DNA from: an uncultured Planctomycetia bacterium
GTDB taxonomy: Bacteria; Omnitrophota; Gorgyraeia; Duberdicusellales; 4484-171
Assembly: GCA_964536865.1 (NCBI GenBank)
Contig: CAZHYN010000001.1
Span: 161,824-225,823 of the forward strand
DNA length: 64,000 nt
Direction: 5' to 3'
The stretch's first letter is position 1, and each line of letters opens with the position of its first letter. Shown here one piece after another: positions 1-64,000 of the stretch. A program made the position numbers and the translations under genes. The notes under the pieces are model-generated. The model saw nothing but the letters and a program-made list of their open reading frames with translations, was not told where the DNA came from and did not search any database.

Positions 1-26
1 CTGTCCCTGCTGGTGTAGTTAGAAAC

Positions 27-482
27 ATGGGGGCTACATTTGTTATTGCTTGCAATGTGATTCGAAAATTGAAGAGAAATAAAAGTATACAAGTTCGTAA
101 AAAGAAAACCTTCGGGTTAATTTCAAAATCTCAAGTTAAAAAAGATGTGAATTCTTTAAATGGCAGAGTTAATAAGATCATTCAAAAAATGAATTTTAAA
201 GATTTTTGGAAAGTTTTTGTTACTCTTCAGGCAAAAGTTCAGAAGAAAGTAAGAAGAATAGACCCAAATACACCAAATATCTTTGAAGTTCTTATTCAAT
301 CAGTTTATCTTATGGAGTATGAGATAGCAAAATTAAAAGCAAAAGAGGCAGATATAGTAATAACACCTGATGTAGGTATTTTAAAGGTTTTAGATTTTTA
401 TCACAGAAAAGAGGCGATAGTAAAAGGTTTTGAAGCAGCAAAAAGAGTGTTACCTAATATACGCAAATTAATAAAATTTTGA
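27..482 (+). CDS. hypothetical basic protein; possibly 5'-partial, since the frame is open back to the window start
   Basis: 151-aa ORF with no recognisable motifs; no in-frame stop between position 3 and the ATG at 27. Confidence 0.3.
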   Translation: MGATFVIACNVIRKLKRNKSIQVRKKKTFGLISKSQVKKDVNSLNGRVNKIIQKMNFKDFWKVFVTLQAKVQKKVRRIDPNTPNIFEVLIQSVYLMEYEIAKLKAKEADIVITPDVGILKVLDFYHRKEAIVKGFEAAKRVLPNIRKLIKF

Positions 483-1663
483 TGAAAAACAAATTTTTAA
501 AAGGGATAGGGCTAAATGTTATTTTTTTAGGATTGACCAGTTTTATAAACGATATCTCAAGTGATATGATTTTTGCTGTTATGCCTTTTTTTATCACCTC
601 TTTAGGTGGAGGAGGTATTGCTGTAGGGTTAATTAGTGGGTTGGGAGATAGTATTTCTGGGATATTGAAAGTTTTCTCAGGGTATTTATCAGATAAATTT
701 GGCAGAAAGATGCCTTTTGTATTTGGAGGGTATTTTATTTCTTCCATTATGAAATTTTTATTTCCCTTTGCAAAGACATGGTCAACTTTAGCATTTTTAA
801 TACCTCTTGAGCGGGTTGGAAAAGGTTTACGCACAGCTCCCAGAGACGCTGTTATAGCTACTTCAGCTTCATCTTTCTCAAAAGGCAAAGCTTTTGGGAT
901 ACACCGTACATTAGATACTTTGGGTGCTTTTTTAGGGGCTTTGGGTGCTTTTTTCTTTTTCTGGTTTTTGAAATTAGAGCTTAAATCAATTTTATTTATA
1001 GCAGCAATAATTGGATTTTTTGCTTTATTACCTTTGTTATTTGTTAAAGAAAATAAGAGTCTCTCTTTAAGTCTATCTTTAAGGATAAGTTTGAAAAGTT
1101 TGTCTTCAGATTTTAAGTGGTATTTAATAGCAGCAACCCTTTTTGCTTTAGGGAATTTTAGTTATATGTTTTTTATTTTAAAATCAAAAATCGTCTTTGA
1201 GGATATATTTAATCCGCGATTAGCTACAGCTTTACCTATTCTTTTTTATGTCTGGTTTAATATTATTTATGCTTTTTCCTCAACCCCTGCAGGTATACTC
1301 TCAGATAAAATAGGTAGAAAGAAGACACTTATTTTAGGTTATCTTATTTATACATTTACCTGCGCAGGATTTACTTTAGCTAACTTTTGGGTTACATTTA
1401 TAATTCTGTTTGCTATGTATGGTTTATCTTTTGGGATAATAGAAGGGGTGAGTCGTGCTTATGCAGCTGATTTTGTATCTGAAAATCTTAAAGGCACAGC
1501 TTTAGGTATATTTCATACCTGTATTAGTTTAGCAGTCTTACCAGGAGGAATAATTGCAGGAATATTCTGGAGTTTTAATTCTAATTTTACATTTATCTAT
1601 GGTGCAGCTTTGGGAGTTTTGTCTATCCTGTTTTTGGCGAGGGTTAACCCTAAGAGGATATAG
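482..1663 (+). CDS. MFS (major facilitator superfamily) transporter
   Basis: About 12 predicted hydrophobic helices and an MFS-like DxxGR(K) loop (SDKFGRK, SDKIGRK); the ATG at 482 overlaps the upstream stop (TGATG). Confidence 0.8.
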   Translation: MKNKFLKGIGLNVIFLGLTSFINDISSDMIFAVMPFFITSLGGGGIAVGLISGLGDSISGILKVFSGYLSDKFGRKMPFVFGGYFISSIMKFLFPFAKTWSTLAFLIPLERVGKGLRTAPRDAVIATSASSFSKGKAFGIHRTLDTLGAFLGALGAFFFFWFLKLELKSILFIAAIIGFFALLPLLFVKENKSLSLSLSLRISLKSLSSDFKWYLIAATLFALGNFSYMFFILKSKIVFEDIFNPRLATALPILFYVWFNIIYAFSSTPAGILSDKIGRKKTLILGYLIYTFTCAGFTLANFWVTFIILFAMYGLSFGIIEGVSRAYAADFVSENLKGTALGIFHTCISLAVLPGGIIAGIFWSFNSNFTFIYGAALGVLSILFLARVNPKRI

Positions 1664-1677
1664 GATTAGGAACAAGA

Positions 1678-2067
1678 ATGGAAATTATTAAGAAACCAAA
1701 AGCACCTTTTGAGAAATATCTTGGGATAAAGATAATTGAAACCAAAGATGGCTATGCTAAAGTAAAGATGCCTTATCAGGAGGAATTTACTAATCCCCAA
1801 GGCTTAATCCATGGAGGAGCTATTGTATCTTTAGCGGATACTGCTATGGCAGTGGCTATTTTCTCTAAATATTTGCATAGTTCTTTTTATACTGTAAAGT
1901 TAGAGATAAAATTCAGGTCACCTTCTAAGAGAGGAGAAATATTTGCCGAAGCAAATATAGTAAATAAGAGAGGGAAGTTTATTTTTGGCAGGGTAGAGGT
2001 AAAAGATAAGGAGGGTAAGCTATTAGCGCAAGTTTCAACTACTTTTTATCTTATTAATAAGGAGTAA
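1678..2067 (+). CDS. PaaI/hotdog-fold acyl-CoA thioesterase
   Basis: HGGAIVSLADTAMAVA motif typical of the PaaI thioesterase family; 129 aa. Confidence 0.8.
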   Translation: MEIIKKPKAPFEKYLGIKIIETKDGYAKVKMPYQEEFTNPQGLIHGGAIVSLADTAMAVAIFSKYLHSSFYTVKLEIKFRSPSKRGEIFAEANIVNKRGKFIFGRVEVKDKEGKLLAQVSTTFYLINKE

Positions 2068-2093
2068 GATAGATATTAGAAATTATATCTAAA

Positions 2094-2390
2094 GATAACC
2101 AGGGCAAAACCATCCCCGATACCAAAACCGCAAAACGCTCCTACCCTCAAGATTCAGCCCAAACTGATATCCAGCTTACTGCCTATAACCTCGCCTATAA
2201 ATACTTAAAAGGCGAAGAACCAGCCTCTTTCTGCTTTGATGTAATGGTCCGCACCAAACAACCCAAAGTCCAAACCCTACAATCTCCACCCACAACTCAA
2301 GCCGAGCTTACTCACTTTCTTAAACTCATTGGTTCAATCGCAAAAGCAATTAAAACCGGTATCTTCCCTCTCCGTCCGAACCTTTAGTGG
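2094..2390 (+). pseudogene. Fragment of a PD-(D/E)XK (RecB/Cas4-like) nuclease gene; no start codon; locally elevated GC
   Basis: Translation ...TDIQLTAYNLAYKYLKGEEPASFCFDVMVRTKQPK... shows a QxxxY-type motif and a Cys-containing C-terminal region; no ORF call; composition differs from the flanks. Confidence 0.4.
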
Positions 2391-2651
2391 AGGAGGATAC
2401 CCTTGCGAGAACCAACAGGTGTGTTTTTGGTGTGGGTATAGGTTTATCCTAAGCCGAACTTGTTCTGGTTTAGGGGAAGTGTGTAAGAGGTGGTGAATTC
2501 TCTTTTGCCCTTCCAGAGGCCCTGTAAAAGGGCAAGGTAAAGCAAATGATAACAGATGTATTAGAATACAGTTTAAACAAGGAATTAGAAGCCATACAGA
2601 GATACTCAAATATATTGTGTCCACTATGTAAGGGAAGCCCTAAGATACATA

Positions 2652-2930
2652 AAAAATAAGAAGTTACTTCCTTCTATAAGAGAGAAGGCCTATAATCTCT
2701 ATAAAGTAAAAACAAAGAACGAATTCCTGAGTAAATTAAATACCTTCAAAAAAGAATACCAGGATAAAGAGCCTAAATTTTTTAATATTTTACTTAAAAA
2801 CATAGACAAAACTTTAACTTTTTATAAATACCCTGCTAAATTTCATTCCTTAATAAAAAGCACCAATTTAATAGAGAGATTCTTAAAAGATTAGAACAAC
2901 TAACCAGGATAGAGGGCAGGATTTAGAGAG
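2652..2930 (+). mobile_element. Decayed C-terminal fragment of an IS256-family (Mutator-like) transposase
   Basis: Translation ...FKKEYQDKEPKFFNILLKNIDKTLTFYKYPAKFHSLIKSTNLIERFLKD* followed out of frame by LEQLTRIEGRI matches the conserved IS256 transposase C-terminus (TTNxIERLN...RRT); frameshifted and truncated. Confidence 0.55.
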
Positions 2931-3046
2931 AAAAAAGTGTCAATAGGGTATTTATTTTTTAGTTGAAAGGTTTAATATGGGAATAGGTGGTTATAGCCTT
3001 TATGAATTTACATACTTTTGTTGACAGAACCAATGTAAGCGTTTTC

Positions 3047-3077
3047 TTGACATTCCCCTTTTTATATGTTATATACT
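3047..3077 (+). promoter_or_regulatory. sigma70-like promoter upstream of cvpA (TTGACA -17- TATATA/TATACT)
   Basis: TTGACA at 3047-3052, 17-nt spacer, TATATA at 3070-3075; about 25 nt before the start at 3099. Confidence 0.3.
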
Positions 3078-3098
3078 AATTAATCCTTTGGTTGAGTA

Positions 3099-3677
3099 AT
3101 GAAAATAATAAAAAGCTTCCTTTTTATAGATTTACTGAGTATATTTCTTATACTAAGGATAATTTATATTGCCTTAAGAGAAGGGTTAATTTCTGAGGGA
3201 ATAAAAGTCATAGGAAGTTGGTGTGCACTCTTTTTTTCACTTCAGTACTACCCCTTACTTTTAGGTGGTTTTAAGAGCGAAGTCTTAAAGAGAGAATATT
3301 TAAATTTTTTCTCGTTCTTTCTCATATTTTTTGGGGTTTTGGCCCTTTTTTCTCTTCTCAGAAAGATGATAACTACTTTTGTTAAGAGAAAGAATAAAAC
3401 TCTGATAGAGAATGCTATCTCTTTTCTACTGGGAGGTGTAAGAGCAGGAATCTTACTAATTGCTTTTGTTTTTTCCTTTTCACTTCTTTCCCCTAAGAAA
3501 AATATTTTTAGAGGAAGTTTATCTTTGAGAGTATTCTATAGGTTTGTTCCTAAAATCTATCTTTACTCTTTTAGGGTATATAAGAAGTTATATCCTCAAG
3601 CAAAGTTAAATAAGGAGGTAAGAAGGAGCTATGAAGTTAAAGGAGATTTATCAAGAAGTAGTGAAGAAAGGAATTGA
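3099..3677 (+). CDS. cvpA: CvpA-family membrane protein (colicin V production protein-like)
   Basis: N-terminal architecture typical of CvpA (MKIIKSFLFIDLLSIFLIL...), 4 TM helices. Confidence 0.5.
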   Translation: MKIIKSFLFIDLLSIFLILRIIYIALREGLISEGIKVIGSWCALFFSLQYYPLLLGGFKSEVLKREYLNFFSFFLIFFGVLALFSLLRKMITTFVKRKNKTLIENAISFLLGGVRAGILLIAFVFSFSLLSPKKNIFRGSLSLRVFYRFVPKIYLYSFRVYKKLYPQAKLNKEVRRSYEVKGDLSRSSEERN

Positions 3678-4590
3678 AGCTGATCCTCGAGGCAAAAAAG
3701 CAATTGAGAACGTTCTAAAAGAAAAGAAGGAAGCTTATCAGAAATTAAATAAAAAAGAAAAAGAATTCTTTGATGCTGATTCTTTGTTTAATCCTTTCGC
3801 TGATACCAGGATCCTATGGGGAGATCCCTCTTCCGAGATAAAGTCTATAATTGTAGGAATAGATGTGGAAGGGCAGGAATTTCTCTTGGTAGATTCCTTA
3901 CGGCGGAAAGGAGTAAGTATTGATTTAATAGTGTCTCATCATCCACAAGGGCGTGCTTATGCTAATTTCTACGAAGTTATGGACTTACAGGTAGACATCT
4001 TTAAGGAGAAAGGAATTTCCTTAAGTAAAGTGGAAGCTCTTTTGGGGGAAAGAAAAGCCCAGGTGGAGAGACGGGTTTCTAGCGCTAATCATCAGAGAGC
4101 CATAGACTTTGCTCGTTTCCTTAATTTGAGTTTCTTCTGTATGCATACGCCTGCAGATAACTTAGCTTACCAGTATATAAAGAAGTTGATGGATAAAGAA
4201 AAACCTAAAAGGATAAAAGATATATTAGATCTCCTTTTAGATATCCCTGAATATCGTGAGGCAGCTAGAAATAATAATCCTCCTAAGATATTTTTAGGTA
4301 ATAAAGAATCTAAAGTTTCTAAAATCCATATAGAGTTTACAGGAGGAACAGAAGGTCCTGAAAGTATCTATGAAAACCTTTCTTCTGCAGGAGTAGATAC
4401 TATCATTGCTATGCATCAGTCTGAGGAGCATTACCGAAAGTGTAAGCAAGCTAATATTAATGTTGTTGTTGCTTCCCATATCGCTAGTGATACTTTAGGA
4501 GTAAATCTTATGCTTGATTACCTGCAAACCAAGGGGAAGTTTAGGATTTTAGAGTTCTCTGGATTTAGAAGATTTTCTCACAGGAAATGA
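3631..4590 (+). CDS. Nif3-family (YqfO/YbgI-like) dinuclear metal-centre protein
   Basis: IDLIVSHHP and FFCMHTPADN motifs correspond to the Nif3 HHP and H-T-x-D metal-binding motifs; a C-terminal GTEG...ASHIASD module. Confidence 0.6.
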   Translation: MKLKEIYQEVVKKGIEADPRGKKAIENVLKEKKEAYQKLNKKEKEFFDADSLFNPFADTRILWGDPSSEIKSIIVGIDVEGQEFLLVDSLRRKGVSIDLIVSHHPQGRAYANFYEVMDLQVDIFKEKGISLSKVEALLGERKAQVERRVSSANHQRAIDFARFLNLSFFCMHTPADNLAYQYIKKLMDKEKPKRIKDILDLLLDIPEYREAARNNNPPKIFLGNKESKVSKIHIEFTGGTEGPESIYENLSSAGVDTIIAMHQSEEHYRKCKQANINVVVASHIASDTLGVNLMLDYLQTKGKFRILEFSGFRRFSHRK

Positions 4591-6335
4591 TACCTCAGCA
4601 GTTTATAGAGGAAGTTCAGGCAAGGACAGATATTGTAGATTTAATTTCTACCTATATACCCTTAAAAAGGACAGGAAGGAATTTTAAAGCTCTTTGCCCT
4701 TTTCATAATGAAAAGACACCCTCTTTCTTTGTCAGTCCTCAAAAGCAGATTTTTCACTGCTTCGGTTGTGGAGAGGGAGGAGGGGTAATTCAGTTTCTTA
4801 TGCTTTTTGAGAAGGTAAGTTTTGTGGAAGCGGTAGAGATTTTAGCTAAAAGATTGGGATTAGAAATTCCTTATCAGAGAACAACCCTTCAAGATAGGTT
4901 AAAGACAGTCCTTTATGAATTAACAGATGAAGCTTCTAAGTTCTTTTTCGCTACACTCTTAACCACTCCTCAAGGAGAGGAGGCACGTAGATACTTCCTT
5001 AAGCGAGGGATAGATAGCGAGACAATAAGGCAGTTTCGTTTAGGTTATGCTCCGGGCAGAAATACTCTTTTAGAATTCATGCGTAAGAAGGGCTACAATT
5101 TAGAGATATTAGAAAAAGCCTCTTTGGTTATTCCTAAAAGAGAAGGGGGCTATCTGGATATGTTTCGAGAGAGGATAATTTTTCCTATCTTTGATGTTAA
5201 AGGCAGAGCAGTAGGATTTGGGGCAAGAGTTCTTCGAGAGAGCAAAGATATCCCTAAATACATAAATTCCTTAGAGAATCCTATTTATGAGAAAAGAAGC
5301 CATCTCTATGGGTTTAACTTCTCTAAAGAAGAAATTTCAAAAAGAGATTGGGTAATTGTTGTAGAAGGGTATTTTGATATGATTACTCTATATCGGGAGG
5401 GGATAAGAAATATAGTCGCCTCTCTGGGGACAGCGTTAACCTTAGAGCAAATTAATCTCCTTAAGAGGTATACTAAGAATATCGTTCTTATTTTCGACTC
5501 TGATAAGGCTGGTCAACTTGCTACCTTACGAGCTCTGGATCTCCTTTTAGAGAATAGTTTAAAGATAGGAATCGTAAAAATGCCTCAAGGGTTCGATCCC
5601 GATTCTTTCGTAAGGAAGAAAGGTAAAGAGAAATTTCAGGAACTTCTTCAAGAGAAGTTAGATTTTTTTGATTATAAAATAAACGTATTGAAAGATACTT
5701 ACGATTTGGATAGTATCGATGGAAAAAGTACGGTAGCAGAGGAGATGCTTCGGACAATAAATAGGATTACTAGAGAGGTAGAAAAGTATGAGTATATAAA
5801 GAGATTAGCTTCTCTTCTTTCGGTAAGAGAAGAAGTGCTTCTTTTGGAACTTAATCGAATGAAAGAACCCGCCTATCCGAAGAGTCCCCTCTCGGTTAAA
5901 AAAAAGATGGAGAAATCGCCTATGCCTATTACTGAGAAGTTACTGATTCAATTTATTCTAGCCAGTAAGAAGGCAGCAAAAGTGATAAAGAGGAATTTAG
6001 ATGTAGAGTGTTTTTCTCATCCTTTAGCAAGGAAAATAATTTCTTTACTTTTTGATAATTTTATAGGAAATGAAAGTTTATCTGTTAATACTCTGTTAGG
6101 TATGATAGAAGACAAAGAGGTAACAAGTTTTATTTCGCAACTTCTTTTGGAAGATAAGGTATCTTTAACTAAAAAGCTCCTTAAAGATTGCATATTGAAA
6201 CTCCGTCAGAGGAGAATTAAAGTTTTAAAAGAGGAGCTAAGAAAGAAAATAAAGGAAGCAGAGTCTAAGAGAGATGGGGAGAAAGTAAAAGAGTTAATTA
6301 GTCGGTATAAAGAGTTAAAAAGCGAGGTAAGATAA
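4587..6335 (+). CDS. dnaG: DNA primase DnaG
   Basis: Zinc-ribbon [11 protein letters not shown]...FHCFGCG, Toprim motif ([15 protein letters not shown]), and a C-terminal helical domain. Confidence 0.92.
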
Positions 6336-6337
6336 CA

Positions 6338-7873
6338 ATGGTGAAACAAAAGATTTTAGAGAGAAATATTGAACAGTTAATTGATTTAGGGAAGAAAAAA
6401 GGATATCTTACCTACGATGAGATAAATCATTTCCTTTCTGAAGAGATAGTGAACGCTAACGACTTGGATGCTATCTTGGAAAGATTAGATGACCAGCGGA
6501 TAAGTGTTCTTGAGACCAGTGAGGTAGGGGAGTGGGAGAAAGTTAAGGAGAAGAAGACAGCGGTCAGCGAAGTTCTCCCTGTGGATGACCCTGTGAAAAT
6601 GTATCTTAAGCAGATGGGGCAAATTCCTCTTCTCTCTCGTGAGGAAGAGATAAAGTTGGCTAGAGAAATAGAGGAGAAGGAGGAGGCTTTAAGGGAGTTA
6701 GTGTATTCCACCTCCTTAGCCAAAGAGGCTTTTTTAGAAATTTCTAAAAAATTATTGGAAGGAGAGTTAAATCCTGATGATTTTGTGAAGGGGGAGATAA
6801 AAAATAAAGATAGAGAGCTTAGACGCATAAGAAATCTGTACTATAAGCTAGCAAGGGTCAAAAGGATTGATACCCAAAAGGGTATTCTAAAGAAGTTTAA
6901 CTTTACCATAAGTGTAGTGGAAATGATTGTGGATCGTATAAACACTATCCTCAAGAAAATAGAGAGATTGGATAGAAAAATAAAAAAGATTACTAGGGAT
7001 AGGGGGAGAAGAATCCAGTTAAAGAGAGAAAGGAATAAGTTAGTAAAGAAGATAGCTTCCAAGGGTGAGGAAGTTAAAGAGAAATTTAGATTAATTTTAG
7101 AGAGACAAACACTTTATAACCATGCTAAGAGGTCCTTGGTAGAAGCTAATTTAAGGTTGGTAGTAAGTATCGCTAAAAAGTATGTAAATAGAGGACTTTC
7201 CTTCTTGGATTTAATTCAAGAAGGAAATATCGGTCTTATAAAGGCAGTAGAGAAGTTTGAATATAAGAGAGGATATAAATTTTCTACCTATGCCACTTGG
7301 TGGATAAGGCAAGCAATAACAAGAGCAATTGCTGATCAGGCTAGAACTATAAGGATTCCTGTGCATATGACTGAGACCATAAATAAGATAATTAGGATTT
7401 CTCGGCTGTATATCCAGGAGAAAGGTAGAGAACCTACTTCTGAGGAGTTAGCCAAAGAGCTCAAAATTCCCATTTCTAAAATAAAAGATATCATAAAAGT
7501 TTCTCAACAACCTATTTCTATCCACACTCCTATAGGTGATGATGGGGATACTTATTTTGGAGACTTTATTGAAGATAAAAAGACTGTTTCTCCTGCAAAC
7601 GCTACTGTGTACTCTATGTTAAGAGAAGAGCTTACTCAGGCTATGGAGAGTTTAACTGAGAGAGAGAAAAAAATTCTTAGTTTAAGATTTGGGTTAGAAG
7701 ATGGCACACCTAAGACTTTAGAAGAAGTAGGAAATATTTTTAAGGTTACTAGGGAAAGAATTCGTCAGATCGAGGCAAAAGCTTTAAAGAAACTCAGACA
7801 TCCTAGTCGGTCTCGCCGTCTTCAGGCGTTTTTAGAGTTGACTTTCTTTAGGGGGAAATATCGATCTGTTTGA
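6338..7873 (+). CDS. rpoD: RNA polymerase sigma factor RpoD (sigma-70)
   Basis: Regions 1.1–4 are present: [17 protein letters not shown] and [27 protein letters not shown], with a region 4 HTH; classic dnaG–rpoD operon. Confidence 0.95.
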
Positions 7874-7944
7874 TTCTAGTTGGACAATTAAAGCTCCTTC
7901 CTTTTTTTAGGTTTTGGTCATAATAAAATTTCTAAATTTTCCTG

Positions 7945-7974
7945 TTGCAATTGTGCCCCTTGTTTAGTTATAAT
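7945..7974 (+). promoter_or_regulatory. candidate sigma70 promoter for gatCAB (TTGCAA -18- TATAAT)
   Basis: TTGCAA at 7945-7950 and TATAAT at 7969-7974 in the rpoD–gatC intergenic region. Confidence 0.35.
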
Positions 7975-8060
7975 TAAACATCTATGGAGAAGTACAAGAT
8001 TATCTTTACCTTTGCATCAAACGATTGTTGGGTTAGAAACTAAGAGGCAGCTTAAGAAGA

Positions 8061-8345
8061 ATGGTCGATAGAAAAACTGTTGAATACATTGCTAATCTAG
8101 CACGAATCAAAGTAAAGGAAGAAGAAATAGAGTATTTAAGAGTCCAGCTTTCAAGAATTTTAGATTATGTAGATAAATTAAAACAACTCAATGTAGATAA
8201 TGTCCCTGTAACTAGAGGAACTTTCTTTACTGAGAATATCTTAAGGGAAGACGAAGTTAAAAATTCTAAACTGAACCAAGAGATTCTTAAAAATTCTCCT
8301 TGCCTCCAAGAGAACCACTTTAAGATTCCCAAGGTAATAGAATGA
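8061..8345 (+). CDS. gatC: Asp/Glu-tRNA amidotransferase subunit C
   Basis: 94 aa; ...[14 protein letters not shown]... typical of GatC; immediately upstream of gatA and gatB. Confidence 0.85.
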
Positions 8346-9775
8346 AGGATTTTTTTAAATTAGGTGGTCATCAGTTAGCAGAATTTATTAAAGATAGTAA
8401 ACTTGATAGAGATAAGCTTCCCTTTCTTTTTCGAGAGAGGGCGCAGAGATTAGACCCCCTAATTAAAAGTTTCGTAGAGATTTACCCTCAACCTATCATA
8501 GGGGAAGGTAACTCCTTCCTTAAGGGGATCCCTATTGCTATTAAAGATAACATCTGTATAAAAGGGAAAAGAATTACCTGCGCTTCTAAAATTCTTAATT
8601 CTCACATCTCTGTTTATGATGCTACAGTGATAGAGAGATTAAAAAGAGCAGGGCTGGTTATTTTAGGTACTACCAATATGGATGAATTTGCTTTTGGTTC
8701 ATCCTGTGAGAATTCCTGTTATGGACCGACGAAGAACCCTTGGGAGCTGGAGAGAGTCCCTGGAGGTTCCTCGGGAGGCTCAGCAGCAGCTGTGGCTGCC
8801 CGTTTGGTACCTTTTGCTTTAGGTTCAGATACCGGAGGCTCCATCCGCCAGCCTGCGAGTTTCTGTGGGGTGGTGGGTTTTAAACCCACCTATGGAAGAG
8901 TTTCCCGCTTTGGATTAGTAGCTTTTGCTTCTAGCCTTGACCAGATAGGGCCGATAACTACTGACTTTGTAGACTGCGCCTACCTTTTAAATATCATCTG
9001 TGGATTTGATAAATTTGATTCTACCTCTGCTAAGGTAGATGTGCCTGATTTTACTCAAGCTTTAACTTTTCAAGTAAGTGATATAAAGATAGGAATTCCT
9101 CAGGAGTATTTCCAAGAAGGTTTAGATAGGGAAGTAGAAGAGAAAGTAATGGGTGTAGCAAAACAATTAGAGAAAAAAGGGGCAAAACTTATAGATATTT
9201 CTTTACCTCACACAGAGTATGCTGTGGCTACATACTACATTATAGCTTGCTCTGAGGCTAGCTCTAATTTGCAGAGGTACGATGGAATAAAGTATGGGTT
9301 AAGAGAGAGTAAAAATAATCTTGTGGAACTCTACAGAGAATCTCGAGGAGAAGGGTTTGGAGAGGAAGCGAAGAGAAGGATTTTTTTAGGTACTTATAGT
9401 CTTTCTAGTGGGTATTATCAAGCGTATTACTTAAGAGCTCTCAAAGTTAGGACTTTAATTAAAGATGATTTTCAAAAGGCATTTGATAAGGTAGATGTGA
9501 TTTTGACTCCTACATCTCCTACATCGGCTTTTAAAATAGGAGAAAAGATAACCGACCCTTTAAGCATGTATCTTTCTGATATTTATACTATTTCTGTTAA
9601 TTTAGCTGGACTTCCTGCAGTTTCTTTTCCTTGTGGATTTAATAAGAATAATTTACCTGTGGGAGCCCAGCTTATTGGGAGAGCTTTTGATGAGCAGACT
9701 TTAATAAGAATAGGATTTAGTTATCAACAAATAACTGATTACCATACTCAAATTCCTCCTTTAGTATATGAGTAA
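8342..9775 (+). CDS. gatA: Asp/Glu-tRNA amidotransferase subunit A (amidase signature family)
   Basis: Amidase signature [13 protein letters not shown]; catalytic Ser-cisSer-Lys context; 477 aa. Confidence 0.95.
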
Positions 9776-11207
9776 AGAGTTAGAGATAGTCATAGGATTG
9801 GAAGTACATGTTCAGTTAGATACGAGATCAAAGATTTTCTGCAGCTGCTCTACTGGTTTCGGCGCTCTTCCTAATACTAATATCTGTCCGGTATGTTGTG
9901 GATATCCTGGAGTTCTCCCTGTGCTGAATAAGAAAGCTTTGTTTTTAGCGTTAAGAGTTTGCTTAGCTTTAAATTGCAAAATAAATAGAAGGATATATTT
10001 TGAAAGGAAAAATTATTTCTATCCAGATTTACCGAAGAATTATCAGATTTCTCAGTATGCCCTTCCCCTTGGTGAGGATGGGATTCTTTTGATTTCTTCA
10101 GGGAAAGAGATAAATATAAAGAGGGTACACTTAGAGGAAGATGCAGGAAAGCTCATCCACAGAAAAGACTACTCATTAGTTGATTTCAATCGTGCTGGTA
10201 TCCCTCTTTTGGAGATAGTAACCTATCCAGATATAAATACTCCCCAAGAAGCATTTGATTACCTAACTCAACTTAAACTTACTCTTCAGTATATAGGAGC
10301 ATCTACTTGCGATATGGAGAAGGGATATCTACGTTGCGATGCTAATATATCTCTAAGAGAGAAAGGAGAAAATAATTTAGGCACAAAGGTCGAGCTTAAA
10401 AATATGAATACGTTTAGAGGAGTAAGAGATGCTTTAGAGTATGAAGTAAAGCGCCAGACAAAAATCATAGAGAAAGGAGAGAAAATTTATCAAGAGACAA
10501 GATTATGGGATCCCTCCCAAGGTAAGACTTTCTCTATGCGAAGGAAAGAGGAGGCACATGACTATAGATATTTTCCTGAGCCTGATTTAGTTGATTTTAA
10601 GATAGAGGAAGAGTGGATAGAGAGAGAACGTTCTTTAATAGGAGAACTTCCCCTGACGAGAAAGAAAAGAATACTTAAGGATTATCAACTCCAAGAGGAA
10701 GAAGTGGATGTAATTGTATCCTCTAGGTGGTTAGCCGATTTTTTCGAGAAAGCCTGTAGTTACTTTAAGGATTATAAGAAGATTGCTAGCTGGTTGATAG
10801 GCCCCTTCTTGGAAATTTTCTATACTGAAGGGAGTGATTGGAGTAAAATAAAAATCACCCCTAAGAGCTTCTCTAAAGTTGTGGAGTATTTCTCTACAGG
10901 AAAATTGAATAACTTAGGAGCAAAAAAAGTTCTTGCTAAGATCTTTACCAATAATGCCGACGTAGATAAAGTTATAGAGGAAGAAGGGTTAGCTCAGGTT
11001 TCTGGTGAGGAAGAGTTAATTAAGTTTGTAGAGGAAGCCATTGTTGCCAATCCCAATCCGGTAAATGACTACCTTAGAGGAAAACAGCAAGCAGTGATGT
11101 TTCTGGTGGGATGGGTAATGAAAAAAAGTAGAGGTAAAGCAAATCCCAAAGTAGTCAGAGAAATGTTAGAGAAGAAATTGAGAGAGAAAGGAGGAGGTAA
11201 TGATTAA
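9768..11207 (+). CDS. gatB: Asp/Glu-tRNA amidotransferase subunit B
   Basis: N-terminal GatB catalytic domain (IGLEVHVQL...) and a C-terminal GatB/YqeY domain. Confidence 0.95.
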
Positions 11208-12441
11208 GAGATTTTTTATTTTTCTACTGATAGGGTTTCTCTGCTTCTCTTGGAATTTGGGTTTCTCTTCTGAGAAAGAGACAAAAAAAGAGACAAAAAA
11301 AGATGCATTGTATAGAGAATTGGATCTATTAGGAGAAGCACTCTCTATCGTGAGCAAAAAGTATGTAGAGGAGAAGTCCTTAAAGGATCTAATCTATGGA
11401 GCAATAGAGGGGTTAGCATCATCCCTAGATTCTTATAGTCAATTTTTAAAGCCTGAAGATTATAAAGAGCTTCTTGTAGAGACAGAAGGAAAGTTTGGAG
11501 GGTTAGGTATAGAAATAACTATAAAAGACGGTTTACTTACTGTTGTCTCTCCCCTGGAAGATACACCTGCATTTAAAGCAGGATTGAGGGCAGGAGATAT
11601 TATTGTAAAGATAAATGGGGAGATAACTAAAGGGATTACCTTAAATGAAGCAGTAAAAAAATTAAGAGGTCAACCAGGTACTCAGGTGAAGTTAACTATT
11701 CTTAAAGAGAAAACAAAACAGATTCAGGAGGTGACTATTACTCGGGATATAATAAAGATTCAGGATGTAAAGAGGGCACTTATCCTTGAAGATGGTATAG
11801 CGTACCTAAAACTTAGTGAGTTTCGGGAAGATACTGCTAAAGAGTTGGCTCAAGCTTTAAGGGATTTGGAAAGGAAAGGGATGAAAGCTTTAATTTTAGA
11901 TTTGAGGAATAACCCAGGAGGTCTCCTTGTTTCTGCAGTAGAAGTGGCAAGTAGATTTTTGCCTAAGGATAAGGTTATCGTTTCTACCAAGTCCCGTAAC
12001 GCTGAAACTTTAGTCTATAAGTCACTTTCTTCTTCACCAAAATATTTAGATATGCCTATGGTAGTTCTGATAAATAGAGGAAGTGCCTCGGGAAGTGAAA
12101 TAGTAGCTGCTGCCTTGAGAGAAAACAAGAGAGCTGTCCTTCTAGGAGAGAAGAGTTTCGGTAAGGCCAGTGTACAGAGCGTATTACCTCTTAGTGATGG
12201 TTCTGCTTTAAGAATTACTACAGCAAAGTACTATACCCCTGAAGGGAAAAGTATTCATCAAAATGGAGTTGAGCCAGATATTGTAGTTACTAAAGAAGTA
12301 AGTGATCAGCCTGAGCAAGAGAATGTTTTTGAAAGGATTAAAGAAGAGAGAAGTAGAGAGTTTGATTATAAGAAAGATTATCAACTTTTAAGAGCAATAG
12401 ATTTAGTGAAAGGGCTCTTGGTACTTTCTCAAAAAAAATAA
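11200..12441 (+). CDS. ctpA: C-terminal processing (S41, tail-specific) peptidase with a PDZ domain
   Basis: Signal peptide, PDZ domain (GLRAGDIIVKING), S41 catalytic region (NRGSASGSEI, GEKSFGKASVQ). Confidence 0.85.
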   Translation: MIKRFFIFLLIGFLCFSWNLGFSSEKETKKETKKDALYRELDLLGEALSIVSKKYVEEKSLKDLIYGAIEGLASSLDSYSQFLKPEDYKELLVETEGKFGGLGIEITIKDGLLTVVSPLEDTPAFKAGLRAGDIIVKINGEITKGITLNEAVKKLRGQPGTQVKLTILKEKTKQIQEVTITRDIIKIQDVKRALILEDGIAYLKLSEFREDTAKELAQALRDLERKGMKALILDLRNNPGGLLVSAVEVASRFLPKDKVIVSTKSRNAETLVYKSLSSSPKYLDMPMVVLINRGSASGSEIVAAALRENKRAVLLGEKSFGKASVQSVLPLSDGSALRITTAKYYTPEGKSIHQNGVEPDIVVTKEVSDQPEQENVFERIKEERSREFDYKKDYQLLRAIDLVKGLLVLSQKK

Positions 12442-12443
12442 GA

Positions 12444-13433
12444 ATGTATGCTTTAGGGATAGAGACCTCTTGTGATGAAACTTCCTGTGCAGTTGTAAGG
12501 AACAGAGAAGTTCTTACTAATTTTACTGTTTCCTCTCTAAGGTATCATAGAAAATATGGAGGTATAGTTCCAGAAATTGCCACCCGTAATCATCTAAAAT
12601 TCATAGATAAAGTCTTTCTTCTAGCAATTAGGAAGGCAAAGGTAGATCTTAAAGATATAAAAGTTATAGGAGTAACTTATAAACCGGGTCTTTTAGGATC
12701 TCTTCTAGTAGGAGTAAATTTTGCCAAAGCTCTCAGCTTAGCTTTAGATAAGCCATTTTTGGGGATAAATCATCTTCATGCTCATCTCTTTTCTCCTTTT
12801 CTGAATAATCAAATACCATTTCCTCTACCTTTTGTAGGACTGGTGGCTAGTGGAGGACACACAGAAATTTTTTTAGTAAAAGATTTTTCCCAGATAAAAC
12901 TGTTAGGTAGTACCACCGATGATGCTTGCGGAGAGGTTTTTGATAAGGTAGCAAGAGCTTTTGGGTTAGGATATCCAGGAGGTGTCTACATAGATAAAGT
13001 TTACTCCCCTGATTTCAGAGAGAGTTTCTCCTTTAGATGTGGAAGAAAAGGGTTCAATTTCAGTTTTAGTGGAGTGAAGACAGCAGTAATCTATAAAAAA
13101 AATGAACTAGAGAAGAAACAAAAATTAGACAGAGAGACAAAGATTAAAATTCTTTCTTCTTTTCAGGAGAGTGTAGTAAAAACAATAGTAGAAGGAATCG
13201 AAGAAGCAGCAACAAAGTTAGGAATTAGGAATATTGTGTGTGGTGGAGGAGTTGTAGCTAACCGTCGACTTAGGGAGTTATTGAGAAATTTAGAAAAGAA
13301 GGGATTCAAAATATTCTTACCCTCTTTAGCTTATACCACTGATAATGCCGCTATGGTTGCAGGAATTGCCTTTTACTTGTATAATAGAAAAAGAGAGACA
13401 AGTAATTTTAAATTAGAGGCAGAAGCAAATTAA
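12444..13433 (+). CDS. tsaD: tRNA N6-adenosine threonylcarbamoyltransferase TsaD (Kae1/Gcp)
   Basis: MYALGIETSCDETSCAVV N-terminus; metal-binding HxxH (HLHAHL); 329 aa. Confidence 0.9.
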   Translation: MYALGIETSCDETSCAVVRNREVLTNFTVSSLRYHRKYGGIVPEIATRNHLKFIDKVFLLAIRKAKVDLKDIKVIGVTYKPGLLGSLLVGVNFAKALSLALDKPFLGINHLHAHLFSPFLNNQIPFPLPFVGLVASGGHTEIFLVKDFSQIKLLGSTTDDACGEVFDKVARAFGLGYPGGVYIDKVYSPDFRESFSFRCGRKGFNFSFSGVKTAVIYKKNELEKKQKLDRETKIKILSSFQESVVKTIVEGIEEAATKLGIRNIVCGGGVVANRRLRELLRNLEKKGFKIFLPSLAYTTDNAAMVAGIAFYLYNRKRETSNFKLEAEAN

Positions 13434-13434
13434 A

Positions 13435-13863
13435 ATGTTGAATAACCTTCAAATAATATGCCGTTTAATCTTGGCTTTCTTCTTAGGAAGCGTTATTGGA
13501 TTGGAGAGAGAGAAGAAAGGAAGGAGCGCAGGTCTTCGTACCCATATTCTTGTCTGTACTTCTTCTTGTTTAATTATGCTTGTTTCTCTCTACATGTATG
13601 AGCTTTTTAGAGGAGAGGTTCCTTTAGATCCTGCACGGATAGCTGCGGGTGTGGTAACCGGTATCGGATTTTTAGGAGCAGGTACGATTATTCGTAGTAC
13701 CAAAGCAGTAAGAGGACTTACTAGTGCTGCTAGTGTGTGGGTAAGTGCAGCTATTGGGTTGGCGGTAGGGTGTGGGTTTTATGTAGGGGCAATTTTAACT
13801 ACGGGCTTAGCTTTCTTAACTTTAGCTTTTCTTAAGATTGTTGAAAGTAGGTGGGAGAAGTAA
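13435..13863 (+). CDS. MgtC/SapB-family membrane protein
   Basis: GSVIGLEREKKGRSAGLRTHILV motif characteristic of MgtC; 4 TM helices. Confidence 0.75.
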   Translation: MLNNLQIICRLILAFFLGSVIGLEREKKGRSAGLRTHILVCTSSCLIMLVSLYMYELFRGEVPLDPARIAAGVVTGIGFLGAGTIIRSTKAVRGLTSAASVWVSAAIGLAVGCGFYVGAILTTGLAFLTLAFLKIVESRWEK

Positions 13864-13885
13864 GTTTAAGAGGAGGTGGAGATAG

Positions 13886-14377
13886 ATGGCTAGAAGAAGA
13901 GATGAGGAGAAAGTTTTAGATGTAAATGCTACGATGCAAGGAAGCCTGGTGTTCTCTGATCCTGTAAATTTAAGGATAAATGGGAGATTCGAGGGAAATC
14001 TTAAAACAAAAGGTAACTTGATCATTGGAGAGAGAGCAACTGTGTTTGCAGAGATTGAAGGAGAAAATATTATCATTTCTGGATTAGTAAGAGGGAAGAT
14101 AAAATCTACTCAAATAGTGAGCCTTTCTTCAACTGCTAATGTCTACGCAGATATTCACACACCCAAAATATCTATTGAAGAAGGAGCAACTTTTAATGGT
14201 AAGTGTACAATGATAGGAGAAAAATTATCATTAGAGGAAGTAGCGGATTTCCTTTCTGTGGATAAGGAGAAAGTGATAGAATGGGTAAATAACGGTAGGA
14301 TACCTGCACAAAAGGAAGGTAATGGCTACGTATTTGATAGAAGAGAAGTAGAGTTATGGGTGGAACAGAATCGCTAG
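13886..14377 (+). CDS. Bactofilin (DUF583) domain fused to a C-terminal excisionase/MerR-type HTH domain
   Basis: Beta-helical repeat run (RINGRFEGNLKTKGNLIIGERATVFAEIEGENIIISGLVRGKIKS) typical of bactofilins; the C-terminal LSLEEVADFLSVDKEKVIEWVNNGRIPA resembles an HTH_17 domain. Confidence 0.55.
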   Translation: MARRRDEEKVLDVNATMQGSLVFSDPVNLRINGRFEGNLKTKGNLIIGERATVFAEIEGENIIISGLVRGKIKSTQIVSLSSTANVYADIHTPKISIEEGATFNGKCTMIGEKLSLEEVADFLSVDKEKVIEWVNNGRIPAQKEGNGYVFDRREVELWVEQNR

Positions 14378-14673
14378 AGAAAAAGCTTCTTACTACTAGA
14401 GAAGTCTCTCAAATTTTAGGAATCTTAGAGAAGGAGGTGATAGAGTTAGCTCAGGAAGGTAAGCTTCCTTATTATAAGGTGGCAGGAGAATTTTTACGAT
14501 TCAAAAAAGAAGATATTCTAAAGGTAAAGAAAGGAATTCAGAGAAAGTTTAAAGTAGAGCAGAGGTATCCTTCCTGGAGAGAAAAAGTTAGTGATTTTTT
14601 TTACTTCAATGACTTTTACATCATTTCTGGAGTGATAATTGTAATTCTTCTGTGGTTTATATTCAGGAGTTAA
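14356..14673 (+). CDS. HTH (excisionase-like) domain protein with a C-terminal transmembrane anchor
   Basis: LTTREVSQILGILEKEVIELAQEGKLPYYK HTH similar to the C-terminus of the preceding ORF; C-terminal FYIISGVIIVILLWFIF TM helix; overlaps the upstream gene by 22 nt. Confidence 0.45.
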   Translation: MGGTESLEKKLLTTREVSQILGILEKEVIELAQEGKLPYYKVAGEFLRFKKEDILKVKKGIQRKFKVEQRYPSWREKVSDFFYFNDFYIISGVIIVILLWFIFRS

Positions 14674-14775
14674 TCTATACCCCCAGTAAGACCACCTTCA
14701 ACTTAAGAAAATGATAACTACTCTAAAAATATTTTTCTTTCGTTTTCGGGAGGTTTATTTTAGATTAAGGATAGT

Positions 14776-15204
14776 TTAGAATTTTATTTTAAAGATATAT
14801 TGAACTTTATCGTTACTAAATTCTGGTTTCCCTTTTATTTTAAAGAATTGTACTTTAGCTTTTTCTTTTACCCAGTTTTCTACTTCTTTAGCTTTGAAGT
14901 AAGGATAAAATATATCTACCCCTAACATCTTTTCCCACACTTTCCTTAGTCTTCTTCTTTCCTTATTTTTGTCTATAACTTCTGCATAAGCAGGGGTATT
15001 TACCCAGGTTAGAAAGGAAGAACTTGAAATAGTTTCCTTATGAGTAGGTGAATCTCTTAGAGAGATTTCTTCTAAAGAAAATTTTTTCTTATCTACTATG
15101 GAAGGAGGTTCCTGAGAAAAGCTTCTTCCTCCGGATAGAAAAAACCACCCTATTACTGCTAAAAGGAGTAAAAATCCTATTCTTTTCTTTTTAAGTTTTC
15201 TCAT
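14776..15204 (-). CDS. hypothetical exported protein
   Basis: N-terminal signal peptide (MRKLKKKRIGFLLLLAVIGWFFLSG); no known motif. Confidence 0.4.
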   Translation of the reverse strand: MRKLKKKRIGFLLLLAVIGWFFLSGGRSFSQEPPSIVDKKKFSLEEISLRDSPTHKETISSSSFLTWVNTPAYAEVIDKNKERRRLRKVWEKMLGVDIFYPYFKAKEVENWVKEKAKVQFFKIKGKPEFSNDKVQYIFKIKF

Positions 15205-15301
15205 ACTCCCCCTATTTAATTATACCATATTTTACCACAAAAAATCACCTTGCAAGGAAAAAAGCACATTTGTATCTCTATAGTGTTTAAATAGCTACCT
15301 G

Positions 15302-15682
15302 CTAATCGCTAAAAAAGATGGAGATTAACTCTTTTATAAAATCTGCTCCTGCGATTATACTCTTCTCCAATCCCTCTATAATCCCCTTCACTTCCTCTCC
15401 CGGAGCACGCCAGATAGCAAATAATCTGTAACGCAAAAGACCTCGCTTTTCCGGCTTTTCTCTCCCCCATACTTCATAAGAGTAAGCATTTTTAATATTT
15501 TTTGGTCCCTTAATTAGTGCTCCGTATAAAGGTGAGAAAGTAAATTCTACTAAGTTTTTTCCCATATTTATAAGGTGGCCTCTTACAGAGTAAGAGAAAG
15601 AGGGAGAGGGAGAAAGGAGAAACCACATTATGGATATACCAAGGGATATTTTTTTAATCATATTGGATATTTTTTTAATCAT
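15302..15682 (-). CDS. hypothetical exported protein (the start is duplicated by a 21-bp tandem repeat)
   Basis: MIKKISN-MIKKIS duplicated N-terminus followed by a signal-peptide-like segment; overlaps the upstream phosphatase stop. Confidence 0.4.
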   Translation of the reverse strand: MIKKISNMIKKISLGISIMWFLLSPSPSFSYSVRGHLINMGKNLVEFTFSPLYGALIKGPKNIKNAYSYEVWGREKPEKRGLLRYRLFAIWRAPGEEVKGIIEGLEKSIIAGADFIKELISIFFSD

Positions 15683-15685
15683 ATT
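15644..15685. repeat. Perfect 21-bp tandem duplication (GGATATTTTTTTAATCATATT x2)
   Basis: Copies at 15644-15664 and 15665-15685 read directly from the sequence; spans the gene junction on the minus strand. Confidence 0.85.
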
Positions 15686-16235
15686 CTTCCTTTACCTTTT
15701 CTATAAGTTCCCTCTTATCTTTAAGTTGAAGAATAAATTTTTTAAGCAAAGCTTTACCTCGATAAGGCCAGAACCCAAACTTTTTTGCTTCCTGATATGC
15801 TTCTTTAGGAGTCCAATTATATATTGCTACTCTATAGAGAGCAACCATTGCTCCTGTTCTGTCTCTACCACTCTCGCAGTGGACAAATACTGGCTGGTTT
15901 TCTTTGTTTATAACTACCTTTAAAAATTTGATAATTTGCTCATCAGTAGGTTGACTGTATACGCTCATAGGGATGTGATAGAAGCTCATATCCAGTTTTT
16001 TAGTAAATTCTCTTTCCCATTTTAATTTATCATTTTCCCCCCTTAAGTTGATTATTGTCTTTACTCCCAGAGATTTTAACACTTCTAGACCTTTCTGGGT
16101 AGGTTGACCTCCTCTTAAGACAGCTTGATCTACTCGATGAAAATTAGGAATCGTCAGAAAAGGATCGCTAACATAAGTTAAATAAGCACATCCACAGAAG
16201 AAAAGTAAAGTTATTTTCCAGAGATTTTTCTTCAC
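15675..16235 (-). CDS. Protein-tyrosine/dual-specificity phosphatase, likely a lipoprotein
   Basis: CX5R P-loop (VHCESGRDRTG); lipobox-like N-terminus (LLFFCGCAYL). Confidence 0.8.
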   Translation of the reverse strand: MKKNLWKITLLFFCGCAYLTYVSDPFLTIPNFHRVDQAVLRGGQPTQKGLEVLKSLGVKTIINLRGENDKLKWEREFTKKLDMSFYHIPMSVYSQPTDEQIIKFLKVVINKENQPVFVHCESGRDRTGAMVALYRVAIYNWTPKEAYQEAKKFGFWPYRGKALLKKFILQLKDKRELIEKVKEEYD

Positions 16236-16364
16236 TTTTTTATTATACCACTTTTATTACATAGTGAGGAAATGATTTTTAAAAATATTTTGAGCTTTTT
16301 AGTAAAGAGAAGATATTTTTTCTTGAAGATACAGGAATAAAGGTTAAGATAAGGGTAGAGGAGA

Positions 16365-17216
16365 ATGCTAGCTTCCATCTTTCAAAAATTTATCTTCCAA
16401 ACCCTAATTATTTTTTCTCTTCTGATTATCTTTTTCTTACTATATGTAAAATACTTTGAAAAGAAAGGTATTTTCTATCCTACCTCTGAGATAATAGCTA
16501 CTCCCAAAAGTAAAGGTCTAGACTATCAAGAAATATATCTTTTAACTGAAGATGGAGTAAGATTAAATGCTTGGTTTATTGAGGTAGAAAATCCTTTAGC
16601 TACACTTTTGTTTTGTCATGGGAATGCAGGTAATATTAGTCATAGAGTGGAGATAATAAAGATGTTTCATGATGTTGGTCTTAATGTTTTTATCTTTGAT
16701 TATCGGGGGTATGGAAAAAGTCAAGGAAGACCTTCAGAAAAGGGTCTCTATCAAGATGCCTTATCTAGTTACAAATATCTTCTTCAGGAAAAGAAAATTC
16801 TTCCTCAGAGGATAATAATTTACGGAAAATCTATCGGGGGAAATGTAGCGATTAATTTAGCTTTCCAGATAAAAAACGGTTTTCTCATTTGTGATAGCGC
16901 CTTTACTTCTGCTTTAGATATGGGTAAACACCTTTTTCCTTTTCTTCCTCGATTCTTTTTGAGATCTATTCTAGGAGTAAGATTTGACGCCTTCTCTAAA
17001 ATTAAAGAAATTTCTATCCCCAAGTTGATTATTCATAGTAAAGACGATGAAATTGTTCCTTTTAAGTATGGGGAAAAACTTTTTATTTATGCTTCACCTC
17101 CTAAGGAATTCTATATTTTAAATGGTTCCCATAATGAAGCTGTCTTTCTTCATTCCAGAGAATATATTTCTACAGTTAGGAGATTTGTAGAGAAATATTT
17201 GGAGGGTCAAAAATAG
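16365..17216 (+). CDS. Alpha/beta-hydrolase-fold protein with an N-terminal TM anchor
   Basis: HGNAGN oxyanion region, GKSIGG nucleophile elbow (GxSxG), and a downstream Asp/His. Confidence 0.8.
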   Translation: MLASIFQKFIFQTLIIFSLLIIFFLLYVKYFEKKGIFYPTSEIIATPKSKGLDYQEIYLLTEDGVRLNAWFIEVENPLATLLFCHGNAGNISHRVEIIKMFHDVGLNVFIFDYRGYGKSQGRPSEKGLYQDALSSYKYLLQEKKILPQRIIIYGKSIGGNVAINLAFQIKNGFLICDSAFTSALDMGKHLFPFLPRFFLRSILGVRFDAFSKIKEISIPKLIIHSKDDEIVPFKYGEKLFIYASPPKEFYILNGSHNEAVFLHSREYISTVRRFVEKYLEGQK

Positions 17217-17257
17217 TTTGACTTATTGAAGAATAGTTTTTAAAATTTAATTATTCT

Positions 17258-17331
17258 GGCGGGATAGCTCAGTCTGGTAGAGCGAACGGCTCATACCCGT
17301 TGTGTCAGCGGTTCAAATCCGCTTCCCGCCA
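17258..17331 (+). tRNA. tRNA-Met (anticodon CAU; an elongator-type or tRNA-Ile2 (lysidine) precursor, not the initiator)
   Basis: Cloverleaf folded by hand: acceptor GGCGGGA/TCCCGCC, D-arm GCTC..GAGC, anticodon stem AACGG/CCGTT with loop CTCATAC, T-arm AGCGG-TTCAAAT-CCGCT; the G1–C72 pair argues against an initiator; CCA is not encoded. Confidence 0.85.
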
Positions 17332-17526
17332 TTATTTTAGGATTTGGGAAGGGGGGAAGACGATAGAAGTTGAAGTAAAGCTTCCCACTGCAGTTAATAA
17401 TAAATCTAATAATAATTACTGATGAAGACTTCTTTTTATGTATTAATTGCTTTTTTAGACAAGCGGAGCTTTTGAGTAATCTCTGCAAGCCCTCACTTCC
17501 TAAAAAGGAGAAGTTCTTAAGAGATA

Positions 17527-18042
17527 TTGCTAAATTTAACTCTTTTAAGGAAAAAGGCCAGAAAAGTCTATTTCAAAATTAACCATTTCAAAATTTTTAA
17601 GCAGAAACTAGAGAAATCAAAAGTAGTATTAATTCTAGTAGACAACGTAGGAGAGACTTTTTTTGATAGAATTTTTCTAAAAGAGATTAAGAAATTTAAA
17701 CCTTCTTTGAATTTATTCTATGCTACTCGCTCCTCCCCCATCATTAACGATGCTCAATTAATTGATGCCTATAAAGCAGGTATTGATAAATTCGCTAAGG
17801 TAATCTCTACAGGGTGTGACTACCCGGGAATTGTTTTAGATAAAACCTCTTCTAATTTTAAGAGGATATATAAAAGAACAGATTTAATCGTTGCTAAAGG
17901 ACAAGGTAATTTTGAGTCTTTTTCTTCCAGAAAAGATATCTTCTATCTTTTTCAAGTTAAATGTTCCCCTGTATCTGAAGATTTAAAAGTCTCTTTAGGA
18001 TCTTTTGTTTTTCTTTATAATAAGATACCTTCTCTAAGATAG
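17527..18042 (+). pseudogene. DUF89-like (ARMT1/damage-control phosphatase family) gene, apparently N-terminally disrupted
   Basis: VDNVGETFFD and KGQGNFE resemble the conserved DUF89 motifs (recalled from memory), but the ORF is only 171 aa; possible N-terminal fragments lie in other frames at 17420-17526. Confidence 0.35.
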
Positions 18043-18073
18043 TTTCCTCATTTAAAAGTAATTTTTCGATTTG

Positions 18074-18102
18074 TTTGACAAAAGTATTTCTCAGAGATAA
18101 AA
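18074..18102 (+). promoter_or_regulatory. candidate sigma70 promoter upstream of the ptsN-like gene (TTGACA -17- TAAAAT)
   Basis: TTGACA at about 18074 and TAAAAT about 17 nt downstream, in an AT-rich intergenic region. Confidence 0.25.
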
Positions 18103-18295
18103 TTTATTTAATTTATCTAACAAAAATAAAATGATAATTTTTATAGAAACAAGAAATATGTTTTTCCAGAGAGTGGAGAAAGAGTTGCTCTATAAATAGT
18201 ATAAAAAAACAAAGGGGTCGCTTGTATTGTTTCTCTTCTCCTTCAAACCCTTAGAATTTTGAGGATTTTCATCTACAAGAAAGGAGGAAACGGAT

Positions 18296-18754
18296 ATGAA
18301 AGTAGCCAATTTTTTAAGAAAAGAAAGAATAATTATGAATTTGCAAGCACAAACTAAAGAAGAGGCAATAAGAGAAGTAGCCAACCTTATAAAAGATGCT
18401 CCTGAAGTAATAAATTTTGAGAATTTTCTGAAGGATATCTTTGATAGAGAAGCTTTGGCTACTACAGCCATTGGTAATCAAACTGCTATCCCACACGCTC
18501 GAAGTGATAATGTGAAGAGTTTTATTATAGCTTTTGGACGTTCTAAAGAAGGGATAAACTTTAATGCTCTGGATAATAGGCCGGTAAAGTTGATATTCTT
18601 AATGGGTACCCCCAAAGAGGAAGGAATAAATGACTATCTTAAAATTTTGGCTCACCTTACCCGCCTTCTTCAGAAAGAGACTTTTTGTGAAAGTCTCCTC
18701 AAAGCTAAATCGTCTGAGGAGATTATAGAGGAGTTTGAAAAGGTTGAAAGATAA
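18296..18754 (+). CDS. ptsN: PTS EIIA-Ntr-like (PtsN-type) regulatory protein
   Basis: PTS_EIIA_2 fold with the phosphorylatable His in AIPHARSDNV; 152 aa. Confidence 0.7.
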   Translation: MKVANFLRKERIIMNLQAQTKEEAIREVANLIKDAPEVINFENFLKDIFDREALATTAIGNQTAIPHARSDNVKSFIIAFGRSKEGINFNALDNRPVKLIFLMGTPKEEGINDYLKILAHLTRLLQKETFCESLLKAKSSEEIIEEFEKVER

Positions 18755-18763
18755 TCCCAATTA

Positions 18764-19957
18764 ATGGATGTTTTATTCTTTGTTGGTTTAGCTCTCCTTG
18801 TTGGTTTCTTAGGAGGGAGAGTATCTCACCGTATAAAGTTTCCTGCAGTTGTTGGCTATTTAATAGGGGGACTAATCTTAGGACCTTCTTTTCTGAACAT
18901 CCTCAACTTAAATCTCCTCAATAACTTAGGAGTATTTAACGACATAGCTTTAGCATTGGTGGCATTCGTGATCGGTAGTGAGCTCCATCTCTCTACTCTA
19001 AAAAAAATGGGTAGAAGTATAATTACTATTATACTTTCCGAATCATTTGGTGCTTTTTTATTAGTAGTTTTAGGAGTGTATCTTTTAACGGGGAAGCTAT
19101 ATATAGCTTTAATCTTTGGAGCAATGGCTCCTGCCTCTGCTCCTGCAGGTACAGCAGTAGTACTGCAAGAGTACAAAGCAAAAGGCCCTCTTACTAACGC
19201 TCTTTATGCAGTAGTAGGGTTAGATGACGGATTAGCTATTATTATTTATGCCTTTGCTGCGAGTCTTGCTAAACTTATTCTCACCGGTGAGCCTTTTTCT
19301 TTCTTAGGGTTGCTTCAAGGTCCTTTCAAAGAAATAGTAGGAGCAGTAACCCTAGGTGGGATAGGGGGAGTAGGTTGTGGGTATATACTTAAGAAGCTGA
19401 GAAAAGAAACAGATATCTTAGCCGTATCTTTAGGAGTAATTTTTATTGTCACCGGGTTAGCTAAATACTTCCATTTTTCTTTGATTCTAACCAATCTAAC
19501 TCTAGGATTATTTTTTTCTAATATTTTTTTATTTTTGAGTCGAAGAACTATAGATATAATTAACCGCATTGCTACTCCTATTTATATTATCTTTTTTGTA
19601 ATAGCGGGAGCCCATCTTCAGTTGAGACTTCTCTCTGTAATGGGGATTTTAGGGATTATTTATATAGTGTGCAGAATTTCCGGAAAAATGGGTGGTGCTT
19701 TCTTAGGAGCTATTATGAGTAAACCGCATCCTGCTATCAGAAAGTATCTAGGTTTAGGTATTCTTTCTCAGGCAGGTGTAGCTATAGGTTTAGCTATTTT
19801 AGTTACCAGAGAATTTTCTTCTCTGGGAGAAGTAGGAAAAAATTTATCTTTACTGGTGATAAATACTATAGCAGCTACTACTATTATATTTGAAATTCTT
19901 GGTCCTATAGGGACAAAGATAGCAATTACTAAAGCTGGGGAAGCAAGAAGAGGGTAA
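18764..19957 (+). CDS. Cation/proton antiporter (Na+/H+ exchanger / CPA family), membrane domain only
   Basis: Na_H_exchanger-type helices (GYLIGGLILGP...LALVAFVIGSELHL); no C-terminal KTN domain. Confidence 0.75.
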   Translation: MDVLFFVGLALLVGFLGGRVSHRIKFPAVVGYLIGGLILGPSFLNILNLNLLNNLGVFNDIALALVAFVIGSELHLSTLKKMGRSIITIILSESFGAFLLVVLGVYLLTGKLYIALIFGAMAPASAPAGTAVVLQEYKAKGPLTNALYAVVGLDDGLAIIIYAFAASLAKLILTGEPFSFLGLLQGPFKEIVGAVTLGGIGGVGCGYILKKLRKETDILAVSLGVIFIVTGLAKYFHFSLILTNLTLGLFFSNIFLFLSRRTIDIINRIATPIYIIFFVIAGAHLQLRLLSVMGILGIIYIVCRISGKMGGAFLGAIMSKPHPAIRKYLGLGILSQAGVAIGLAILVTREFSSLGEVGKNLSLLVINTIAATTIIFEILGPIGTKIAITKAGEARRG

Positions 19958-21174
19958 TGGGAGTTAGTAGTTTGTTAATATTTGGAGGAGCTATTCTTTT
20001 TGCTTTTATGGCAGGAAGGGTGGCCGAACGTCTTAGGGCTCCATTAGTGATAGGGTATGTTTTGATAGGAGTTATTTTGGGTAACTCTTTTCTAAACATT
20101 TTTAATCCTGATTTAGTAAATCGTATGGAGATAGTTAATGATTTAGCTCTCGGAATAATTGCTTTTATTATCGGGGGGGAACTTAACTTCTCTCGTTTAA
20201 AGAGATTAGGTAAGACGATTTTCTCTATTGCTATCAGTGAATCTTTAGGAGCTTTCATTTTAGTTAGTTTATCTACTTATTTCTTTACTAAAGATATTAA
20301 GACTTCTCTTATATTGGGAGCAGTCGCTTCAGCTACCGCTCCTGCAGCTACTGTTTCCGTGATTAATCAGTATCGAACAAAGGGGATACTTACTACTACC
20401 ATTTTGGGAGTAGTAGCGATCGATGACGGGATAGCTTTAATAATTTATATTTTTGTTGCAGGATTTGTATCTTCCTTTCTGGCCCTCGGTCATCTTCATT
20501 TTGCCAAACTTATCTTTCTCTCCTTAGGAAAGATTTTATCGTCCTTAGGGTTAGGGTTGATCTTAGGGATAATGATAAGTTATTTGGGGAGAAAAGTTAG
20601 AGAGAAGAGGGCTTTTTTCTCTCTTACCTTAGGAATTTTTCTTTTAGGCGAAGGACTTGCTATAAATTTAGGTCTTTCCGAGTTACTTTTAATTATGAGT
20701 ATGGCGATGATGATGAGCAATTTATCTCCTCATCGTTTTACTTCTATAATGGAGTATTTTGAAGTAGTAGGTTTTCCTATAATTGCTGGTTTCTTCTGTC
20801 TAGCTGGTACAAGGTTAAGTATTAGTTTATTTACCAAGATAGGGTTTTTAGCGATAGTTTACCTATTTGCTCGCTTTTTAGGAAAGTATTTGGGAGCAAG
20901 TTTGGGGGCAAGTCTATCTAAAGCACCAGAGCTGATACGAAAGTATATCGGATTAGCTCTATGGCCTCAGATAGGAGTAGCTTTAGCGTTAGCAATTATG
21001 GTGGAGAGAAATTTTGGTTCTTTAGAAGGAGGAGAATATTTAGCTAGTTTAGCTATTAATGTATTGCTTTTTACCACCATTATTACCGAAACTGTAGGTC
21101 CTTTGGCCACTAAGTATGCTCTCAGTAGAGCAGGAGAGATAAGAAAATTTAGTTTCAAACAAAAGGGGGGGTAA
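19957..21174 (+). CDS. Cation/proton antiporter, tandem paralog of the preceding gene
   Basis: Same helix pattern (GYVLIGVILGNSFLNIF...IIAFIIGGELNFSRL); start overlaps the upstream stop. Confidence 0.75.
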   Translation: MGVSSLLIFGGAILFAFMAGRVAERLRAPLVIGYVLIGVILGNSFLNIFNPDLVNRMEIVNDLALGIIAFIIGGELNFSRLKRLGKTIFSIAISESLGAFILVSLSTYFFTKDIKTSLILGAVASATAPAATVSVINQYRTKGILTTTILGVVAIDDGIALIIYIFVAGFVSSFLALGHLHFAKLIFLSLGKILSSLGLGLILGIMISYLGRKVREKRAFFSLTLGIFLLGEGLAINLGLSELLLIMSMAMMMSNLSPHRFTSIMEYFEVVGFPIIAGFFCLAGTRLSISLFTKIGFLAIVYLFARFLGKYLGASLGASLSKAPELIRKYIGLALWPQIGVALALAIMVERNFGSLEGGEYLASLAINVLLFTTIITETVGPLATKYALSRAGEIRKFSFKQKGG

Positions 21175-21175
21175 G

Positions 21176-21505
21176 ATGGAGCTTTTAATAATTATTCTTA
21201 ATCGAGAGGACTATCTGCAGAAAATACTCTCTCTTCTTGTAGAAGCAGGAGTTAAAGGGGCTACTATTATTCACAGCGAAGGGTTAGGGCATTTTTTAGC
21301 TTATGAGGTTCCTATATTTGCTGGGCTAAGACATCTAATAGGAGAAAGGAAAGGAGCAAACAGAACTATTCTGGCAGTTATTGAAGAGGAGGTTTTCTCT
21401 AAGTTTAAAGAGCTTCTCCATGAGGAGGAGATTGATTTTACTCAGCCTCAGACAGGGATTATTGTGACTCTTCCTATTAAGGAAGTAATAAAACACAAGC
21501 TCTAA
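21176..21505 (+). CDS. PII-like (GlnB-fold) small signalling protein
   Basis: 109 aa; beta-alpha-beta-beta-alpha-beta pattern (LLIIILNREDYLQKILSLLVEAGVKGATIIHSEG) aligns with PII/DUF190-like proteins. Confidence 0.45.
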   Translation: MELLIIILNREDYLQKILSLLVEAGVKGATIIHSEGLGHFLAYEVPIFAGLRHLIGERKGANRTILAVIEEEVFSKFKELLHEEEIDFTQPQTGIIVTLPIKEVIKHKL

Positions 21506-21605
21506 GCTCTAAATGATTATTATGTTGGTACATTACAAGATCAATATTAGAAGAGCAATAATTGATTATGTATCCGCAGTTCTCTTTTACCTTCCCTAAA
21601 GAAAT

Positions 21606-22823
21606 ATGACAGCTAATATTATCCTGTTAGTCTTATTTATTTTTCTTTCTGCTTTTTTCTCCGCTTCCGAGACAGCAATCTTTTCTCTTAGTAAAGCAAG
21701 ATTTAGAAGATTGAAGGAAAGACATCCTTCGGCAAAAAGATTGAATCCTCTTTTTAGGAGTCCAAGTCTTACTCTTTCCACAATCGTATTTGGGAATATA
21801 TGGGTGAATATAGGTTTGGCTTCTCTCACTACCTCGGTGTTAGTAAGTATTTTCGGTCAGAGGGGTATAGTAGTCTCTATAATTTTCTCTGGAGTTATTA
21901 TCCTTTTCCTAGGAGAAGTTCTTCCTAAGAGTTTTGCTGTTTATGCCCCTGAGAGAATATCTTTATTTTCTGCCCCCCTCCTTTTACTTATTATGAGATT
22001 TTTTTATCCTATATTAACCTTGACACAGAAGATAGTAGATAGTACTTCTTACCTTTTCTTTAGGAGAGAAAAAGAAGAGAAGTTGTTCTCTGAAGATGAA
22101 TTAAGAGAGGCTCTCTTTTTTGGGAAAAAACATGGGGATATAACTCCAGTGGAAGAGGAGATGATTAGCTACGTACTAGAGTTTAAAGATACCTGTGTAA
22201 GTGAGGTTATGACTCCCCGGGTGGAGATTCAGGGTATTGAGATAAATTTATCCCATCAGAGTGTAATGGATAGTTTAAAGAGTATAAGACATTCCAAACT
22301 CCCCGTGTATAGAGAATCTCTAGATAATATCGTAGGTATTCTCTACGCTAAGGATATTTTCTTGAATCCTCATCAGGATTGGAAAAAATTCTTAAGGTCT
22401 CCTCTCTTTGTTCCCGAAAGTAAAAAAATAGATGATCTTCTTAGAGAATTTCTCAGTAAAAATGAACACATCGCTATCGTTTTAGATGAATATGGAGGTA
22501 CTTCCGGTTTAGCCACTTTAGAAGATATCGAAGAGGAGATTTTTGGGGAAATCTATGATGAGTTTGAGATTCCTTATAAGATGATTGAGCAGATTGAAGA
22601 AAGGAAATGGCGAGTATATGGAAAAGTCCCTCTTAAGACATTAAATTTAGAGTTAGATTTAAATCTTCCTGAGGAGGAAGATACAGTAGCCGGGCTTATT
22701 CTCTCTAAACTGGAAAGAATTCCCCATACTCAAGAGAGATTAAAAATAGGGGAAGTAGAGTTTGTTATAGAGAGAGCTACTGCTCGTCGAATAATAAGTG
22801 TAATTTTAAACATTGAAAAATGA
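21606..22823 (+). CDS. CNNM/DUF21–CBS pair–CorC_HlyC transporter-associated protein (HlyC/CorC family)
   Basis: N-terminal DUF21 TM domain, tandem CBS domains and a C-terminal CorC_HlyC domain. Confidence 0.85.
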   Translation: MTANIILLVLFIFLSAFFSASETAIFSLSKARFRRLKERHPSAKRLNPLFRSPSLTLSTIVFGNIWVNIGLASLTTSVLVSIFGQRGIVVSIIFSGVIILFLGEVLPKSFAVYAPERISLFSAPLLLLIMRFFYPILTLTQKIVDSTSYLFFRREKEEKLFSEDELREALFFGKKHGDITPVEEEMISYVLEFKDTCVSEVMTPRVEIQGIEINLSHQSVMDSLKSIRHSKLPVYRESLDNIVGILYAKDIFLNPHQDWKKFLRSPLFVPESKKIDDLLREFLSKNEHIAIVLDEYGGTSGLATLEDIEEEIFGEIYDEFEIPYKMIEQIEERKWRVYGKVPLKTLNLELDLNLPEEEDTVAGLILSKLERIPHTQERLKIGEVEFVIERATARRIISVILNIEK

Positions 22824-23767
22824 TCTATCTATTAGGTGCTCTGGCATTCTTTCTTCTCCAAGGATTTTTTTCCGCCAGTGAGATGAGCTTTATCTCTTCC
22901 AGTCTCCTTAAACTTGCCCATCGGCAACATAAGGATAGAAGGGCAAGATTAGTTTACCAGCTTATCTCTAATCCTGAGCGGTTTCTTGCTACCACTTTGG
23001 TAGGAACAAATTTATCCGTAGTAGTAAGTTCTACTTTAGCTACCTACTTTCTCATAGAGTTAGGTATCGCTAATAGTAATCTGTGGATTACTTTTCTATT
23101 TACTCCGGTAGTAGTGATTTTTGCTGAGTTAGTTCCTAAGAACATCGGTCGAAGTTATCGGGAAGAGTTAGCTACTTATTTAGCAAGACCATTTACTTTC
23201 TTCCAGACTCTTTTTTCACCCTTTGTTTACGCTATAGAGAAAGTGTCTGTTTCCTTAACAGAGTTCTTCTTAAGTAAGGAGAAGAAGAGATCCTTATTTG
23301 TTACTAAGGAGGAGATAAAAGCTTTAATAGCTGAAGGAGAGAAAGAAGGAGTGTTAGAGAAGGGAGAGAAGGAGGCCATTGAAGACGTCTTCCAGTTTAG
23401 AGAGACTAAATTGAAAGATGTATGTATTCCTCTGAAAGAGGTAAAAGTTTTAGATTACAATTATTCTGTAGAGAAAGTAAAAGAGATAGCAAAGATTTAT
23501 AAATTCACCCGCTATCCTGTTGTTAAAAATAAAGTGATAGTAGGATATCTTAATATCTTCGATTTATTCTACCGAGAAGGTAAAGATTGGCATACCCTTA
23601 TCCGTCCTATTACTCATTTAGGAGGAAGTCAAAGATTGTATCAAGCTTTTTACATACTTAAGGCTAAGAGAGAAACTATGGCTATAGTAATGAAAGGAAA
23701 GAAAAGTTTAGGAATCGTTACTTTAGAAAGTCTTATGAGAGAGATCTTAAACTCTATCGCTAAGTAA
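22820..23767 (+). CDS. DUF21–CBS domain protein, tandem paralog lacking a clear CorC C-terminus
   Basis: Similar DUF21 TM region and a CBS pair; start overlaps the upstream stop. Confidence 0.7.
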   Translation: MIYLLGALAFFLLQGFFSASEMSFISSSLLKLAHRQHKDRRARLVYQLISNPERFLATTLVGTNLSVVVSSTLATYFLIELGIANSNLWITFLFTPVVVIFAELVPKNIGRSYREELATYLARPFTFFQTLFSPFVYAIEKVSVSLTEFFLSKEKKRSLFVTKEEIKALIAEGEKEGVLEKGEKEAIEDVFQFRETKLKDVCIPLKEVKVLDYNYSVEKVKEIAKIYKFTRYPVVKNKVIVGYLNIFDLFYREGKDWHTLIRPITHLGGSQRLYQAFYILKAKRETMAIVMKGKKSLGIVTLESLMREILNSIAK

Positions 23768-23768
23768 C

Positions 23769-24341
23769 TTAGTTAGTTAAAAGGTTTTTTAATTCCTCTG
23801 CAGAGATGCAAATTATCCCTAATTTCTGTGCCCACTTTATTACTCCCTTATCAGAAGTAGCTAGATAGGCAGACAATTCTTTAGAAAGAAGGATTAGGTC
23901 AAAATCCTCTTTACTGTCAATAATTCCTTCTCTTAAAGCAAATCGATATTCATTTCTCAAATTTTTAATAATTTCTTCCTCTTTAGCTCCTCTTAGTCCT
24001 TTTCGAGAGTGTTTCTCTGCCACTCTCAGACCCTTGTTTATTCGTGTTCTTATTTCCTCAATGAATTCGTAGAGCAGAATAGCAGGAATAGGAATTTCAT
24101 ACTTAGAGGGAGGCTTTCTATCTATAAGAGAAAGTCTTGGGGATACTTTCTTAATCTCCACAAAATTTAGTAGTTCATTAAAAACTGAAGGAGGCATAAA
24201 ACAAGTAACATTGCTTTTTTTCTCCAAGAGATGCAAAAAATTATTTATCGCTTCTTCAATAGATTTACCGAAGAGAAATCGAGTATCAGGGTTTATAAAA
24301 ATATTAGCATCCAGAACTACCTTTATTTCTTTTCTCTTCAT
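23769..24341 (-). CDS. PIN-domain (predicted nuclease) protein
   Basis: VVLDANIFI N-terminal acidic motif and C-terminal ATSDKGVIKWAQKLGI, typical of the PIN fold; 190 aa, no adjacent antitoxin-like ORF. Confidence 0.5.
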   Translation of the reverse strand: MKRKEIKVVLDANIFINPDTRFLFGKSIEEAINNFLHLLEKKSNVTCFMPPSVFNELLNFVEIKKVSPRLSLIDRKPPSKYEIPIPAILLYEFIEEIRTRINKGLRVAEKHSRKGLRGAKEEEIIKNLRNEYRFALREGIIDSKEDFDLILLSKELSAYLATSDKGVIKWAQKLGIICISAEELKNLLTN

Positions 24342-24454
24342 TAGGAAATATTTTAAGGCTAATTCTTACTTTCTTCAATACATTTCTGGAGTAGAAACAT
24401 TTTTCAAAGAGGAGGTTTGCAAATATTCTTGGGGTTGATAAAATAGTTATATCT

Positions 24455-25495
24455 ATGAAGGAAGGATACAATCTTTCCAATTTTGGATATACCTTTCCTT
24501 CTTACTTAATTGCTCAAAGACCTTTAGAAGAAAGGGATCAGGCTCGTCTTCTTGTTGTGGACCGTAAGTTAGGCACTTTTAAAGAAGGTGTTTTTAAAGA
24601 TATAACCAATTTTTTAAAGGAAGGGGAAGTGTTAGTTTTAAATAATACCAAGGTTGTAAGGGCGAAAATATTTGGGAGAAAATCTACGGGAGCAAGGCTG
24701 GAGTTTCTTCTTCTAAAGGAGATAGAAGGTAAAGGGAGGTGGGAAGCCTTAATTAAGAAGCGTAGGCGCCTTAAGTTAGGAGAGGAAGTAGTTTTTGAGG
24801 GAGGGTTTAAGGCAAAGCTGGTAGAGAAAACCTCCCAGGGTACAGCAATATTAGAGTTTTCTCCTCCTTCGATCGGTTCTTTCATAGAAAAATATGGAGA
24901 GATACCTCTTCCTCCTTACATTAAAGAAGAGTTAAAAGAGCCCAGTTACTATCAGACAGTTTTTGCTAAAAAAGAAGGAGCAGTAGCTGCTCCTACTGCA
25001 GGACTTCACTTTACTCCTTCTCTTCTCAAAGAGATTCAATGCAAAGGAGTGAAAGTTGTTTATCTTACCCTTCATTGTGGATTAGCTACTTTCCGACCTG
25101 TGAAGACTCAGGATATAAGAGAACATCTTATGGAGGAGGAATATTTCTGTATTCCTAAAGAGACTGCTTCAGTTATTAATGAAGCAAAACTTCACAATAG
25201 GAGAATTATCGCTGTAGGGACTACGGTAGTGAGAGCTCTGGAGAGTTGTGCTCAAGAAAAAGGAGAGAAACCTACAGTTATTCCAGGAGAGGGAAGGACT
25301 TCTCTCTATATCTTTCCTGGATATAAGTTCAAGATAGTTGATGCCCTAATTACTAATTTTCACACTCCTTATTCTACAAATCTAATCTTAGTATCTACCT
25401 TCTGTGGATTAGAGTTAACTAAGAGAGCTTACCTCTATGCAATTAAAAGAGAGTTTAGATTCTTCAGTTTTGGTGATACGATGTTTATCGGCTAA
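24455..25495 (+). CDS. queA: S-adenosylmethionine:tRNA ribosyltransferase-isomerase
   Basis: YxLPxxLIAQRP..ERDxxRLLV N-terminus and overall QueA length and architecture. Confidence 0.9.
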   Translation: MKEGYNLSNFGYTFPSYLIAQRPLEERDQARLLVVDRKLGTFKEGVFKDITNFLKEGEVLVLNNTKVVRAKIFGRKSTGARLEFLLLKEIEGKGRWEALIKKRRRLKLGEEVVFEGGFKAKLVEKTSQGTAILEFSPPSIGSFIEKYGEIPLPPYIKEELKEPSYYQTVFAKKEGAVAAPTAGLHFTPSLLKEIQCKGVKVVYLTLHCGLATFRPVKTQDIREHLMEEEYFCIPKETASVINEAKLHNRRIIAVGTTVVRALESCAQEKGEKPTVIPGEGRTSLYIFPGYKFKIVDALITNFHTPYSTNLILVSTFCGLELTKRAYLYAIKREFRFFSFGDTMFIG

Positions 25496-25542
25496 AGTTC
25501 TTCACATAACATACTGATTATCAATATATTATATAAAAATTG

Positions 25543-25571
25543 TTGACGTAAGAGATTATTTTTAATATAAT
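25543..25571 (+). promoter_or_regulatory. sigma70-like promoter (TTGACG -17- TATAAT) for the EF-G paralog operon
   Basis: TTGACG at 25543-25548 and TATAAT at 25566-25571; AAGGAGA RBS before the ATG at 25596. Confidence 0.45.
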
Positions 25572-25595
25572 AAATCTCTCTTTAAGGAGATTAAG

Positions 25596-27593
25596 ATGCT
25601 TCAAGGTTTAGAGAAAAAGAAGACTTTTCTTCTCTGTGGTCATGCTCAGACAGGAAAGACCTCTCTAGCTGAGGCGATACTTTATCAATGTGGTGTTACT
25701 TCCCGCTTAGGAAAGGTAGAGGAGGGTACAACCGTTAGCGATTATGAGGAGGATGAGAAGGAAAGGAAAAGTTCCATAAACCTTTCGGTAGTTAATGCTC
25801 ACTATAAGGATAGCTATCTCCAATTTATAGATACTCCAGGATACCTAGACTTTGTGGGAGAGTTAGTAGCCTCCGCTCGAGCAGTCAATTTTGCTGTAAT
25901 TGTAGTGAGTGCATCCTCAGGAGTAGAAGTAGGTACAGAAAAGGCTTGGGAGATTGTAAGAAAGGAAAACTTACCTTGTTTATTTTTTATTAATCAACTA
26001 GATAAAGAAAATGCTGATTACACTAAAGTTGTTGAGCAGATTCAGAAGAATTTAGCTAAAAAAGCTACTTCCTTTGCTGTTTTTGAAAAAAATACTGTAA
26101 CTGATGTTTTAAAAAATAAAGACAGAGCGCCTTCTCTCTATAACGAGATTGTTGAGAAGGTAGCAGAAAGTGACGATGCCTTATTAGAGAAGTATTTAGA
26201 TAAAGGAGAGTTGGAAGAGAAGGAATTAATTCTTGCTTTAAAGAGAGCGATTGTAAATTCTCAGATTTTCCCAGTAATAGGTGGAATAGCTACTCAGCAG
26301 TTAGGAGTAGAGCTACTCTTAGATTTGATTAATGAGATTATGCCTTCCGCAGGGGATTGCTTACCTAAGAAGGCTAAGGATGCTCAATCCAACCCGTTAG
26401 AGATAAATCCTACAGATTCCTTCTTTACTGCTCAGGTTTTTAAAACTGTGGTAGATCCTTACGTAGGCCAGCTTAGTATCTTTAGAGTTTTTTCTGGTTC
26501 TATTACTTCTAACAGTGAAGTTTATAATGCCACCCGGCGAATCAAGGAGAAGGTTGGCCAACTTTATACTCTTCAAGGTAAACAGCAGAGTCCTGTGGAT
26601 AGACTCTCTTCTGGGCAGATCGGTGCAGTAGCAAAGCTAAAAGATACTCATACCCAGGATACGTTGACAGAGGCTTCCAAGATCTTAGAATTCCCTCCTA
26701 TTGAATTTCCTTCTCCTGTATACTCAGCTTCAGTAAAGCCTAAGACCCGTCAGGATGAAGAGAAGATCTCTACTGCTTTAGGCCGCCTTGCTAGTGAGGA
26801 CCCCACTTTTAAAGTATCTAGAGATGTTCAGACAAAGGAATTAATTATCTCTGGTATGGGAGAGTTACATCTGAATGTGATTATTGAAAGGATGAGGAGG
26901 AAGTATTCTGCTAATGTGGAGTTAGGTACTCCTAAGGTTCCCTATAAGGAAACGGTGACTAAATCTGTGAAAGTTCAAGGTAAGTATAAAAAACAGACGG
27001 GAGGTAGAGGTCAATACGGAGATGTATGGATTGAAGTGGAGCCTCTGGAGAGGGGAAAGGAGTTTGAATTTGTAGATAAGATTGTAGGAGGAGCCATTCC
27101 TAGAAATTTTATCCCTTCAGTGGAGAAAGGGATAAGAAAGGCTATGGAAGAGGGAATCTTAGCCGGTTATCCAGTAACCGACATTAGAGTCACTCTCTAC
27201 GACGGTTCTTATCATCCTGTAGATTCTTCAGATATCGCTTTCCAAATTGCTGGATCCATGGCTCTTAAACAGGCTTTAGAACAAGCTAATAGTGTGCTTC
27301 TAGAGCCAATTATGAATGTAGAGATAATAGTTCCTGAGGAATTTATGGGACAGATTACAGGAGATATAAATGCTCGTAGAGGTAGGGTGTTGGGAATGGA
27401 GATAAAAGGAAGGAACCAAGTGGTGAGGGCCCAGATTCCCTTAGGAGAAATGTTCAAATATGCCTCAGATCTACGTTCAGTCACCGGAGGAAGAGGTACC
27501 TACTCTATGAGTTTTTCCCACTATGAAATAGTCCCCGCAAGGTTATCTCAGAGCATAATCGAGATGGCTAAAAGAGAGAAGAAAGAAGGCTAG
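25596..27593 (+). CDS. Elongation factor G-family GTPase paralog (EF-G2-like) with divergent G1/G2 motifs
   Basis: G1 GHAQTGKTS, G3 DTPGYLDF, G4 NQLD; domains II–V in EF-G order; the G2 region RKSSIN diverges from canonical RGITI. Confidence 0.85.
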   Translation: MLQGLEKKKTFLLCGHAQTGKTSLAEAILYQCGVTSRLGKVEEGTTVSDYEEDEKERKSSINLSVVNAHYKDSYLQFIDTPGYLDFVGELVASARAVNFAVIVVSASSGVEVGTEKAWEIVRKENLPCLFFINQLDKENADYTKVVEQIQKNLAKKATSFAVFEKNTVTDVLKNKDRAPSLYNEIVEKVAESDDALLEKYLDKGELEEKELILALKRAIVNSQIFPVIGGIATQQLGVELLLDLINEIMPSAGDCLPKKAKDAQSNPLEINPTDSFFTAQVFKTVVDPYVGQLSIFRVFSGSITSNSEVYNATRRIKEKVGQLYTLQGKQQSPVDRLSSGQIGAVAKLKDTHTQDTLTEASKILEFPPIEFPSPVYSASVKPKTRQDEEKISTALGRLASEDPTFKVSRDVQTKELIISGMGELHLNVIIERMRRKYSANVELGTPKVPYKETVTKSVKVQGKYKKQTGGRGQYGDVWIEVEPLERGKEFEFVDKIVGGAIPRNFIPSVEKGIRKAMEEGILAGYPVTDIRVTLYDGSYHPVDSSDIAFQIAGSMALKQALEQANSVLLEPIMNVEIIVPEEFMGQITGDINARRGRVLGMEIKGRNQVVRAQIPLGEMFKYASDLRSVTGGRGTYSMSFSHYEIVPARLSQSIIEMAKREKKEG

Positions 27594-28261
27594 TGAAAAT
27601 TTTTACTCCCCAAGAGCAACTTTTAGGGAAGAAGATTTATCGAGATAAAAGTCTTAAGAAGTTAGAGGAAAAATTTAAGCCTAAAAAGGTCACTTACTTC
27701 AGTGGAGAGTTTATTTCTACTAAAGAAAGCTGTGATGTGATTCTTCTGGATGAGAAAACACTTTTAGATTTTGTTGTGGAAGATATGGAAAAGTTAGAGG
27801 GACTTCTAGGTAAAGAAAAAGAAGAGTTAGTGAAGAAAGCTTTGAGAGTTTTAGATAAGGGTAAACCTTTATTTACAGAATTAGATGAAAAAGAGAGAGA
27901 TGAGCTTAAAGATTATAACCTTATCACTTTAAAGCCAGTGGTTTTCCTAGAAGGAGACCAAGATTTAGATACCCTATGGGAGAGGATTTTTGAAACAGCA
28001 GGAGTTATCTTTTTTTATACTGTCAATAAGAATGAAGCTAGAAGCTACCCTACTAAAGAGGGAACCGACATTGTTTCTTGCGCAGGAAAAGTCCATAGTG
28101 ATCTAGCAAGAGGTTTTATAAGAGCAGAGGTTTTCAACATTAAAGATATAGATAGCTTTCATAATTTAGAAGAAGCAAGGCAGAGAAGGTTCCTGAAGGT
28201 AGTGGGTAAAGATTATATCGTAGTTCATGGAGATGTAATTAACATAAAATTTAGCGTTTAG
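27593..28261 (+). CDS. YchF/Ola1 C-terminal-like protein (helical domain plus TGS domain) lacking the N-terminal P-loop GTPase domain
   Basis: LITLKPVVFL...IFFYTVNKNEARSYPTKEGTDIVSCAGKVHSDLARGFIRAEVFN...GKDYIVVHGDVINIKF aligns with the YchF C-terminal half (GFIRAEV, DGDV..F); there are no G1–G3 motifs; the GTG start overlaps the EF-G stop. Confidence 0.6.
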   Translation: MKIFTPQEQLLGKKIYRDKSLKKLEEKFKPKKVTYFSGEFISTKESCDVILLDEKTLLDFVVEDMEKLEGLLGKEKEELVKKALRVLDKGKPLFTELDEKERDELKDYNLITLKPVVFLEGDQDLDTLWERIFETAGVIFFYTVNKNEARSYPTKEGTDIVSCAGKVHSDLARGFIRAEVFNIKDIDSFHNLEEARQRRFLKVVGKDYIVVHGDVINIKFSV

Positions 28262-28263
28262 AT

Positions 28264-29778
28264 ATGCTAAAGATACGTAGAGCCTTAATCAGCGTGTGGG
28301 ATAAAAGAGGAATAATAGATTTTGCTAAGAAGTTGAAGAGCTTAAATATAGAGATAATCTCTACCGGTAAGACAGCCTCACTGTTGAGGAGAAGTAAGAT
28401 AGATGTAAAGACTGTCTATTCTATCACTTCCTTCCCGGAGATTCTTTCTGGGAGAGTGAAGACTCTCCATCCTCGAGTATTTGGAGCAATTTTAGCTAAT
28501 AAAAAACACCCTTTACATATGGAAGATTTAAAGAATTTAGGTATAGAACCTATCGATATGGTAGTAGTTAATTTCTATCCTTTCCCCAAAATGGTTAAGG
28601 AGAAAGTAAGTTTTGACCAGATGTTAGAGTATATTGATATTGGGGGACCAGCGATGCTTAGAGCAGCAGCCAAAAATTTTAAAAACGTAGCTTGTGTAAG
28701 TTCTCCTCAACAGTATAGGAGGATTATTGAGGAATTAGAGAAGAATAGAGGAATGTTAAAGGAAGAGGCTCTAAGAGAACTCGCCTGTGAAGTTTTTCGT
28801 ATTACTAAAGATTACGATACTGCTATCTATGGTTTTTTAAAGAAGAGAGAGGTTTTAGTATGGGATTTAGAGAAGATTTCTCATTTACGCTACGGAGAGA
28901 ATCCCCACCAGAAAGGGGAACTATTCAAACTTTCTACTGAGGAGGGAGTAGGTTTCCGTCAGATTCAAGGAAAACACCTTTCTTTTAATAATCTCCTTGA
29001 CTTAGATACTGCCTTAAGTTTAGTGAAAGATTTTAACGAACCTACAGTTACAATTATAAAGCATGCTTCTCCTTGTGGAGTAGCTCAGGACAAAAAACTT
29101 TTCCGTGCTTTCCTTAAAGCTCATCAGGCTGATCCTGTTTCTAGCTTTGGAGGAATAGTGGGATTAAACAGGAAGGTTGATGGCAAAACTGCCAAGGAGG
29201 TATTGAAAAGTGACTTTAAAGAATGCATAATTGCTCCCAGTTATTCTAAAGAGGCATTGAGACTTTTTTCTTCCAAAAGAAATCTGCGCATAATAGAAGG
29301 GAACTTTGTTAAGTCTACTAAATACAAAGACATAAGAAGGATAGTATTTGGATACCTTCTTCAGGATCCCGATGAAGTTACTTGTGAAAAGAACCTCCTT
29401 AAGGTAGTTACCAAAAAGAAACCTACTGACAAAGAGTGGAAAGATTTACTTTTTGCCTGGAGAGTAGTTAAGTTCGTAAAATCTAATGCCATTGTAATAG
29501 CTAAAAATAGAATTACTCTGGGCATAGGAGGAGGACAGCCTTCTCGAGTGGGAGCAGTGGAGCTTGCTATTAAGAGAGCTTATAAATCTCCTAAAGGGGC
29601 AGTGTTGGCTAGCGATGGCTTCTTTCCTAAAACAGATTCTATAAAATTAATGAAGAAGTATGGTATAAGGTCCATTATCCAACCGGGAGGTTCCATTAGG
29701 GATAAAGAGATTATAGAAATTTGCAATAAATTAAACATCTCTATGGTTTTCACAGGTATCCGCCACTTCCGCCATTAA
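28264..29778 (+). CDS. purH: Bifunctional AICAR transformylase / IMP cyclohydrolase
   Basis: N-terminal MGS-like domain (RALISVWDKRGI) and a C-terminal AICARFT domain; 504 aa. Confidence 0.9.
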   Translation: MLKIRRALISVWDKRGIIDFAKKLKSLNIEIISTGKTASLLRRSKIDVKTVYSITSFPEILSGRVKTLHPRVFGAILANKKHPLHMEDLKNLGIEPIDMVVVNFYPFPKMVKEKVSFDQMLEYIDIGGPAMLRAAAKNFKNVACVSSPQQYRRIIEELEKNRGMLKEEALRELACEVFRITKDYDTAIYGFLKKREVLVWDLEKISHLRYGENPHQKGELFKLSTEEGVGFRQIQGKHLSFNNLLDLDTALSLVKDFNEPTVTIIKHASPCGVAQDKKLFRAFLKAHQADPVSSFGGIVGLNRKVDGKTAKEVLKSDFKECIIAPSYSKEALRLFSSKRNLRIIEGNFVKSTKYKDIRRIVFGYLLQDPDEVTCEKNLLKVVTKKKPTDKEWKDLLFAWRVVKFVKSNAIVIAKNRITLGIGGGQPSRVGAVELAIKRAYKSPKGAVLASDGFFPKTDSIKLMKKYGIRSIIQPGGSIRDKEIIEICNKLNISMVFTGIRHFRH

Positions 29779-29804
29779 TTAACTCATTTTTAGTTGTTCA
29801 CTTT

Positions 29805-31130
29805 ATGTCCACCTACAAAGAAATAGAAAGTTATCTCGATACATTTATTAACTATGAGAAGAAGATTTTTTTCTCTTATCGAAAGTCTTTAAAACTAGGA
29901 AGAGTAAGACACCTTCTCGAGGTCTTAAGAATTCCCTATCAGGAACTAGATGTAATACATATTGCTGGAACTAAAGGCAAAGGTTCAGTAGCTACTTTTT
30001 TAGCTTACCTCTTAGCTTCTTCTCGTTACAAGATAGGACTGTATACTTCTCCCCATTTTTATAATTTTAGAGAGAGAATAAAGATAGTAGAAAAGATAAA
30101 CTCTCAAATTAAGGAAACTCTTATTTCTAAAAGAGGAGTAGTAACTATTGTAGAGAAGTTTAAACCTTATCTAGAAATTTTGCGTTATAACCCTCAATGG
30201 GGTAAACTTACCTTCTTTGAGGTTTACACTGCTTTAGCTTTCTATTTTTTTTGTCAGCAAAATTTAGATTTCACAATTTTAGAAGTAGGATTGGGAGGTA
30301 GATTAGATGCTACTAATATAGTAACCCCTTTGGTCTCAGTAATTACTCATATTGGTTATGATCATACGCAAAAGTTAGGCAAGAGATTAAAAGATATCGC
30401 TTACGAGAAAGCAGGAATAATAAAAGAGGGTATACCCGTAGTAAGTTCTTGGCAGCGTCCTACAGTTTTAGAGGTAATCAAGAGGAGAGCAAAAACTTTA
30501 AATGCCCCTCTTTATATTCTAGGAAAAGATTTTGAGTTTAATAGGGTGAGAGTAAAGTCAAACTATACCCTTTTTGATTTTTGGTTTAATAAAACAAAGA
30601 TTTCTAACCTTAAGATAGCTCTTAAAGGTTTACATCAGGTAGAAAATGCTTCTCTAGCTTTAGCAACACTTTTGCTCCTCTTGGAGAAAAAAGAAGTAAA
30701 ATACTTAACAATTAAAGAAGCGTTATCAACTACTTTTCTTGAAGGTAGATTTGAGAGAATAAAAATGCAACCTCTTATAATTTTAGATATTGCTCATAAT
30801 CCTTCCTCTTTTGCTGCCTTGGCTTCCACTCTAGAAAAATATTTTCCCACCAGAGAGATTATTTTAATTTTTGCTGTCTCTAAAGACAAAGATGTTAAAA
30901 ATATGCTAAACAAGATAAAGTTCAAAAAGATAATTCTTACTACCTTCTCTAATCCTCGTAGCCTTCATCCTGACAAGATCGCAAGATTAGCATGCTTAAA
31001 AGAACCTATTTTAACTAGTAAGCCAAGAGAGGCTTTAAAAGTAGCGTTAAGGTTGTACAATAGAGATTCCTTGATTTTAGTTAGTGGTTCCTTATTTCTA
31101 GTAGCGGAGGTAAAAAAGTTGCTATTATGA
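29805..31130 (+). CDS. folC: Folylpolyglutamate synthase / dihydrofolate synthase (Mur ligase family)
   Basis: P-loop HIAGTKGKGS; Mur ligase middle and C-terminal domains. Confidence 0.85.
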   Translation: MSTYKEIESYLDTFINYEKKIFFSYRKSLKLGRVRHLLEVLRIPYQELDVIHIAGTKGKGSVATFLAYLLASSRYKIGLYTSPHFYNFRERIKIVEKINSQIKETLISKRGVVTIVEKFKPYLEILRYNPQWGKLTFFEVYTALAFYFFCQQNLDFTILEVGLGGRLDATNIVTPLVSVITHIGYDHTQKLGKRLKDIAYEKAGIIKEGIPVVSSWQRPTVLEVIKRRAKTLNAPLYILGKDFEFNRVRVKSNYTLFDFWFNKTKISNLKIALKGLHQVENASLALATLLLLLEKKEVKYLTIKEALSTTFLEGRFERIKMQPLIILDIAHNPSSFAALASTLEKYFPTREIILIFAVSKDKDVKNMLNKIKFKKIILTTFSNPRSLHPDKIARLACLKEPILTSKPREALKVALRLYNRDSLILVSGSLFLVAEVKKLLL

Positions 31131-32548
31131 GTACCTCTTTTCTTAAAGAATATAGCCTTAACGATACCATCGCTGCTATCGCCACCTACCCTGCTAAGAG
31201 TGCCTTAGGAGTAATTAAGATATCAGGGAAGAAAGCTTTAGAGATTCTTTCTAAGATATTTATCTCCAAGGGAAGAAAAGACATAAAGAAGTTACCTACC
31301 TATACTCTTCATTACGGATGGGTTATAGAAAAGAAGTCTCACTCAGAGAAGGGTGAAAGGGAAGAAGTTTTAGATGAGGTACTAGTAAGTGTAATGAGAG
31401 CTCCTTGCTCCTATACTAGAGAAGATGTGGTGGAAATTTCCTCTCATGGAGGGATCCTTGTTTTGAATAGAATCTTAGAGTTAGTGTTGAAGAAGGGAGC
31501 AAGGCTAGCTAACCCTGGAGAGTTTAGTTATCGGGCATTTATAAATGGGAGGATAGACTTAGTTCAGGCTCAAAGTATTTTAGATATTGTAGAAGCAAAA
31601 ACAGAGCAGGGGCTTTTAGCTGCTACCACTCATTTGAAAGGGAAAATTTCTAAGAAGATAGAAGAAATTGAGGAGAAGTTAAGAAATATCTTTTCCCAGA
31701 TAGAAGCTTCTATTCAATTTCCTGAAGAAGAAGTAAATATCTCTTTTGAGGAGATAAAAAGAGATGTTAGAAGGTTGAAAAAAGAGTTAGAAGAGCTAGT
31801 TAAAGCTTCCCGAGAAGGCCAGCTCATAAAAGAGGGGGTAAAGTGTGTAATATGTGGGAGAGCAAACGTAGGTAAGTCTACTCTTTTTAATCGTCTTCTT
31901 CAAGAAGAAAGGGTTATCGTAACTGAAGTTCCTGGGACTACTAGAGACGTAATTGAGGAGAATATAAACATAAAAGGTATTCCTTTAAGAATAGCTGATA
32001 CTGCAGGAATACTGGAACCTAAGGACTTGATAGATAAAGTAGCGTTAGAGAAGAGTTTGAAAAAGATTGCAGAAGCAGATTTAGTTTTATTTCTCTTAGA
32101 TTACTCTCAACCCTTAAGTAGAGAAGACTATCTCCTCTTAGATAAAATAAAAGATAAAAACGTTATTCTTGTAATCAATAAGATAGATTTAAAAAAAGGT
32201 TTAGATTTAAATGAGGTTAGAAAGTTTAACAAACCTAGGGTTAAATTGAGTGCTTTGAGAGGAGAGGGATTTTCTAATTTAGAGAAGGTAATCTTTAAGA
32301 ACCTACTGGGGAGGACAACTTTAAGGGGTTATGATTTAGTATTCTTAGCTCATAGACAGAAGGAGTTGCTTTCTCAGGCTTTTTCTAGCTTATCTCAAGG
32401 TATAGAGTATTGTGAGCAAGGTTACTCTCTAGATATTATAGGGCTTCTGTTAAAAGAAGCTTTAGATAGTCTTGCTAAACTTACTGGTAAGGTGGTAGAG
32501 GAAGAGGTTTTAAAGGAGATATTTTCTCGTTTCTGTATTGGTAAGTAA
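31127..32548 (+). CDS. mnmE: tRNA uridine-5-carboxymethylaminomethyl modification GTPase MnmE (TrmE)
   Basis: G domain (GRANVGKSTLFN, DTAG, NKID) and the C-terminal CIGK motif. Confidence 0.92.
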   Translation: MSTSFLKEYSLNDTIAAIATYPAKSALGVIKISGKKALEILSKIFISKGRKDIKKLPTYTLHYGWVIEKKSHSEKGEREEVLDEVLVSVMRAPCSYTREDVVEISSHGGILVLNRILELVLKKGARLANPGEFSYRAFINGRIDLVQAQSILDIVEAKTEQGLLAATTHLKGKISKKIEEIEEKLRNIFSQIEASIQFPEEEVNISFEEIKRDVRRLKKELEELVKASREGQLIKEGVKCVICGRANVGKSTLFNRLLQEERVIVTEVPGTTRDVIEENINIKGIPLRIADTAGILEPKDLIDKVALEKSLKKIAEADLVLFLLDYSQPLSREDYLLLDKIKDKNVILVINKIDLKKGLDLNEVRKFNKPRVKLSALRGEGFSNLEKVIFKNLLGRTTLRGYDLVFLAHRQKELLSQAFSSLSQGIEYCEQGYSLDIIGLLLKEALDSLAKLTGKVVEEEVLKEIFSRFCIGK

Positions 32549-32559
32549 CCAGGAAAGGA

Positions 32560-33123
32560 GTGGAGATGGATAGAAAAAAGATTGAGAAGGCAGTTAAGAT
32601 GATTATAGAGGCAGTAGGAGCTAACCTCAATAAGAAGGACTTGCTTGCTACTCCCCGTAGAGTAGCTCAGATGTATGAGGAGATACTAAAGGGAGAAAAG
32701 AGATCGCCCGAGAAAGAGCTGGATGTAATTTTAGAGCAGAAACACGATGAGATAATTCTTCTAAAAGACATACCTTTATATTCTCTCTGTGAGCATCATC
32801 TCCTTCCCTTTGCAGGAAAGGTTCATATTGCTTATATTCCCGACAAGCGGATTACAGGGCTAAGTAAAATAGTTAGAGTAGTGGAGATCTTATCCTCTAG
32901 ACTTCAAGTTCAAGAGAGGTTAACTACCCAGATTGCTGATGTGATTATGAAGAAATTGAAACCAAAGGGAGTAATGGTGGTAATTGAGGCAGAACATCTA
33001 TGTATGTCTATGCGGGGAGTTAAAAAACCTGGTGTTAAAGCGGTAACTAGTGTAGTAAGAGGAATTTTTCGTAAAAATCAGAAAACCCGTCAGGAAGGTT
33101 TAAGTCTAATATTTTCTAAGTAA
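32560..33123 (+). CDS. folE: GTP cyclohydrolase I
   Basis: SLCEHHLLPF catalytic motif; 187 aa. Confidence 0.92.
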   Translation: MEMDRKKIEKAVKMIIEAVGANLNKKDLLATPRRVAQMYEEILKGEKRSPEKELDVILEQKHDEIILLKDIPLYSLCEHHLLPFAGKVHIAYIPDKRITGLSKIVRVVEILSSRLQVQERLTTQIADVIMKKLKPKGVMVVIEAEHLCMSMRGVKKPGVKAVTSVVRGIFRKNQKTRQEGLSLIFSK

Positions 33124-33124
33124 C

Positions 33125-33661
33125 TCACTCTTTAGTTTCTTCTTTCTGAGAGATTTCCTTTTTCTCTTCTGATGAAACCTGCTGTTCAATCTTCCTTACA
33201 TGCTCTATTTCTTCTACAGAGAGTATAGCAGCTAAGTCAATAAGAATTAGTAACCGATCTTCAAGCTTACCTACGCCTGTGATATACCTTTGACTAATTT
33301 CTGACTCTATAATTTGAGGAGTTTTTTCTACTTTACTAGTAGGGATACGTAATACTTCGCTTACTTCATCTACAATCATTCCCACAACGTTATCTTCTAA
33401 CTCTACTACTACAATCCTTGTTTTTTCGGAACGAGGCTTAGAAGGAACATCTAATCTTTTTGCTAAGTCCATTACTGCGAGGATTTGACCTCTTAAGTTC
33501 ACTACCCCCTCAATGAACTCAGGAGCTCTAGGTATAGGGGTAATGGGTACCAACCTTACAATTTCTCTTACCTGATGGATATTAACTCCGAATTCTTCCT
33601 CTCCTAATCTAAATACTACCAACTGTACTTCTTCCTGTTTTTCCATTCTAACATCAGGCAT
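33125..33661 (-). CDS. cheW: Chemotaxis coupling protein CheW (orphan; no che operon in the window)
   Basis: CheW domain (LVVFRLGEEEFGVNIHQVREIV...). Confidence 0.85.
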   Translation of the reverse strand: MPDVRMEKQEEVQLVVFRLGEEEFGVNIHQVREIVRLVPITPIPRAPEFIEGVVNLRGQILAVMDLAKRLDVPSKPRSEKTRIVVVELEDNVVGMIVDEVSEVLRIPTSKVEKTPQIIESEISQRYITGVGKLEDRLLILIDLAAILSVEEIEHVRKIEQQVSSEEKKEISQKEETKE

Positions 33662-34179
33662 AATCCATTCCTCCTTCTTACCTAAATTATATCGATATTG
33701 AATTTTTCACAGACCTTACATTAAATTTATAATACCTCTGTATTGAAAAGTCAAGAATTTATTTCCTACTGGAGTTTTCCCAAAATTTTTAAGTCAGTAA
33801 GGGGAAGAGGGAAAGCTATTTTTCGTTACCTTACGATTTTCTTTTCTTCCAGGGCTATCTCTATTTTGTATTAAACAGAATTCTGAATATCCCTCAGGCT
33901 AAGCAATAATATTTGAAAAGTGGTCTCTGAAAGAATCTTTTTGTTTTCTCATAACTCTTTTTAAGAAGAATGTTAAATTTCATTTTTCTTTCCAAATGTA
34001 CACTGAATTTCTCAGTTGGTAAGTAAGATAATAAGTGAGATAGATAAATCTGTGAATTTAGTAGTTAGTGAAAGACAGCAAGCGGGGGAGGGAAGATAGA
34101 TTGTGGAAACTACTCTTTTCTCTCAATTAAACTTTTTCCTCCTTCTTTTCGTCTAAATTAATGGAAGAAGGAGGTAGAT

Positions 34180-34869
34180 ATGAATAAAGTAAAGATATTA
34201 ACCTTAGCGATAACAGCTAATTTGTTATTCTTTGGGACTAGTTTAGCTCAGTCTTCTCAAGAAATTTCTTCTCCTCCAGAGGTAGATTTGAAATCATTTC
34301 CTGAGGAAGGCCATCTCTATCTTGATTCTAAAGAAGTAACTTCCGATGTTATCTTTGAAAGCTTACCTAAAGATGATAAAGAGGCTCTTTTGTCTCTTAA
34401 GAAGAAAGATCCTGATGAGTTTGGTAAGGTTATAAAGGAGAAATTGAAAAAGCAGAAAGAGTATTTAAAGAGATTAAGGAGGGAAGATCCAGAAAAGTTC
34501 AATGAGATAGTTAGGAAAGCAAGGAAGAAAATTAGGAAAAGACTTCAACGACTGAGAGAGGCCAACCCGGAGAAATTTAGAGAACTGATGAGAAAAAGAG
34601 CATTTATAAGAAGAAAAAGGTTAAGAGAATTATGTAGGGAGAATCCTGAGAAATGTAAAGAAGTAATAGCGAGAAGGAGAGAGGTTCTCAGGAAGAGACT
34701 TCAGGAGCTTAAACAAGAAGATCCTCAAAGATATGAGAAGATGAAGGATAGATTGAAGAAGTTAAGAGAGAGAAAAGCTCATTGGGGTTGGGAGAGAGGT
34801 AAACACAAAGGTTGGTTTAATCCTCGTAATCCTAAAAGAGGGAGAGCTCCTCATCACTTTGGAAGATAG
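34180..34869 (+). CDS. Exported, highly basic repeat protein (about 26-aa DPEKF.. repeats) upstream of an ECF sigma factor
   Basis: Signal peptide, then four repeats DPE(K/E)F-x-E-h-hRK-R-x-x-hRKRL-x-x-LRE; no known domain. Confidence 0.5.
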   Translation: MNKVKILTLAITANLLFFGTSLAQSSQEISSPPEVDLKSFPEEGHLYLDSKEVTSDVIFESLPKDDKEALLSLKKKDPDEFGKVIKEKLKKQKEYLKRLRREDPEKFNEIVRKARKKIRKRLQRLREANPEKFRELMRKRAFIRRKRLRELCRENPEKCKEVIARRREVLRKRLQELKQEDPQRYEKMKDRLKKLRERKAHWGWERGKHKGWFNPRNPKRGRAPHHFGR

Positions 34870-34904
34870 GCGATTAATAGCCTGTCTCTTTCATTATCAA
34901 GGAA

Positions 34905-35480
34905 TTGACGCTCTTTGATTCAAGAGATAAAATAGCCGAGATGATACTCTCTAAGGAAGAATTAGTCTCCAACTTAATAGAAAAATTTTTAGAAGGAGAT
35001 AAATCTTGCTTTGTAAAAATTTTAAAACTAATATCTTCGGATGTAATAAACTTAGCTTACTGTTATACTCACAACTTAGAAGATGCTAAGGATATTTTTC
35101 AAGAAGTATCTATTAAAATATTTAAATACCTCAAATTCTTTAAGAAAAAAGCAAAGTTTACTACTTGGGTATATAGAATTGCGGTAAATACCTGTATAGA
35201 TTTTTTAAGGAAAAAGAAAAAGACTATGGTGATGAAAGAAGAGATTATGAAAGATGAAAATTTCTCTCGTGAAGAGTTAGAGAATAGAGAGAGGTTAAAG
35301 ATGATCAGAGAAACTTTAAATAACCTCCCTCCTAAGGCTAAGACTGTATTTATCTTAAGACATTATCAGGGGCTTAAGATTGTAGAGATTAGCAGAATTT
35401 TAGGTTGCTCGGAAAGTAGCGTAAAGACGCACTTAGTCCGAGCGATAGCAATAATTAGAAAAAATTTGGAGGAAAGATGA
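34905..35480 (+). CDS. ECF-type RNA polymerase sigma factor (sigma-70 regions 2 and 4)
   Basis: Region 2 (FQEVSIKIFKYL...WVYRIAVNTCIDFLRKKKK) and region 4 HTH (VFILRHYQGLKIVEISRILGCSESSVKTHLVRAI); the ORF start at TTG 34905 could instead be the ATG at 34941. Confidence 0.8.
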   Translation: MTLFDSRDKIAEMILSKEELVSNLIEKFLEGDKSCFVKILKLISSDVINLAYCYTHNLEDAKDIFQEVSIKIFKYLKFFKKKAKFTTWVYRIAVNTCIDFLRKKKKTMVMKEEIMKDENFSREELENRERLKMIRETLNNLPPKAKTVFILRHYQGLKIVEISRILGCSESSVKTHLVRAIAIIRKNLEER

Positions 35481-36001
35481 AACATTTATCATTAAAAGAT
35501 TTAGCTTCCCTCTGTTATGTCGATTCTGATACTCAAGTCAATTCTAAACTAGTGCATCATCTTAGAGTGTGTCCAAAGTGTTTAAAAGAGTACCAAAAAC
35601 TCAAAACTTTACTCTCTGATTTAACTGTTAAACTGCCGCAGATAAAAGAAGAGGAAGTAGAAAAACTGATAGAGAAAGTTAAAGAGAAAATCCTGGAGCC
35701 TAATTTTTTAGAAAGAGTAAAATATAGATGGGATTACTTAATCGTCCATTTAAGATGGAGGTTAGCTCCCCAACTTTTAATTGCCACTGTAGCTGTTATA
35801 TTAGCTTTGATTATTCTTCCTTGGTGGAGGAGCTACAATATAGATAGAGAGTTTAATATTCTTCGGTTAGAAGCAGAACTTTCCTTAGAGGATTTAAATA
35901 ATATCTCCCCCTTTGATTTCTGGGAGGATACTATAAATTCTGATAATTTTCTACCGTCCACTCCTCAAAACAACTTCGGTCGAGCTCATAAAGAAACATA
36001 G
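35477..36001 (+). CDS. Anti-sigma factor (zf-HC2 type) with a single TM helix
   Basis: HLRVCPKCLKEY zinc-finger motif (HxxxCxxC), TM segment LLIATVAVILALIILPWW; overlaps the sigma gene stop. Confidence 0.65.
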   Translation: MKHLSLKDLASLCYVDSDTQVNSKLVHHLRVCPKCLKEYQKLKTLLSDLTVKLPQIKEEEVEKLIEKVKEKILEPNFLERVKYRWDYLIVHLRWRLAPQLLIATVAVILALIILPWWRSYNIDREFNILRLEAELSLEDLNNISPFDFWEDTINSDNFLPSTPQNNFGRAHKET

Positions 36002-37886
36002 AGGCTCTAGAGATTATTAAGCCATTTTTTAGAGTGTAGCGATGCTGAGGATAAACAATATAAAGTTCTTCTTTACTCCGCGTAGTAGCTACATAAAAAA
36101 GTCTTCTTTCTTCCTCTAAAGCCTCAGAGTTATTTAAAGCTTTAGGATGTGGAAACTCATAGTCACAGAATCCAATTATAAATACTATTTCCCACTCTAA
36201 TCCCTTGGCTTGATGAATGGTAGAGAGGATCAATAAATCTTCTTTACTGTAACCAGAAAGGAGAGTTTCTCCCTTAAACTCTTCATAAGAGCTTACTTCA
36301 TATAAAAATCTTCTTATAGTGGGATAGTTTTTTGCCATCTTAGCTAATTCTTCTAAATCTAAAATTCTATCCTCAGGATTATCAAAGGAGAGGTAACAGT
36401 AATCTTTATAACTCGATATAATTTCCCTTATAGCTTTTTCGCATCCTGAAGTCTTCTTTATTTTCCTGATTAAGTTCATAAATTCTTTGAATCCTTCCTT
36501 CTGTCTAGCAGGTAGTTTTTTATAGATTTTTTCTATATCCATTCTTTCAGTAATAAGATCTTTCCATATTTTATTAGCAAATCCTCTCCCAATTCCTTTA
36601 TGGAGAGATACTGCCCTTTTAAAAGAGAGTTCATCTTTAGGATTAGCTACAAACTTTAGGTAAGAGAGGATATCCTTTATATGAGCTTGCTCAAAGAATC
36701 TTAATCCCCCTCTTACTAAATAGGGGATATTTCTTTTCATCAGCTCCACTTCTAATTCCAATGCTTGATACCGAGATCTAAAGAGAACCGCTATTTCCTT
36801 TAGAGGAATTCCTTCTCCTACTATTTCTAAAATTCTTTGTGAGACAAAACGGGCCTGCATGTATACATCTTCAGTTTTCACTACAACAGGAATCTTGCCT
36901 TTACTTTTGATTGCTCTTAATTGCTTGGGAAATTGATTGATATTATGTTTTATAATATTGTTAGCTAAGTTGAGGATGGGAGGGCGAGAGCGATAGTTTA
37001 TCTCCAATTTGAATATTTTAGTTCCTTTAAAGGTAGTGGGAAAATCTAGAAGATTGTTTATTTCCGCTCCTCGAAAGGAGTATATCGATTGAGCATCATC
37101 CCCTACTACCAGTATATTTCTATGGTGGCTAGAGATCTTTTCTAGAATTTTAAATTGAATGCGATTGGTATCCTGATACTCATCCACAAGAATATATTGA
37201 AATATTCGAGAGTATCTGTTTCTTATTTCTTCTATTTTTAAAAGGTTTAACCAATTAAGAAGCAGGTCATCGAAGTCCATAATATTTGCTTCTTTCTTTT
37301 TCCTGTTATAGAAGTCCAAGAGTCTCTTTATCTGAGGAATAAACTCTTCAATATGAGGATAGAAATTTAACACGATTTCCTCTATTTCTTTTAAGGAGTT
37401 AACCGCTAAGGACCAGATATGAGAAATGATATCCTTTTTAGGAAAAAGTTTTTTCTCTGATAATTTTAATTCTTCGATACAATCATCAATTAGATCTTTG
37501 GAATCTTCCTTGTCAATGATAGTGAAGTTAGATGAATAGCCTAAGTTGGAAGCCTCTTTCCTTAAAATAATATTTCCTATATGATGGAAAGTGCCTGCCC
37601 ACAGATTAGTTAGATTTCTCTTCAAGAGGCTCTCAGCTCTATGAATCATTTCTGCTGCCGCTTTGTTGGTGAAGGTTACTAAGAGGATATTTCTAGGGTT
37701 TATACCTTTCTCTAAGAGGTAGGCTAACCTGTAGATTAAGACTCTGGTTTTACCACTCCCTGCACCAGCCAGTACCAAAGAGGGACCATCTGCCTTTTCT
37801 ACAACTTCAAGTTGTTGAGGATTTAAATTTTCTTTATAGTTAATAATATTTTTTGCATTGAAAGATTTCAGTCTATATCTTTTCAC
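35931..37886 (-). CDS. UvrD/Rep/PcrA-family ATP-dependent DNA helicase
   Basis: Walker A AGAGSGKT, helicase motifs (TFTNKAA, VDEYQDTN, C-terminal VATTRSK). Confidence 0.85.
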   Translation of the reverse strand: MKRYRLKSFNAKNIINYKENLNPQQLEVVEKADGPSLVLAGAGSGKTRVLIYRLAYLLEKGINPRNILLVTFTNKAAAEMIHRAESLLKRNLTNLWAGTFHHIGNIILRKEASNLGYSSNFTIIDKEDSKDLIDDCIEELKLSEKKLFPKKDIISHIWSLAVNSLKEIEEIVLNFYPHIEEFIPQIKRLLDFYNRKKKEANIMDFDDLLLNWLNLLKIEEIRNRYSRIFQYILVDEYQDTNRIQFKILEKISSHHRNILVVGDDAQSIYSFRGAEINNLLDFPTTFKGTKIFKLEINYRSRPPILNLANNIIKHNINQFPKQLRAIKSKGKIPVVVKTEDVYMQARFVSQRILEIVGEGIPLKEIAVLFRSRYQALELEVELMKRNIPYLVRGGLRFFEQAHIKDILSYLKFVANPKDELSFKRAVSLHKGIGRGFANKIWKDLITERMDIEKIYKKLPARQKEGFKEFMNLIRKIKKTSGCEKAIREIISSYKDYCYLSFDNPEDRILDLEELAKMAKNYPTIRRFLYEVSSYEEFKGETLLSGYSKEDLLILSTIHQAKGLEWEIVFIIGFCDYEFPHPKALNNSEALEEERRLFYVATTRSKEELYIVYPQHRYTLKNGLIISRASMFLYELDRSCFEEWTVENYQNL

Positions 37887-38619
37887 TTTTTAGTAACTCC
37901 TTGAGTTGTAATGCATTTTTTATCGCAAAGCCGTATGCATCGTTGTTAAAGAAAACGAATACTTTCTTTATTTTAAATAGATATTTTTTTATTTTTCTTA
38001 CCCACTCCTTTAACTCGAGAAGTGAGTATTCCGAACCATAGAGAACTTTTCCCCCATGGAACCTCAAATATAAAAAATCCGAAGTTATAATTTCTTTAAG
38101 AGGATAGTTAGGGGAATCAGGGAAACAAAGATTAAAATTATTCTCTTTAAGGATTTTATAGGTTAGATTATTGAACCAAGTTTTATTCCTAAACTCAAAG
38201 CTGTGTAGACACCAGCTGTAATTTTCTCTAAGAATATTAGCAAATTTTTCTAAGCGCCCGCAGTCAAACTTCAAAGATGGAGGGAGTTGCCACAGCACAC
38301 ATATTAACTTTTCTTTTAAGAGGGAAGCACTATCAAAGAAAACTTTAAGAGGATGCTGGCAATCCGATAATCTTTTTATGTGAGTTATAAACCTCGATCC
38401 TTTAAGTACAAACTTAAAATTATGAGGAGTTTTTCTATACCAGGCCTGAAACGTTCTCTTTTGAGGAAGACGATAGAAAGTTACATTTAACTCCACACTA
38501 TTAAAGTATCGAACATAGAACTCCAGCCACTCTTTAGGATTAAGGTTGGCAGGGTAGAATACTTCTCGCCAGTGTGGATAGTTATATCCACTCGTGCCTA
38601 CAAATATTTGTTTTTTCAT
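37873..38619 (-). CDS. DUF72 (YecE-like) family protein
   Basis: GTSGYNYPHWREVFYP N-terminal signature of DUF72; 14-nt overlap with the downstream helicase gene. Confidence 0.8.
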   Translation of the reverse strand: MKKQIFVGTSGYNYPHWREVFYPANLNPKEWLEFYVRYFNSVELNVTFYRLPQKRTFQAWYRKTPHNFKFVLKGSRFITHIKRLSDCQHPLKVFFDSASLLKEKLICVLWQLPPSLKFDCGRLEKFANILRENYSWCLHSFEFRNKTWFNNLTYKILKENNFNLCFPDSPNYPLKEIITSDFLYLRFHGGKVLYGSEYSLLELKEWVRKIKKYLFKIKKVFVFFNNDAYGFAIKNALQLKELLKSEKI

Positions 38620-38677
38620 CTTTGCTATTTTACCATAGGTATATTTGTTTTAAAAGGAGGGGGTAAATTTCTAGTTT

Positions 38678-39067
38678 TTAAGTGTCAATACACTTAATGA
38701 GAGATTGTATAGCTTTTTTATCTTCCTTCTTTATTTGCCAAAATTTTATACCTACTTCAAATAAAGAATTATTTTTATAAAGTAGTTCTTTTTGTTCTAC
38801 CCATACCACTTTACCCTTACAAATGATGGGATGATTTTTTACTGCATAAATCTCTAGGTTCACAAGAGAATGGTTTGTTAGTTTCTTATGAATGACTACT
38901 CTCACTCCTCCCGCACCAATATCTTCAGTATACCCATAGATTAGTGTTTTAGAAGCAGTTATAGTAATTTGACAGGGAAGTTTTATCCTTGCGAATTGTC
39001 TTTTTTCTCCTTTTAGAGTGTTCATATACTCATTTAAAATATAACATATAAACCGTTCTGTTTTCAA
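38678..39067 (-). CDS. PilZ-domain (c-di-GMP-binding) protein
   Basis: RxxxR (RQFAR) and D/NxSxGG (DIGAGGVRV) PilZ motifs. Confidence 0.65.
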   Translation of the reverse strand: MKTERFICYILNEYMNTLKGEKRQFARIKLPCQITITASKTLIYGYTEDIGAGGVRVVIHKKLTNHSLVNLEIYAVKNHPIICKGKVVWVEQKELLYKNNSLFEVGIKFWQIKKEDKKAIQSLIKCIDT

Positions 39068-39121
39068 ATCACCCCAAAAATTTTATTTTGATGAGGAAAT
39101 AAGTTCTGATAAAATTGAAAT

Positions 39122-40651
39122 ATGGTTTCTAAAGTTTACTCTTTAGCTTACCAAGGGTTAGAGGTTTACCCCATAGAGGTAGAGGTGGATATTCATCGAG
39201 GGCTTCCTGCTATTTCCTTAGTAGGTCTTCTAGATACTGCGGTAAAGGAGAGTAAAGATAGAGTACGGGCAGGAATAAAAAATAGTGGCTACCAGTTTCC
39301 TTCTCAAAGAGTAACTATAAGTTTAGCACCGGGTAATGTAAAAAAGGAAGGTACCCACTTTGATCTTGCTATTGCTTTAGGGATTCTTAAGGCTACCTCT
39401 CAAATAGATTGCGATTTCTCTTCTTACTTTATCGTAGGAGAGCTTTCTTTAGAGGGAAGAATAAGAGAAGTTAAAGGTATCTTCCCTATGGCTCTTATGG
39501 CTAAGAAGTTAGGGAAAAAACTCATTCTTCCCTTACCTAATGCTAAAGAGGCCGCTTTAGCTAAAGATTTAGAAATTTTCCCTGTTTCTTACTTACAAGA
39601 AGTCGTAGGTTTTCTCTCGGGAGTAATAAATAAACAGCCTTTTCGAATAGATTTAAAAGAAATTCTCTCTACTCTTCCCAACTATGATGTAGATTTCAGT
39701 GATGTTAAAGGACAGGTGTTAGCTAAGAGAGCCTTAGAAGTTGCCGTAGCCGGAATGCATAATGTTCTTTTAATTGGACCTCCTGGAGTAGGCAAGACCA
39801 TGCTTGCAAAAAGACTTCCTACTATATTACCAGATATGGAGTATGAGGAAATTTTAGAAACTACCAAAATCTACAGTATAGCAGGTCTTCTTAATAAAGA
39901 TTTTCCTTTAGTAAAAGAGAGACCATTTAGGAGCCCTCATCATACTGCTTCTAGTGTAGCTTTGGTAGGAGGAGGGACAACTATAAAACCAGGAGAAGTT
40001 ACTTTAGCTCATAATGGAGTTCTATTCTTAGATGAGCTTCCCGAATTTAACCGTGATGCCTTAGAGGGACTAAGACAGCCATTAGAAGACGGATTTGTAA
40101 GTATATCTCGGGCGGCTAGACACTTAAGGTTTCCGTCCCGTTTCTTGTTAGTTACTGCTATGAATCCTTGTCCCTGTGGATATTTTGGGTCTCAGGAGAG
40201 AACTTGCCATTGTTCCAGCTATCAGATTCAGAAGTATAGGAACAAAATTTCTGGCCCCCTCCTTGACAGAATAGATATTCATGTAGAGTTACAAAATATA
40301 AAAGTAGATAGCCTGCTTAAGGAGAATATCTCTTGGGAGAGTTCCCAGGATATAAAGAGAAGAGTAGAGATAGCTAGAGGGATTCAAAAGGAAAGATTTA
40401 AAAATGAAAGAAATCTCTTTAATTCTCAGATGAATCATCGACAGATTAAAAAATACTGCACCTTAACTAAAGGCTCAAAATCTCTTATTGAAATTGCTAT
40501 GAAAGAATTTGGATTCAGTGTGAGAGCTTACGACAAGATACTGAAAGTCTCTCGCACCATTGCTGATTTAGCTAACTCTTCATTAATAGAAGAAGAACAC
40601 ATCTCTCAAGCTATCAATTATCGGAGTTTGGATAAAAGTATATGGGTGTAG
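39122..40651 (+). CDS. YifB/ComM-family Mg-chelatase-like AAA+ ATPase
   Basis: N-terminal Lon-like domain, Walker A GPPGVGKT, Walker B LFLDELPEF, C-terminal Mg_chelatase_C. Confidence 0.9.
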   Translation: MVSKVYSLAYQGLEVYPIEVEVDIHRGLPAISLVGLLDTAVKESKDRVRAGIKNSGYQFPSQRVTISLAPGNVKKEGTHFDLAIALGILKATSQIDCDFSSYFIVGELSLEGRIREVKGIFPMALMAKKLGKKLILPLPNAKEAALAKDLEIFPVSYLQEVVGFLSGVINKQPFRIDLKEILSTLPNYDVDFSDVKGQVLAKRALEVAVAGMHNVLLIGPPGVGKTMLAKRLPTILPDMEYEEILETTKIYSIAGLLNKDFPLVKERPFRSPHHTASSVALVGGGTTIKPGEVTLAHNGVLFLDELPEFNRDALEGLRQPLEDGFVSISRAARHLRFPSRFLLVTAMNPCPCGYFGSQERTCHCSSYQIQKYRNKISGPLLDRIDIHVELQNIKVDSLLKENISWESSQDIKRRVEIARGIQKERFKNERNLFNSQMNHRQIKKYCTLTKGSKSLIEIAMKEFGFSVRAYDKILKVSRTIADLANSSLIEEEHISQAINYRSLDKSIWV

Positions 40652-40653
40652 GT

Positions 40654-41058
40654 TTACTCCTCTTTCTGAAGTTTTTTATGCCTTCTTAATACCGACTCTA
40701 GCAGAGCCAACCCTTCTTCTAAGGTTCTCCCTTTGTAAAATACACCAGAGATGTGGTAAGGTTCTGCCTCCTTCATCTTTATAGGGTCTATATAAGCACT
40801 TACAATTATAGCAGGAAGGTTTTTATTGAATTCTCTGATTTTTTTGAGGGTTTGAATTCCATCCATTCCAGGTATATTTAAATCCAAAAATATAATGTCA
40901 GGGTTTTCTTCCTTCACTTTCTGGATAGCTTCTTCGCCACTGGTAGCGGTAACGGTAGAGTAACCCTTTGACTGAAACCAAAATGCCATAGGTTGAAGAA
41001 AATCTGCTTCGTCGTCCACCAAAAGGATTTTAATTTCTTTTTCCATATCAACCTCCAT
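40654..41058 (-). CDS. Stand-alone response-regulator receiver domain (CheY-like)
   Basis: ILLVDDE...IFLDLNIPGMDG...IIVSAY; no output domain; overlaps the upstream histidine kinase. Confidence 0.8.
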   Translation of the reverse strand: MEVDMEKEIKILLVDDEADFLQPMAFWFQSKGYSTVTATSGEEAIQKVKEENPDIIFLDLNIPGMDGIQTLKKIREFNKNLPAIIVSAYIDPIKMKEAEPYHISGVFYKGRTLEEGLALLESVLRRHKKLQKEE

Positions 41059-42484
41059 GTCTTTGTCGTTTTAAAGGAATAGTAAAAGTAAATTTAGCTC
41101 CCTCACCCTTCTCACTCTCCGCCCATATTCTTCCTCCGTGGAGATTTACAATTTCTTTAGCAATAGAGAGTCCCAAACCTGTACCAGTTATATCGGTAGG
41201 AGAACGTTCACTCCCTTGATAGAATTTATCAAAAATCTTAGGTAAGTCCTCTTTAGCTATACCTACACCAGTATCTTTTACACTGACTTCTATTTCTCTT
41301 TTATCCTTAGTCACATTAGCCTCTACAGTAACAGTTCCTCCCGAAGGAGTAAATTTGATAGCATTCCCTATAAGATTATTAAGCACCTGTGCAATTCTCT
41401 GAGGATCAATCTCTACTTGGGGGAGTCCAGAGCTAATATTTTTCTCAATCTTGATAGATTTTGTATTTGCCCACCCCCTAAATGATTCTAAGGATTCATC
41501 GATTACCTTGTCTATATGGGAGAGTTCAAATTGCATCCGCATCTTCCCCGCTTCTAGCTTGGACAAATCTAAGAGGTCGTTAATTAATGTACTGAGCCTT
41601 TTGAGATTACGGTCTGCAATAGAAAGGAATTGTTGTTGGGTTTCATTCAAAGGGCCTGTACTCTTATTGAGGAGAAGGGAGATAGCTTTCTCAATTGCCA
41701 CTAAGGGGGTTCTTAACTCGTGAGATACGCTGGCAATAAAGTTAGATTTCATCCTGTCTAGTTCTTTTTGCTTAGTAATATCAGTAAGTACAGAAACCAT
41801 TCCTACTGTTTGACCATTTTCGTTTTCTATGATTGCAGTACTTGCTCTTACTACTTTTTTTGTATCATCGGAGGCGCTCACCAACTCTATCTCTTTTTCT
41901 TTGCCCTCCGGAGTCCCTTTAACTAAGGATACCAGTTGAGTCTCTGATAGGTTTTCTAACAGAGGTTTACCTATCTTCTCTTTGGTAGAAGCTTCCAAAA
42001 GTTTTTCAGCAGCAGGATTCATCATAATGATCTTACCGTGTTTATCTATCACCACTAGGCCTTCAGCAATACTTCTTATCACTGCTTCGGTATTTTTCTT
42101 CTCTGCAGATATTTTCCTGTATTTCTGTAAGGCTATTTCTTCATTACGTTCCTTTTCTTTAATAATTAACTCGTACTTCTTAGTTAATTGCTCCGTACTC
42201 ATACTCACTCTTTTTTCTACCTCCTGATTGAGAATCTGAGAGAGTCTTTTACTTAATCTTTTTCCTTCTTCTTCAGAGTCTACTACGTTTCCTATCTCTT
42301 GGAATATCACTTTTCCTAATTCTTCTTCAGAAGAAAGGGTAGAAGGCGGTTTTCTCTTTCTCTGACTTAAACGAGTTTGTACTTTTGGTTGAGTAGTTAG
42401 TCCTGAGAGATAGATTAGTATTAAAGCAAAAATTATACTTACAACACCAGCAGTTATATATACACTTACAGGTAAAGGAGTCAT
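41048..42484 (-). CDS. Sensor histidine kinase with an N-terminal TM segment and a PAS domain
   Basis: HisKA H-box SHELRTPL, HATPase N/G boxes (NLIGNAIKFT, DTGVGI, GTGLGLSI), PAS-like region. Confidence 0.85.
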   Translation of the reverse strand: MTPLPVSVYITAGVVSIIFALILIYLSGLTTQPKVQTRLSQRKRKPPSTLSSEEELGKVIFQEIGNVVDSEEEGKRLSKRLSQILNQEVEKRVSMSTEQLTKKYELIIKEKERNEEIALQKYRKISAEKKNTEAVIRSIAEGLVVIDKHGKIIMMNPAAEKLLEASTKEKIGKPLLENLSETQLVSLVKGTPEGKEKEIELVSASDDTKKVVRASTAIIENENGQTVGMVSVLTDITKQKELDRMKSNFIASVSHELRTPLVAIEKAISLLLNKSTGPLNETQQQFLSIADRNLKRLSTLINDLLDLSKLEAGKMRMQFELSHIDKVIDESLESFRGWANTKSIKIEKNISSGLPQVEIDPQRIAQVLNNLIGNAIKFTPSGGTVTVEANVTKDKREIEVSVKDTGVGIAKEDLPKIFDKFYQGSERSPTDITGTGLGLSIAKEIVNLHGGRIWAESEKGEGAKFTFTIPLKRQRHGG

Positions 42485-42651
42485 CCACTTTTTAATTTAA
42501 TTCTATAAAAATTCTATCGCCTAAAGTATACTTTTTCAATTATTTTTTACTTTCCTGAGATTTTATAGTATAATTTTCTGTGGCAAAATTAAAAGTTAGT
42601 AAGAAAAGGATTTATCCTTGATATGATTTTATTTCATTTTATAATAAAAAT

Positions 42652-43101
42652 ATGAGTAGTTGTCTTGGAATCATTTTTAAAAACACCCCTTTTTTTCTTA
42701 CTATTTTAAGTTGGCTGGTAGCTCAAGGAATTAAAATTACTTTAGGATTATTACGTGAGAAGCGATTTAATTTCTTTTGGCTATTGAGAACAGGTGGTAT
42801 GCCTTCTGCTCATAGTGCTGCAGTGGTAGCTTTGGCTTTCTCTATTGGCAAAGAGACAGGGTTCTACTCTCCTTTATTTGCTCTGGCTTCTATTTTTGCT
42901 CTTATCACTATGTTTGATGCTCAGACTTGGCGACGTTCTATTGGAGCACAGGCAAGAATTCTTAATCGTATTATGGAAGATATCCACCAAAAGAAGCGTA
43001 TAGAAGAGGAGCAGCTGAGAGAACTAGTAGGTCATACCCCTGTAGAAGTTTTTGTAGGAGCTTTAATTGGAATAGTTATTCCCCTTATTTTCTATAAGTA
43101 A
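42652..43101 (+). CDS. DUF212 / divergent PAP2 (acid phosphatase–haloperoxidase-related) membrane protein
   Basis: GGMPSAHSAAVVALA motif characteristic of the YuiD/DUF212 family. Confidence 0.75.
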   Translation: MSSCLGIIFKNTPFFLTILSWLVAQGIKITLGLLREKRFNFFWLLRTGGMPSAHSAAVVALAFSIGKETGFYSPLFALASIFALITMFDAQTWRRSIGAQARILNRIMEDIHQKKRIEEEQLRELVGHTPVEVFVGALIGIVIPLIFYK

Positions 43102-43113
43102 AAGGAGGGTGTT

Positions 43114-43923
43114 TTGAAGAGATGGGGAGTTATTGTACTTACCGTGGGGTTGATTTTTACGGGAGGACTGTCCATTTGCCTAATAGGTAAGAGAAGTCTT
43201 CAAGTTAGTCAAACAAAAAGAGAAGACGTTTCTTCACTAACCAGAGAAGCAGAGGAAGCTCTCAATAAAGGAGATTTTATCGAGGCGAGGAAAATTTTTA
43301 AAAGGATTTTGGAAGAGGTAACAGATATTAAGAAGATTGAAGAGGTGCGAAAAAAACTCGAAGAGATAAATATGAAAATTTTATTTTCTTCTATTATAGA
43401 TGAGTGTAGTAAGGAGTATGTAGTAAAACCCAATGATACTCTGATAAAAATTGCCAAGAGGTTTAATACTACGGTAGAACTGATAAAGAGAGCAAATGGA
43501 TTAACTTCTGATATAATAAAACCTGCTCAGAGACTAAAGGTAAATGTGTGCAAGTTTTCTCTAGTAATAGATAAATCTCAAAACCTTCTCTTCTTAAAAA
43601 GAAATAACGAGGTAATAAAAACCTATATTGTAGCTACAGGAAAGGGTAATTCTACTCCCACAGGAAAATTTAAAATTGTCAACAAGATTAAAAATCCTAC
43701 TTGGTTTAAAACAGGAGCGGTAATTCCTCCTGATAGTCCGCAGAATATTCTAGGTTCCCGATGGTTGGGTTTAGATATCAAAGGTTATGGAATTCATGGC
43801 ACAAAAGAACCAGACAATTTAGGCAAGCAGATCACTTTAGGATGTATTCGCATGACCAATCAAGATGTAGAAGAACTTTATGATATTTTACCCCTAGGTA
43901 CGGAAGTGATAATTGTAGAGTAA
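43114..43923 (+). CDS. LysM domain-containing L,D-transpeptidase (YkuD family)
   Basis: LysM (YVVKPNDTLIKIAKRFNTTVELIKRANGL), YkuD catalytic HGT...GCIRM. Confidence 0.85.
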   Translation: MKRWGVIVLTVGLIFTGGLSICLIGKRSLQVSQTKREDVSSLTREAEEALNKGDFIEARKIFKRILEEVTDIKKIEEVRKKLEEINMKILFSSIIDECSKEYVVKPNDTLIKIAKRFNTTVELIKRANGLTSDIIKPAQRLKVNVCKFSLVIDKSQNLLFLKRNNEVIKTYIVATGKGNSTPTGKFKIVNKIKNPTWFKTGAVIPPDSPQNILGSRWLGLDIKGYGIHGTKEPDNLGKQITLGCIRMTNQDVEELYDILPLGTEVIIVE

Positions 43924-43927
43924 AATT

Positions 43928-44878
43928 ATGCAATACTGGGATTTTGAGAAGCCAATAGTGGAGCTGGAGAATAAGATAAAGGAGTTAGTAGATTTCTCTA
44001 CAGCTAAGCAGATAGATTTGTCTTCAGAAATAGAGAGATTAAAGGAAAAATTAAAAAGTTTAAAAAAAAATATCTATTCTAACCTCACTCCTTGGCAGAA
44101 AGTTCAGATTGCTCGCCATTCTCAGAGACCTACAACTTTAGACTATATAGGGCTTCTGATGGAAGATTTTCTGGAGTTACATGGAGATAGACTTTATGGA
44201 GATGATAAAGCTATCGTCTGTGGTTTAGCTTCCTTAGATAAATTTAGAGTTGTAGTGGTGGGACATCAGAAGGGAAAGGATACTAAAGAGAACATCGAGA
44301 GGAACTTTGGCTGTGCTCACCCTGAGGGGTATCGTAAGGCAATGAGAGTAATGAAGTTAGGAGAGAAGTTTTCTCTTCCTATAATTTGCTTTATTGATAC
44401 CCCAGGAGCTTACCCAGGGATAGGAGCTGAAGAACGTGGTCAGGCCCAGGCTATAGCTGAGAATATTCGAGAGATGTTTACCTTGAATACCCCTATAGTG
44501 ATAGCAGTAATTGGCGAAGGAGGTAGTGGTGGTGCTTTGGGAATCGGGGTAGGAGATAAGGTATTGATTATGGAATATGCTTACTACTCAGTTATTTCTC
44601 CTGAAGGATGCGCAGCAATTCTATGGAAAGATTCTAAAAAGGCTCCCCAGGCAGCAGAAACTTTACGACTTACCGCCCAAGATCTTATAAGGTTTAAAAT
44701 AGTAGATGAGATTATCCCTGAGCCTGAGGGAGGAGCGCATCGTAATTATCAAGAGGCAGCAGATAACTTGAAGGAAACTCTCATAAGAAATCTTGTCTTC
44801 CTTACTGAGATGGATCTAGATACCCTTCTAAAAAATAGGTACGATAAATATCGAAGAATAGGAATCTTTAAAGAATGA
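43928..44878 (+). CDS. accA: Acetyl-CoA carboxylase carboxyltransferase subunit alpha
   Basis: AccA architecture; GGSGGALG oxyanion motif. Confidence 0.9.
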   Translation: MQYWDFEKPIVELENKIKELVDFSTAKQIDLSSEIERLKEKLKSLKKNIYSNLTPWQKVQIARHSQRPTTLDYIGLLMEDFLELHGDRLYGDDKAIVCGLASLDKFRVVVVGHQKGKDTKENIERNFGCAHPEGYRKAMRVMKLGEKFSLPIICFIDTPGAYPGIGAEERGQAQAIAENIREMFTLNTPIVIAVIGEGGSGGALGIGVGDKVLIMEYAYYSVISPEGCAAILWKDSKKAPQAAETLRLTAQDLIRFKIVDEIIPEPEGGAHRNYQEAADNLKETLIRNLVFLTEMDLDTLLKNRYDKYRRIGIFKE

Positions 44879-45399
44879 TTCAGAAACTTGTTATTTTAGG
44901 CCTCCTTAAAAAGAGACCTTCCTCAGGTTACGATATTAAAAAATTTATAGAAAAAGACCTAAAAATATTTACCGATTTGGACACTCATTCCATCTACTAT
45001 CCTTTAAAGAAAATGGAAAAAGAGGGATTCATAAAGAAGAAGATGCTAAAAGGAGAAAAACAGCTTAGAAAATATGTTTACTTTATCACTCCTAAGGGAG
45101 AGAAAGAATTTTTAGCTCTCTGTAGAGAAACTTTATTGTCTCAGAAACGCCCCTTTATCGATTTAGATATCTCTCTCTATTTTCTACCTTTCCTCAGTAA
45201 GGAAGAAATTAAACTTCTCCTTCGTGTAAGGTTGAGGTTTTTAGAGAGGGTAAGGAAGTGGCTTATGAAGAAAAAGAACGAATTTAAAAAGGCTCCTAAA
45301 AATTTACTTCTTCTTATTCAGCATCATTTAAAATTAGCAGGGGCGGAAAAAGAGTTTCTCAAAGATATGATAAGGGCAATAAAGGAAGGGGAGGTATAG
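44875..45399 (+). CDS. PadR-family transcriptional regulator
   Basis: Winged-HTH with a GYDI...YYPLKKMEKEGFI PadR signature; C-terminal helical extension. Confidence 0.75.
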   Translation: MIQKLVILGLLKKRPSSGYDIKKFIEKDLKIFTDLDTHSIYYPLKKMEKEGFIKKKMLKGEKQLRKYVYFITPKGEKEFLALCRETLLSQKRPFIDLDISLYFLPFLSKEEIKLLLRVRLRFLERVRKWLMKKKNEFKKAPKNLLLLIQHHLKLAGAEKEFLKDMIRAIKEGEV

Positions 45400-45405
45400 A
45401 GAAGA

Positions 45406-46731
45406 ATGGATAGGAAGTTATCGTTAAAAGGGGTAAACCTAAAACGACGTATCGCTATAGCAGTTATTTTAATTACTGTTATTCCCTCTCTGGTGTTTGT
45501 ATGTTATATCTATAACTACTACATCTCTAGAGCCGTTCTTCTTATTCTGGGGTTGATTGTATTTCTGGGATGGATGATAGCGTTGGAAGTTTTGTTTTCA
45601 ATCTTGAGAATTCATTCCGAGTCTCAATTAGCTTTAAAGGAATTGGGAGAAGAAAGATTGGCTAAGGATTTAGCAGTTAGAGATGAAGTAGAAGGTTTAG
45701 AGGCTGTATTTAAGCTCATTTCCTCAAAAGTTAAAAGTAGCTTAGAAGAACTTAAAGATCTAAGTAGCAGAATTGAAACATTAAATAAAGAGCTAGCAAA
45801 AAAGATAAATATTCTCTCCACGATTACCCAGATACACTCCTTTATCTCACGAGGAGAACATAGACAGGCGTTCGGTGTTGTTTTAGAGAGATTAAGAGAA
45901 GCTCTAAAGTTAAGTAAAGCAAATCTCTTATTTACAAAGGAGGAAAAACAAGGTTGGGATCTAGAGTACTTTTTTGAGTATGATGAGAGCTTAGAGATTT
46001 TTAAGAAAAAATACAAGGATTTCTTTACTGCTAAAAGTCTCCTTCTTTTAGATGAAGAGCATCGTCAAGAAAGTATTCTATTCTTAAGAGAGAGCTTAGG
46101 ATTGAGGAACCTTTTTGTTTTCCCCCTTCAGTTTAAGGGAGAAGTTGTAGGTGTTCTTGTAGGAGGAAATAACCTTTATGGATTTTCTTTCTCCTCTGAA
46201 GATATAGAATTGATAGAAACACTCTCTAAAAGTATGGTTCTAATATGGGAACATCGGAGGCTTTATAGGATAGTTGAAGATCTGGAGATTTACGATCCTT
46301 TAACAGGCCTTTACAATAAAAAGTACCTTCAAATAAGACTGGATGAAGAAATTAGAAGAGCCACTACCTACCAAAGACCTTGCGGACTGCTTCTTGTAAA
46401 GATAACTAACTACAGAGAAATCCAAGGTAATTTTGGAGTGTTAGAAGGAGAGAGGATATTAAAGAAGATAGGAGAAGTACTTAAGGAGAGTTTAAGACCC
46501 ATAGATATTCCTACACGGGTAGAGGAAGATACTTTAGGTGCTATCCTCATAGAGAGAAATAAGAGACAATCTCAGTATACAGGAATGAATATCATAGAAA
46601 GGTTAAACAGTTATTTCAAAGAAGATAAGTTGAAACCTAAATTTTCATTCTCTGTAGCAGAGAATCCTGTAGATGGAGATGGGGCCCAGAAGCTTATTAG
46701 TTATGCTTTTAGTCACTTAGAAGATAGATGA
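45406..46731 (+). CDS. Membrane-anchored coiled-coil–GAF–degenerate GGDEF domain protein (probable c-di-GMP receptor, not an active cyclase)
   Basis: 2 TM helices; GAF-like region; GGDEF-domain start YDPLTGLYNKKYL; signature is RVEEDTL in place of R-x-GG(D/E)EF; an RxxD (RPID) is retained upstream. Confidence 0.7.
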   Translation: MDRKLSLKGVNLKRRIAIAVILITVIPSLVFVCYIYNYYISRAVLLILGLIVFLGWMIALEVLFSILRIHSESQLALKELGEERLAKDLAVRDEVEGLEAVFKLISSKVKSSLEELKDLSSRIETLNKELAKKINILSTITQIHSFISRGEHRQAFGVVLERLREALKLSKANLLFTKEEKQGWDLEYFFEYDESLEIFKKKYKDFFTAKSLLLLDEEHRQESILFLRESLGLRNLFVFPLQFKGEVVGVLVGGNNLYGFSFSSEDIELIETLSKSMVLIWEHRRLYRIVEDLEIYDPLTGLYNKKYLQIRLDEEIRRATTYQRPCGLLLVKITNYREIQGNFGVLEGERILKKIGEVLKESLRPIDIPTRVEEDTLGAILIERNKRQSQYTGMNIIERLNSYFKEDKLKPKFSFSVAENPVDGDGAQKLISYAFSHLEDR

Positions 46732-47171
46732 GGATAGGTAAGAAGATAAACAAACTCTTAGGAGAAATTCTTGTAGAGAAGAGAATTATTACTAAAGAAC
46801 AGCTTAACGAGGCTTTAAAAGTTCAGGCTCAAGATGGAGGTTTGATTGGAGAGATAATTGTAAAGTTAGGTTTTGCTAGTGAAGAAGAGATTGCCCAATG
46901 TTTGTCTTATCAGTATGGCTTTGCCTACTTACCTTTAGATAGTTATGAGATTTCTCAAGAAGTAATAAGACTCGTTCCTAAGAATATTGTCTCTCATTAT
47001 TGTCTTATTCCATTAGATAGAATAGGAGATACACTTACAGTAGTAATGGCAAATCCCTTAAACTTGGAGGCAATAGAAGATATAGAAGACCTTACTCATC
47101 TAGAGGTGCAAGCTTTTATAAGTACTCCCACAGACATAAGAAATGCTATAAAGAAATACTATGGAGAGTGA
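46728..47171 (+). CDS. Stand-alone MshEN / T2SSE_N domain protein (predicted c-di-GMP binding)
   Basis: Two tandem 24-aa motifs matching the MshEN consensus RLGxxLLxxGxIxxxQLxxALxxQ: KLLGEILVEKRIITKEQLNEALKVQ and LIGEIIVKLGFASEEEIAQCLSYQ; translationally coupled on both sides. Confidence 0.7.
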   Translation: MRIGKKINKLLGEILVEKRIITKEQLNEALKVQAQDGGLIGEIIVKLGFASEEEIAQCLSYQYGFAYLPLDSYEISQEVIRLVPKNIVSHYCLIPLDRIGDTLTVVMANPLNLEAIEDIEDLTHLEVQAFISTPTDIRNAIKKYYGE

Positions 47172-48870
47172 GAAGTTAAAAAAAAGTTTTCCTCAAGTTC
47201 TTTTGGAGAAAGGAGAAATTACTCAAAAACAACTAAAGGAGGCTATAAGGTTTCAAAAGGAGAAGGGATGTTCTTTAAACGAAGCCTTTTTAAGTCTTGG
47301 ATACATAGATGAAAAGAAACTTTTGCTCCTTCTTTCCGCATATCTTTCTACACCCCCTATAAAAGTTCTGAATTTAAACATCCCCCCCCAAGTATTAAAA
47401 CTTATTCCTCAAGAAGTTGCTGTAAAGTATCAGTTAATTCCTATTGGAAGGATAGGGAATGTTCTCTCTGTAGCTATGGCTGATCCTTTAAATGTGGTAG
47501 CTTTAGATGATGTAGAGAGGATTACTAAGTGTCAGATAAATCCTGTGGTAGCACTAAGAAGTGAAATTAAGGAAGCAATAGATAATAACTACAGAAAATC
47601 CCTTGTTGATACGGTAGAAGAGATAATAAAGAACACTGAAATTGGTTCTATAGAGGTAATAAAGGAAGAGAAGGAAGCAGTAAAAGATGAGGAGATTTTG
47701 CGTTCTTTAGAAGAAGCGCCAGTAATTAAATTTTCCAACTATATTTTAAAGAGAGCGGTAGAAGAGAAAGCCTCCGATGTTCTTATAGAACCTTTATCTA
47801 AAAGTTCTCGCATACGCTTTAGAGTAGATGGGGTGTTAAGAGAGATAGAGTCTTTCTCCCGAAAGATGCATGAGTTTGTTGTTTCTCGAATAAAGGTTAT
47901 AGCCAATTTGAATATTACTGAACATCGCCTTCCTCAGGATGGAAGGTTCCGGATGAATATTTTGGGTAGAGAGGTAGATTTTCGTGTTTCTATTCTTCCT
48001 TCAGTTTTGGGAGAGAAAGTTGTTCTTCGTGTTTTAGATAAATCTCAAGGGTTATTGGACTTAGATAGCTTAGGATTTGAAGAAAGTTTAATCTCTCAGT
48101 TGAAGATTGATTCCGCCTCTTCTTGTGGAATGATTTTAGTATGTGGTCCTACTGGGTGCGGTAAAACCACCACTCTTTACTCTATTTTAAGGTACATCTA
48201 TACTCCAGAAAAAAATATTATTACCGTAGAAGACCCTATAGAGTATCAACTTCTTGGGATAAATCAGGTCAATGTTAACTATGAGGTAGGGCTCACCTTT
48301 GCTAATGCTCTCCGTTCTATACTAAGACAGGATCCCGATGTAATAATGGTAGGAGAGATTAGAGATTTTGATACTGTAGATATTGCTATAAAGGCAGCGT
48401 TAACAGGACATCTAGTTATATCTACTCTTCATACCACTACCGCAGTTGGTTCAGTAACTCGTCTTATAAATATGGGAGTTGAACCTTTTCTTTTGTCTTC
48501 CACTCTTATCGGTGTTCTTGCTCAGAGGTTAATAAGAAAGTTATGCCCTCATTGTCGAGAGGAAAGCAAGCTTAGCAGTTCCTTGAAAGAGAAGTATAAG
48601 ATTTCTCCCGATGCTACTATTTACAAACCTAAGGGATGTAAGTTTTGTTTTCACCAGGGATATAGAGGAAGATTAGCTTTAGGAGAGTATTTGCATGTAG
48701 ATTCTCAAATCAAGAGGTTGATAAGTATTTCTGCTGATGAGCATACTCTTAAGAAAGAGGCAAGAAAAGGAGGGATGAAAACTTTGCGAGATAATGGGAT
48801 ACAAAAAGTAGAAAAAGGATTAACTAGTTTAGAAGAAGTCCTAAAAGCTACTGGAGAAGAGATTGAGTAA
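47161..48870 (+). CDS. pilB: Type IV pilus / T2SS assembly ATPase (PilB/GspE/MshE family)
   Basis: N-terminal T2SSE_N domain, Walker A GPTGCGKTTT, Asp/His boxes, tetracysteine CPHC...CKFC. Confidence 0.9.
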   Translation: MESEKLKKSFPQVLLEKGEITQKQLKEAIRFQKEKGCSLNEAFLSLGYIDEKKLLLLLSAYLSTPPIKVLNLNIPPQVLKLIPQEVAVKYQLIPIGRIGNVLSVAMADPLNVVALDDVERITKCQINPVVALRSEIKEAIDNNYRKSLVDTVEEIIKNTEIGSIEVIKEEKEAVKDEEILRSLEEAPVIKFSNYILKRAVEEKASDVLIEPLSKSSRIRFRVDGVLREIESFSRKMHEFVVSRIKVIANLNITEHRLPQDGRFRMNILGREVDFRVSILPSVLGEKVVLRVLDKSQGLLDLDSLGFEESLISQLKIDSASSCGMILVCGPTGCGKTTTLYSILRYIYTPEKNIITVEDPIEYQLLGINQVNVNYEVGLTFANALRSILRQDPDVIMVGEIRDFDTVDIAIKAALTGHLVISTLHTTTAVGSVTRLINMGVEPFLLSSTLIGVLAQRLIRKLCPHCREESKLSSSLKEKYKISPDATIYKPKGCKFCFHQGYRGRLALGEYLHVDSQIKRLISISADEHTLKKEARKGGMKTLRDNGIQKVEKGLTSLEEVLKATGEEIE

Positions 48871-48887
48871 GGCCTAAGAGGTAACTT

Positions 48888-50576
48888 ATGGAGTCTTTAA
48901 GAGAAAGAATACTTAAGGATGTTGTAGAAAGAAAAGGGGTAGATAAGAGTATTCTAGATAGGATTAATAAAGAATCAAAGAATATCTATCAACTGAAAGA
49001 GAATCTCATTAAGAATAACATAGTCAGCGAAGAAGAGATTTTACTTATTTTCTCTAAGGAGCTTAAGATTCCCTTTTTTGATTTGGGGAAATATAAGGTT
49101 TCTTCAGAAAATAAGGAGATAATACCCAAAGAGTTAGCCTTTAAATATAAAGTATTTCCCATATCTAAGATAGGAGAGGTATTAACCTTAGCTACAGCTA
49201 ATCCTCTAGATGTTGTAGCCATTGATGATATAAAGATGGTTTGCTCCTTAAACAGAGTGGAGCTAGTATTGGCGAAGGAGGAGGAGATTATAAGATTCCT
49301 AGATGAGCTTTATTCTCAAGAAAAGATTTTTCCTCTTTTAGAGGAGGCTCCGCAAGATGCAGAGGTTCAAGAGGTCTCTTATAAGGGAGAGGAGAGTTTA
49401 GAGAAAGTTATTAAGGAAAGTAATCTCCCCCCTATTATAAGAGTGGTGGATTTGATTATCTACGAAGGATTAAAGAGGAGGGCTTCCGATATCCATATAG
49501 AGCCTACAGAAAAAGATTTATCTATAAGGTATAGGATAGATGGAGTTCTTCATCATGGTTTGAGTCTTCCTAAGATTAATCAAAATGCTATTTTGGCGAG
49601 ACTGAAGATTATGTCTTCTTTAAATATTACTGAGTTCAGGGTTCCTCAGGATGGAAGATTTAAAATAAAATTTGAAAATAGGGAGATAGATTTTAGAGTT
49701 TCGTCTCTTCCCACTGATTTTGGAGAGAAGATAGTGTTAAGGGTTTTAGATAAAGAGAGCCTCTCCTTAGGGCTCAAAAACTTAGGTTTTTCTCCCAGAC
49801 CTTTAAAGTTATTTGAAGAAGCCTTAAAAGCCCCCTTTGGCATAATTCTTGTTACTGGCCCTACGGGCAGTGGTAAGTCTACCACCCTTTACTCAGTAAT
49901 CACCCAACTAAATACTCCGGACAAAAGTATTATCACTATAGAGGATCCTGTAGAGTATCAAATAGAGGGCATTACTCAAATTCAAGTAAATCCTGAAATC
50001 GGCCTTACCTTTGCTTCCTGTTTAAGGAGTGTATTGCGTCAGTCTCCTGATATAATAATGGTAGGAGAAATTCGAGACTCAGAAACTGCTGATATTGCTA
50101 TTAAAGCTTCTCTTACAGGAGAATTAATATTTTCTACCTTGCATACCAATAACTCTGTGGGAGCAATTACTCGGTTAGTGGATATGGGAGTGGAGCCATT
50201 TTTGGTGGCTTCTTCTTTAATCGCTTCTACTGCTCAGAGGCTAACAAGAAGAGTCTGCCCCAAGTGTAAGGAGGAGTATAAACCCGATAAGGAGCTATTA
50301 AAGAGAATTAACTTTCCTCCTTTTTCAGGGAAGTTATATAAGGGTAAGGGCTGTGAGTTCTGTCATTATACTGGCTATAGGGGGAGGACAGCACTTTTAG
50401 AAGTTTTTTCCTTAGATGATAGTTTAAGAGAGATGGTGGCAAAGAGAGCTAGTGAAGAGGAGTTAACTAATTATGCCCGCAAGCATCGCGATTTTAGCTC
50501 ACTAAAAGAAGATGGGTTTATAAAATGTATTGAGGGGGTATCGAGTTTAGAGGAAGTTTTAAGGGTAGCAGGTTAG
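48888..50576 (+). CDS. Second PilB/GspE-family assembly ATPase, a paralog
   Basis: Walker A GPTGSGKSTT, CPKC...CEFC zinc motif; about 50% identical to the upstream ATPase in the core. Confidence 0.9.
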   Translation: MESLRERILKDVVERKGVDKSILDRINKESKNIYQLKENLIKNNIVSEEEILLIFSKELKIPFFDLGKYKVSSENKEIIPKELAFKYKVFPISKIGEVLTLATANPLDVVAIDDIKMVCSLNRVELVLAKEEEIIRFLDELYSQEKIFPLLEEAPQDAEVQEVSYKGEESLEKVIKESNLPPIIRVVDLIIYEGLKRRASDIHIEPTEKDLSIRYRIDGVLHHGLSLPKINQNAILARLKIMSSLNITEFRVPQDGRFKIKFENREIDFRVSSLPTDFGEKIVLRVLDKESLSLGLKNLGFSPRPLKLFEEALKAPFGIILVTGPTGSGKSTTLYSVITQLNTPDKSIITIEDPVEYQIEGITQIQVNPEIGLTFASCLRSVLRQSPDIIMVGEIRDSETADIAIKASLTGELIFSTLHTNNSVGAITRLVDMGVEPFLVASSLIASTAQRLTRRVCPKCKEEYKPDKELLKRINFPPFSGKLYKGKGCEFCHYTGYRGRTALLEVFSLDDSLREMVAKRASEEELTNYARKHRDFSSLKEDGFIKCIEGVSSLEEVLRVAG

Positions 50577-50583
50577 GAGGAGT

Positions 50584-51789
50584 ATGGTTTTTTTCTCTTA
50601 TACAGTAAGGACAAAGGAGGGTAAAACTGTAAGGGGGAGTTTAGAAGCGGAATCTAAAGAGAAGGCTTTAGAATACCTTCACTCTCAGGGTAATATCATT
50701 TTATCCCTTAAAGAAGAAAAGAAAAAAGTTACCCCGAAAAAAAGAGGAGGGAGAGTTAAAGTTGATGAATTGGTGGTCTTTTCTCGACAGCTTACTACTT
50801 TGATAGAGAGCGGTATTCCTGTGGTAGGAGCTTTAGATATTCTTTGGCAACAAACTACTAATCCTTATTTTAAGGCAGTCTTGGAGGATATTCTGAAGGA
50901 GTTAAGGGAGGGAGCGTCCTTAGCTTCCAGTTTAGCAAAACATCCTAAGGTGTTTCCTGAAATTTATGTAAGCATGGTAGAGGCTGCAGAGACTTCAGGG
51001 AACTTACCTCAGATACTGAATAGATTATCTCTGTATTTAGAGAAGGCGAATGCCTTAAGAAAAAAGATTATTTCCAGTTTAACCTACCCTGCTATTGTAG
51101 TAATAATGGCTATAGGGATAAGTAGTTTCCTTATCTTTAAAATTATCCCTACCTTTAAGGGAATATTTGATACTTTAGGAGGAGATTTACCTCTTCCTAC
51201 TCAGCTCCTGATTGGTTTTGCTGAGTTAGTGAGAAAAAATGTTCTCTACTTGATAGGAGTTTTTATTATTGCACTGGTTGCTTTCTACAGATACATCTCT
51301 ACTCCTAAGGGAAAGAAAATGTATCATAAATTTCTTTTAAATCTTCCTATCTTAGGAGATATAGTAAGAAAGATTAGTATTGCTAAATTTTCTCGCACCT
51401 TTGCTACTCTGATGAAAAGTGGAGTAAATATTACTACTACTCTGAATATCGTAGGCAAAACCAGTGGAAATAAAATTATTGAGGAGGCAGTAGCTAATTC
51501 TAAAAAAGCGATTCAAGAAGGCATTCCTATTTCTAAACCTCTGGAAGAAAGCGGAGTTTTTCCTCCTATGGTGATACGGATGATTGCTGTAGGAGAAAAG
51601 AGTGGGAAGTTGGAGGAGATGCTTTCTAAGATTGCTCAGTTCTATGAGGAGCAGACTGATGCGGTAATTTCCGGGCTTACTAGTTTAATCGAACCTATTG
51701 TTATAGCGTTCTTGGGGATAGTTATCGGAGGTATTGTAGTTGCTCTATTTTTACCCATTATAAAGATAACTCAACTTTTAGGAAGATGA
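50584..51789 (+). CDS. pilC: Type IV pilus / T2SS inner-membrane platform protein (PilC/GspF)
   Basis: Duplicated T2SSF domains, 3 TM segments, typical length. Confidence 0.9.
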   Translation: MVFFSYTVRTKEGKTVRGSLEAESKEKALEYLHSQGNIILSLKEEKKKVTPKKRGGRVKVDELVVFSRQLTTLIESGIPVVGALDILWQQTTNPYFKAVLEDILKELREGASLASSLAKHPKVFPEIYVSMVEAAETSGNLPQILNRLSLYLEKANALRKKIISSLTYPAIVVIMAIGISSFLIFKIIPTFKGIFDTLGGDLPLPTQLLIGFAELVRKNVLYLIGVFIIALVAFYRYISTPKGKKMYHKFLLNLPILGDIVRKISIAKFSRTFATLMKSGVNITTTLNIVGKTSGNKIIEEAVANSKKAIQEGIPISKPLEESGVFPPMVIRMIAVGEKSGKLEEMLSKIAQFYEEQTDAVISGLTSLIEPIVIAFLGIVIGGIVVALFLPIIKITQLLGR

Positions 51790-51798
51790 CTTTAAAAG

Positions 51799-52239
51799 AT
51801 GAAGGATAATTTTACTCTGGTAGAAGTTATGATTGTGGTAGGGATTTTGGTACTTTTAACTGTTCTAGTAGTTCCTAATATTTTAAGAGCCCGCATTACT
51901 GCTAACGAAGTAGGAGCAATTACTTCCTTAAAAACTGTCTTTTCCTCTGCTCAAATTTATAAAAATATCAACTCTGTCTACCCTTCCTCTTTAGGAGATT
52001 TAGGAGATGCTAATCCCCCTTATATTGAGGAAGAGTTAAGCTGTAATGACCAACCTTGTCCCAAACAAGGGTACAATTTCACTCTTACTGGCTCGGAGTA
52101 CTCTTTCTATGCGGTAGCCTCTCCTCAGATTTTTGGCTTCACCGGGATAAGAAGTTTCTACATAGACGAAAATGGCCTAGTTAAGTACTGTGATACCGCT
52201 GATTGTGATCCTTCCCAGGGGATAATCCTTCAAGAGTAG
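51799..52239 (+). CDS. Type IV (pseudo)pilin with a class III signal peptide
   Basis: MKDNFTLVEVMIVVGILVLL: G|FTLVE cleavage and N-methylation motif with Glu5; C-terminal Cys pair. Confidence 0.8.
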   Translation: MKDNFTLVEVMIVVGILVLLTVLVVPNILRARITANEVGAITSLKTVFSSAQIYKNINSVYPSSLGDLGDANPPYIEEELSCNDQPCPKQGYNFTLTGSEYSFYAVASPQIFGFTGIRSFYIDENGLVKYCDTADCDPSQGIILQE

Positions 52240-52256
52240 AGGAGAATTTCTAGCCA

Positions 52257-52285
52257 TTGAAAAATACCTCCAGGTATGCTATATT
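52257..52285 (+). promoter_or_regulatory. sigma70-like promoter (TTGAAA -17- TATATT) immediately after the first pilin gene, driving the structured RNA
   Basis: TTGAAA at 52257-52262, 17-nt spacer, TATATT at 52280-52285. Confidence 0.4.
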
Positions 52286-52291
52286 TTAGGT

Positions 52292-52552
52292 AGACAATCT
52301 TGGGAACGAGAAAGGCAAACTCAGGGTAACCTGGGGACCCGCGAAAGCGGCTATTTACCTAACTGGGTAAATAGGCAAAGCCGTGCGTCCCGCTCTTTCT
52401 AAAACCCAGATTAACAGGGGTTTGAAGTTAAAGTGCATAAGGGATGCAGAGGCAGGTAAACTGCAGGATTTAACTAGAAATATGAAAAGGGCGGGATAGG
52501 CAGGTTGCCGAATTCCTAAAAATACCCAGGTAGGTTATTACCTGGGTTTTTT
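52292..52552 (+). ncRNA. Candidate structured RNA with GEMM-I (c-di-GMP-I riboswitch)-like core motifs, ending in an intrinsic terminator
   Basis: GC-rich island in AT-rich DNA; AGGCAAAC–[TCAGG-GTAA-CCTGG GNRA hairpin]–GGGAC...GCGAAAGCGG (GAAA hairpin)...9-bp hairpin CTATTTACC/GGTAAATAG...GGCAAAGCC; this resembles the GGCAAAC–P2(GNRA)–GGGAC–GCAAAGC core of GEMM-I as I recall the consensus; bounded by the promoter at 52257 and the terminator at 52524-52552. Confidence 0.4.
52524..52552 (+). terminator. Rho-independent terminator (8–9-bp stem CCCAGGTA/TACCTGGG followed by T6)
   Basis: Stem 52525-52532 / 52539-52546, loop GGTTAT, then TTTTTT. Confidence 0.6.
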
Positions 52553-52573
52553 AATAGAGAGGGGGGGTAAATA

Positions 52574-52601
52574 TTGACATTTCTTCAGATTGTGGTATAG
52601 T
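52574..52601 (+). promoter_or_regulatory. sigma70-like promoter (TTGACA -16- TATAGT) upstream of the second pilin
   Basis: TTGACA at 52574-52579 and TATAGT at 52596-52601; RBS AAGGGGGTGAGG before the ATG at 52637. Confidence 0.4.
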
Positions 52602-52636
52602 TAAAAATGGTTTATCAAGAAGAAAGGGGGTGAGGA

Positions 52637-53032
52637 ATGAGGAAAGGTTTTACTTTGGTAGAAATTATGATTGTTGTAGCAATCATCGCCCTTTTGGCAG
52701 CTATTGCTATTCCTAACCTGCTAAGAGCTCGTATCACCGCTAATGAAAGTGCTGCTCAGGCAAACTTAAGAACTATCTCTACTGCTTTAGAAAATTATGC
52801 AGCTGCTAACAACGGAAGTTATGCCACTGACGAGAGTCAACTTACCGATGCTACTCCTCCTTACTTGAATCAATCCTTCTGTGGCAATACTATTCAAGGG
52901 TATACTTACTCTTGTACCCTTGCTGCTACTGGATACACAGTAACCGCTACTCCTGCATCCTGTGGGACGAGTGGAACAAAGACTTATACTATAACAACTG
53001 GTGGTGTTTTATCTTCAGCGGATTGCTCTTAA
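52637..53032 (+). CDS. pilA: Type IV major pilin (PilA-like), a paralog of the 51799 gene
   Basis: MRKGFTLVEIMIVVAIIALLAAIAIPNLLRARITANE class III signal; C-terminal disulfide-loop cysteines; followed by a strong terminator. Confidence 0.85.
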   Translation: MRKGFTLVEIMIVVAIIALLAAIAIPNLLRARITANESAAQANLRTISTALENYAAANNGSYATDESQLTDATPPYLNQSFCGNTIQGYTYSCTLAATGYTVTATPASCGTSGTKTYTITTGGVLSSADCS

Positions 53033-53056
53033 CGAATCAAGGTAGGATATCTTTAG

Positions 53057-53092
53057 CCCCCTCTCTTCGAAAAGAGAGGGGGTATTTTATTT
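53057..53092 (+). terminator. Rho-independent terminator (11-bp GC-rich stem CCCCCTCTCTT/AAGAGAGGGGG followed by a T-run)
   Basis: Stem 53057-53067 / 53072-53082, 4-nt loop, then TATTTTATTT. Confidence 0.7.
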
Positions 53093-53102
53093 AAGAGGAA
53101 AG

Positions 53103-53453
53103 ATGTTAGTTAAAGCTTATACTCTAGGAGAAGTATTGGTGGCAGGAGCAATTATTTTAATTTGTGTAGCTGGTCTTCTTTTTCTCTTTGTTACTTGTAG
53201 ATTTTTAAATGATTTCAACAGTAACCTTGTTACTGCTGCCTCTGATGCGCAAACAGTGCTAGAGCAGATAAAAGATCTTAGCTATTCTCAGATAGGAAGT
53301 TATACTCCTCCTCAGTTTAATCACTTACCTGAGGAAAATGTTACTCTTACAACCTCCTCACAAAATAGATTGACGGAGGTGACGGTAAATGTCAACTGGA
53401 CAGAGAGAGGTCAGAAGAGAACTTTCACACTCAAGACATATTTTTCTCCCTAA
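53103..53453 (+). CDS. Minor pilin / pseudopilin-like protein with an atypical prepilin motif (Ala at -1)
   Basis: MLVKA|YTLGEVLVAGAIILICVAGLL: Glu at +5 and a hydrophobic helix as in class III signals, but Ala replaces the usual Gly at -1. Confidence 0.5.
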   Translation: MLVKAYTLGEVLVAGAIILICVAGLLFLFVTCRFLNDFNSNLVTAASDAQTVLEQIKDLSYSQIGSYTPPQFNHLPEENVTLTTSSQNRLTEVTVNVNWTERGQKRTFTLKTYFSP

Positions 53454-53967
53454 ACTAAAGGGGGTTACTCTAGTGGAAGTTCTCATCGTTACGGCAGTTA
53501 TGTCAACAATTTTTGCTAGTTTATTTTATGTGCTTACACAGGGGTACCTCTCTAATGAAATTGGGTTAGCAAAGCTAAAACTTCAAGAGGAAGCAAGGAG
53601 GGCGATAGAGGTTATAGGAAAGGATGTTCGTCAGACTACGGTAAGTGAAATCAAAAGTAATAATCCTTCCAGCTCTCACCTTAAGTTTCGTATTTATCAA
53701 GATTACTCTGGAGGTAATCCTCAATGGAGTAGTAACTATATCGAGTATACTTATGATGCCAATTCTTATAAACTTCAACGTACCGATTATAACTCAAATA
53801 TTACCACCTACTTTTATAACATAGCTAGCCCCCCTTTTGATGTTGAAGAGTTAATTAACAATAACGAAAATAAAATAAGTATCGATTTAAATATGCAAGA
53901 GACAGTGAAAGGTTCTTTACCGATAAATTTTTCTTTAACAGGAGAGGTGACCATACGCAATGAGTAA
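53389..53967 (+). CDS. Minor pilin-like protein; start uncertain (either a long 25-aa leader from the ATG at 53389 or a non-canonical start near 53440)
   Basis: ...PKLKG|VTLVEVLIVTAVMSTIFASL prepilin motif with Gly -1 and Glu +5; no ATG/GTG/TTG lies between the upstream stop and the motif; the ORF from the ATG at 53389 overlaps the previous gene by 65 nt. Confidence 0.45.
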   Translation: MSTGQREVRRELSHSRHIFLPKLKGVTLVEVLIVTAVMSTIFASLFYVLTQGYLSNEIGLAKLKLQEEARRAIEVIGKDVRQTTVSEIKSNNPSSSHLKFRIYQDYSGGNPQWSSNYIEYTYDANSYKLQRTDYNSNITTYFYNIASPPFDVEELINNNENKISIDLNMQETVKGSLPINFSLTGEVTIRNE

Positions 53968-54862
53968 AAAGGGAGTAGCTCTTCTTTTAGCCCTTTTGAT
54001 TCTAGCAGTTCTAGGTATTCTAGGAAGTTCACTTTTTATAAGTAGTTTAACAGAGAGCAACCTAACGAAGAGAGATATAAGAGGGAAAAGAGCCTTTTGG
54101 GCAGCGGAGTCAGGAATTTCTAAAGGGATAGAAAAGTTAAAAGAATGTGTACAAAGTGGTGATTGCCAGGTAAGCGGGACTATAGATTATGAAAATGAGA
54201 GTTATTCCTATTCTGCTACTATTTCCGTATTAGATAGCCTAAATTATCGTATAGATTCCTCAGGTTCTTTAGGTCAGATAACTAAGAATATTTCTGCAGT
54301 TGTAAGGTTGAGAGATATCGATGCTAATAATTTTCCTTATGCTATAGAAACTGAGGGTCTTTTGGAGATCGGAGGAAATGCTCAGATAACTCCTTCTGAT
54401 AGCACCAAAGAGCAATCATCTTTAGATTTTAATAGTCTGTTTACTTTTACTAAGGAAGAATTAAAGTCTTACGCTGATTACACCTATACGGATCCTCCCA
54501 ATAATATCACTCCTTGTGAGGGCATCACTTGGGTAGATGTATCTCCTGAGGATGAGTTTAGAATAACTTCAGATAGTTGGGAAGGTAGTGGTATTCTTGT
54601 GATTGAAGGCAATGTTAAAATAACTGGAGGGAGATTCCGAGGGATAATATATATTATTGGGGGGCAGTTAGAGGTACCTTTAGAGGTAGCAGCAGGTAAC
54701 CCCATCATAGAGGGAGCTATCCTAGTGGAATGCATACCCACTAGTACTACTCGCATAAGAGGAGATTTTACTTTGAATTATGATCTCGATGCTATCAACG
54801 AAGCTTTGGATAATTTAAGATTTATTGCTCCTCGAATAGTAGCGTGGTGGGAAGGTAGTTAA
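53960..54862 (+). CDS. PilX-like minor pilin / pilus assembly protein (PilX_N-type N-terminus)
   Basis: MSKKGVALLLALLILAVLGILGSSLF resembles the PilX N-terminal domain (RGxALxxALxxLxxLxxLG); large variable C-terminal domain. Confidence 0.55.
   Translation: MSKKGVALLLALLILAVLGILGSSLFISSLTESNLTKRDIRGKRAFWAAESGISKGIEKLKECVQSGDCQVSGTIDYENESYSYSATISVLDSLNYRIDSSGSLGQITKNISAVVRLRDIDANNFPYAIETEGLLEIGGNAQITPSDSTKEQSSLDFNSLFTFTKEELKSYADYTYTDPPNNITPCEGITWVDVSPEDEFRITSDSWEGSGILVIEGNVKITGGRFRGIIYIIGGQLEVPLEVAAGNPIIEGAILVECIPTSTTRIRGDFTLNYDLDAINEALDNLRFIAPRIVAWWEGS
54088..54348. repeat. 261-bp segment 100% identical to 55010-55270 (copy 1, inside the first PilX-like gene)
   Basis: Read base by base; identity begins at AAGAGCC... 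and ends at ...GCTATAGA; the flanks diverge. Confidence 0.9.
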
Positions 54863-54884
54863 AAGAGTTTGGGGTGAATAAAGG

Positions 54885-55769
54885 ATGAGAAAAGCCATCG
54901 CCTTAATTTTTAGCCTTTTAGTAATGGCAGTTCTATTTATAATTGGGCAGTCCTTTTTCACTCAGACCTTAAATGGAAGTAACTTAGTGAAAAGATATGT
55001 AACCTCCTTAAGAGCCTTTTGGGCAGCGGAGTCAGGAATTTCTAAAGGGATAGAAAAGTTAAAAGAATGTGTACAAAGTGGTGATTGCCAGGTAAGCGGG
55101 ACTATAGATTATGAAAATGAGAGTTATTCCTATTCTGCTACTATTTCCGTATTAGATAGCCTAAATTATCGTATAGATTCCTCAGGTTCTTTAGGTCAGA
55201 TAACTAAGAATATTTCTGCAGTTGTAAGGTTGAGAGATATCGATGCTAATAATTTTCCTTATGCTATAGAGAGTCAGGGAGCGATTGAGGTAAAGGGAAG
55301 TGCTCAGATAACTCCTTCTGATAGTAAAAAGGAGAATAGCGATTTAGATTTTAAAAGTTTATTTGGTTTTACTAAGGATGAACTAAAGAGTTATGCTACC
55401 TACTATTACCAGGATCCTCCCAATAATGTGGAGCCGGTTGAGGATATAACTTGGGTGGAGCTCTCTGAAGGAAAAGAACTTAGGATTACTTCTAACAATT
55501 GGGAAGGTAGTGGCATTCTGATAATTAATGGGGATGCTAAAATAACAGGTGGGGAGTTTGAAGGAATAATTTATGTGATTGGAGAGTTGGAAGTGCCTGC
55601 AGGCAATCCTACGGTAGAGGGGACCATTTTGGTAGAAGGAGACCCTTCAGAGACTACAAGTTTGAGAGGTAATTTTGAGTTAGACTACGATACAGAGGCA
55701 ATAGATGAAGCCTTGAATAACTTAAGATATGTGGCTCCTCAAACTGTAGCTTGGTGGCAAACTTATTAG
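54885..55769 (+). CDS. PilX-like protein, tandem paralog
   Basis: MRKAIALIFSLLVMAVLFIIGQSF; the C-terminal half is about 60% identical to the upstream paralog, and an internal 87-aa block is 100% identical. Confidence 0.55.
   Translation: MRKAIALIFSLLVMAVLFIIGQSFFTQTLNGSNLVKRYVTSLRAFWAAESGISKGIEKLKECVQSGDCQVSGTIDYENESYSYSATISVLDSLNYRIDSSGSLGQITKNISAVVRLRDIDANNFPYAIESQGAIEVKGSAQITPSDSKKENSDLDFKSLFGFTKDELKSYATYYYQDPPNNVEPVEDITWVELSEGKELRITSNNWEGSGILIINGDAKITGGEFEGIIYVIGELEVPAGNPTVEGTILVEGDPSETTSLRGNFELDYDTEAIDEALNNLRYVAPQTVAWWQTY
55010..55270. repeat. 261-bp segment 100% identical to 54088-54348 (copy 2, inside the second PilX-like gene)
   Basis: As above. Confidence 0.9.
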
Positions 55770-55811
55770 TACCAGGGGATTAAATTGACTTTTTTCTTAA
55801 TTAATGTAAGA

Positions 55812-55845
55812 TAGTTTAAAGGTGAAATTAGTTTAAAGGTGAAAT
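55812..55845. repeat. 17-bp perfect tandem duplication (TAGTTTAAAGGTGAAAT x2) containing the RBS and GTG start of pilM
   Basis: Copies at 55812-55828 and 55829-55845; the first copy's GTG runs into an immediate TAA. Confidence 0.85.
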
Positions 55846-56849
55846 TAGCTCAGTTACTAAAAAAGAAAATTAGTGAATGGAACGAAAAGACCAAAAGGCT
55901 ATTTGCCTATGAAGAGAAAGATTTTGTTTCTCTTGACTTAGGAGCTAGGTACTTAAAGGGAGCTTTAGTTAAGGATGGTAAGATTGGGGAGTTATTTATA
56001 GAAAAAAAAGGAGAGTCAGCTTCAGCGATTGACTTTTTGAAGAGCAAAGGAGTCCTTTCTAAAGAAGTTAAATTTGCCATAAAAGGGCCTGAAACCCTTA
56101 TAAGATATATTCCCTTCCCTAAAGTAGAGAAAGGTAAGTTAAAAGAGGTTTTTGGCTACGAACTATCAAAGTACATCCCTTTTTCTCCTGAGGATGTATA
56201 CTTTGATATTTCTATCCTCGATGAGAATTATTCTAAAGATGAGTTTTTGATACTTCTTGCTGTAGCAAAGAAAGAGTTTATTGATTCTCTCCTTTCTCCT
56301 TTTCGAGAAAGAAAAGTGGAGGTTAAAGAGATTTCTCTGAGTAATTTAGCTCTCTTGAATCTTTTTTTTCACTGTAAAGAAAAAAAAGCTTCTAACACTG
56401 CTATAATAGATTTAGGGTTTTCTTCCACCCTTCTTAATCTAGTAAAGGGAGAAATGCCTTATTTAAGTAGAGAGATTAAAGTCGGTTGTTTTCACCTTAT
56501 AGAGAAGATATCTTTAGTTAAGAATTTATCTCATGATAAGGCGGAGGAGTGGTTAGTTACCTCCTCCCAAGTTGACGAACTTCTTAAGATAGGAGAAGAG
56601 CCACTATGGGAACTTTCTCGAGAGGTAAAAAGTTCTCTCGATTACTTTGAGATGAATGTAGGAGAGAATGTAGAGGAGTTTTATCTTACGGGAGGAGCCT
56701 CTTCTGTAGAAAGTGTTAGAGAAGTGATTAGTAAGTCTTTAGGAGTTAAGTTAATTCTTTGGGATGTGGCAAAGACTTTAGATATAAAAGTTAAGAGCTT
56801 CTCTTTTCCTCTTCAAATGTTTTCTCCAGTGATAGGTTTAAGCCTATGA
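55839..56849 (+). CDS. pilM: Type IV pilus assembly protein PilM-like (actin/FtsA-like fold)
   Basis: Position and size in the pilMNOPQ order; N-terminal LDLGARYLKGALV resembles a PilM/FtsA phosphate-1 motif; GTG start. Confidence 0.6.
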   Translation: MKLAQLLKKKISEWNEKTKRLFAYEEKDFVSLDLGARYLKGALVKDGKIGELFIEKKGESASAIDFLKSKGVLSKEVKFAIKGPETLIRYIPFPKVEKGKLKEVFGYELSKYIPFSPEDVYFDISILDENYSKDEFLILLAVAKKEFIDSLLSPFRERKVEVKEISLSNLALLNLFFHCKEKKASNTAIIDLGFSSTLLNLVKGEMPYLSREIKVGCFHLIEKISLVKNLSHDKAEEWLVTSSQVDELLKIGEEPLWELSREVKSSLDYFEMNVGENVEEFYLTGGASSVESVREVISKSLGVKLILWDVAKTLDIKVKSFSFPLQMFSPVIGLSL

Positions 56850-57409
56850 AGAAGATATTTATTAATCTTTGTCCTGAGGGAGGAAAGAGAGAAAATAAAA
56901 TACTCCTTTCTGCCCAAAAATACGCCTCTTTTGCCCTTCTGTTATTAATTTTATGTATAGGCATAAATGTTATATTTTTTGTGTTGGGAGCTTTTCTTCA
57001 GCTTCCCTATAGGAAATTAAGTGCTCGTTGGCAGCAACTAACTCCTCAAGTTAACTCTATTCTTTCCCTAAGGAAAGAAGTGCAAGCTCTAACTAAAGAG
57101 AGAGAGGAGTATAAGACTTTATTCCAAGAAAGTATTTCTCTCTCTAGAGTGTTTGCCGAAGTATATGAGTCACTTCCTAAAAATATTTGGTTTGAGACAA
57201 TAAAGTTTAAAGGCGATGCTATTGAGTTTGTAGGATATGTAGTAAAGTGGAAAGAAGATTATTTTGATTCTCTAAATAAATTTATTAAGAATTTAAAAAA
57301 TAAGACTTACTTTAGTACTGTCTTTAAGAAAATTAATCTAAAAAACTCTCGCAAAGGCAGGATAGCTAGTAGAGAAATTTTAAAATTTGAAGTAGAATGC
57401 AAAAAATGA
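56846..57409 (+). CDS. pilN: PilN-like bitopic inner-membrane pilus assembly protein
   Basis: Single N-terminal TM helix followed by a coiled-coil; synteny. Confidence 0.5.
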   Translation: MKKIFINLCPEGGKRENKILLSAQKYASFALLLLILCIGINVIFFVLGAFLQLPYRKLSARWQQLTPQVNSILSLRKEVQALTKEREEYKTLFQESISLSRVFAEVYESLPKNIWFETIKFKGDAIEFVGYVVKWKEDYFDSLNKFIKNLKNKTYFSTVFKKINLKNSRKGRIASREILKFEVECKK

Positions 57410-57942
57410 AGCTTGACAAACGCATTCTTATTGTTATTGTTTACGTTGCACTATTTCTAGAAATAATTTGGTTTACTCCTTTTCAAATAAAGAAATTTAT
57501 TCACCTTTCTTCCGAAGTTGGAAGATTGAGAAAGAATATAGTTCAGTTTAGTAACCAAAAAAATTATCAGCAGAACCTTTTGTCTCGCAAGAAGGAAATA
57601 AGTAGGGAGATTATAGAGCTTAAAAGTAAAATCATTGCCCCTCAAGATGTCTCTGTCTTGCAAGCTTACCTTTCTCGAAAAGCAAAAGAGAATAGGTTAG
57701 ATATAGAGGAGATAAGTCCTAGCTCACCTCGGGAATATAAGATTACCTCCCAAGGCAAGTTTTTAGCTTTACCTATTGATATAATTTTAGAGGCTGACTT
57801 CCATAGTCTAGCTAGATTTCTCGATGACTTAGAAAAAGGAGACTACTTTTTAGCTCCTAAAGAAATGGAGGTAATAGGAGCAAAACCTTATCACAGAGTA
57901 AATTTAGAACTTTACGCTCTTATCAAGGAGGGAGGGTGGTAA
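57397..57942 (+). CDS. pilO: PilO-like pilus assembly protein
   Basis: Single TM helix and a coiled-coil (QQNLLSRKKEISREIIELKSKI); synteny. Confidence 0.45.
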   Translation: MQKMKLDKRILIVIVYVALFLEIIWFTPFQIKKFIHLSSEVGRLRKNIVQFSNQKNYQQNLLSRKKEISREIIELKSKIIAPQDVSVLQAYLSRKAKENRLDIEEISPSSPREYKITSQGKFLALPIDIILEADFHSLARFLDDLEKGDYFLAPKEMEVIGAKPYHRVNLELYALIKEGGW

Positions 57943-58274
57943 AAGTAGCAGTGTTTTTTTTAATTCTTATTCTTACCATAGGAGCTTATGCTCAGGAGTT
58001 TAAATACCCTTATAATCCGCTTACTGAAAGAGATCCCTTGCGTCCTCTTATAGATGAGGAAGGTAACATCTTAATAAAAGAGAAAAAAGAAGGTAGCTCT
58101 TTTATCCTCCAGGGAATAATTTATTCTCCACAAGGCAGTGTAGTAATAATAAATAACGAACTTTTCCATGAAGGAGATATACTAATGGAGCAATTTAAGG
58201 TAAAGAAAATAGAAAGTAATGGAGTAGTTTTAGAAAAAGATGGGGAAGAATATTTTTTAAAATGGGAGGGATAA
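57936..58274 (+). CDS. PilP/GspB-C-terminal-like small exported protein
   Basis: Signal peptide; C-terminal LQGIIYSPQGSVVIINNELFHEGD motif shared with the 60429 ORF and reminiscent of PilP/GspB C-terminal domains. Confidence 0.45.
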   Translation: MVKVAVFFLILILTIGAYAQEFKYPYNPLTERDPLRPLIDEEGNILIKEKKEGSSFILQGIIYSPQGSVVIINNELFHEGDILMEQFKVKKIESNGVVLEKDGEEYFLKWEG

Positions 58275-58275
58275 G

Positions 58276-59628
58276 ATGAAAAAAGAAGTCATTTTAATTT
58301 TTACGATAATGTTTAGTATATTATTTTTAAACCTTTTTGTTTTTGCTCAGGAAGGGAGGATTTCTTCCTTAAAGTTTAGAGATGCTGATATTCGGGTGGT
58401 TCTTCAGGCGATTACCCAGAAAGCAGTAAAGAATGGGGTTAAAGTAAACATTATTATCTCCCCTCAAGTAAAAGGCCCGGTTACAGTTGACCTAGAGAAT
58501 GTAGATTGGCAAACTGCTTTAGATGCAGTATTGAAAACCTATGACTATGGATACGAGTGGGTAGGCAAGAACATAATTCTAGTAGATACTTTGGATAATT
58601 TAGCTAAAAGAAGAAAGAAAGTTCAGGAGGCTCAGGTTGCCGAACCCTTAGCTACCAGAGTTTTTACTCTTAATTTTGCTAAGGTTGAGGAGATAAAGGA
58701 TACTCTGGAGAAATTATTAACTCCTAAAGGTAAGTTAACTTATGATAAAAGAACAAATACTTTGGTGGTAACTGATACCCAGTCTAGCTTTTACGCCTTA
58801 GAAGAGACCATTAAGGCTTTAGATGAAATAACTCCTCAGGTTTTAATTGAGGCAAAGATTTTAGAAACCGATTTAGATGTTACTAACAAGTTAGGGATAA
58901 ACTGGAACATTCAAGGTACTATCTCAGGAAGTAAACGGGTTCACACCTGGCCCTTTACTAAGCATTCAGAGAATAAATATTTAAGGGGAGATGATATTCC
59001 TAGCGTTTCCAGTGTACACTCAACCCTTTCTGATGTATTTGCTTTCGGTACTTTAGATACTTCTTCATTGTCGGCAGTATTAGAGATTATTTTTAATGAT
59101 ACCAGTACTAAAATACTGTCTACACCCAAAATTACTACCATGGATAACCATACCGCTACTATTGATGTTATAACCGAAGACCCTGTACCTAATTATACTT
59201 ATAACTCTGAAAGAGGAAGCTGGGAGATATCTGGTTACGAATGGGTAAAGTATGGGGTATCTTTAGAGGTGACCCCTCAGATAAATAAAGAAGGATTCGT
59301 TACTTTAGCGATAAAACCCAGGGTGAGTGAGAATCTTGGTGATAAAGAGTTTACTTCTTCTTCTGGAGCTGTGGCTCAGATACCTAGGCTTTACACTCAG
59401 ACCACTTCCACGAGAGTAATGATAAAAGATGGAGAGACTTTAGTAATTGGAGGATTGGTCAGAGATAAAGTAGTAGATACTGTTAACAAAATTCCCCTCT
59501 TAGGGGATATTCCTATTCTTGGGTATTTCTTTAAACACAGAAGTAAAACCACAGAGAAAAAGAATCTTTTGATCTTTATTACTCCCAGGATAGTTACTCC
59601 TCAGAAAGAGACAGCCAGTGCTAAATAA
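58276..59628 (+). CDS. pilQ: Type IV pilus secretin PilQ (short form)
   Basis: Secretin_N-like domains and a C-terminal secretin domain (LVIGGLVRD...IPLLGDIPILGYFFK...NLLIFITPRIV). Confidence 0.85.
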   Translation: MKKEVILIFTIMFSILFLNLFVFAQEGRISSLKFRDADIRVVLQAITQKAVKNGVKVNIIISPQVKGPVTVDLENVDWQTALDAVLKTYDYGYEWVGKNIILVDTLDNLAKRRKKVQEAQVAEPLATRVFTLNFAKVEEIKDTLEKLLTPKGKLTYDKRTNTLVVTDTQSSFYALEETIKALDEITPQVLIEAKILETDLDVTNKLGINWNIQGTISGSKRVHTWPFTKHSENKYLRGDDIPSVSSVHSTLSDVFAFGTLDTSSLSAVLEIIFNDTSTKILSTPKITTMDNHTATIDVITEDPVPNYTYNSERGSWEISGYEWVKYGVSLEVTPQINKEGFVTLAIKPRVSENLGDKEFTSSSGAVAQIPRLYTQTTSTRVMIKDGETLVIGGLVRDKVVDTVNKIPLLGDIPILGYFFKHRSKTTEKKNLLIFITPRIVTPQKETASAK

Positions 59629-59634
59629 GATATT

Positions 59635-60432
59635 ATGTATCTTGATTTCTATGGCTTAAAGCAGGTCCCTTTCAGTATTACTTCTGATCCTCAATTTTTC
59701 TTTGAGAGTTCTTCTCATCGAGAAGCTTTAGCTACTCTCCTTTATGGAATAAGAGAGAAGAAAGGGATAATTTTAATTACAGGAGAGGTAGGAACAGGCA
59801 AAACCACTCTTTGTAAGGCTCTTCTTGATAAGTTAGATCATAATATAAAAACTTCTTTGATTTTAAATCCTTTCTTCAGCTCTGTGCAACTCATTCAGGC
59901 TATAATTGAGGATTTCGGTATACATCCGGATAAGAAAAGTAAGTTAGCTCTTATAAATAATTTAAATAGTTTTCTTATAGATATTACTCTTAAAGGAGGA
60001 GGGGCGGTTGTTATAGTTGATGAGGCTCAAAATTTAACTCCCAATCAGCTTGAGCAAATAAGACTACTTTCTAATTTAGAGACATCTAAAGAAAAACTTT
60101 TACAGATAGTTTTGGTAGGTCAACCTGAGATTATAGAAAAACTTAACCAGCCTCGGTTAAGACAGATACGTCAGAGGATTTTTGTAAAGTATAGTCTTTC
60201 TCCTTTAAGAGAGGAAGAGATAGCTGAGTACGTAAATTTTAGACTCAAAAAAGCAGGGCAGGCAGATGTTAAAATTTTACCCCAAAGTTATAAAATTATC
60301 TATCAGTTCTCAAAAGGAATCCCCCGGCTTATCAATATCCTCTGTGATAGAGCCTTGCTTTTCGGATTTGCTAAAGAAAAAAAAGTCCTAGATGAAGAGG
60401 TGTTCAGAATCTGTGTAGAGGAGCTTATATGA
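59635..60432 (+). CDS. ExeA/GspA/MshM-like AAA ATPase (secretin-assembly associated)
   Basis: Walker A GEVGTGKTTL, Walker B VVIVDEAQNL; 265 aa, no C-terminal peptidoglycan-binding domain. Confidence 0.8.
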   Translation: MYLDFYGLKQVPFSITSDPQFFFESSSHREALATLLYGIREKKGIILITGEVGTGKTTLCKALLDKLDHNIKTSLILNPFFSSVQLIQAIIEDFGIHPDKKSKLALINNLNSFLIDITLKGGGAVVIVDEAQNLTPNQLEQIRLLSNLETSKEKLLQIVLVGQPEIIEKLNQPRLRQIRQRIFVKYSLSPLREEEIAEYVNFRLKKAGQADVKILPQSYKIIYQFSKGIPRLINILCDRALLFGFAKEKKVLDEEVFRICVEELI

Positions 60433-60845
60433 GTATAATCTATGATGCTTTAAAAAAAATAGAAAAGAAGCACTTCCAGAGTTCTCCTGTAAAGTTCAAA
60501 AAAAAGTTAGTTATTTTTCTCTCTGGTTTGGGTGTTGTATGTTTAGTTTTCCTAGCAGTTTATTTAAAGATTAATCATTCTAAATTGACTAAGGATTCTG
60601 TAAAAAAAATGACAAATAGTAAAACAGTTCTTTCTAGGAAAATTTCCCAAAAAAGAAAAAGGCAGGAGAAAACTTATATTCTGGAAGGTATTATCTATGA
60701 TGAAAAGGCCCCTCTAGCGATGATTAATGGGAGGATGGTAAAAGAAAAGGATAAGATAGGTAACTTAGAAGTAATGGAAATCTCTCCAAATTCTGTGAAA
60801 TTACTTAACTTAGAAGATAAAACTATTTTTACCCTTTCTTTTTAA
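60429..60845 (+). CDS. GspB/ExeB-like bitopic membrane protein (partner of the ExeA-like ATPase)
   Basis: One TM helix; C-terminal LEGIIYDEKAPLAMINGRMVKEKD motif similar to the GspB C-terminal domain and to the 57936 ORF. Confidence 0.45.
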   Translation: MSIIYDALKKIEKKHFQSSPVKFKKKLVIFLSGLGVVCLVFLAVYLKINHSKLTKDSVKKMTNSKTVLSRKISQKRKRQEKTYILEGIIYDEKAPLAMINGRMVKEKDKIGNLEVMEISPNSVKLLNLEDKTIFTLSF

Positions 60846-60919
60846 TTCAAATCTTAGAATTTTACCTTCTCATTCCTCAAATAATTTTTGATTTATGTAT
60901 TGACTTTTTTTCTTGGTAA

Positions 60920-60935
60920 TAGTAAAATTTTACTA
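60920..60935. promoter_or_regulatory. Perfect 16-bp palindrome TAGTAAAATTTTACTA (plus an extra half-site AAATTTTACTA at 60939-60949) overlapping a TTGACT-17-TAAAAT promoter upstream of the acyl-CoA ligase gene
   Basis: The palindrome's reverse complement is identical to itself; TTGACT at about 60901 and TAAAAT within the palindrome; candidate repressor operator. Confidence 0.35.
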
Positions 60936-61024
60936 ATTAAATTTTACTATTTTATGGTTAAGATATATAACAATATATAAGAGAGGTAAATCTTCATGAA
61001 AATGACTGGGGAGGTGTCTAAGAG

Positions 61025-62557
61025 TTGAATATTCACCAAGCTCTGATAGAGCAGGCAAGAGATTATCCTCAAAAGCCTGCCATTATTTTCAAAGATGAGA
61101 AGATAAATTTCTGTCAGTTGAAGGATAACTCTTTTAAGGTAGCGAACTATCTTCGTAGTTTAGGCATAGAAAGTAATAAAAAAGTTGCTATTTTTCTTCC
61201 TAATGCCCTTGAAGCAGTCTATAGTTATCTTGGTGTTTTAATCCTTGGTGCAGTTTTGGTTCCCTTCGATTTTATGCTTACTGAGGAGGAGTTAATTCAT
61301 CTTATTAACCATGCTGAGGCAGAAATTTTAATTACCCAGATTAAAAAGGATATAGATTTAAAAAATGTGAAAAAGAGTTGCCCTAACCTAAAAAGAATAA
61401 TTCTTTGTAAAGAAAAAATAGATGGGTTTTACCTCTGGCAAGATATCTTAAAAAAATCTTCTTCCAAAGAGCCCCCTTTTTTTTATGAACCTGCCCAAAC
61501 CGCCTGTATTCTGTATACATCTGGCTCAACCGGACACCCTAAGGGAGTAGAACTTACCTTTAATCATTTAAATGTTCCTCTAAAGACTGTAGATTATTTT
61601 TTAAAACTTTCTTCCTCAGATATACTTCTCTGTGGAGGAGTCCCCTTTTCTCACTTAGGAGGGCTGGATTATATACTTGTTATGGTTGCAAGAGCCTCTA
61701 CCCTTATTTTAATGGAAAGGTTTAAGCCTTATCAATTTCTTTTAAATGCACAAGAATATAAAGTTACTGCTTTCTGGGTTGTTCCTTCTATGTATACAGC
61801 AATTTTATCTTTAAAAGAATATGAGAAATTTAATTTACCTCATCTAAGGTATGCAGTTGTCTTTGGCGCATCCTCTTCTCCTCATCTTTTAAAAAAATTT
61901 CACAGAATTGCACCAAATGCTTTTCTTTTAAATGGATGGGGAATGACCGAGACCTCAGCTCCTAACTGTGTTGTGCCTCCCGGGATAGATAAAATTGAAA
62001 GTATAGGAAAGTTTTTTAATATGGAGGCAAAAATAGTTGATGAGGAAGGAAGGGCGTTAGGAGCTAATGAGAAAGGTGAGTTATGGGTAAGGGGTGAAGG
62101 GGTTATGAAAGGATATTTTAAAGAACCTCTTCTTACTCAAGAAGTTTTAACTTGCGATGGATGGCTTAAGACAGGAGATATTGCTTATTATGATAGCCAA
62201 GGCTTTTTTTATATTGTGGGAAGGAAAAAAGATATGATTAAAGTAGGAGGGGAAGTTGTTTTTTCCTCTGAGGTGGAAGAAAAGATTTTGCTTCATCCTG
62301 AAGTAAAAGAGGCAGCAGTAATCGGGGTTCCTGATAGATTAAGGGGTGAGGTTCCCAAAGCATTTGTTGTATTAAAAAAGAATGAGAAATTGCCTCAAGC
62401 AGAATTAAAAGAATTTTTAAAAAAACATTTAGCCCATTTTAAAATCCCTCATTATATTGAATTCAGAAAAAAGCTTCCTAAGACACGTTCAGGTAAAATT
62501 GATAAAAAAAGACTAAAAGATGAAGAAAGTTCATCTCACACCAGAAATTATCTTTAA
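61025..62557 (+). CDS. AMP-dependent synthetase/ligase (acyl-CoA ligase family)
   Basis: AMP-binding motifs YTSGSTGHPKGV, GWGMTE, TGD, and GRKKDMIK(V)GG; TTG start. Confidence 0.85.
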   Translation: MNIHQALIEQARDYPQKPAIIFKDEKINFCQLKDNSFKVANYLRSLGIESNKKVAIFLPNALEAVYSYLGVLILGAVLVPFDFMLTEEELIHLINHAEAEILITQIKKDIDLKNVKKSCPNLKRIILCKEKIDGFYLWQDILKKSSSKEPPFFYEPAQTACILYTSGSTGHPKGVELTFNHLNVPLKTVDYFLKLSSSDILLCGGVPFSHLGGLDYILVMVARASTLILMERFKPYQFLLNAQEYKVTAFWVVPSMYTAILSLKEYEKFNLPHLRYAVVFGASSSPHLLKKFHRIAPNAFLLNGWGMTETSAPNCVVPPGIDKIESIGKFFNMEAKIVDEEGRALGANEKGELWVRGEGVMKGYFKEPLLTQEVLTCDGWLKTGDIAYYDSQGFFYIVGRKKDMIKVGGEVVFSSEVEEKILLHPEVKEAAVIGVPDRLRGEVPKAFVVLKKNEKLPQAELKEFLKKHLAHFKIPHYIEFRKKLPKTRSGKIDKKRLKDEESSSHTRNYL

Positions 62558-63227
62558 ACTTTATAATATAAAGAAACCTGAAAAGATAGACTTTGCTTTT
62601 AGTTTTGATTATAAAAACTTGGCTTTAAAATCCTTGACTTGTTTTAAAAATCCTGAAAAAATTATAAATTTCTCTGGATTGGTCTTCTGGCAGGCAGATT
62701 ATAAAGATAAAAAAATTATTATCTCTTATGGAGGAAGTTACGCTCCTGATACCGCTATAGGAACTGAACTTTTATGTTTTTTGGAAGCAGGAAAGATTTT
62801 ACGTATCGGTTTATGTGGAGGATTAAAAAAGGAGATGGAAATAGGAGATTTAATTGTTGCTGATTCTATTTTAGATTATACAGGAGTTACTAAGTTTTAT
62901 CCGGCAAAATTAAAAATTAGCTTTTCATTAAACGAGAGAATAAAAAAGATTTTTAAAGAATATAAAATTTATTGTGGAAAAGTCTGCTCTACCGATGCTT
63001 TATTTAGAGAGACAAAAGATTTTATAAAAAAAATAAAAGATAAAAGTTGTATAGCGATTGAGATGGCATTATCAAGTTTTTTTAAAGTAGCTAGTTTCTA
63101 TAAGAAAGAAGCAAGTTCTCTTTTGGTGATAAGTGATAATTTAATTACACAAAATTTAGGATTTAGAGAAAAAAAACTTTTTGAAAGATTAAATATAGTT
63201 ATAAAAAAGATACCCCAGTTTCTATGA
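62520..63227 (+). CDS. PNP_UDP_1-family nucleoside phosphorylase/nucleosidase-like protein (MTA nucleosidase- or futalosine hydrolase-like)
   Basis: IISYGGSYAPDTAIGTELL...IGLCGGL...IGDLIV pattern resembles the MTAN/PNP phosphate-binding and catalytic regions; overlaps the upstream gene by 38 nt. Confidence 0.45.
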   Translation: MKKVHLTPEIIFKLYNIKKPEKIDFAFSFDYKNLALKSLTCFKNPEKIINFSGLVFWQADYKDKKIIISYGGSYAPDTAIGTELLCFLEAGKILRIGLCGGLKKEMEIGDLIVADSILDYTGVTKFYPAKLKISFSLNERIKKIFKEYKIYCGKVCSTDALFRETKDFIKKIKDKSCIAIEMALSSFFKVASFYKKEASSLLVISDNLITQNLGFREKKLFERLNIVIKKIPQFL

Positions 63228-63799
63228 GTTTTAAGAAAGAAAAAGACCAGATAATTTTTTGGGCTCACCAGCTTTATGAGAAGAATTTAACAAAAGCTAA
63301 AAGTGGAAATATTTCTTTAAAAGTAGAAAAAGACAAAATTCTTATTACTGCTCATGATACTTTTTTAGGATATTTAGAAAAACAGGATATTATTTTGATG
63401 GATTTGGAGGGAAATATTTTAGAAGGAGAAAAAGAGGTAACCAGTGAGAAACCAGTTCATTTAAGTATTCATAAAAAATTTCCTCAAAAAAAAGCAGTGC
63501 TTCATGCCCATCCTTCCTTTGCGGTAGCCTTTTTTCATTATTTTAAAAAATTAGATAATATTTTTTTGGAAAGCAAATACTATTTAAAAAATATAAAAGT
63601 TATTACTCAAAAGACAATTAATATTACAAAAATTGGCCCGGTTTTATCTGCTTTAGCTGAATCCAGTATAGTGATGATAAAAGACCATGGGGTAATTAGT
63701 ATAGGAGATAATTTCAAGGAAGCTTTTGGTTTGATAGAGTTACTTGAGGAGCAGGCAAAAATAAATTTTTTTATGAAATTGCTAAATAAAGATGGATAA
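63224..63799 (+). CDS. Class II aldolase/adducin-family protein (MtnB/FucA-like)
   Basis: SGNISLK...HAHP metal-binding His motifs typical of class II aldolases. Confidence 0.65.
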   Translation: MSFKKEKDQIIFWAHQLYEKNLTKAKSGNISLKVEKDKILITAHDTFLGYLEKQDIILMDLEGNILEGEKEVTSEKPVHLSIHKKFPQKKAVLHAHPSFAVAFFHYFKKLDNIFLESKYYLKNIKVITQKTINITKIGPVLSALAESSIVMIKDHGVISIGDNFKEAFGLIELLEEQAKINFFMKLLNKDG

Positions 63800-64000
63800 A
63801 GAGTCTCGCGTTTTTAAATTAGCACGCACAATTATTCACTTAAGAATTTATGTCATACTTTCAGGAATAATTATCTCTCTTTTTTTCATTAATGTTTTAA
63901 AAGATATAAAAATTGAGACTCATCTTGAAGATTTCTTACCACAAAGACATCCTTTTATTAAAGTTCAGTATAGATTGACCCAGATTTTTGGAGGGCTTAA
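63792..64000 (+). CDS. 3'-truncated ORF; N-terminus resembles MMPL/RND-type exporter proteins
   Basis: MDKESRVFKLARTIIHLRIYVILSGIIISLFFINVLKDIKIETHLEDFLPQRHPFIKVQYRLTQIFGG: a TM helix followed by a periplasmic-loop start, as in MMPL N-termini; runs off the window. Confidence 0.4.
   Translation, partial: MDKESRVFKLARTIIHLRIYVILSGIIISLFFINVLKDIKIETHLEDFLPQRHPFIKVQYRLTQIFGGL

Follow-up and report, generated by a model that had tools for sequence, protein, structure and literature searches.

In Neisseria, silent promoterless pilS cassettes donate variable segments to pilE, the one expressed major pilin gene, and thereby generate diversity. Our literature search on gene conversion in minor pilins returned this Neisseria pilE/pilS work alone. 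Concerted evolution of bacterial paralogs has its classic cases in tufA/tufB and the rRNA operons, and its survey (PMC6053082) provides the general background on the process in prokaryotes. Here we analyzed a 64,000-nucleotide stretch of Candidatus Omnitrophota DNA (the window), in which two adjacent, intact genes, A (53960-54862) and B (54885-55769), contain a repeat that is identical between them inside otherwise diverged sequences. We conclude that this is very probably a clade-specific tandem duplication whose flanking parts have diverged, while the central 261 nt, encoding the pilin head, are homogenised by recurrent and ongoing gene conversion. The features of the locus are the following, with A and B as given in the open reading frame (ORF) list.

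53103..53967, + strand: two small upstream minor-pilin-like genes of 116 aa and 192 aa (ORFs)
53960..54862, + strand: gene A, a 300-aa tip-type minor pilin-like protein
53960..54087, + strand: diverged 5' part of A, leader and hydrophobic alpha1-N
54088..54348, + strand: cassette copy 1, in A, codons 44-130, exactly identical to copy 2
54349..54862, + strand: diverged 3' part of A, a beta-rich, solenoid-like C-terminal domain
54863..54884, + strand: A-B intergenic spacer of 22 nt, from the sequence
54885..55769, + strand: gene B, a 294-aa tandem paralog of A
54885..55009, + strand: diverged 5' part of B, leader and hydrophobic alpha1-N
55010..55270, + strand: cassette copy 2, in B, codons 43-129, exactly identical to copy 1
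55271..55769, + strand: diverged 3' part of B, a beta-rich C-terminal domain without the 5-residue insertion that A has before AGNP
55839..56849, + strand: pilM (PilM_2, E 1e-17), followed by pilN, pilO-like, T2SSB-like and secretin genes

Self-comparison of the window confirmed the original prediction that 54088-54348 and 55010-55270 are identical base for base and encode the same 87 residues (RAFWAAES...FPYAIE). The identity extends over exactly 261 nt and no further, the copies being offset by 922 nt, and the figure of 100% is that of one assembly, a contig of 359,446 nt present at NCBI and JGI, in which a short-read assembler could have smoothed 1-3 real differences. The 64-kb window holds no other repeat of at least 40 nt and no further copy of the cassette. 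Outside the block, the N-terminal 43 residues of A and B share 45% amino acid and 56% nucleotide identity (dS about 2.2), in line with the predicted difference between the leader and transmembrane parts, and the roughly 165 aligned C-terminal residues share 64% amino acid and 67% nucleotide identity (dS about 1.5), close to the 60% predicted over some 170 residues. Synonymous sites in the flanks have reached saturation (dS about 1.5-2.2). In the 5' part, the proportion of synonymous differences between A and B (pS) is 0.62-0.83 up to the very edge of the block; in the 3' part it climbs from about 0.4 beside the block to about 0.9 distally. The 5' edge is very sharp, and simple erosion of the block gives no explanation for it. 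When the variable sites were shuffled 20,000 times, the longest identical run had a mean of 21 nt and a maximum of 51 nt against the 261 nt observed (per-site expectation of such a run <1e-32). By a Sawyer-type comparison, the identical tract is thus longer than the distribution of differences predicts.

The sequence arranges A and B in one operon-like array. Each is a full-length ORF that has a start codon and a ribosome-binding-like motif. Gene A starts 8 nt before the 192-aa minor pilin gene upstream of it ends, and AAAGGA, a ribosome-binding-like motif, lies directly upstream of B, whose protein is identical to a database protein (P0003). The genes follow one another as 116 aa, 192 aa, A and B. 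An N_methyl motif was found in the 192-aa product (Pfam, E 3.5e-4), and from the gene order this protein and the 116-aa product presumably join A and B as partners in a tip complex. The pilM, pilN, pilO-like, T2SSB-like and secretin neighbours mark the locus as one for a type IV filament; besides the PilM_2 match, the Pfam families backing this context come from the orthologous locus L005.

At the protein level, the putative prepilin cleavage site falls between MSKKG and VALLL in A (Gly at -1) and between MRKA and IALIF in B (Ala at -1), and close outgroups have Ser or Ala at -1. Neither protein has Glu5, position +5 being Leu in A and Phe in B. The designation "PilX-like" held up weakly: A matches PilX_N (PF14341) at 20.8 bits (E 3.8e-4), under the Pfam gathering threshold of 25.5, B has no PilX_N match in Pfam, and 7 of 18 family members match at E <= 0.01. 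The predicted fold is closest to ComZ. An AlphaFold2 model of A (pLDDT 89.9) has a helix at residues 3-66, four strands at 70-116 and, at residues 129-298, many short strands forming an extra beta-rich domain, so that the predicted layout is type IV pilin-like, with an N-terminal hydrophobic alpha1 and then an antiparallel beta-sheet. On this model the block corresponds to helix residues 44-66 (alpha1-C) and the four-stranded sheet 70-116, i.e., the pilin head. The best Foldseek match was ComZ (PDB 6qvi; E 1.4e-4, probability 1.0, TM-score only 0.29), with GspI-type minor pseudopilins next (probability up to 0.99, E-values 0.2-0.9). A profile search against PDB sequences gave nothing meaningful, with no detectable sequence similarity to any solved structure, and weak Pfam matches to Bactofilin (beta-helix) appeared in 3 of the 18 family members. 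The missing Glu5, a size above that of the other minor pilins owing to the extra domain, and a position after I-/J-like minor pilin genes are all found in GspK/PilX/ComZ-type proteins, suggesting a tip location for A and B.

Exact matching of the A and B proteins of the window, and of P0003, led to no contig, and orthologous loci were reached via homologs; a scan of genome contigs contributed one relevant locus, L001, which is partial. The tandem pair is also present in five other metagenome assemblies from this Omnitrophota clade, giving six assemblies altogether from different samples and pipelines (JGI and ENA), with unique flanks on both sides. The same mosaic, which the original prediction had proposed to look for at orthologous loci, recurs in all five: the block is the same, its boundaries are the same, and A and B are 1-3 nt apart within it (98.9-99.6% identity in L003, L005, L088 and L089). 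These differences are G/A, C/T, C/T and C/T at positions 177, 231, 254 and 308. More distant metagenome loci (29-44% identity) were single-copy in 80 of 80 cases. The C-termini of A and B are 64% identical to each other versus 48-56% to any outgroup, and the N-terminus of B is 60% identical to the single-copy outgroup P0006 versus 45% to A.

Comparison between lineages separates the block from its surroundings. The cassette of the window lineage differs from those of the L and L088 lineages at 12-14 positions, versus 0-3 between A and B within a genome, and 9-11 of the between-lineage differences are synonymous (dS about 0.2). Among four-sequence site patterns, the cassette has 11 concerted and 0 orthology sites and the flanks have 1 concerted and 182 orthology sites (Fisher p = 4e-17); the 11 cassette substitutions are polarised by no outgroup and are read for neither the number nor the direction of conversions per lineage. 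Every fixed between-lineage difference in the block is common to both paralogs. Within the tract, then, paralogs of one genome are closer than orthologs, as in concerted evolution, and outside it the pattern is that of orthology. Between the window and L005 orthologs, dS is 0.18-0.23 in the cassette and 0.13-0.23 in the flanks and neighbouring genes (pilC is lower, at 0.04). As the cassette evolves between orthologs at the rate of its flanks and neighbours, nucleotide-level constraint does not explain the identity. Alleles of their own at gene positions 279 and 338 mark L088, and also L087, as a third lineage; L088 carries them in both copies, and L087, represented by a partial B copy only, carries them there as well. 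The flanks of L088 are a mosaic of window-like and L-like sequence, indicating that between-strain recombination also acts on the locus and blurs the lineages. At positions 390-520, 10 sites have only the L copies differing versus 2 with only the window copies differing; this is suggestive of conversion reaching 3' of the block in the window lineage and is not significant, and we make no claim from it.

The same exchange is visible within one population. Between L005 and L089, the flanks of A show no difference over 642 sites and those of B show one over 624, yet L005 has the A/G polymorphism at position 177, 49 nt from the unique flank, in gene A and L089 has it in gene B, so that the polymorphism is shared between paralogs; these are short-read assemblies. 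Over its full length, the cassette of L005-A has the same haplotype as that of L089-B, with the caveat that all assemblies are short-read metagenome assemblies, in which the phasing of mid-cassette SNPs could be wrong. The original prediction of recent gene conversion or concerted evolution of the central segment is thus supported both between lineages (11 versus 0 sites) and within a population (position 177). The 0-3 differences between A and B, the shared fixed sites and the shared polymorphism together require at least two temporally separate events, and at least one conversion took place before the lineage split and at least one after it.

Both genes are intact and under purifying selection. 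In gene A, the cassette and C-terminus have an ortholog dN/dS (NG86) of 0.04-0.16, and codons 1-43 give 0.63, on only six substitutions; in gene B it is 0.00-0.08. The proposal of a diversifying, surface-exposed C-terminus did not stand, as C-terminal dN/dS is 0.16 in A and 0.08 in B, i.e., purifying at the measurable scale. The C-termini of A and B are old, stably maintained and different domains.

The course of events is very probably the following. Within one Omnitrophota clade, the gene for a large minor pilin of the tip type, part of a type IV filament locus, was duplicated in tandem to give A and B. Their 5' parts (leader and alpha1-N) and 3' parts (the beta-rich tip domain) then diverged to synonymous saturation, each now being conserved separately, while recurrent non-reciprocal homologous recombination between the two direct copies kept the central 261 nt homogeneous, a process that is still going on in the population. 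The flanks would by now be too different to pair, which would confine conversion tracts to the block and give it the same boundaries in every lineage. A and B are likely alternative tip subunits that offer an identical docking domain to the same partner minor pilins and display different tip domains. Because the block coincides with the predicted pilin head, a constrained interaction module is plausible; homogenisation could also be selectively neutral. The repeat is in addition a substrate for fusion of A and B, which may come about by real deletion or by assembler collapse.

Such fusions bear on the reading that survives best beside recurrent conversion, in which the cassette is a recombination switch: deletion between the direct repeats, mediated by RecA and followed by re-duplication, would yield a single hybrid gene and vary the pilus tip in the population. 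The original prediction had named the repeat as a likely source of assembly collapse or chimerism, and other assemblies bore this out with three single-gene products joining the N-terminal part of A to the C-terminal part of B (L006 and L086 as DNA, P0030 as protein only) and two contigs that begin inside the cassette (L001, L087). In favour of a switch, the chimeras come from three genetic backgrounds and samples, and in each the 3' part of B comes after a cassette with the A-type alleles of the chimera's own lineage; the L006 chimera lies on an 18-kb contig, and the junction identity in L086 (a k141 MEGAHIT contig) would be only 81 nt, shorter than k, if its genome resembles L003. However, a de Bruijn assembler that skips the tandem-repeat loop gives exactly this product, and the reciprocal hybrid of the B N-terminus and A C-terminus was not found. 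We therefore regard deletion and re-duplication as possible but rather unlikely, and we doubt still more strongly that the cassette is a built-in switch whose reversible deletion and duplication alternate between two tip pilins and one hybrid with the membrane helix of A, the common head and the tip domain of B. If it were, a probably host-attached Omnitrophota population would gain heritable, recombination-driven pilus-tip variation, and the three chimeras would be real variants.

Much less likely is a single event, whether a recent conversion or a swap of the head segment, with no continuing process. The block edges are the same in all lineages, as if set by one ancestral event, but an event before the split would leave about 12-14 A/B differences per genome where 0-3 are seen, with 11 fixed differences present in both copies, and the paralogs share polymorphisms within one population. 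It is slightly less probable again that the assembler made the identical block or the whole tandem, by mis-resolving a repeat or fusing two strains. The window haplotype comes from one contig only, a 261-nt exact repeat is longer than usual k-mer sizes, and collapse-like chimeras and breaks occur at this locus in other assemblies; against this, six independent assemblies contain the tandem with unique flanks, which shows that the arrangement is real, the copies are 1-3 SNPs apart in five of the six and were thus resolved as separate sequences, and both genes are intact and under purifying selection. A nucleic-acid element in both genes (RNA structure, internal promoter or binding site) that holds the identity by selection and no recombination would fit the perfect synonymous conservation between paralogs but can be dismissed, since the same 261 nt gain synonymous changes between lineages at a normal rate, these changes are always common to both copies, which selection alone cannot produce, and Rfam gave no RNA family in or near the cassette.

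Two mechanisms of sequence diversification were considered and rejected. For pilE/pilS-type antigenic variation, both copies are full ORFs, it is the conserved segment that moved, and the 64 kb contain no other copy. For a diversity-generating retroelement, there are no mismatches in the window, and the A/B differences in relatives are G/A and C/T, not confined to template adenines.

The recurrent conversion at this locus is a known kind of process in a new example, clean but ordinary gene conversion. As segmental concerted evolution in nature it is unusually clean, the tract being one structural domain whose sharp boundaries recur unchanged in all lineages studied, and it can be followed on three time scales, through the saturation of the flanks, through substitutions that are lineage-specific and shared by both copies, and through a polymorphism that swaps between paralogs within one population. 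The pattern suggests that one docking domain has to be preserved in two alternative pilus-tip subunits, and this idea opens a testable way into the construction of tip complexes in a phylum without a cultured model. On the practical side, short-read assemblies of the locus break or collapse at the 261-nt repeat, and automated annotation of metagenome-assembled genomes will therefore include chimeric or truncated versions of A and B.

Compared with known systems, A and B resemble ComZ of Thermus thermophilus (PMC6561018) and GspK/PilX in combining a hydrophobic N-terminal helix that lacks Glu5, a small pilin fold and a large beta-rich extra domain, and in being encoded last in a run of minor pilin genes. 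They differ from ComZ in length (300 aa versus about 550), and the extra domain, clearly inserted in ComZ, here appears in the model to be appended after the sheet. As in Neisseria pilE/pilS, recombination between pilin-gene copies of a type IV pilus system is non-reciprocal; unlike there, both copies are complete genes for minor (tip-type) pilins, and a conserved segment is homogenised. As in tufA/tufB and the rRNA operons, paralogs within a genome are closer than orthologs, synonymous sites are homogenised and the process is recurrent. Unlike in those cases, homogenisation here covers just a 261-nt internal segment encoding one domain while the rest of the genes is saturated, and the genes lie next to each other as direct repeats at a distance of 922 nt, in an uncultivated phylum.

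We searched the whole 64-kb window for direct or inverted repeats of at least 40 nt and found only one: positions 54088-54348 and 55010-55270 are identical and, after extension both ways, form a maximal exact block of 261 nt at an offset of 922 nt. This cassette lies in two tandem genes, A and B, which are 22 nt apart and part of a type IV filament locus:

48888-50576, MshEN/T2SSE ATPase
50584-51789, platform protein
51799-52239 and 52637-53032, two pilin genes
53103-53453 and 53389-53967, two small minor-pilin-like genes, directly before A and B
53960-54862, + strand, gene A, ORF of 300 aa, block in frame
54885-55769, + strand, gene B, ORF of 294 aa, block in frame
55839-56849, pilM
between pilM and the secretin gene, pilN, a pilO-like gene and a T2SSB-like gene
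58276-59628, secretin
59635-60432, ExeA-like AAA protein, end of the listed locus

In a codon alignment, codons 1-43 of A share 45% amino acid identity with B (dS ~2.2, dN 0.48), codons 44-130 share 100% (dN 0, with 0 differences inside the 261-nt block; the third base of codon 130, adjoining the block, differs), and codons 131-300 share 64% (dS ~1.5, dN 0.28). The identity is far beyond chance: the longest identical run was at most 51 nt in 20,000 shuffles of the 217 variable sites, versus 261 nt observed. The original prediction of a perfectly identical 261-bp segment inside otherwise diverged genes was thus borne out. Proteins A and B correspond to database entries P0025 and P0003, both from one 359,446-nt contig (NCBI, JGI, 'gem'), and the annotations of close homologs name them as MAG proteins of Candidatus Omnitrophica or Omnitrophota.

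The description of both proteins as PilX-like held only in part. PilX_N scored 20.8 bits against A, under the Pfam threshold of 25.5, and gave no Pfam match to B; among 18 proteins of the family, 7 had a match at E ≤ 0.01. The AlphaFold2 model of A, based on an alignment of 18 sequences, was confident (mean pLDDT 89.9), with a long helix (residues 3-66) followed by four strands (70-116) and a beta-rich region (129-298) whose end is formed by a helix (276-287) and a final strand (292-298). In a Foldseek search of the PDB the top match was ComZ from Thermus thermophilus (6qvi; E 1.4e-4, probability 1.0, TM only 0.29), with GspI-type minor pseudopilins ranking below it. ComZ has a pilin fold bearing a large beta-solenoid, and a pilus-tip place has been argued for it, as for GspK (PMC6561018). 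A and B lack Glu5 and follow the genes of I- and J-sized minor pilins in the locus; together with the fold predicted for A, this suggests that they are tip-type (GspK/PilX/ComZ-class) subunits. The block encodes residues 44-130, which in the model span the C-terminal half of alpha1, the entire four-stranded sheet and the linker, and it corresponds to the predicted pilin head domain. Gly, the usual residue at -1 of a prepilin peptidase site, stands at the putative site in A and in most of the rest of the family; B (window 54885-54900) and the closest single-copy relatives, P0006, P0008 and P0009, have Ala or Ser there, which raises the question of whether B is processed.

Homolog searches and contig look-ups yielded five assemblies with the pair besides the window's:

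L003, JGI 3300028891, tandem A/B pair
L004, JGI 3300014914, tandem pair, B cut by the contig end
L005, ENA ERZ27248349, tandem A/B pair
L088, ENA ERZ23499535, tandem A/B pair
L089, JGI 3300025163, tandem A/B pair

Their flanks are ~93-96% identical to the window's, and they form at least two lineages beyond it. The same mosaic recurred at all five orthologous loci, A and B being 98.9-99.6% identical in the block (A positions 129-389, counted from the gene start) versus 56-58% in the 5' and 64-67% in the 3' flank. An artefact of assembly is contradicted by these six assemblies, in five of which SNPs distinguish the copies. The earlier warning of collapse or chimerism proved apt for other assemblies. 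Two MAG contigs start inside the cassette of B (L001, QNCE01000157.1; L087, JAGGYR010000089.1), and three samples gave single-gene chimeras joining the 5' part of A, the cassette and the 3' part of B (L006 4001-4885, on an 18-kb JGI contig, a 920-nt deletion relative to L005; L086 111-998, on an ENA k141 contig; and protein P0030), each with the A-type alleles that its own lineage has in the cassette. Downstream of the cassette L006 and L005 are 99.9% identical; upstream the figure is 99.0%, in an alignment that runs on into the diverged 3' part of A. Such chimeras are expected both from RecA-mediated deletion and from a de Bruijn loop skipped in assembly; we consider it rather doubtful that they are real deletion variants. 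L003 also has an in-frame 243-nt deletion in gene B (944-1585, 213 aa) and lacks 277 nt of the secretin gene (4075-4989) relative to L005 and L006, reflecting either real variants or poor assembly.

A metagenome scan with the family alignment added 80 more distant loci at 29-44% identity and one close chimera, all single-copy within the fetched flanks. Because the distant loci are single-copy and the C-termini of A and B share 64% identity, versus 48-56% with the outgroups, the duplication is specific to this clade. In L088, genes A and B (3001-4808) are mosaic, with the 5' part of A matching the window's (0/128 differences) and B nearest the lineage of L005 and L089 (1/125 and 7/499 differences), which indicates that lineages have exchanged DNA here by homologous recombination. 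In L088 the 131-aa pilin gene is directly preceded by a UPF0236-family transposase-like gene (PF06782; L088 1-1420), in the position occupied elsewhere by pilB, pilC and the first pilin.

Other features of the locus lie around the pilin genes. The first (51799-52239) encodes 146 aa in the window; L005 and L089 lack ~190 nt (window 51990-52179), leaving an 82-aa ORF (L005 3192-3440, L089 1115-1363), so that close relatives differ here by a pseudogene or else by a deletion variant of the pilin gene. The GC-richer 397-nt gap between the pilin genes (52240-52636) contains a possible c-di-GMP-I-GGC riboswitch aptamer (RF03167; 52305-52363, +; 26.4 bits in Rfam, where the gathering score is 59; E 4.6e-4, search space 551 nt). 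On its 3' side follow a terminator-like hairpin with a T-run (~52526-52556) and a TTGACA...TATAGT promoter-like pair (~52575-52603) upstream of the second pilin gene. The region is kept at ~92% in L005 and may hold a divergent c-di-GMP riboswitch that controls a pilin gene. A weak Rfam match to the PyrG leader between the second pilin gene and the 116-aa gene (53023-53093, +; 31.7 bits, where gathering starts at 65; E 0.15) is probably chance.

We compared sites across four sequences, scoring patterns as orthologous (A=A, B=B) or concerted (A=B per genome, differing between genomes). The flanks gave 182 orthologous and 1 concerted site, the cassette 0 and 11 (Fisher's exact p = 4e-17). A third lineage has its own cassette alleles at positions 279 and 338, present in both L088 copies and in the partial B copy of L087. 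Since the lineages differ by only ~5%, the ancestral cassettes had to be near-identical already, and since A and B have nonetheless remained identical in each genome, there was at least one conversion before the lineages split and one or more after it. Orthologous cassettes differ at ~13 sites between lineages and window A and B at 0 (Poisson 95% bound 3); the most recent conversion in the window lineage probably dates from about the final quarter of the period since the lineages parted. Between L005 and L089, flanks differ at 0/642 sites in A and 1/624 in B, yet the cassette haplotype of L005 gene A is that of L089 gene B, and an A/G polymorphism at position 177, reliably phased because unique 5' sequence begins just 49 nt away, sits in opposite genes. 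This swap between near-identical flanks argues that conversion is still under way. The substitutions and the polymorphism common to both copies contradict a single one-off event, and the predicted gene conversion and concerted evolution gained firm support as a recurrent, ongoing process.

Selection on the nucleotides themselves fared worse as an explanation. Between the window and L005, cassette orthologs have dS 0.18-0.23 (dN/dS 0.04-0.08), much as in the flanks and in most of the genes nearby (0.13-0.23; pilC lower, 0.04), which argues against constraint on cassette nucleotides as such. A nucleotide-level functional element is contradicted by this normal dS, and an Rfam search of the cassette gave no match.

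Cassette edges are the same in every lineage. On the 3' side, pS is ~0.4-0.5 adjoining the block and climbs gradually to ~0.9 distally, which fits progressive shrinking of a once longer converted region. On the 5' side similarity drops abruptly (pS 0.83 in the adjacent 20 codons). Because the N-terminus of B is nearer the single-copy outgroup P0006 (60%) than A (45%), one N-terminus may have been replaced or have evolved rapidly, a hint from 43 residues. By the established homology requirements, heteroduplex would be unable to extend into flanks this different, so conversion would be self-confined to the cassette. Just 3' of it, pS between window A and B (54349-54480 versus 55271-55402) is 0.4-0.5, versus 0.5-0.7 in L005, with a 29-nt exact stretch at 54374-54402; over positions 390-520, the L005-type copies alone differ from each other at 10 sites and the window copies alone at 2, a non-significant contrast that may be the trace of a conversion tract that was longer in the window lineage.

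A and B are both intact in all full-length assemblies. Their C-termini had been proposed to be diversifying; ortholog dN/dS of 0.16 (A) and 0.08 (B) did not support this, and they are two old, different, conserved domains. Two alternative tip subunits would then pair an identical docking head with different tip domains, a working model that fits the anatomy. The invariant head may to some extent point to the domain that these tip pilins must keep unchanged. General interest is modest, with practical relevance for MAG annotation.

A diversity-generating retroelement (DGR) is contradicted because mismatches are not adenine-specific. Variation of the pilE/pilS type is contradicted by both copies being complete genes and by the transferred part being the conserved one. 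The finding is real and the core interpretation of the original prediction right. Segmental concerted evolution through gene conversion is a known process, and the cassette adds a new, tidy example of it from an uncultivated phylum, in paralogous tip-type minor pilins.
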